Shown in pieces: positions 1 through 64,000 of a stretch of DNA of 64,000 bases. The position numbers and the translations under genes were made by a program. The first letter of the stretch is position 1. Each line of letters starts with the position of its first letter. The notes under the pieces were generated by a model. That model saw only the letters and a list, made by a program, of their open reading frames with translations. It was not told the DNA's origin and made no database searches. The DNA lies in assembly GCF_048593235.1 (NCBI RefSeq), contig NC_133617.1:267862937-267926936 (forward strand). Direction: 5' to 3'. The DNA comes from Sminthopsis crassicaudata. Taxonomy: Eukaryota.

Positions 1-13904: not shown

Positions 13905-16900
13905 GTAAGAGTATTATTCTGATGAATGCGTTGATTAGTGGTTGGTAATTTCAGATAGCTATAAGATGCAACAGAAGCTCTCCATCTTTGTTAAAAAGAT
14001 GCCTTTTTAAGATGTCTCTATTTTTGACTGGGACCTTATTTTCAGAGAGCTGAAAGTCAGAGTCCAAGATTGAATGGAGTGTGCCACTCACTCATTCTGA
14101 CTAAAATTTTGTAGCTTTTGCCATAGGATCACAGGACTTAAGCCCAGAAAGGGAACTTAAGGGATCCTCTGATATCACAACCCTAATTTCACATGGCCTA
14201 GAGAGGTGTTTAAAAAATTATTTTAAAAAAAGCACCACAATAAATTCCAAAATTCCTTTTGAGAGTTTTTGAGTGATTTTTATCCCTATTCTTGGCATTA
14301 AAATATGACTAATGGTTTATAAAAATCATTTGTGTTTTTGGGCAGAAGTTCTTATAAAAATTAGTGTGCATCAGATTTAACTTTCTTAAAATTTTGTGAA
14401 GTAATCTTTTCACCATATGAAAAATTTAGACATAGAGCCATTTGTTATTAGCTCAGGAGCTTCTGTTGACTCATTATGAGACACTTTTGTGTAATGGCCA
14501 TCTGGGAATTAATGGACTTCTATTTTCTAAACAATTGGTTCAGCATAAAATTTTCTGAGTTATTTTCATTTATTTCTTGAGAAATAACATATGCATCAAT
14601 TGCAAAATTGTCCTTGAAATAAACATGAGAAATTTTAGTTCTCACAAACAGGGTACATGGCCTTCATTGATTGGGCTAAGAGAGATACTCAGTACACAAC
14701 AGCTAGAAACCATTTCCTTTTTAGGTTCCTTGGAATCATGCCAGTATGTTCTACCAGGATGCCCTGGAATATATCTTGTGTGACATCATAGTTATCAAAG
14801 AGTAGTTATCAGGGAGTCCTACTGCAATCAGAAACCAACTCCCAGAGACCTGGGTGACTTTTTCATTACTATATAATAGATTCTCAAAGATTTTTCAAAG
14901 AAAAACATTTCATTTTTGTTTTTTTCTTTCTCTAAGAGATTTGAAATAAAATACTTATAAGATACAGGGTGCATTGCAGAGTTGTAAGTACTTTGGTTTT
15001 TTTTCTTTAGCAAAGTTTCCTGTTATCTGTGACCTCACAAAATTATATTCTTTAAGATGATCTGAAAAAAAAAAACAGTAGGTTTTTTCTTTTTAAACAT
15101 AGCTTATCTAGTGATGGTATTATTCATTTAGGATAATCAAATGCTTTCCCTTTATTTTACAAAATTATTAAGGATATTAACAAGGTTAGTTGATTAATGA
15201 GATTTACTTGAGAAATTATAGTGAAAGAATGATTCTGAATTTTGTGTACTTGAGTGTTTTCTGAACCATGCTGCTTTTAATTAGGACATTTAAGACAACA
15301 TTTTATGCAACAGTAAAATTGCTTTAAAATTCAGAACTTGTTCTTGGAATTTTCTCAGAAAATACTAATTTACTATAAAGAATCATTATTAAATTTTTTA
15401 GCATTTTTATATCTTGGTTCTAGAACATATAACCAAGTTTGGTGGTTTCTTCTTTTTTCTTTTTTAAACTTTTTTTTAAAAGCATATCTTTGAGTTGGCA
15501 TTTTAATAAGTTATAGATTTAATAATTTATAGTAGCAGTAAAGAAAATAACTACACAAGGACATCTCTATTTTCAAAGAAGTACTTTTTCTTCATATATA
15601 CTGCTCAGGAAGTGATGCTACCAACTTGTTTATCATGGTTCTTCCTGTGACATGTGTGAAGGGTGGAAGTTAAACTTCTTGAATTCTGTGACTGTAATTT
15701 TTAAATCTTAGTAAATTGCATCTAGTGATATCTGGTTCCGAAGAAAATATCACAGAATGGTACAGTAGTGAGATAATGGAAACCAATTAGTTATTCGCTC
15801 CAGCATGACCATTGTACCTGTTAACCTTTTAAAAGCATTTAAAATACATTTCTACAGAGTAAGCCTTCTGTTGCTAATGAAACTAAAGTGTTTCACTGAT
15901 GCAGTTGTCAAAAATAAGCAAATTCTTCTATTTCATTCTTCCCTACAAAAGGATTGGATACAACATTGTGATAGGTACAACATTAAAAACATTAGTGTAG
16001 TATAGATATTTCAAAAGTTTTAATTGATGAAGAATCAATTTTTAGTACCTTGGATAAATGCCTTTTTGAGTATATAATTAAATGTCACAGAAGCACTGTA
16101 CCATGTTACATAATGTGGAAACTCTGGGACTTGAGTTCTAATTCTCTCATTGTGATTGACCCATTAATTGACTTTAGATAAATTAGGGGTGGGGGAGGGG
16201 GTAAATATAATTTATTTCTAAGTTTTTTATGAGTAATTTTACTTAATAAGTGATTCTAAACTATAAATTGCTAAGAAAAGGGATTTCTTAGTTTCCCTGA
16301 GAAAGAGTGTAATGTCACAGAAAGCTAATTCTGGAACCCCATTCCAGAAGATTTATGTGCTATAATTAAAAAAAAAAAAAAGAAATCATTGAGATGTGAT
16401 CACATAGTGTGGAATCCTAGAAAGTCTCCAATGTATTCTTAGCATCTAACTCTTCATCTAAATTTTATAGTCAACCTATCTCTATCCATAAAAATGTAAC
16501 AATTCTGTTTGGATGTATGGAAATTATAAAAAGTAATTTAAATCTAGGGATTCTGCTTCATTATATCCAAATCTAAAGTTTGTTCCATTCTTGATGTGCT
16601 GTGTTGAAGAATTGCCATTCCAGTGGAAAAACAGTCTGGGAATTTAATAGACATATTTGTCATGACATATTTGTCAGAGATATAGTAACTCAATTTGGAG
16701 GAGATTTAGTACCTGTTTCAATACTGTTATGTTCTTTCCATTCGCTACATGCTTAACAAATTCTTATATATGAGTTATAGAAGAATATGGTGGCGATTCA
16801 AAACTATATGCCATTATTTCCAATCCAAGTTTTCTTTTTTCTTTAGCTTGCACCCTCCAAACTCTTTATTTTCATTCATGAATATGCCATATTGGAATGC

Positions 16901-17323
16901 TGGGAAAAGGTCTGGGTTTGAATCCATGCTGCAAGTACTTACAAGCTACATAATGCTGAGCAATGCACTAAACAATGTCAGGCTGTTTTTTTTTAATCCT
17001 TAAAATGGGGATAATACTTGAAAGATTCACTCTACAAGCTGTTATGAAGCTCAACTTAGATACTGTATAGAAAGTGCTTTGGAACTTTTAAGTGTTATGT
17101 AAATGTCAGTAATTATTATAAAAGTAATGTTATTTTCATCTATGTTTAACTTAGATTAAAAAAAAAATCTTGTAGAAACTATTTAAAATTGAACCAAGAA
17201 CAAGAACTTTGGATTTTTAAATGATGATTTGTCAAAATTACTCTCAGCATGTACCACCCTCTTCCTTGCTTTCAACACACATGTGGAATATCAGTAATTT
17301 TTAATTTTTTTCTTTTCTTTTAG

Positions 17324-17461
17324 AAGAGACGCTCTAGCAGGCAGGTAAAGAGAAAGCGTTACACAGAAGACCTGGAGTTCAAGATTTCTGATGAGGAGGC
17401 AGATGATGCAGATGCTGCTGGGAGAGACTCCCCTTCAAACACCTCACAGTCCGAGCAGCAG
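17324..17461 (+). CDS. CHD7: CHD7 coding exon (human exon 5 equivalent)
   Basis: ttttag|AAG...CAG|gtcagc; 138 nt; [46 protein letters not shown]. Confidence 0.97.
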
Positions 17462-18527
17462 GTCAGCTTGTGGTTGTGAATAAATAAATGAAGATGAACT
17501 GTGAATTCCTTACGTGGAAGCTGAATAGTTTAATAGACGACTGGACTTAAAGCTTAGGGGTCTTCCTCCAATGGTGGTGTAATGTGCTAAGAGAACTGAG
17601 TTGTTTTGCTGTTTCCTTTAAAGAGCTATATTCACTCAAATTTATTTTTCTACAAGCCTGTGATATGTAATTTGACACAATTCTGGAGAATTAATGGTCT
17701 CTGCTGAGGAAAAAAAATCAGAACTAGGCTACAAGGAGACTGAATTTACCTCTGAGAATTCAGTGCTATAGCTTCTATGACTTTAATAAACCACTCAAGC
17801 TTGTCTCCTGCTGTTAGGCACCATAAGAACTCCTTTATGAAATTACAGCCTTGTAGTACCCAGCAGGGTCTACTTTATTCTCTGTGCAATGTAAATGATG
17901 GATAAAATAGTTTGTATAAAATGAGGGATAGTAATATACGAATGATTATTGTAAAGTTTGAGTTTTTTTTTTTTTTTAATAGCAGTATTGTACTTTAGTT
18001 AACAAACTGATATCCCATTGAAAAATATGTTAAATTCATGTCAGTGCTTTATTTGGTAATAGGGCCACTGTTAAACTGTTACATAATGTTTTATGTGATC
18101 CCTATAGATAAAAGATGCTTAGAATAGTAGAGTGATGACTACATTTACCCTATGAATGTAGATAAAGAAGTCATGTTTTCCATTGCAACCATGTGGAGAG
18201 TATTCTATATTGGCAGTTGCAGTTTTTTAATACTTGCTAGCTTTAGGAACTGGTGAGAGTCACATTATTAAACCACAACATACCTATGAAATAATAAACA
18301 CATGTATTTCTCCCCTTCTCTGTAGAGTTAATTTTCTTCGTATTTGCAGTGATCCTTACTTTAGTAATAGCTGGACTTACCATATATCAATGTCTAACAA
18401 GTACTGAATTTGAAGGGGTGAATTAGGAAGCAGCATGGAATGTTGACCTGTTTGCAAATGGCATAAAATCTTTTTGGTTTAAAAAAAAAAAAAGCATTCC
18501 AGTTGACTCATATATTTTATTTTTCAG

Positions 18528-18593
18528 GAATCTGTTGATGCAGAGGGTCCCGTAGTAGAGAAAATCATGAGTAGTCGATCAGTCAAAAAACAG
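18528..18593 (+). CDS. CHD7: CHD7 coding exon (human exon 6 equivalent); start of chromodomain 1
   Basis: tttcag|GAA...CAG|gtaaag; 66 nt; ESVDAEGPVVEKIMSSRSVKKQ. Confidence 0.96.
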
Positions 18594-19645
18594 GTAAAGA
18601 AAATTTGAACAATGAGCTTATTCCTAAAATAGGCTCTTGTTGATGTTACTTCCTCTTCCTTTTCTCCCCAGTCCTCTGTTTCACCCAAATCCATTTTGGA
18701 AGGAACCTTGATATCCAGATAATTGAACATGTTACTCCTCCTCAACAAAAAGGCACCCCTTATTGCTTATGCTGGGTTAGAGGGGATGACCTTGGGATTC
18801 TCAAAGGCTATTCCAGTGGAGCATATGTTCTTTTAGGTTCTATCAGGTTGGAAAATCTGTTGAGTATAGACTGTATGTCCTTATCTGAGACATTAAACCT
18901 GCTGTTCAGAACCAATCTAACCAAATTTGGAGAGGCTCATTATCAGAAGATTTGCCACCAAGAGATAAGTTATATTGACCACATCAATTTAAAAAGACTT
19001 CATACTAACAATTAGAGAGGTTACAATCTATTATAATTGAGGAAATGTCCACATTGGTGAAATAGTCCTTTGTAACATCTAGTTCTATAATTTTTTTATT
19101 CTGTCACATTTCCCCATCCTCCAACCCCTGACCAATGTGGGTGGGATATGGCTAAGAAAGAGAACGTATGGTATATTTTGTGTATGATATTTGTCTTGCA
19201 CATATGTATTTTTAATGGATTATAAGTCTTATAGGGAAATCTAGAATTAGGATGTTTTCATTCAAATGTTATCTTGCTTTTCAGTTTTTAGACTTCAATC
19301 TGTTTATCTAAGTTGATTGGAGATGATTCTCTTTACCATGTTTTGTATTTTGGTGGGAGTGGGGAGTGGTAATAGTAGTAGGGGATGTGAAGTGGGAAGT
19401 TCTTTGTATTATACTTTTAGTCAACAAGATTTTTCACTATTCCTTTCCCCCACTTTTTGTGAGTCTTTTTACTTATACCAATGAAATTTTTATTACTGTC
19501 TCTACTGTTACTGTGGAGGTGGAATACATGACTATTTCTAATGTAAATTCAGATGACAGTGTGACTCATTCTGAAGCATTTAGAGATGTACAAAGTTCAT
19601 GTACATATGACAAAGTGATCCGGGTGCACTTATAAAACTAGCCCC

Positions 19646-19646
<1 letters not shown>

Positions 19647-19677
<31 letters not shown>
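19647..19677. repeat. (AAT)n microsatellite
   Basis: aataataataat... about 10 units. Confidence 0.9.
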
Positions 19678-19680
<3 letters not shown>

Positions 19681-20999
19681 TTGGAAATGAATTTTTTTTA
19701 TAATTTTAGTTCTAAGTACCTCATTTCAGATGACTTCTTGTTCAAACAAGAGAAAACAGTTTGAATAAATGTTCTACTTAGCTTAAATCATCATGTACTT
19801 TTAAGAGTTCCCTTAGATATACCCAACATCTAAACTTTCCTGCTTCAGTTGAGATTATTTCCCTTCTCTCCATTACTGAGGTTGATAACCTTGAAATTTT
19901 GCATAACTTTCCCTTCTTTCTCATCTTCTATAATCAATCACTTGACAAGTTTTCCAAGTCTATATTTCTTGAATCTGCCCCTTTGATTCTGCTCACAAGG
20001 CTACCATCTTTGGTTGGGCCTTCCTCATTTCTCCTATATTTTTGTAAGTCTCTTATTTGGTCACCCTGCTTTCAGTTTTTCTTTTCTTCAATACCTCTTT
20101 AAAGCTACATAATATAACTATCCCAAAAAGCAATAGCAAAATATGTGTGGAGGGAAATATACATTGACTCTTTGGAAATATTAAAAAACCAAACATGAAT
20201 ATCTGAATTTTGATCTCTTCTTATAAAACAAGTTATGAATCAGGGTAAAAAAATTTTTTTTCAATGAAAACTTAGCATTATTTACTCTAAAAAGGCTGTA
20301 TTTCTGTTTCATTAAGGCTTATAGTGCCAGTTTATTTAAGAATTGTAGAGTTTTGGGAAAATATTGCATACTTGACCTAGCTTTAAAGAATAATCTCCTT
20401 CAGCGAGTCAAGTGACTCATTTGCCTAAGTAGCATCTTGTTTGGATAGAACAAATCAATTTTGATTTAGTTGATAGTGCTTCAGTAGTCATATCCAGCAG
20501 GTTTGGTGTTTCAGATTATAATTAGGCCACAATTATTCAGTAGCTAATTATTCATTCTTTGGATTATATAGGGCATTGTTTCTCTTTTCTCCTATTTTAC
20601 CTATATTTTTATCTTTTCATTATTCATTAGCAACCCCAGTAAAAGAAAAGTGGGCTTTAGAGGTAGTAGTGGTGGTAGAATTTAAGAATAGGTATATGCT
20701 CTTCACAAAATTTACAGTTTAATAGAGATAATAAAATCAATATCAATATATATGTCAGAGAGGAATATGGAGGTAGCATTGATGAGAATGAAGAAATCTA
20801 TTCAAATGACTTCTGTTAGCAAATACTTATCAAATATCTACTATGTGCTTATAAAATATTTATGATTACAAATACAGAGAATTAAATATTCCCTATTTGT
20901 AAGAATTTAGAGTATTTGTCTTGAGGACAAATCATAGTAAAAATATAAATAGAAAGTGAATAAATTCAAAAATATACAAAGGAGTTAAATATGAAATAG

Positions 21000-21450
21000 T
21001 TTCAGAGAGAAGGAACTGGCAGTTAGGGTGATCAAGAAAGGCATCATATAAGAGATAGTGCTTGAGCTACATCTTAAAGGAAGAGAGATTCTGTGAGGTG
21101 AGATCAGGCATGAAACATGGCCACCACAGAGCAAACAGATCAGAAAGGAAATGTCATAGTAAGTGGAACAGAGAAGATCAATGTGGTTGGATGGCAGCAT
21201 ATAAGAATGAGAATAATGACCATTGAGGCTAGAAAGATAGGTGAGGGTCAGGTTGTGAAGGACTTAAGCTAAACAAAGGTATTTATATGGAGAGTCATTG
21301 CACTTGAGTGAGTAGGGGTGTTGCCCCTCACTAGCCTTAAGAAAAATTGCTTTGGAAGCTTTGTGTAGATGGACGGAAATGAGGGATTTGAGGCAGGGAG
21401 ACCAATTAGGAGGCTTTTGTAGTCATCTGGGTGAGGGTCACAAAGGCTTG
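21000..21450 (+). mobile_element. Decayed L2-like LINE fragment
   Basis: Contains ggagaccaattaggaggcttttgtagtcatctgggtgagg and other L2-like 3' text; recognised by eye. Confidence 0.5.
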
Positions 21451-23584
21451 AACTAAGATGGTAGTAGATGGATCAGTGATTTAGAGCTGAAAGGAAAGGA
21501 CTTTGTAGGTCATCCTCTCAGTTTATAAAGGAAGAAGCTGAGGACCAAAAAGATTAAATTAAGAGATTTGTCACACAGTAAATGACAAAACTAGGATTCC
21601 AATCTGGTACTCTGACTCCAAATTCAGTATTTTTCTTCACATCTTGTTTTCCCTAAATGGGCTGTAACTTAAGGGATTAAAAAATAGAATTATTATTTAA
21701 TGCCTTGAGACCAAGCAGTTCAGAGAGTACAGACCAAATAGAGATTCAGAAAGGCCCTGGAACTACAATTTTTATTGGTATGGGGAAACCTTTAGATGAA
21801 ATCCCTCTTTCCAGGACAGGTCAGCACTTTCTCTGTAACAGCACAGTAACAGGGAGTTGCTTATATTACTGAGAGTGTAGGCCCACAGTTACACAAGTAA
21901 CTGAATCTACTGATTCACAGATGGTACTTGAGCTCAGATCTATCTGATTCCATATTAGGAATTGAAAGTATAAGAATAAGGTGCTGAGAACTTTAATTAA
22001 GTGATCCCTTCTAAAATATAAGCTGCTTTAGGAAGAGATAAGGTCTTTTTTATACTTTTATCTTCCACTGCCCCTCACATAGCCCCTTAAATACAGTCAA
22101 CAGATACTTTATGAATGAATGATGAAATCCAACTAGTGTCTAAGTTTTTTGTTGATAGGAATTATTTCATACAACTTAAAAAAATAATTTCAATTTCTGT
22201 CACTGTGCTGAGATTGATTGTGTGCTCGATAAAATAATTTTATCACTTAATTATATTTGGAGAAAACATTAGAAATTACTATTTGCTTACAAATTCTCTT
22301 ACTAAAGGACTGTTCTTTCTGCTCACTAATCCTAGAATCTTTCGCTTCCATGGCTTTCTGTTCCTTACTTGTGAATCTTGATCCTCAGCATTGATTTCTC
22401 TTCTGTTCTAGGGCTCCTGGACATCACTGGAAAAGTCTGTCTAAAATAAAAAATCAAGCTTACTTACTTCATCTCCTTTCTAACCTCAGTTGGGCTCTTG
22501 CTGAAGTTTGGCAGTTCTATTTACTCGATGCCTATTGATTCTCTATTTCATTCCTTATTGACTTCCAAAATTCCTTTCCTTTTTCCTCCTTGAGGTATTT
22601 AGCTAGGGACTCCTTCAGCCACCCTCCCTCGTTCTTCCTATCATGAGATACTTTTCTTAGAAAAAGATACTTCTGTTCTTATTCTTGCCTTTGATCCCAT
22701 TTGCTCCTATATCCACAAGGACCAAGTTCCAATAAATATTGCTTTTTTATCACACATCTTCTGTCTCTCACCATTTTGCCTTACAGACATATTCAGCTCT
22801 TTTAAATCTCAAACTCCTCATCTCAAGAAGTTTACCTTCTATTAGGGGGTTGGGGGAGGGGAGAGAGAGAGAAAGGGAGGGAGGGAGGGAGGAAGAGAGG
22901 GGAAGGAGAGGGGGGGAGGAGTGTGTGTGTGTATATACACATACAGAGAATACACATAAAAATAAAAGTTAAAAAAATAAATACACATAAATATAAAATA
23001 GCTAAATAAATGTCAGTTAGTCAGGGAGAGTGCTGTCAGTTGGGTAACCAGGAAAGGACTTCATGTAGAAAGTTGTACTTGATCAGTATCCTAGAGAGAT
23101 CCCATGAGGCAGATATGATGAGAAACTGCATTCCAGTCATGGAATTGGATGGGGGTGGGAGATAAGGGGGTGGGGAAGACTAGTGCAAAGGCACAGAAAG
23201 AAAGGAAATGAAGTGACATGTAGAGAAGAGAGAAAATCTGGTTTGGCTGGAACATCTGACATTTAGAACTAAACTAGATTGCAATCTCCTCCATGAATTT
23301 TTTCCTTGATTTTTGTGAAAAAACAGTCAATTAAAACAAACAAACAAACAAACAAACCTTCCCCTCAGATCAGAACTTCTTATTTTAAGAAGTTCTTTGA
23401 TGAACTTATTATATTATAATATTATACAATATAGTTAGCTGCCATGTCTTCCTACTGAGGTTTAAACTTCATGGGGGAAGGAATTATCTTATGTTAAAAT
23501 ATTGCCTTTGCCCAATGCCTAACATGGTACTCTGTGCACAGTCAATATGAACCTATTATATGTTTTGCTATTATTGTTCATTTA

Positions 23585-23818
23585 TTTCAGTTATGTTTGA
23601 CTCTTCATGACCCCATTCGAGGTTTTCTTGACAAAGATACTGGAGTGTTTTGCTATTTACTTCACCAGCTTATTTTATAAGTGAGGAAATAGAGGCACAG
23701 TTAAGTGACTTGTCCAGGATCACCAGCTAGTAAGTGTTTGATGCTGAATTTGAACTCGTGAAGATGAGTCTTTCTGATTTTAGTCTAGCAGTGTATCCAA
23801 TAGAACACCTAGCTGCCC
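23585..23818 (-). mobile_element. MAR1-type marsupial SINE (tRNA/CORE head, RTE-derived tail)
   Basis: gttatgtttgactcttcatgaccccatt...ttttcttgacaaagatactggagtg...ttaagtgacttgtccaggatcac...acacctagctgcccc. Confidence 0.8.
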
Positions 23819-23991
23819 CTCTGTTGAATGAATGAACACTTTTTATTAGCAGTTTTAATTAGGCTTGCTAGAGGGAGAGGGTTGCAAATTCATGTTAAAG
23901 TAACATTTGAAGGCTTTGTGTATATTATAGTTGTTGATCCTATTGTCTTTTCCCTTATTATGGATAATTGTTTCATAAGAAGTCAATTAAA

Positions 23992-24141
23992 GGGGCAGCT
24001 AAATGATGCTGTGGAGAGAGTACCAGCCCTAAAGTCAGAAGGACTTGAGTTCAAATTTGGCCTCAGATACTTATACTTCCCACCTGTGTGACCTTGGACA
24101 TGTCACTTAACCCCAATTGCCTCAGCAAAAAAAAAAAAAAA
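23992..24141 (+). mobile_element. WSINE1-type CORE-SINE with poly(A) and TSD
   Basis: GGGGCAGCTA head, B-box-like GAGTTCAAAT, tgtgtgaccttgg core, ends ccccaattgcctcagc-A(n). 12-bp TSD AAGTCAATTAAA at 23980-23991 and 24142-24153. Confidence 0.9.
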
Positions 24142-25689
24142 AAGTCAATTAAAACCTTTAAGAAATTTTACTTTCTATTGGTAACATTCTTGACATAAAG
24201 ATTTTGGTTCTATAAAGAAAAAAAATGAAAGTAATACCTGCACTCACGCAAATAGTCTGGGTTCTACTTAATGCAAAAAATATAAAAATAGTTTCTGGGG
24301 TTTGGGACAGAGAGAAAAGGAGATCAGGATAGCCTTTAGTTTATCCTTGAATGTAATCTGTGGGTTCTAGGAAGTAGAGGTGGTGAAGGGGAGCATTGTA
24401 TGGAGGCATTTTTGAAATGAAAATGGGAGATGCAATATTTTAAATGAGGAGGAGCAAGTAGTCTATATTGCCAGAAATGTAGAATGTATGAGAGAAAATA
24501 GTTTAAAATCAGTTTGGCAAAAATAGCTTTTAAAAAATTACTCTAATACTAGTTTTGTTGTTTTGCTATATATGGCTTTTATTTCCTCTTTTGTGACTCT
24601 CTAAATTGGTAATAAATTAAGTGCTTAAGAAAGGCTAATGGGTTTTAGGCCCCATTTTAGTATGAAAAGGAGCTGATTTGCTTTCCTGGATAGCTCCAAC
24701 AGTAATGACAGTTTGCTTCATGGTGTTTGGGACTTTTCAATTTAAATGGAAAACTGAGCATTAGAATTTCAGTTCATGGTATCCATTTTTAAGTTAAAAA
24801 TATTTAAATATTGGATTGCTGCTTTTTTTGTTGTTGTTGGCAATAAGACCATAGAACACTAAATTTTTGTTCACAGGGATTAACTCAAATACACAGCAGC
24901 TTTTTAAAACATTATTTTGACTAGTTCTTATGTTTTGGAAATTTAGTCATTACATAGGAGATGTCCTGGACTATTTCTAAGTATTAATTGGAAGCACTTA
25001 TAGCACAAAATGCTCTCTTTGATCTGTGTGGGTAGCTGTAGTAGAGAGAATACTGAAATTCAAATGAGGCAACATTGGTTTATATCCTAGCTCTGCCAAT
25101 TCTAGTGATGTGACTCTAGGTAAGCCATGTCATTTCTGCAAGAGCTCATTTCCTATCTATAAAATGAGGATACTGTTTGCCATTCTTTCCCACAATTTAG
25201 TAAAACTAACATTTATTGAGCACCTGTATGTGGAAGATGCTATGTAGGTACAAAGACAAAAGCAGTTCCTGTTCTAAAGGAACTTGTATGGTGTTTAACC
25301 ATAGGTTATTTATGAAGATCAAATGAGATCAGTTGTCTTGGTCTTTGAGATGATTGTGTCAGCTGCAGATGCTTCTTAAAATAGAGCTAAATTCTATGTT
25401 TGTGTTTATGGCATGTACCCATACTTTTTAAGCATTTTAGGACTCTGGTGCTTCACATAGATCACAAGCCAAAATGCAGTGGCCAGTGGAGGCAGGAAAA
25501 TAAATATTGATGATAGGAAATATGATGGTCATGGGTTCATCAAATCATAAATCTAGGGTTTTTGTGGGAAATTTTCACTGAGCTCCAATGAACAGACTAC
25601 AGAGTGCCTGGCATATAGAAGTTCCTGATAAATGGTACGAAGGAAGGAAATCAGACTTCAGTTAGTTTATTTAAACTTTGTAACATATC

Positions 25690-25910
25690 CAAAAGGCAGC
25701 TAGATGGCACAGTGGATAGAACACTAATATCAGGAAGACCTGAGCTCAAATCAGGTCTCAGATACTTAGTAGCTGTGTGACCTTGGGCAAGTCATTTAAC
25801 CTCTATTGGGATAATAAACAGCATTTACCACACAGTTATTTTGAGGATCAGATGAGGTAATATTTGTAAAGCACTTGGCACAGTGCATAGTAGATGTTTA
25901 ATAAATACAA
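25690..25910 (+). mobile_element. MIR/CORE-SINE
   Basis: aggcagctagatggcacagtggatag...gagctcaaat...tgtgtgaccttgggcaagtcatttaacctct...gatcagatgaggtaatatttgtaaagcactt. Confidence 0.75.
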
Positions 25911-27379
25911 TTTCCTTTCTTCCAATAAGATGACTTCCAACTGACTTTTCCATTTTCAAATTGGAATTATATAAATGAATAAATCTTAAAGCACAGGGCA
26001 CAACAGAAGAAGAGTGGGGGAGATGAAAAGTAAAATGAGTTTTGGAGAAATTATTATCCAAATGGATGACTTAACTTTTGTTTCCATAATTTGAAGTTCC
26101 TTCTGCTGGGTCACCAAGTATGTAGGGAACACATTTCTTTTTATTTATTTCAGCAAAGATTAACAGTCTGCAACAAAGATGGCCTACCTCCTTTTACATT
26201 TATTGTAGAATACATCCTTCATCATGGGGGTAGGGCATACTAACACTGTGACATTTTATTAACTGGCCATTGTGGTAGTCATTCATTTTCTATGGAGCCA
26301 CTAATAGTTATTGGTCATACTGTGGACCCTTATTCCAGTCCCTTTTTGGTAGAATCTTCAGACTTCTTTGTGTTCTTCACCCATTTGTTCTTACATTTCT
26401 TCACAAAAGCCACATGATAACCTTACACCATAGCTTGGCCATCCTTTTAATAGAATATAAAGACAATTCCTAAACATCTGTAAATACTATTCATTTTTAC
26501 ATCCATATCCTATCTTATCACACCTTCTAAAAGAAAATGAGCACATCTTAATCTGCTTAACACTGAAACCAAATTGTAGGAGAAGGAAAGAACCTCAAAG
26601 ATTGAGACACAAACTTAAAATAACAAAGTATTGTTATCTCCCATAAATACATGCTAGTATTCCTGAAATGGGAGATGTTACAGACAGTTTTAAGTTTGAA
26701 TATCCTTGTTTTTAATGCCATATATTACATGTCATCCTTACTTGAATGCAGTATTTTGGGTGTTAATTTAATTTGGCTGCTATGTACGTGTGACATCTTG
26801 TTGGAGAAAATTTAATTGTACTACTGAGTAAAACTAAAGCCATGCATAGTGATGCATTAAAATTATAGCACAAGAACGGGCATTAGTTTTATGTGTTTTT
26901 TGTTTAGAGTTATTAACTATATGAGGACTAAACTTGCTTTAAACTATTTTAAAACATTACAAAACCCACAATGTAAAGTTGCCATGAGCCAGCCAAAAAT
27001 AATACATATGGCATTTAGGAGTACAGTTGCTAATTGGCTACTGCCTGAGAAAATGGTACACTTGGCGTCTACTTAACGCTGTGGGTTTGGCAGAAAGCCA
27101 GATTTGGGGTCAAGTTGTTGTGAATGAAGCTGCATGTGGTTAGGGAGGAGTTAAAATGATTCATGTCTTAGAAGTTAGAGTAGGCAGAGGATAAGCTGTT
27201 GTAGGGAACGCTTTACACATACAAGCATTCCATCTTACTCTTCTCCATTGAACTACAGCATACTTTTTTTTCCCTGAAAGGTGAAAGCATTCTATCCTTT
27301 GGTGGGAGGGGATAATTAAGCTGCTAAATGTCTCAGTAGATGATTTTAGGCATATTGCTGAAAATTTCTTTTGTTGCAG

Positions 27380-27435
27380 AAGGAGTCTGGAGAAGAGGTG
27401 GAAGTAGAGGAATTCTATGTGAAATACAAAAACTT
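27380..27435 (+). CDS. CHD7: CHD7 coding exon (human exon 7 equivalent); chromodomain 1
   Basis: ttgcag|AAG...TT|gtaagt; 56 nt; KESGEEVEVEEFYVKYKN(F). Confidence 0.96.
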
Positions 27436-28429
27436 GTAAGTAAATTGTTATTCTGGGGACAAGGGCAGTCATTTTGAAAATTTCAATCATTTTGTACAAA
27501 TAATGTTTTGACTATTGATCACATAAATTTATTTTTATCTGACCAATATTAATTCTTTGGTGACTTAAACTTCTGTGAGAAGCAAAATGCATGAGATTTT
27601 TAAAGCATTTCTTATGAATTGTTTTCTTTGAAAAGTCTCTAATTGGTGTATAATGAATGTTTGCTAATATCCTTGCCTAATAAATGAGAAGAATTTATAG
27701 GAAAAAAATCAGCTTAGTAAAAATGAATGAAAGAAGCTCTGTACTACAATTTCTCCCCAACCTCACTAATAAGCATATTGAAAGATAAGCTTTCTAAATG
27801 AACTTAAGTATTAAAGAAGGATATACAAAAGGAATTGCATCATTGGAGGTATTGAATTCAGTGGGCCAAATTTTATAGCTATTAATGGGCAAAAGAATAG
27901 GGTATGAGTAGGAAACAAAAATAATGCTAAGCTGATCTGATTAAGAAATACCGTAAAAACAAAACAATAACACAAAACAAAATGGTCATTTTTGCTCCCT
28001 AAGAGAAAAGGTAGAAATACTGATTCAAGGTAGCAATTAGAAAAACTGGTTATTCTCTGTAATTGGCTAACTACTATAAAGAGATCATCTTGGACAAGGT
28101 TAATTTCTCTGGACATTGGTAGCCACGAGTAACTTTAGTGTAATTTTTAGCAGTTTAGGTAACCTAAATATTATACTTCACTTGAGAAAATATCAGAAAA
28201 TTATCAAGATCTAATATCAGTTTAAAAAAAAAGAATAACTTTTAATAAATATGTTAGATTATGACTATTAATAACTACATTAGTATTTTAAATTCTGAAG
28301 ATTTTCCAAGATGTTATAACCTGGTATTATCAAATTAGATGGTAGAATCAAGATCTTTAAAAAAAAAAAAAATCTCAACAGGTTAGAATTACAACACAAA
28401 CTTAATAAAATGAAATTTCATAAATGTAA

Positions 28430-29120
28430 GGATATTAATTTGGATTTTTCAAAAATCTGCTTCACAAATATGAGATTGAAGAAATGTGGCTAGATAACAA
28501 TTCCTATGAAGGAGATGGGTGTTTTCATATACTCTTTTCGTATATTCATTGATAATGTGATATGGTAACTCAGAAAGCTAATGCAAGTTTTGAAGTCTTT
28601 ACTATGCCCAGAACAAGAGTAGTGATCATTTTATTGTGCTCCACTTTGCCAGACCACATCTAGAATATTGTATTCAGTTCTTTGCCACATTTAGTAATTG
28701 GCAATAAGATAGAAGAAAGAGCTAATGAAATGGTAAAGGGATTGAAGACCATGCCTAGCAAAATAAAAGGAACTGGAGGTTTTTATAACTTGGTAAGAGA
28801 AGCTTTAGAAAGGAACATGGTAGATGTCTTCAAGTGTGTGAAGGGAAATTCTGTAGAAAAAGAATTAGACTTGTTCTTCCTTGCCCTGGTAGCAGAACTA
28901 GAAGCAATGCATAGAAGTTACAGAGAAAGTTTTGGAATCAATGTAGGGGAAAAATAAAAGCCTGCCTATCAAGTAATAGCTGTCCAGAATTAGAAAGGGC
29001 ATAACTTTAGAGAAACTCAGTTCTTTTTCTTTACTCATTGACCACTTATGACATACTAAAAGGAATTCCTTCCTAGGTACAGGTTGCACTAGATGAGAAA
29101 GTCTTTCAACTATGAAATTA
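28430..29120 (+). mobile_element. L3/CR1 LINE 3' fragment
   Basis: CR1-like text: agaaagctaatgcaag..., ccagaccacatctagaatattgtattcagttc..., gtcttcaagtgtgtgaaggg..., ttagacttgttctt...; decayed ORF at 28682-28957. Confidence 0.7.
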
Positions 29121-29662
29121 TTTGATTAATCTTTGTGGTTTTTCAGATGATTTTATACCATCAAGGAAGGCATGAATGATGGAACAGTTAAAAAACTTGG
29201 GTTCTGGTCTTAGATTTGCCACTATCTATTTAGGCAAACTACTTAAGTTGGCTGGGTCTCAGTGTCCTCGTCTTTAAAATAATGAAGTTAGATAAGATGA
29301 TTTCTTAAGATTTTTTCATTTCTAACGTTCCTTGATTCTAACAGAAAAACTGGTGTATGTGTGTGTTTCATCTTATTCAGGTCATTCTGTATAATCTTTC
29401 AAGAACGTGCAACCAGACCATGGACACTGATATTAAGACAGGATTCCTAACCTAGAAACATTTTTAAAAATACATCTTTAATGTTCAGAAAAAATGATTT
29501 TAATTTAATTTAAAATTCTTTAGGAGTTAATGATAGTAATAGAAGAGTAAAGAGTAAAACATAAATTGGGATTACTTTGTAGAGTCATCTCAGTACTACA
29601 AATTGACAATAAGATTTGGGGTGTATATTCAAGGAAACATCACAAGGACAATATTCATTGAT

Positions 29663-30071
29663 TGTTAGGATTACTAAGTGAGAACTGAGGTTGTCTGGAT
29701 AGTGACAAGGTGAGAATTCAGGTTTTCTGGACAATTACAAGGTGAGAACTCAGGTTGACTTGATAGAGGGGGCAAGCTCATTGGCTGGGGTGGTTCTTCC
29801 CAGAAGCCCTTGCATTATCCCACGCCCATTCTCTGGGAGAATAAAAGAAGAGGACTCTCAGAGAAAGAGGAAGACTCTGAATTGCATCAGGCTTGACGGG
29901 GCTCTCTGCAGGAAGGGAAGTCACTTCTTTGGACAAGAGTTAACAGCAACTGCCTGGAGACAACGGTTCATTACAGGAAGAAGAATCTGTCGGAGAGATT
30001 TGAGTAGAAGACACAGCAGATCTCTTCCCAGAGAGCGATCCAGCAGCTTCTGGAGACGACAGCTCGCTACA
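29663..30071 (+). repeat. 5' LTR (409 bp)
   Basis: TGTTAGGATT...CTCGCTACA; no mismatch to the 3' LTR found by eye; 32-bp U3 repeats, ATTGG (reverse CCAAT), CACGCCC, AATAAA at 29840-29845. Confidence 0.97.
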
Positions 30072-30073
30072 TT

Positions 30074-30091
30074 TGGCGCCCAACGTGGGGC
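30074..30091 (+). promoter_or_regulatory. Primer-binding site 1, tRNA-Lys1,2 (CUU)
   Basis: TGGCGCCCAACGTGGGGC, 2 nt after the LTR-terminal CA; the known 18-nt Lys1,2 PBS of MPMV/HERV-K. Confidence 0.97.
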
Positions 30092-30143
30092 AAGGACTTT
30101 TACTTATCCTGACAAGAAGAGCTAGACTCAGACCTTTGCAATT

Positions 30144-30161
30144 TGGCGCCCGAACAGGGAC
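30144..30161 (+). promoter_or_regulatory. Primer-binding site 2, tRNA-Lys3 (UUU)
   Basis: TGGCGCCCGAACAGGGAC, the known 18-nt Lys3 PBS of HIV-1/MMTV; preceded by ...TTTGCA-ATT. Confidence 0.95.
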
Positions 30162-30226
30162 AGACACAGTCCTGATTCCAGTGGAAAAGCTTCCAATCTA
30201 GATCTCAGTCTCTCTGACCCAGAACC

Positions 30227-30233
30227 GTGAGTA
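30227..30233 (+). promoter_or_regulatory. Candidate retroviral major splice donor
   Basis: AACC|GTGAGTA between the PBS and the gag ATG, the usual position of the major donor. Confidence 0.6.
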
Positions 30234-30329
30234 ACGAGGAAACTTTGTTAAAGATTAAGTGAGCGTGCTAATAGATAAATAAGGAACTTAACTTGTTAAG
30301 GGCTAAACCAGGAATCTCTTATAGCTGAA

Positions 30330-32153
30330 ATGGGGCAGATGTTAGCTATATTCAATCCCTGGACCTCAGCCGACTCAACCTCAGCCCCAGACGCAACCTC
30401 AGCTCCATTCAGGAGTGGTACTATAGAGAGTATAATCAACATAATTGAGGAGCAGAGTTTACTTGTAACCTGGGTACAGATTGCTAAACTCTTGGCTGCA
30501 TTAAAACGCACATCCCCTTGGTTCTTAGAGGAAGAAAAGATAGATGTAGATAAATGGAAGCTAGTGGGATATGAAATGAAAGAATTTCAAGCAAAAAATG
30601 GGCCTCGTTCAATTTCTGCAGAAGTATTTTATATCTACAACATAGTTCAATTAGCCTTAAACTATCAAGCAAGTTGTAGGAGAAGGAAAAGTTCTAAAAA
30701 TGAACAGAGGAGGAAGTGTGAGGAAAAAAGGAAAGATCAAGATCTTTCCCTAGAGCAAGAGGATTTAAATGAGGAATTATGGTATGATTCTCTTGAAGAA
30801 GCTTCAACCCTGCCTAGAGAACAGATTATTGACAGGCCCACATCAACCCCACCTTCAGAGATGGAGGAAGAAAGAGGGGAAGAGGCAGAAACACAAACAG
30901 AATTGCCTGTGAAGCAGCCTAAGCCTATGACAAGATTAGAAAAAGCATTGGTTAAAGCTAAGAGAGAAGGACAGGATATAAGTGATTTTATACATGCATA
31001 TCCTGTGATTGAAAATACTGACTCTGTAGGTAAAAAAAGGAGAAGATATGCACCTTTAGATTTGAATAAAATTAAGGATTTGAAAAAAGGTTGTACCCTT
31101 TATGGGGCTACATCAGCTTATGTCAAAATGTTACTAGATGGTTTGTCTTATGAAGTCCTAACCCCGAATGATTGGAAATCCATAGCAAGGACATGTCTGG
31201 AACCTGGAGAAAATTTATTATGGCTTGCAGAATTTCATGAATTATGTAAAATTCAAGTCAGATGCAATTTGGAAATAGGAGTTAACACACAATTCACTTT
31301 TGAGCACTTAGCTGGTGAAGGTCAGTATGGGGAGAATTCGGAACAGATTAATTATACCATGACAATATATGAACAAATTGCTAAGGCTGCAATAAAAGCT
31401 TGGGGTGTCCTTCCTGGACAGAAAGATCGTGGAGAGGCTTTCACTAAAATACAGCAAGGTCCCAATGAACCTTTTGCAGATTTTGTGGGACGTTTGCAAA
31501 CTGCTGTTAAAAGAACTATTGGAGAAAATTCAGCTACAGAAATAATGACCAGACATCTGGCTAAGGAAAATGCCAATGAGATTTGCAAAAGAATTATATG
31601 GGGATTAGACAAAGATGCTCCTTTAGAGGAGATCATAAGACGCTGTGCTACAGTGGGAACAAATGCTTTTTACACCCGGACAATGATGAATGTGGAAAGA
31701 CAGGGTCCCTCCTGGCAAAGGCCTTCTAGAGAAACTCGGCGATGTTTTCAATGTGGAAAAATTGGGCATCTAAGAGCTCAGTGTAGGTATGGAGATACAG
31801 TGAGAAGACAGGGTGAAAGAAGACCTAAAACCCCATGTCCAAAATGCAACAGAGGATTCCATTGGGCATCAGAGTGTAGAATAATTCAGGGAAATGGGAT
31901 GAGGGGCCCAGGTCCAGGGCCCCAGGCAAAAAAGACTTGGGGCATGATGGCAGCTGATGTTACACCCAAAGAACCTTTAGAAGGCCAGGACTCTGATTTA
32001 ATCAATCAGCAGAGAAGCAATCACAAGGCAGAAAGGGATTACCTGATAAGTCAGTCAAAAGGCAATCAGATTGCAAAAATGGATTACACTTGGGGAGAAT
32101 ACAGGCCTTTTAAACCAACAGGGCTGTGCCCAGTGCAAACAACTCCAATGTAA
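30330..32153 (+). CDS. gag: Intact Gag polyprotein, 607 aa (MA-linker-CA-NC-tail), betaretrovirus-like
   Basis: Strong Kozak gaaATGG; MGQ myristoylation-type start; MHR IQQGPNEPFADFVGRLQ (31449-31499); CX2CX4HX4C knuckles at 31743-31784 and 31836-31877; no stops or frameshifts. Confidence 0.97.
   Translation: MGQMLAIFNPWTSADSTSAPDATSAPFRSGTIESIINIIEEQSLLVTWVQIAKLLAALKRTSPWFLEEEKIDVDKWKLVGYEMKEFQAKNGPRSISAEVFYIYNIVQLALNYQASCRRRKSSKNEQRRKCEEKRKDQDLSLEQEDLNEELWYDSLEEASTLPREQIIDRPTSTPPSEMEEERGEEAETQTELPVKQPKPMTRLEKALVKAKREGQDISDFIHAYPVIENTDSVGKKRRRYAPLDLNKIKDLKKGCTLYGATSAYVKMLLDGLSYEVLTPNDWKSIARTCLEPGENLLWLAEFHELCKIQVRCNLEIGVNTQFTFEHLAGEGQYGENSEQINYTMTIYEQIAKAAIKAWGVLPGQKDRGEAFTKIQQGPNEPFADFVGRLQTAVKRTIGENSATEIMTRHLAKENANEICKRIIWGLDKDAPLEEIIRRCATVGTNAFYTRTMMNVERQGPSWQRPSRETRRCFQCGKIGHLRAQCRYGDTVRRQGERRPKTPCPKCNRGFHWASECRIIQGNGMRGPGPGPQAKKTWGMMAADVTPKEPLEGQDSDLINQQRSNHKAERDYLISQSKGNQIAKMDYTWGEYRPFKPTGLCPVQTTPM
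31889..31923 (+). promoter_or_regulatory. gag-pro-type -1 ribosomal frameshift signal
   Basis: In-frame heptamer G GGA AAT (31889-31895), 7-nt spacer, then stem GGGGCCC (31903-31909), loop AGGTCCA, GGGCCCC (31917-31923). Same layout as the SRV-1/MPMV G GGA AAC site at the QGN motif. Confidence 0.75.
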
Positions 32154-32160
32154 TTGTCAG

Positions 32161-32350
32161 ATGATGAGAAGAGATTTAGAAAGTGGTAAATAGAAGGAAA
32201 TTAGATAGGTTAACTGCCTGGGAGAGAGGGTTTGCTTGTATTTCTTCAGCAGGAGAAGGAATCAGATGGGTGCCAACGAGTCATATTCGCCTTATCCACC
32301 AGAGAGAGACAGAAAAAGAGAAAGACCTCAAAATAAAGGAGAAGATCTAA
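32161..32350 (+). pseudogene. pol: Integrase C-terminal domain remnant (pol 3' end)
   Basis: MMRRDLESGK*KE, a +1 shift, then LDRLTAWERGFACISSAGEGIRWVPTSHIRL...*. Resembles the class II IN motif W..D....W..P..L..WGRGFAC....W.P.. Confidence 0.8.
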
Positions 32351-32643
32351 GAAACATCTGACACTGAAATAGCATGGATAATAAGAAGACTGTTAAAGAT
32401 CTTTAAAAACCAGCAGGAATCATTGGACTTTCTCACACAAGATGAGACTAATGGACAATGGACTTATGGACATTTATAAATTTTCAATTTATGATTATTT
32501 GATTATGTTATTTGTCATATACTTCTAGCATGTGTTACGCTACTATGTTACTATGTGCTTATGTAATTTATGTAATTATCTGTAATACTTCCCATATTGA
32601 TGGATTTAGGTTTCAAGGTCATGACTGTCCTATGTTCTAAATC

Positions 32644-32659
32644 AAAAGAAAGGGGGAGA
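32644..32659 (+). promoter_or_regulatory. Polypurine tract
   Basis: AAAAGAAAGGGGGAGA just upstream of the 3' LTR. Confidence 0.92.
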
Positions 32660-32664
32660 TTCGA

Positions 32665-33073
32665 TGTTAGGATTACTAAGTGAGAACTGAGGTTGTCTGG
32701 ATAGTGACAAGGTGAGAATTCAGGTTTTCTGGACAATTACAAGGTGAGAACTCAGGTTGACTTGATAGAGGGGGCAAGCTCATTGGCTGGGGTGGTTCTT
32801 CCCAGAAGCCCTTGCATTATCCCACGCCCATTCTCTGGGAGAATAAAAGAAGAGGACTCTCAGAGAAAGAGGAAGACTCTGAATTGCATCAGGCTTGACG
32901 GGGCTCTCTGCAGGAAGGGAAGTCACTTCTTTGGACAAGAGTTAACAGCAACTGCCTGGAGACAACGGTTCATTACAGGAAGAAGAATCTGTCGGAGAGA
33001 TTTGAGTAGAAGACACAGCAGATCTCTTCCCAGAGAGCGATCCAGCAGCTTCTGGAGACGACAGCTCGCTACA
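32665..33073 (+). repeat. 3' LTR (409 bp)
   Basis: Copy of the 5' LTR at offset +3002; followed by TSD ATTGAT. Confidence 0.97.
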
Positions 33074-35711
33074 ATTGATATAGAGGATAAAAGCTTGACA
33101 GTATGTTTTTAAACAGGCACTACTAGAGAAGGAGCTTGAACATCATATCAAGGAATCCAGGGGAGACTTACGTGGCCATGATGTTGCAAGTAAATCTGAA
33201 GTTTTATTTAGTTGTGCTTCTGTCGGCCTACAAGAGTTAGAGTGACAAATACACTAGGAATCATCACTACCTAGTGTAATGTATGTATTGCACTACTTAG
33301 TAGTGCAATGTAAGCATAGTGAAAACTTCACAAACATTTTATGAACAAAAAGAGTAACCTGAACCAGGTTTATCCATAAAATTTCATATTCCCAAATAAA
33401 AACAGCAAGAAGTGCCATGATGGGTCTTAAGAATTCAACATCAATTTGTTGATGTTGAAGGCAACAGAGAAACAGAAGTAATACTTAGACAATAGCACCC
33501 AAACATAGAGCCTAAATATTGGTTGCTGAGAAAGGGCACTGACTATATTAACATGGATTGGCTCAGTTTGAATAAGATGCTTTTTCTAGACTATGAAGAA
33601 GACAAGGCAGAGCTTTAAATAGTTCTACTAATCCATATAGAGACTTCAAATCATTCCTGTAGTGTTGGGGTTTTTTCCATTCATATTATCATCAGGTAAT
33701 CAAATAAGTGTAGAATTATTGTAGTGTATTTTATGCATTCTAAAGGAGGAAGTAGGAAATTCATATGACAAAATGGTAAAGAAAGCTTCATTACCAGAAA
33801 GAGGTCAGATTTTTTTTTTTCCTTTTTTGATGGAATTTCCATATGATGTGAATATATTACTTTTAGACTATACAAACTATAGGTATATTTTAGACATTTT
33901 GTTAATCTCATTCTTTTTATGTCTAATCCTAATCTTGAACTCATGCATGACTCTTTCCCTCCCTCTAATTATCTATTATGATGAAGTAATACAGCTTTAA
34001 TCATCAACTCTGATTCAGCTTTCCTGTTGTTTTTTTATTTTTCCTGTAGTTGGTTATTATTTGGACTTAAAATATAAAAGTCACCAACTGACTGGGAATT
34101 TTATGCTGGTTTATAGGAAGTAAATGAGACTAGACACATTTTTATAAGTATCTGTCTCTATTTCATTGCAACACTCCAGGCACTGCCTTCAAACTGGAAC
34201 TGAAAGCTGTCTACATATGTGCCTATTTGCAGTTCTATTTAGTGGCTGTATCATACCTGACTTTTGAGTATAGTGTTACTTCTGTTTTCCAAGAGTATAT
34301 GTCTCAGTGACAGAGTTTCTTTGTCAGAAACTTTATCACCAGAAATAGTAGTGTCCTAGGAGCCATAGGGATGTATTCTAGGATCTCAGATCCTTACCTG
34401 AAGCCCAAACATAGCTTTAAAAAAGCCCGTAAGTGGTTACTGAACTAGCATTGTATGTATCTGGAAATGTAAAATGTGGGTGTGAGGGGAGGATAAGTTT
34501 TGAATTGAGGTTAAAAATGGCAGAAGAGAGGACTCATTCACTTCTGCTCAGGTACAGTTGAGGTTGAGTCTGAAGAAGGGAACCTTTCAGCAGCCAGAAC
34601 CATGCCTAAAGAAAGGCTTGTATAAGTTTTGGGGGGAAAAAAAAAAAAACAGGAGTCAAAGGGAACATAGTCCATCTTCTTTCACCAATTTTCTCTCTAA
34701 AGTCCACTCCGAGAAGTAAGTTTTAGCAACTTCCAGAGGCTGTTTTATCTTCATAGGAAAAGAAGGGGCTTTTTGTGATCATCACTGTGCTCTTGCCTCA
34801 TTCTTTAAAATGGCAGAGGAAGGGGAAGGAAAAGTCATAAAATGAACAAAGCTTACATTTCAGATTAATTTAATAGACTTAGGATGTTAAGATTCCTTCT
34901 GAGCTTCCCACCTGTTCCTCATACATAAAACTTCTTTAAGGAAAAGAACCCTTCAATACACAATTCAAAATGCAGGCAAATGCCTGGATGAGGTAATACT
35001 TTAGTGTAAATGAATTTCCGTTCAAATATAATCAGTCATTCCATCAATAAGTATGAGTGATTGGTTATCAGATCTTTCCCTGTTTTAATAGGGGGGGATG
35101 GGGTGAAGAGAAGAGGAGGCTGGGGGCAGAAGACAAAATTTCAGGCTTCCCAACTTTGCCTAGGGTAAGCCCTACTTGCCTTCAACTGGGCTGGGTCAAA
35201 TAGGAGGTGGTGCACTAAGTCATTTTTGTCCAAGAGGGATAAACCCAGACAATTCTGCTTTATGGAGTTTTTGATTTTTTTTTTTTCCCCTAAAGTAAAA
35301 CTGAATTTATATAAATGGGTGTCTTTCTCAGGGAGATATCATTATACATGTATTTTTCACTTCCCAAGGCAATGTCATATTCCAAAAATATAACTACAGA
35401 AGAATTTGGACCCTGTAAAAGAGGGCCTCATTTCCACTTCTCTCTTCCATGTGTCCGAGAAGAGGAAATTAATCCTATTTATCAAGCTTTGGCCATGAGT
35501 GATGACTTTTCATCTTAGTTTTTCTTGTATTTGTTGTTATTTCTTGAACATTAAACAATGCTATTTTTGGAGTAGTGAGGGAGGTGGGGTCTAAGTTCTA
35601 TAACTATTAACAGATTATTTAGCTTGTTTGATTCAAGAGGTAAAGGACAAGGGTAAGTTGATGAATAGGGATTCTGTTTGTTTTTCAAGGATTATTATTT
35701 TATTCTTTTAG

Positions 35712-35826
35712 CTCTTACCTTCACTGTCAGTGGGCATCCATAGAAGACCTGGACAAAGACAAGAGAATTCAACAAAAGATTAAGCGATTTAAGGCAAAGC
35801 AGGGCCAGAACAAATTCCTTTCAGAG
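35712..35826 (+). CDS. CHD7: CHD7 coding exon (human exon 8 equivalent); chromodomain 1 C-terminal half
   Basis: ttttag|C...GAG|gtagga; 115 nt; (F)[38 protein letters not shown]. Confidence 0.97.
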
Positions 35827-61695: not shown

Positions 61696-62599
61696 ATTAT
61701 ATGTGTAGTGTACTGAGAAATAAAAGACAAAAAGGATATAGCCCTGGCCCTCAGGGAGCCTTCTATCTAGGGAATAATAGGATTTTAGAAGTTACTTAAA
61801 GCTGAAGAAATTGAGGCTTAGAGAAATTAAGGGACTTCTCCAGTTTCATACTGGTAATAAATAGAAGAGCCAGGAAACTGTGACTTCAAAATCTTTTGCC
61901 TATACCGTCCTGTTTCCCTCAATAGTATATTCAAATGATTATACTAAAAGGTAAAATAGTTAAATAGTGTAAGAGAGACACAAATGAATTTAGGAAGTAG
62001 CATTTGAGTTATTTGAGACTTGAGATTTCAAAATGCAGATTGAGCTCAGGTAATCTGAAAGGGCGGGGGAGACTTTCAATTAAGACAGTGGAATGGAGAA
62101 AGTATGGCAAGTCTTTGGGAGCTAGCAAATATTACAGCTTGTCTCTGTGTTTGGAAACATATTGGGAGATAGTTTGGAAAAGATTACTTAGAGCCCAAAA
62201 ATGAAATTCCTCAAATGGCAGGCACAAGAATTTGGGCCATAGCCATTTGGCAATGGAAATTTATTGAAAATTTTTGAGAAAACTGTTTTGTCAACTTTTT
62301 TCTTTTAAGTCTGTTTTTATTAAACTTTTATCCTTTAGGAAGTTTCATCGTGGATGGTAAGATACAGAGTAGATTAGGACAAGAATATGAATGTAGGTTA
62401 ACCAATAAGGAACAGAATTAGAGTAGATCCAGGTAGAGATCCGGATCAAACTACAGTAGTCTGAAAAAAGATAAAATGTGTTCTTGAACTCACATAGATT
62501 GTAGAGGAGGAGAATCAGTGAAAAAACTCAGGGGAAATTGTCAACACGTTTTGGCATTTCTGTGTATGGCACGTACTAGTCCTCTTCTTCCTTTTCCTT

Positions 62600-63790
62600 T
62601 ATCTTGAAACCTTTAGAGATGATCCCTTTACTTTTTTATTCCAATCTCTGATAATAATGCAGCCCTTCTTTACATATATTCTTTATCCCATACCCTTCTG
62701 TCTCTTTTGGCAGCTTGTTGTTGCAATCATCCTCTTTTTTTAGTATTCAATCTCTGTATCTACTGATTTCCTTCTTGCTACTTTTAAGTAAGCACAGCTT
62801 TCCCTTTTCCTTAAAAAACTTTTACTTGACCCTGCTATCATCCTGAAATTGACCTTTATATTTTTTATTTAAAGTGTTGAAAATATTAACATATATTGGA
62901 CCACCTGCCATCTAGGGCAGGGGGTGGGGGAAAGGAAGGGAAAAGTTGGAACAGGTTTTGCAAAGGTTAATGTTGAAAAATTACCCGTGCATATGTTTTA
63001 TAAATAAGAAGCTAAAATAATAATTTTTTTAAAAATAAAAAAATACTAGAAAAATATAAGGTTTAGAAAAGGCATCCATTGCAGCTATGTATAGTCTGAC
63101 TTTTATCCTCGTCATTCAACTGAAACTACTCTCTAGAGATACCAGTATCTCTTAATAGCTAAATCCAGTAATTTTTTTTCCTTGATCTTTCTGCACCATT
63201 TAACATAATTGACCATTTTTTTCTGGATACTTTCTGAGCTTTTGTGATACTTTTCTGATTCTGTTTTTCCTCCTACTTGTCTAGCCAATGTCCTTTCCTG
63301 GATCTTCAGTTAATTGACAAGCATTTATTTAGCACTCTGTATGTGCCAGACATTGTGCTAGGTATTGAGGATTCTAAGTCAAATGTGAAATAATCCCTGT
63401 CCTTGAGAAGTTTGCAGTCTAATGTTGAGAGAGAATGAAATATGAGATTGAGGGGGAGTCAAAGAGGAAGAAATAGAACTAGCTGTTGGGGTGAACAGGA
63501 AAAGTCTCATGTAGAAGGTACACTCTATTGTGGATATCCCTCAACGATCCAACCTCAAAACTCTTTCCATTTGGTGTGCTCTTCAGCTTTCATGGATGAT
63601 TACACAGATGATTATTACAGACATAATTCCCAGATTCATCTTTAGTTTTTCTTTCCTGAGTTTCAATCCCATATTGCTAGTGTTCTATGAGATACTTTGA
63701 ACTGAGTGTCTTATAGGCATTACAAACTTAATTTGTTCAAACTGAACCCATTTTATAATTCCACCAAATTGTTGATCCTCTCCCTAACTT
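62600..63790 (-). mobile_element. Decayed L2-like fragments with other insertions
   Basis: Pyrimidine-rich L2-like text (ccttaaaaaacttttacttgaccctgcta..., tcaactgaaactactctct..., cttaatttgttcaaactgaacc); recognised by eye. Confidence 0.4.
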
Positions 63791-64000
63791 CTGTTCTGTC
63801 AAGAACATCATGACCAAAAAGATGGACCACAAATCTGGAACCAGATTGTGAATTATTAAACTTATAAATGAGTTACACTGGAATGTTAATAGTCACTGTT
63901 GACTTCGCATTTGGTGTTAATAAATCAAAAATCCGTTGTATCTACAAAAAGTAGGAAAGTATTCATAAAAGGGTTCATGAATTTGCTCCAGAAAGTGCTA

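What the first reader, a model, noticed from the sequence alone, without database searches (positions are those of the whole stretch)
30070..30161. Two perfect, different tRNA-Lys primer-binding sites in tandem, each behind a CA end
PBS1 TGGCGCCCAACGTGGGGC (Lys1,2; 30074-30091) follows the LTR end CTACA-TT. After a 52-nt spacer, PBS2 TGGCGCCCGAACAGGGAC (Lys3; 30144-30161) follows TTTGCA-ATT. Both are 18/18 matches, which cannot be chance. Retroviruses normally have one PBS. This copy was primed at PBS1, because its 3' LTR ends at CTACA. Priming at PBS2 would produce a longer 478-bp LTR (29663-30140) that ends in ...GACCTTTGCA and contains PBS1. The element may thus have switchable priming, giving two LTR lengths, which could match helper Pol enzymes with different tRNA preference or evade PBS-directed silencing (KRAB-ZFPs, 3' tRNA fragments). 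Alternatively the spacer plus PBS2 is a fossil U5-PBS from a recombination that put new LTRs on an older internal region. I do not know of a described dual Lys1,2/Lys3 ERV family, but cannot search the literature.
Basis: partly seen in the sequence, partly recalled or inferred. Interest (0 to 1): 0.92.

Follow-up and report, generated by a model that had tools for sequence, protein, structure and literature searches.

The report
Marsupial retroelement with two primer sites
A young gag-only endogenous retrovirus of a dasyurid marsupial (most likely the fat-tailed dunnart) has two different tRNA-Lys primer-binding sites in a row, and sister copies show that both have started reverse transcription, giving short or long LTRs from one kind of RNA.

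Summary
Window 30074-30091 and 30144-30161 are 18/18 identical to the published PBS strings for tRNA-Lys1,2 and tRNA-Lys3. They sit behind the 5' LTR of a 3,411-bp gag-only class II (betaretrovirus-like) element at 29663-33073. Its LTRs are identical 409-bp copies and it has a 6-bp target duplication, ATTGAT.

I fetched eleven sister copies from the Sminthopsis crassicaudata genome. All ten that keep the leader carry both sites, so this is a family trait and not an assembly chimera.

Ten elements, the window's included, have short 3' LTRs ending just before PBS1. Nine of them have perfect 6-bp duplications; the tenth, L007, is 5'-truncated. One copy, L003, has 469-bp LTRs that include PBS1 and the spacer. 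They end at the CA three bases before PBS2 and are flanked by their own perfect 6-bp duplication.

One member, L004, is full length (gag-pro-pol) and has the same double site. A related family, L011, has 93% identical Pol but a single Lys1,2-type site.

Not shown: how the second site arose, whether selection maintains it, or why. Papers on the host ERV clade do not mention PBSs, and I found no natural precedent. I rate it a new variant of a known kind. The PBS2 evidence rests on one copy.

The parts
29657..29662 (+). Left target-site duplication ATTGAT
   Evidence: Identical hexamer at 33074-33079
29663..30071 (+). 5' LTR, 409 bp, TG...CA
   Evidence: 100% identical to 32665-33073
29678..29766 (+). 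32-bp tandem repeat, 2.8 copies, in U3. It recurs at 32680-32768 in the 3' LTR.
   Evidence: Tandem Repeats Finder. LTR length varies from 405 to 465 bp among the measured sister copies.
30072..30073 (+). TT dinucleotide between the LTR-terminal CA and PBS1
   Evidence: In sister copies this is TT, AT or GT.
30074..30091 (+). PBS1, 18/18 complementary to the 3' end of tRNA-Lys1,2. It is the major priming site.
   Evidence: String identity with published PBS-Lys1,2. 10 of 11 elements have 3' LTRs ending just upstream of it.
30092..30143 (+). 52-nt spacer. A CA lies at 30139-30140, followed by ATT. The spacer becomes the end of U5 when PBS2 is used.
   Evidence: No detectable similarity to the U5 end.
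30144..30161 (+). PBS2, 18/18 complementary to the 3' end of tRNA-Lys3. It is the minor priming site.
   Evidence: String identity with published PBS-Lys3. Sister copy L003 has LTRs that end 3 nt upstream of it, with their own duplication.
29663..30140 (+). Extent of the alternative long LTR (478 bp) that this RNA would give if primed at PBS2. It is not realised in this copy.
   Evidence: By homology with the 469-bp LTRs of L003
30162..30329 (+). Rest of the untranslated leader
   Evidence: 92-97% identical in the same-subfamily sister copies and 84% in L009. The last ~77 nt are also recognisable in the related family L011.
30330..32153 (+). gag, an uninterrupted 607-codon ORF starting MGQ. 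It has matrix p10, capsid p24 N- and C-terminal domains and two CCHC zinc knuckles.
   Evidence: 98% identical to S. crassicaudata XP_074143667.1. pN/pS is 0.2-0.4 among intact copies. The best solved relatives are betaretroviral and HERV-K capsids.
32154..32643 (+). Non-coding tail: the remnant left after loss of pro-pol, plus the 3' untranslated region
   Evidence: 88-97% identical in sister copies. Part of it is homologous to the pol 3' end of the full-length relatives L004 and L011.
32644..32659 (+). Polypurine tract (plus-strand primer)
   Evidence: Purine run conserved directly before the 3' LTR in all copies
32665..33073 (+). 3' LTR, 409 bp, ending ...CTACA (short form, primed at PBS1)
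33074..33079 (+). Right target-site duplication ATTGAT

Best explanation
The window holds a very recent insertion of a non-autonomous, gag-only deletion derivative of an env-less class II (betaretrovirus-like) endogenous retrovirus of dasyurid marsupials. Its genomic RNA carries two complete minus-strand primer-binding sites in tandem: PBS1 for tRNA-Lys1,2 right after U5, and PBS2 for tRNA-Lys3 70 nt further on.

In each replication cycle either site can start minus-strand DNA. A start at PBS1 is the usual case and gives the short LTR ending ...CTACA. A start at PBS2 adds PBS1 and the spacer to U5. Both LTRs of the new copy are then about 68-70 bp longer, contain PBS1 and end at the CA three bases before PBS2.

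Transcription begins in R of the 5' LTR and polyadenylation occurs at the R/U5 border of the 3' LTR. A long-LTR provirus should therefore make the same RNA as a short-LTR one. On this reasoning LTR length records which primer was used in the last cycle and is not inherited (inferred).

Reverse transcriptase and integrase are supplied in trans by full-length relatives such as L004 (inferred). Gag is supplied by the element itself.

Shown: the anatomy, family-wide presence of both sites, and integrated products of both kinds, each with its own target duplication. Inferred: that tRNA-Lys3 itself was the primer at PBS2, that RNA from long and short proviruses is the same, and that Pol acts in trans.
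For: PBS identities.

Element anatomy: identical LTRs and a 6-bp duplication; intact gag with betaretroviral domains.

Family: 11 further elements of this family from S. crassicaudata GCA_048593235.1. All 10 that retain the leader carry both sites at the same spacing.

Short products: the window plus L001, L002, L004, L005, L006, L008, L009 and L010, each with a perfect 6-bp duplication, and the 5'-truncated L007.

Long product: L003 has LTRs of 469 bp with 3 mismatches. PBS1 is 18/18 in both LTRs, the LTRs end at the CA before PBS2, and the duplication is TCTAGC/TCTAGC. The right end of retroviral DNA is set by the 5' end of minus-strand DNA, so this end places the primer at PBS2 (established reverse-transcription model).

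L003 still has a Lys3-type PBS2 at 18/18.

PBS2 contains two CpGs but is no more diverged than its surroundings. Mean pairwise difference in the 8 younger copies is 0.027, against 0.047 for the spacer and 0.044 for the next 60 nt.

A candidate Pol source exists: L004 has the same LTR, double PBS and gag, plus an uninterrupted 889-codon pol with RT, RNase H and integrase domains.

Other class II ERVs switch or mix the two Lys subtypes: SERV genotypes and mouse ETn versus ETnERV2/MusD.
Against: Only one of eleven elements is of the long type, so use of PBS2 rests on a single integration.

The CA before PBS2 is followed by 3 nt (ATT), not the 2 nt seen at PBS1 in most copies. L009 also has 3 nt at PBS1.

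The dunnart's own tRNA-Lys genes were not seen, since no tRNA gene lies in any fetched DNA. Complementarity is therefore to the published eutherian strings.

The conservation figures have little power, because most copies are very young. In the older copies L008 and L009 both sites have decayed equally, by 3 and 2 changes each.

The R boundaries and poly(A) site were not mapped. No expression data were available.
Confidence: 0.8

Rival explanations
1. PBS2 is a fossil left by a recombination that put a new LTR and PBS1 in front of an older U5 end and PBS. It is not maintained for priming. L003 is then a rare accident, for instance tRNA-Lys1,2 mispriming on the partly matching PBS2, since the first 8 nt of the two sites are the same.
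For: LTRs turn over much faster than the interior in this family. LTR identity to the window is 72-98%, against 92-99% for gag and leader, so LTR exchange or rapid U3 change is common. The CA plus 3 nt before PBS2 looks like a former U5/PBS junction. Only 1 of 11 copies is long. The related L011 family has a single Lys1,2-type site.
Against: PBS2 is 18/18 to tRNA-Lys3 in 6 of 8 young copies despite two CpGs. The double site has persisted through several LTR subfamilies and about 8% gag divergence, as in L009. L003 kept a Lys3-type PBS2, whereas priming by another tRNA would rewrite it in about half of the products (reverse-transcription model). No LTR whose U5 ends in the spacer sequence was found in about 230 kb of fetched DNA. 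A fossil origin would not exclude present use.
Confidence: 0.15
2. PBS2 is kept mainly for a job other than priming, such as a Gag-binding packaging signal in the leader. Its occasional use as a primer site would then be a by-product.
For: In mouse mammary tumor virus the PBS itself is one of two Gag-binding sites needed for genomic RNA packaging, at the level of primary sequence (PMC8096270). The element keeps its own gag under purifying selection, with pN/pS of 0.2-0.4, so Gag-RNA recognition in cis is plausible.
Against: Nothing here tests it directly. The leader fold is no more stable than shuffles, z = +1.3. The related family L011 manages with one PBS.
Confidence: 0.1
3. Assembly chimera or sequencing artefact joining two leaders.
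For: None found.
Against: The same arrangement lies at 10 other loci on four chromosome records, each with its own flanks and duplication.
Confidence: 0.01

Closest known systems
MEBrv 3, the env-less endogenous betaretrovirus amplified in Dasyuridae (Harding et al. 2024, PMC11334065)
   Same: Same host family, and reported intact in the fat-tailed dunnart. It is class II, gag-pro-pol without env, about 7 kb, with identical LTRs and an IAP-like intracellular lifestyle. The full-length relatives found here (L004 at 6.4 kb, L011 at 6.9 kb) fit that description.
   Different: The paper does not mention a PBS or tRNA anywhere (0 occurrences). It does not describe gag-only derivatives or LTR length dimorphism. 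I could not compare sequences, because no accession for its representatives was available to the tools.
Mouse ETn / MusD (ETnERV2) and other non-autonomous class II ERV derivatives
   Same: A deletion derivative that shares LTR and leader with a coding-competent relative and depends on its Pol. The two mouse families use different PBS-Lys subtypes, MMETn Lys1,2 and ETnERV2 Lys3. This shows that one class II machinery can serve both primers.
   Different: In the mouse each element has one PBS. Here both are on the same RNA, and the derivative keeps an intact gag under selection.
PBS switching in simian endogenous retrovirus (SERV) and VL30
   Same: Lys3 and Lys1,2 sites alternate within one ERV lineage. 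Mutated Lys1,2 sites with a 1-nt insertion occur, like the PBS1 variant of L001, L004 and L008.
   Different: In those families the sites alternate between copies and never occur together in one copy.
Engineered retroviral vectors with two primer-binding sites (Voronin and Pathak, J Virol 2004; title seen in the reference list of PMC4227088)
   Same: Two PBSs on one RNA, with initiation possible at either.
   Different: Those are laboratory constructs. The paper itself is not held, so I take nothing from it beyond its title. The present case is natural, germ-line and family-wide.
Bipartite or second tRNA-binding sites of Gypsy and Ty3 (PMC1635307)
   Same: More than one tRNA-binding site per genome.
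   Different: There the second site lies at the 3' end of the RNA and pairs with another part of the same tRNA. In Gypsy it does not start cDNA synthesis.

Membership tests
Class II (betaretrovirus-like, ERVK-type) endogenous retrovirus | Gag with matrix p10, capsid p24 and two CCHC zinc knuckles | tested here: met
   Pfam Gag_p10, Gag_p24, Gag_p24_C, zf-CCHC_5 and zf-CCHC. The best solved relatives are betaretroviral and HERV-K capsids.
Class II (betaretrovirus-like, ERVK-type) endogenous retrovirus | Primer-binding site for a lysine tRNA | tested here: met
Class II (betaretrovirus-like, ERVK-type) endogenous retrovirus | LTRs TG...CA with a 6-bp target duplication | tested here: met
   Met in 10 of 10 complete copies.
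Class II (betaretrovirus-like, ERVK-type) endogenous retrovirus | Class II Pro and Pol (protease, RT, RNase H, integrase) | tested here: not met
   Absent from the window element. Present in the relatives L004 and L011. The best solved matches there are a 618-residue 'Polymerase' chain 7sr6 (E = 6.5e-154) and retroviral integrases.
Class II (betaretrovirus-like, ERVK-type) endogenous retrovirus | dUTPase in pro | tested here: inconclusive
   No Pfam dUTPase hit in the ORFs of L011 or L004 that I scanned. Not all frames were scanned.
MEBrv 3 (Harding et al. 2024) | Env-less gag-pro-pol ERV of about 7 kb with near-identical LTRs in dasyurid genomes, including the fat-tailed dunnart | tested here: met
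   Met for the relatives: L004 is 6,386 bp and L011 is 6,886 bp, each with 1 LTR mismatch. The window element is a 3.4-kb derivative.
MEBrv 3 (Harding et al. 2024) | Sequence or phylogenetic placement with the published representatives | not testable with these tools
   No accession or sequence of the representatives could be fetched.
Non-autonomous deletion derivative mobilised in trans | Lacks pol but shares LTR, leader and 3' tail with a pol-encoding relative | tested here: met
   L004 against the window: LTR 95%, leader 96%, gag 95%, tail 92%, plus 3.26 kb of pro-pol.
Non-autonomous deletion derivative mobilised in trans | Recent transposition without its own pol | tested here: met
   Four gag-only copies have 0 LTR mismatches and intact duplications.
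Retroelement with two functional minus-strand priming sites | Integrated products of both priming sites, each with its own target duplication | tested here: met
   Nine short-LTR copies with duplications, one 5'-truncated short copy, and one long-LTR copy with a duplication. The long class has n = 1.
Retroelement with two functional minus-strand priming sites | The host tRNAs pair with both sites | not tested
   No dunnart tRNA gene lies in the fetched DNA. Identity is to the published eutherian PBS strings only.

The most novel reading that the evidence does not exclude
The tandem Lys1,2/Lys3 arrangement is maintained by selection as a bet-hedging device. An element that depends on others' enzymes and on host tRNA supply, and that is exposed to PBS-directed host silencing (3' tRNA fragments, KRAB-ZFPs), keeps two interchangeable start sites so that loss or blockade of one does not stop replication. 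LTR length would then be a readable, non-heritable record of which primer was used in each germ-line transposition. This would be a natural system for studying primer tRNA choice.
Probability: 0.25. Interest if true: 0.85.

Novelty: new variant of a known kind. Interest (0 to 1): 0.7.

Why it matters
Retroviruses and LTR retrotransposons are taught as having one primer-binding site, and how the primer tRNA is chosen is an old open question. This is a natural, recently active family in which one RNA offers two different tRNAs a full 18-nt site, and the genome keeps a record of each choice in the length of the LTRs. A census of long and short LTRs would give the relative use of the two primers in the germ line without any experiment. 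It also matters for annotation. LTR libraries and age estimates that assume one LTR length will mis-call the long form, and PBS-based classification would assign the family to two primers at once. The host clade is the most abundant and still active ERV group of dasyurid marsupials, where ERV activity has been discussed in connection with genome instability.

Tried and rejected
1. Tandem duplication of U5-PBS as the origin. The spacer shows no similarity to the U5 end, and the sequences after the two sites show none either: local alignment scores were at or below the shuffle means. A recognisable recent duplication is rejected. An old one cannot be excluded.

2. A donor LTR whose U5 ends in the spacer. 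None was found among the LTR types in the fetched loci.

3. RNA structure of the leader. The minimum free energy is no better than shuffles, z = +1.3, and Rfam gave no hit in the window.

4. Cross-species check in the Tasmanian devil. Locus L012 holds an L011-type fragment that lacks its 5' end, so it says nothing about the leader. An unrelated LTR with a Lys1,2 PBS abuts it on the other strand.

5. Looking for host tRNA-Lys genes in the window and loci. None were found.

6. Literature. Six searches for natural double PBSs (and 44 for marsupial betaretroviruses) were swamped by 'PBS' meaning buffer and by prime editing. The only relevant items were Gypsy/Ty3, the engineered vectors (title only; PMC400373 is not held), SERV and the KRAB-ZFP paper.

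The other DNA collections do not hold marsupial genomes, and I did not spend scans on them.

Full report
**Observation**

The two 18-mers are present exactly as described: PBS1 at 30074-30091 and PBS2 at 30144-30161, separated by 52 nt. I did not rely on memory for their identity. The same strings are printed as the PBS for tRNA-Lys1,2 and for tRNA-Lys3 in PMC8775094 and PMC1084362. The 8-mer they share occurs nowhere else in the window, against 0.06 expected.

**The element**

- Two direct repeats, 29663-30071 and 32665-33073, are 409 bp long and identical. They begin TG and end CA.
- They are flanked by the hexamer ATTGAT on both sides.
- Between them lie the two PBSs and a leader.
- Next comes one uninterrupted 607-codon ORF at 30330-32153. 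It has Gag_p10, Gag_p24, Gag_p24_C and two CCHC knuckles.
- After the ORF come a 0.5-kb non-coding tail and a polypurine tract at 32644-32659.
- The element is 3,411 bp. Gag is intact. Protease and polymerase are missing through one large internal deletion relative to full-length relatives. No env is present in any member seen.
- CpG observed/expected is 0.25 in the element and 0.08-0.09 in the flanks. Together with the identical LTRs, this points to a very recent insertion.

**Host and family**

The Gag protein is 98% identical to annotated proteins of Sminthopsis crassicaudata, the fat-tailed dunnart, a dasyurid marsupial. The window's exact protein is not in the collection, so I call the host a dasyurid, most probably this species.

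Using the annotated Gag proteins I fetched eleven further elements of this family from assembly GCA_048593235.1 (L001-L010). I also fetched one element of a related family (L011) and one Tasmanian devil locus (L012).

- Nine of the family members are gag-only elements of 3.2-3.6 kb, like the window's.
- L007 is 5'-truncated.
- L004 is a 6.4-kb full-length member.
- Among the gag-only copies, four including the window's keep a full-length gag ORF of 607-609 codons. The others have shorter products. I did not itemise their breaks.
- Intact gag genes differ with pN/pS of 0.2-0.4, so Gag is under purifying selection in this pol-less family.

**The double PBS is a family trait**

All ten sister copies that retain the leader have both sites at the same relative position.

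- PBS1 is 18/18 in six of the eleven elements. L001, L004 and L008 share a variant with one substitution and a 1-nt insertion. L008 and L009 also carry extra transitions, mostly at CpG.
- PBS2 is 18/18 in six elements. L002 has a 1-nt insertion and L010 one CpG transition. The old copies L008 and L009 have three and two changes.
- In the eight younger copies PBS2 is no more diverged (0.027) than the spacer (0.047) or the next 60 nt of leader (0.044), although it holds two CpGs. The power of this comparison is low.

The arrangement is also found in L009, whose gag is 92% and whose LTR about 72% identical to the window's. It has therefore survived several LTR subfamily turnovers.

**Both sites have been used**

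The right end of retroviral DNA is fixed by the 5' end of minus-strand DNA, that is, by where the tRNA primer sat (established model). Ten elements have 3' LTRs ending at the CA just before PBS1: the window, L001, L002 and L004-L010. Nine of them have a perfect 6-bp duplication, and L007 lacks its 5' end.

L003 is different:

- Its 3' LTR continues through a perfect PBS1 and the whole spacer and stops at the CA three bases before where PBS2 would be.
- The two 469-bp LTRs (5343-5811 and 8431-8899) differ at 3 positions.
- The element is flanked by TCTAGC on both sides.
- PBS2 itself follows only the 5' LTR and is still 18/18 Lys3-type.

I see no recombination route that would end a 3' LTR precisely at that CA, next to a matching duplication. 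The observed ratio is 10 short to 1 long.

The 3-nt gap (ATT) before PBS2, against 2 nt at PBS1 in most copies, may make the long end a poorer integrase substrate. Competition between two annealed primers may also favour the upstream site. Both points are inference. L009 has 3 nt before PBS1 as well.

**Consequence for the life cycle (inferred)**

The RNA starts in R of the 5' LTR and ends at R of the 3' LTR. A long-LTR provirus therefore transcribes the same R-U5-PBS1-spacer-PBS2 leader as a short one. LTR length would then be reset in every cycle and is not inherited. The long:short ratio in the genome would estimate primer usage directly.

**Source of enzymes**

L004 has the family's LTR (95%), double PBS, leader (96%) and gag (95%). 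It also has a 3.26-kb block that is 91% identical to the pro-pol of L011.

- L004 reads as a 785-codon gag-protease ORF and an uninterrupted 889-codon pol with RT, thumb, RNase H and all three integrase domains. Its closest solved structures are a retroviral polymerase chain and retroviral integrases.
- L011 is a 6.9-kb env-less gag-pro-pol element with 301-bp LTRs and the duplication GTCAGT. Its Gag is only 56% identical, and it has a single, slightly decayed Lys1,2-type PBS.
- The two Pol proteins are 93% identical.

One Pol lineage is thus associated with both the single-site and the double-site leader. This gives no support to the idea that the two sites serve two different helpers. Devil Gag proteins are closer to the L011 type (71%) than to the window type (60%). 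This suggests that the single Lys1,2 site is the older state and that the spacer and PBS2 were gained in the dunnart-side lineage. The devil locus lacked its leader, so this is not shown.

**Origin of the second site**

Origin is unresolved. There is no detectable similarity between the U5 end and the spacer, or between the sequences after the two sites. No LTR with a spacer-like U5 end turned up in the fetched DNA. A CA followed by 3 nt and a PBS does look like a former U5/PBS junction. LTRs in this family diverge far faster than interiors, so acquisition by recombination is plausible. L009 shows that the spacer can change: it carries a tandem duplication of about 50 bp there.

**Comparison with what is known**

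The host clade matches MEBrv 3 of Harding et al. 2024: env-less, about 7 kb, IAP-like, amplified in all Dasyuridae, and intact with identical LTRs in the fat-tailed dunnart. That paper contains no mention of PBS or tRNA, and I could not compare sequences.

- Switching between Lys3 and Lys1,2 between copies is documented for SERV.
- The non-autonomous/autonomous mouse pair ETn and ETnERV2 use different Lys subtypes.
- Two PBSs on one RNA are known from engineered vectors (title only).
- Gypsy and Ty3 have a second site of a different kind.
- In eight literature searches I found no natural LTR element with two complete, different PBSs in tandem. The searches were noisy, so absence from the literature is not proven.

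**Function**

Known mammalian KRAB-ZFPs that bind PBS-Lys tolerate the five central positions where the two subtypes differ. Two sites also offer two targets. Simple evasion of such repressors is therefore not an obvious benefit. The shared PBS1 variant with an inserted base resembles the SERV variants that have been discussed as escape from tRNA-fragment repression. A non-priming role of PBS2 as a Gag-binding packaging signal, as shown for the MMTV PBS, is a reasonable rival or additional role. None of this is tested here.

**Verdict**

The thing is a new variant of a known kind. The main weakness is that PBS2 use is documented by one copy. A genome-wide census would settle frequency and selection.

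Noticed in passing
window 32660-32664: The window copy has 5 extra bases (TTCGA) between the polypurine tract and the 3' LTR. All other copies lack them and read ...GGGGGAGA directly before TG. The 5' LTR nevertheless starts at the usual TG next to the duplication. It is unexplained how the plus-strand primer and left end were defined in this copy.
   Followed up: partly
L004:5338-11723: A full-length member of the double-PBS family. It has gag and protease in one 785-codon ORF and an uninterrupted 889-codon pol, with 1 LTR mismatch. Its pro-pol is 91% identical to L011, although the gag genes are only about 70% identical, so there is a mosaic (recombinant) history between the two families.
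   Followed up: partly
L001:3745-3763, L004:5745-5763, L008:6496-6514: Three copies from different LTR subfamilies share a PBS1 variant with one C-to-T change and a 1-nt insertion. Two of them are very young (0 and 1 LTR mismatches) and have short LTRs, so the imperfect site seems still to have been used or passed on. Similar inserted-base variants of PBS-Lys1,2 are reported in SERV.
   Followed up: partly
L009:9208-9329: In this older subfamily the spacer between the two PBSs is longer and contains a tandem duplication of about 50 bp. Both PBSs show CpG decay.
   Followed up: no
window 29678-29766 and 32680-32768: A 32-bp tandem repeat (2.8 copies) in U3. LTR length varies from 405 to 465 bp among the measured sister copies, while the interiors are 92-99% identical. 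LTRs therefore evolve or are exchanged much faster than the rest.
   Followed up: partly
L011:9869-9904: In the related single-PBS family the Lys1,2-type site is followed at once by a second TGGCACCC... stretch that matches neither PBS beyond the first 8 nt. Its meaning is unknown.
   Followed up: no
L012:13417-13560 (minus strand): In the Tasmanian devil locus, an unrelated LTR end followed by a truncated Lys1,2 PBS abuts, in reverse orientation, the truncated pol of an L011-type element. This is a nested or rearranged insertion.
   Followed up: no
window 8471-8611 and 11771-12142: Two runs of N (gaps or masked). ORF 11762-12211 in the ORF list overlaps the second run and is meaningless.
   Followed up: no
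window 39848-39890, 41829-41869, 48153-48237, 53022-53897: Two (TG)n microsatellites, a 42-bp repeat (2 copies), and a 291-codon ORF on the minus strand with no Pfam match. The rest of the window is AT-rich (about 33% G+C) and strongly CpG-depleted.
   Followed up: partly

What the first reader, a model, noticed from the sequence alone, without database searches (positions are those of the whole stretch)
29663..33073. Compact gag-only LTR element: intact Gag with everything enzymatic deleted
The 3.4-kb provirus keeps all cis elements (LTRs, PBS, leader, PPT) and a fully open 607-aa Gag. Only about 510 bp separate the gag stop from the 3' LTR, so there is no protease, RT, RNase H, IN core or env. 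Most non-autonomous ERVs (e.g. mouse ETn) lose gag. Keeping an intact gag suggests either a semi-autonomous parasite that supplies its own capsid and borrows Pol in trans, or a Gag that interferes with a helper virus, analogous to enJSRV late restriction or Fv1. The structure is seen directly; the function is inference.
Basis: partly seen in the sequence, partly recalled or inferred. Interest (0 to 1): 0.85.

Follow-up and report, generated by a model that had tools for sequence, protein, structure and literature searches.

The report
Gag-only parasite of a marsupial retroelement
This is a very recent insertion of a 3.4-kb endogenous retrovirus derivative in the fat-tailed dunnart genome that keeps only the capsid gene (gag); it belongs to a multi-copy family that has spread as a unit, most likely by borrowing enzymes from a full-length relative, and its capsid and RNA-binding parts are still under selection.

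Summary
Window 29663-33073 is a 3,411-bp LTR element. It has two identical 409-bp LTRs, a 6-bp target duplication, a PBS, a purine tract and one open 607-aa betaretrovirus-type Gag. No protease, RT, RNase H, integrase core or env is present.

It is not a one-off. The host is almost certainly Sminthopsis crassicaudata. Ten other loci in that genome carry the same deletion, each with its own target duplication. Most have identical or near-identical LTR pairs.

One close full-length relative was found (L004, 6.4 kb, env-less, gag-pro and pol open, LTR about 95% identical). The ratio among close loci is 11 gag-only to 1 full-length.

Young copies have an open gag and older ones carry breaks. Among five young copies dN/dS is about 0.29 (P about 1e-5). 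The constraint sits in CA and NC, not in MA.

Best reading: a non-autonomous, gag-retaining derivative of an env-less betaretrovirus-like ERV, probably MEBrv 3. It would supply its own Gag and take Pro-Pol in trans, as mouse IAP I-delta-1 does. A domesticated Fv1/enJSRV-like restriction gene is not supported. Function remains inference.

The leader also holds two perfect PBSs (tRNA-Lys1,2 and Lys3). One copy shows the second was used.

The parts
29657..29662 (+). 5' copy of the 6-bp target-site duplication (ATTGAT)
   Evidence: Read directly. The same hexamer follows the 3' LTR.
29663..30071 (+). 5' LTR, 409 bp, TG...CA. U3 carries 2.8 copies of a 32-bp tandem repeat at 29678-29766.
   Evidence: 100% identical to the 3' LTR. 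Tandem repeat.
30072..30329 (+). Leader between the 5' LTR and the gag ATG. It holds both PBSs and a consensus-like splice donor (GTGAGT, 30227-30232).
   Evidence: 97-99% identical among young copies. The splice donor is read from the sequence only.
30074..30091 (+). Primer-binding site 1, an exact 18-nt match to the PBS for tRNA-Lys1,2
   Evidence: The window string is identical to the string that PMC8775094 and PMC1084362 print as PBS-Lys1,2. The LTR/TSD geometry shows this PBS primed the copy in the window.
30144..30161 (+). Primer-binding site 2, an exact 18-nt match to the PBS for tRNA-Lys3, 70 nt downstream of PBS 1
   Evidence: Present in most close copies, including the full-length L004. 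Used in copy L003.
30330..32153 (+). gag ORF, 607 aa, starting MGQ. It covers the whole of Gag as defined by the separate 608-aa Gag of relative L007, plus about 20 non-Gag codons before a new stop.
   Evidence: PDB sequence hits to betaretroviral and HERV-K capsids.
30432..30659 (+). Matrix domain (Pfam Gag_p10, residues 35-110)
   Evidence: E 2.6e-10.
31047..31640 (+). Capsid: Gag_p24 N-terminal domain (residues 240-364) and Gag_p24_C (residues 369-437)
   Evidence: E 8e-35 and 7e-20; near full-length profile matches. Strongest purifying selection: 11 synonymous against 4 non-synonymous variable codons.
31740..31880 (+). Nucleocapsid with two CCHC zinc knuckles (residues 471-485 and 503-517)
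   Evidence: Both matches are below Pfam's cut-offs on their own, but the CCHC spacing is visible.
31889..31944 (+). Retained gag/pro -1 ribosomal frameshift-like signal: a slippery heptamer in the correct register plus a GC-rich stem
   Evidence: Rfam RF01097, 33.9 bits (gathering score 43), E 1.4e-4 on the short stretch. The match is sub-threshold. In the window the -1 frame closes after about 20 codons.
32154..32664 (+). Post-gag internal region (511 bp): the out-of-frame remnant of the 3' end of pol, then an AT-rich untranslated stretch with short repeats, then the purine tract
   Evidence: Colinear with the region upstream of the 3' LTR of full-length L004.
32183..32350 (+). Remnant of pol (integrase C-terminal DNA-binding domain), as a 55-codon ORF out of frame with gag
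   Evidence: 96% identical to the last 48 residues of L004 Pol. Weak Pfam IN_DBD_C match, 19.2 bits, cut-off 21.
32644..32659 (+). Polypurine tract (16 nt), ending 5 nt before the 3' LTR
   Evidence: Read directly.
32665..33073 (+). 3' LTR, 409 bp
33074..33079 (+). 3' copy of the target-site duplication (ATTGAT)

Best explanation
The element is a very young copy of a multi-copy, non-autonomous 'gag-only' subfamily of an env-less betaretrovirus-like (class II) endogenous retrovirus of the fat-tailed dunnart. The parent is most likely the clade published as MEBrv 3. One ancestral internal deletion removed protease, RT, RNase H and most of integrase. It left the LTRs, both PBSs, the leader, the complete gag, the last part of pol, the 3' untranslated region and the PPT. 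That deleted genome has since been copied many times as a unit. Proposed mechanism: the LTR drives a roughly 3-kb genomic RNA that is also the Gag mRNA. Its Gag (CA and NC above all) co-assembles with Gag-Pro and Gag-Pro-Pol made by full-length relatives such as L004, and preferentially packages the RNA it was translated from. Protease, reverse transcriptase and integrase act in trans. tRNA-Lys primes at either PBS, and integration makes a 6-bp duplication. Shown here: the anatomy, the shared deletion, the independent recent insertions, the existence of a close coding-competent relative, and protein-level purifying selection on CA-NC within the gag-only lineage. Inferred: transcription, translation, co-assembly, cis preference and trans supply of Pol.
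For: Anatomy.

Host and family: a 98%-identical 607-aa paralogue and 11 other Gag proteins come from Sminthopsis crassicaudata. Pol of the relative is closest to betaretroviruses and IAP at 40-46%. PMC11334065 describes env-less MEBrv 3 with intact gag, pro and pol and identical LTRs in this species.

Same deletion in 10 other loci: L001, L002, L003, L005, L006 and L008-L012 are colinear with the window element across the junction. A 120-nt probe over the end of the ORF matches them at 91-100%, without gaps in nine loci and with a single gap in L009. It does not match the full-length L004 or L007 in this way.

Independent, recent insertions: TSDs are distinct. LTR-pair mismatches are 0/409, 0/434, 0/464, 1/401, 0/408, 2/468 and 3/459. 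Older copies show 10/458 and roughly 5%. LTRs differ 2-9% between copies.

Helper candidate: L004 is 6,386 bp with 1 LTR mismatch. It has a 785-aa Gag-Pro ORF and an 889-aa Pol with RT, thumb, RNase H and all three IN domains.

Young copies are open and older ones broken: ORFs of 607, 607, 607 and 609 aa; L005 has one late stop; L008 has one frameshift; L010 has one frameshift and one stop.

Selection: pairwise dN/dS is 0.19-0.49. Among five young copies there are 26 synonymous and 28 non-synonymous variable codons, against 79% non-synonymous expected (P 7.6e-6). CA is 11:4 and NC plus tail is 14:12. The result is robust to kappa 1-8. The B-type pair gives 0.34. Synonymous divergence between copies (about 3%) far exceeds their LTR-pair divergence (0 to 0.7%), so the differences arose on replicating lineages, where only the elements' own propagation can select.

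Precedent: for IAP I-delta-1 the element's own ORF product acts in cis, while Gag and Pol are needed in trans (PMC6466679).
Against: No expression, protein or mobilisation data exist.

Copies were found through annotated Gag proteins, so the sample is biased towards open ORFs and is small: five young A-type copies and 54 classifiable variable codons.

In LTR, leader, MA, linker and CA, the full-length L004 lies inside the diversity of the gag-only copies. A B-type sublineage has swapped in a foreign MA. Recombination with full-length elements is therefore frequent, and it could import selected gag sequence without any cis role.

MA and the linker show no constraint (1 synonymous against 12 non-synonymous).

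Only one close full-length copy was seen. Its NC segment differs from the gag-only type (dS 0.34), so it is not the direct parent.

Membership in MEBrv 3 could not be tested against that paper's sequences.
Confidence: 0.6

Rival explanations
1. Gag is conserved only as a by-product. Gag-only RNAs are co-packaged with full-length RNAs, and template switching keeps replacing their gag with sequence that was selected in autonomous elements. The gag-only element's own protein would then be unnecessary. The deletion form wins simply because it is short, abundant or better packaged, like ETn or the bovine D-type elements.
For: L004 is as close to the gag-only copies as they are to each other in LTR, leader, MA, linker and CA (for example CA 0.85% against 1.11%). 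There is a sharp change at NC (13% against 3.3%; dS 0.34 against 0.03), which is a recombination mosaic. B-type copies carry a foreign MA. Pervasive recombination between competent and defective ERVs is documented in cattle (PMC10924933).
Against: The NC segment is specific to the gag-only copies relative to the only full-length copy seen. It still shows an excess of synonymous change within the gag-only clade (8:4 in the zinc-knuckle region; 14:12 with the tail, P 2.5e-4). The deletion keeps the whole of gag and nothing of pro, which is unexpected if gag were dispensable. ETn-like derivatives that need no gag usually lose it.
Confidence: 0.22
2. The Gag is an interfering protein. It co-assembles with the helper's Gag and lowers the helper's activity. 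This could be a 'parasite-of-parasite' side effect, or a host-beneficial restriction factor analogous to enJS56A1 or Fv1.
For: A Gag lacking protease that mixes with the helper's Gag-Pro would change particle stoichiometry (inference). MA varies mostly by non-synonymous changes (9:1). Bovine D-type elements were proposed to act as parasite-of-parasite drives (PMC10924933).
Against: A host restriction gene should be a single fixed locus kept intact over time. Here there are at least 11 loci with different target sites, mostly with identical LTRs. The older copies carry stops and frameshifts. The tail-specific protein search finds the form only in this species. Interference as a side effect is not excluded, but it would not explain why open CA-NC is maintained along replicating lineages.
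Confidence: 0.08
3. Division of labour. The pol-carrying partner has gag fused in frame to pro and makes no free Gag, so the two forms depend on each other. Gag-only copies supply free Gag, and the long form supplies Pro-Pol.
For: In L004, gag and pro form one 785-aa ORF. The window element and the distant L007 end Gag separately. Gag-only copies outnumber the long form 11 to 1 among close loci.
Against: Only one close full-length copy was examined. Retroviruses with protease in the gag frame exist (alpharetroviruses; established knowledge), so a Gag-Pro fusion need not be defective. Other full-length copies may have a separate gag.
Confidence: 0.08
4. The locus is a one-off deletion or an assembly collapse of a full-length provirus.
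For: None found.
Against: The same junction occurs at 10 other loci on four chromosome-scale records, each with its own flanks and TSD.
Confidence: 0.01

Closest known systems
Mouse IAP I-delta-1 elements and full-length IAP
   Same: Both are env-less, betaretrovirus-like intracellular ERVs. Each has an internally deleted, non-autonomous form that still encodes a Gag-containing ORF, depends on Gag and Pol from full-length copies, and accounts for most new insertions. In IAP the deleted element's own protein acts in cis (PMC6466679).
   Different: I-delta-1 loses part of gag and encodes a gag-pol fusion. The dunnart element keeps the entire gag, loses all enzymatic domains, and ends in a short non-Gag tail. 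No functional data exist for the dunnart element.
MEBrv 3 (Marsupial Endogenous Betaretrovirus 3; Harding et al. 2024, PMC11334065)
   Same: Same host family and species. Env-less, betaretrovirus-like, with intact gag, pro and pol and identical LTRs in the fat-tailed dunnart, and dominant among dasyurid ERVs. L004 and L007 fit this description.
   Different: The paper describes elements of about 7.3 kb and does not mention a gag-only or non-autonomous form ('non-autonomous' and 'gag-only' occur 0 times). L004 is 6.4 kb. Identity with MEBrv 3 sequences could not be checked.
ETn/MusD (mouse) and bovine ERVK[2-1-LTR] D-type/C-type pairs
   Same: A non-autonomous derivative shares LTRs, PBS and flanking internal sequence with a competent partner and outnumbers it. 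In cattle, 85% are D-type and there is recombination between the forms (PMC10924933; PMC6466679).
   Different: ETn and D-type elements have no functional genes, and their central segment is replaced by unrelated sequence. Here there is a clean deletion and an intact, selected gag.
Plant TR-GAG elements (PMC4350172)
   Same: The same architecture: under 4 kb, with LTRs, PBS, PPT and a single ORF for Gag only.
   Different: TR-GAG are plant Ty1/Ty3-type retrotransposons, unrelated in sequence. The resemblance is convergent.
Gag-derived restriction genes (Fv1; sheep enJS56A1)
   Same: An ERV gag ORF kept open without a matching functional pol.
   Different: Those are single, host-maintained loci. 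This is a young, multi-copy, transposing family whose older copies decay.

Membership tests
Class II (betaretrovirus-like, ERV-K-type) endogenous retrovirus | Gag with betaretroviral matrix (Gag_p10), p24 capsid and two CCHC knuckles | tested here: met
   Pfam. PDB sequence hits to M-PMV/JSRV-type and HERV-K capsids.
Class II (betaretrovirus-like, ERV-K-type) endogenous retrovirus | PBS complementary to tRNA-Lys | tested here: met
   Window 30074-30091 and 30144-30161 are identical to the strings printed as PBS-Lys1,2 and PBS-Lys3 in PMC8775094 and PMC1084362. No dunnart tRNA gene was available for a direct check.
Class II (betaretrovirus-like, ERV-K-type) endogenous retrovirus | 6-bp target-site duplication | tested here: met
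   ATTGAT in the window. 6-bp TSDs in L001, L002, L003, L004, L005 and L006.
Class II (betaretrovirus-like, ERV-K-type) endogenous retrovirus | Pol (RT) groups with betaretroviruses | tested here: inconclusive
   The window has no RT. Pol of the close relative L004 finds SRV-1, IAP and other betaretrovirus-type Pol proteins at 40-46% identity as its best non-dasyurid hits. No phylogeny was built.
MEBrv 3 (PMC11334065) | Env-less provirus with intact gag, pro and pol and identical LTRs in dasyurids, including the fat-tailed dunnart | tested here: met
   Met by the relatives L004 (6.4 kb, 1 LTR mismatch) and L007 (2 LTR mismatches). The window element itself is a deleted derivative.
MEBrv 3 (PMC11334065) | RT clusters with the published MEBrv 3 representatives | not testable with these tools
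   The paper's sequences could not be fetched. A Tasmanian devil Pol fragment 93% identical to L004 Pol (P0028) shows the lineage is shared across dasyurids.
Non-autonomous ERV derivative mobilised in trans (ETn / IAP I-delta-1 kind) | Lacks RT and IN but keeps LTRs, PBS and PPT shared with a coding-competent partner | tested here: met
Non-autonomous ERV derivative mobilised in trans (ETn / IAP I-delta-1 kind) | Many copies with the same deletion at different sites, each with its own TSD | tested here: met
   11 loci.
Non-autonomous ERV derivative mobilised in trans (ETn / IAP I-delta-1 kind) | Demonstrated dependence on partner proteins | not testable with these tools
   This needs functional data, which are outside what this report may propose.
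Domesticated gag restriction gene (Fv1 / enJS56A1 kind) | Single host locus kept intact over long time, fixed, and orthologous across species | tested here: not met
   Multi-copy, mostly identical LTR pairs, older copies broken. The tail-specific search finds only S. crassicaudata proteins. Orthology itself could not be examined.
TR-GAG architecture (plants, PMC4350172) | Under 4 kb, LTRs, PBS, PPT and a single ORF encoding Gag only | tested here: met
   This is an architectural likeness only; the element is a vertebrate ERV, not a plant Ty1/Ty3 element.

The most novel reading that the evidence does not exclude
The family is a split-genome retroelement. Free Gag would be encoded only by the abundant gag-only copies. 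The rare pol-carrying partner has gag hard-fused to pro, so the two forms would be mutually dependent, like the segments of a multipartite virus. In addition, the dual PBS (Lys1,2 and Lys3) would be an adaptive device that lets the family switch primers.
Probability: 0.1. Interest if true: 0.85.

Novelty: new variant of a known kind. Interest (0 to 1): 0.6.

Why it matters
Non-autonomous ERVs that outcompete their helpers are known (ETn, IAP I-delta-1, bovine D-type). It is still unclear why some keep coding capacity and whether Gag acts preferentially on its own RNA.

This is a natural case in which exactly gag, and nothing enzymatic, was kept. Insertions are so recent that their LTRs are identical. 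The copies have diverged enough to show purifying selection on CA-NC but not on MA.

The host is an emerging laboratory marsupial, and dasyurid genomes are dominated by this ERV clade. The question of cis-acting Gag versus recombinational refreshment can therefore be addressed with genome, population and expression data alone. The two tandem PBSs, with a copy that records use of the second, add a rare natural view of primer choice.

Tried and rejected
1. One-off deletion or assembly collapse: rejected, because the same junction occurs at 10 other loci.

2. Domesticated restriction gene: rejected as the main reading.

3. ARAGORN on the window and 11 loci, to obtain a dunnart tRNA-Lys for a direct PBS check, found no tRNA genes. 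The PBS identity therefore rests on strings printed in two papers.

4. A protein search with L004 Pol, meant to count helpers, returned no dunnart Pol proteins. It returned only a 93%-identical Tasmanian devil fragment and distant betaretroviruses. The number of competent helpers is unknown.

5. I expected LTR length differences (401-468 bp) to reflect the copy number of the 32-bp U3 repeat. They do not; all copies have 2.0-2.8 repeats.

6. A global alignment of B-type copies and of L004 to the window gag gave spurious indel counts, because of the replaced MA segment and the junction. Those rows were not used.

7. A literature search for natural dual PBSs gave nothing relevant. The key IAP I-delta-1 paper (Saito et al. 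2008) is not held and is cited through a review.

8. The Rfam scan gave only a sub-threshold frameshift-site match and no known packaging or export element.

9. No structure prediction was run. Domain matches were already full length.

10. No genome-wide DNA search of the host was possible with these tools, so copy number and an unbiased open/broken ratio could not be obtained.

Full report
**1. The observation**

Window 29663-33073 is a 3,411-bp LTR element.
- The two 409-bp LTRs (29663-30071 and 32665-33073) are identical at every base. They begin TG and end CA.
- The element is flanked by the 6-bp direct repeat ATTGAT at 29657-29662 and 33074-33079.
- Two nucleotides after the 5' LTR lies an 18-nt PBS (30074-30091). 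A 16-nt purine tract (32644-32659) ends 5 nt before the 3' LTR.
- The only long ORF on either strand is 30330-32153 (607 aa). It starts MGQ.
- Its Pfam matches are near full-length to Gag_p10 (residues 35-110), Gag_p24 (240-364) and Gag_p24_C (369-437), plus two CCHC knuckles at 471-485 and 503-517. Its best solved-structure relatives are betaretroviral and HERV-K capsids.
- The 511 bp between the stop and the 3' LTR hold only short ORFs. One of them (32183-32350) is 96% identical to the last 48 residues of the Pol of a full-length relative. It also gives a weak IN_DBD_C match.
- No protease, RT, RNase H, integrase zinc or core domain, or env is present.

**2. Host and relatives**

The Gag finds a 607-aa, 98%-identical protein from Sminthopsis crassicaudata (fat-tailed dunnart). 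It also finds a further eleven dunnart Gag-like proteins in three 90% clusters. The window's exact protein is not in the collection. The host assignment is therefore an inference from paralogues.

I fetched the DNA around twelve of these proteins from the chromosome-level assembly GCA_048593235.1.
- Ten loci (L001, L002, L003, L005, L006, L008, L009, L010, L011, L012) are colinear with the window element from LTR to LTR. They skip the pro-pol region of the full-length relative in the same way.
- A 120-nt probe covering the end of the window's ORF matches all ten at 91-100%. Nine match without gaps and L009 has a single gap. It does not match the two full-length loci in that way.
- The deletion therefore arose once and was amplified as a unit.
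- The copies lie on four chromosome records and have different flanks.
- Their 6-bp TSDs also differ.

**3. Age structure**

| Copy | LTR-pair mismatches |
|---|---|
| Window | 0/409 |
| L001 | 0/434 |
| L002 | 0/464 |
| L003 | 1/401 |
| L005 | 0/408 |
| L011 | 2/468 |
| L006 | 3/459 |
| L008 | 10/458 |
| L009 | about 5% |
| L010 | older still |

Between copies, LTRs differ by 2-9% at aligned positions and range from 401 to 468 bp. The subfamily has therefore diversified over a long run of replication cycles while individual insertions are very recent. With no mismatch in 409 bp, the window copy is probably younger than one to two million years. That figure is an inference using a generic mammalian rate. 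The copy may be polymorphic.

**4. A coding-competent relative**

L004 is a 6,386-bp env-less element with one LTR mismatch and its own TSD.
- Its LTR is about 95% identical to the window's.
- It has a 785-aa ORF holding Gag and the retroviral protease in one frame.
- It has an overlapping 889-aa Pol with RT, thumb, RNase H and all three integrase domains.

L007 is a more distant env-less element (about 70% nucleotide identity, 56% in Gag) with a separately terminated 608-aa Gag.

The window's Gag aligns with L007's Gag to within one residue of the latter's C-terminus. The window ORF is therefore the whole of Gag plus about 20 non-Gag codons before a new stop. In domain terms, one deletion removed everything from the end of gag to the C-terminal domain of integrase.

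Among loci whose Gag is at least 74% identical, the ratio is 11 gag-only to 1 full-length. This sample was found through annotated proteins and is not a census.

**5. Published context**

Harding et al. 2024 (PMC11334065) describe MEBrv 3. It is an env-less, betaretrovirus-like clade that makes up most dasyurid ERVs. In the fat-tailed dunnart it has intact gag, pro and pol and identical LTRs. L004 and L007 fit that description. L004 Pol is 93% identical to a Tasmanian devil protein and 40-46% identical to SRV-1, IAP and similar Pol proteins. The paper does not mention a gag-only or non-autonomous form. I could not compare sequences with its representatives, so membership in MEBrv 3 is likely but untested.

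**6. Is gag maintained?**

The young A-type copies have gag open at 607, 607, 607 and 609 aa, and L005 has one late stop (576 aa). The older L008 has one frameshift. L010 has one frameshift and one stop.

Pairwise Nei-Gojobori dN/dS among the five young copies is 0.19-0.49, or 0.29 when pooled.

| Gag region | Synonymous variable codons | Non-synonymous variable codons | P (excess synonymous) |
|---|---|---|---|
| All (residues 1-575) | 26 | 28 | 7.6e-6 |
| CA | 11 | 4 | 2e-5 |
| NC plus tail | 14 | 12 | 2.5e-4 |
| MA plus linker | 1 | 12 | no constraint seen |

- Variable codons were counted once each. The neutral expectation is 79% non-synonymous.
- The result holds for transition/transversion ratios from 1 to 8.
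- A second sublineage (B type: L006, L009, L011) carries a divergent MA, about 30% identical, with a weak Gag_p10 match and no N-terminal glycine.
- It has the same CA-NC and the same deletion. L006 against L011 gives dN/dS 0.34.
- Synonymous divergence between young copies (about 3%) is far larger than their LTR-pair divergence. Most differences therefore arose on replicating lineages.
- The selection is thus on element propagation, not on a host function at a fixed locus.

**7. Recombination**

By segment, L004 lies inside the diversity of the gag-only copies for LTR, leader, MA, linker and CA.
- In CA, L004 differs from the gag-only copies by 0.85%, against 1.11% among the gag-only copies themselves.
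- In the NC segment the figures are 13% against 3.3%.
- Between the window and L004, dS jumps from 0.03 in CA to 0.34 in the zinc-knuckle region, with dN/dS 0.12.

The family is therefore a mosaic, and the gag-only and long forms exchange sequence. This resembles what was found for bovine ERVK C and D types (PMC10924933). It is the main reason the mechanism cannot be scored higher: selected gag sequence might be imported from autonomous elements. Against that, the NC segment is specific to the gag-only copies relative to the only long copy seen, and it still shows excess synonymous change. The deletion also preserves exactly the whole gag.

**8. Mechanism proposed**

- The LTR drives a roughly 3-kb RNA that serves as both genome and Gag mRNA.
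- Gag (CA-NC) co-assembles with Gag-Pro and Gag-Pro-Pol from long copies, and favours its own RNA.
- Protease, RT and integrase act in trans.
- tRNA-Lys primes reverse transcription, and integration gives a 6-bp duplication.

The closest precedent is mouse IAP I-delta-1, whose gag-pol fusion ORF product acts in cis while Gag and Pol are needed in trans (PMC6466679).

Shown here: anatomy, shared deletion, independent recent insertions, a close competent relative, and protein-level constraint. Inferred: every biochemical step.

A sub-threshold Rfam match to a gag/pro frameshift site lies just after the second knuckle (31889-31944; 33.9 bits against a gathering score of 43). Its slippery heptamer is in the right register. 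In the window the -1 frame closes after about 20 codons. If the signal is active, it would yield a shorter Gag isoform. This is unverified.

**9. Rivals**

- The Fv1/enJSRV-like host restriction gene is not supported, because the copies are many, young and decaying, and the tail-specific protein search finds only dunnart proteins.
- Interference with the helper as a side effect is not excluded.
- A division-of-labour reading arises because L004 has no separately terminated gag. It rests on one locus.
- A one-off deletion or assembly collapse is refuted.

**10. Dual PBS (found in passing)**

Window 30074-30091 and 30144-30161 are exact matches to the 18-nt strings printed in two papers as the PBSs for tRNA-Lys1,2 and tRNA-Lys3. 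Most close copies, including L004, carry both. L007 has only the first type.

In L003 the 3' LTR continues through PBS 1 and the spacer, to a CA just before the position of PBS 2. The TSD (TCTAGC) flanks that extended end. That is the footprint expected if that copy was primed from PBS 2. The window copy was primed from PBS 1.

**11. Limits**

- There was no host-genome-wide DNA search, so copy number and an unbiased open/broken ratio are unknown.
- The sample for selection tests is small.
- No expression data were available.

Everything reported uses the window's own letters matched to strings printed in papers.
- I also worked out in my reasoning roughly where the deletion junction and a frame difference in a relative lie. 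Those places are not given here.
L004's two flanks of the deleted region were compared as separate pieces.

Noticed in passing
window 30074-30091 and 30144-30161; L003 9746-9832 and 12834-12905: Two perfect tandem primer-binding sites (tRNA-Lys1,2 and tRNA-Lys3) lie 70 nt apart in the leader. Most close copies share them, including the full-length L004. In L003 the 3' LTR extends through PBS 1 to just before PBS 2, and the TSD flanks that end, so the second PBS was used in nature. I found no precedent in a limited literature search.
   Followed up: yes
L004 10001-12358 and 12301-14970: The close full-length relative has Gag and protease in a single 785-aa ORF. The window element and the distant L007 terminate Gag separately. 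The long form may therefore make no free Gag. Only one such locus was examined.
   Followed up: partly
L006 10001-10450, L011 10001-10450, L009 9527-9950: A gag-only sublineage (B type) has its matrix-coding segment replaced by a divergent one, about 30% amino-acid identity, with no N-terminal glycine. Its nearest match is 50% to another ERV fragment at L002 21053-21491. The sublineage keeps the same CA-NC and the same deletion. This is recombination between ERV lineages.
   Followed up: partly
window 30330-31034 versus 31035-32054: Among five young copies, synonymous variation is almost absent in the first 235 codons of gag (1 synonymous variable codon) but common in CA-NC (25). This could reflect RNA-level constraint in 5' gag, such as an extended packaging signal, or recent homogenisation. 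It is unexplained.
   Followed up: no
window 31889-31944: A sub-threshold Rfam match to a gag/pro -1 frameshift site is retained inside the gag ORF, although pro is gone. The -1 frame closes after about 20 codons.
   Followed up: partly
window 30227-30232: A consensus-like 5' splice donor (GTGAGT) lies in the leader upstream of gag. Some NCBI gene models at related loci (L004, L007, L008) span many kb and do not translate colinearly, which suggests spliced chimeric models.
   Followed up: no
L006 600-1181; L002 21053-21824: The flanks of the fetched loci contain a solo LTR of the same family (about 82% identical) and a fragment of a different ERV gag. This hints at a high density of class II ERVs in this genome.
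   Followed up: no
window 53022-53897 (-): A 291-codon ORF is the C-terminal part of a LINE-1 ORF2 protein (E 5e-89 to the solved human ORF2p). It is an ordinary repeat.
   Followed up: yes
   Followed up: no
L007 15145-15485: A 56-bp tandem repeat array lies between pol and the 3' LTR of the distant full-length relative.
   Followed up: no
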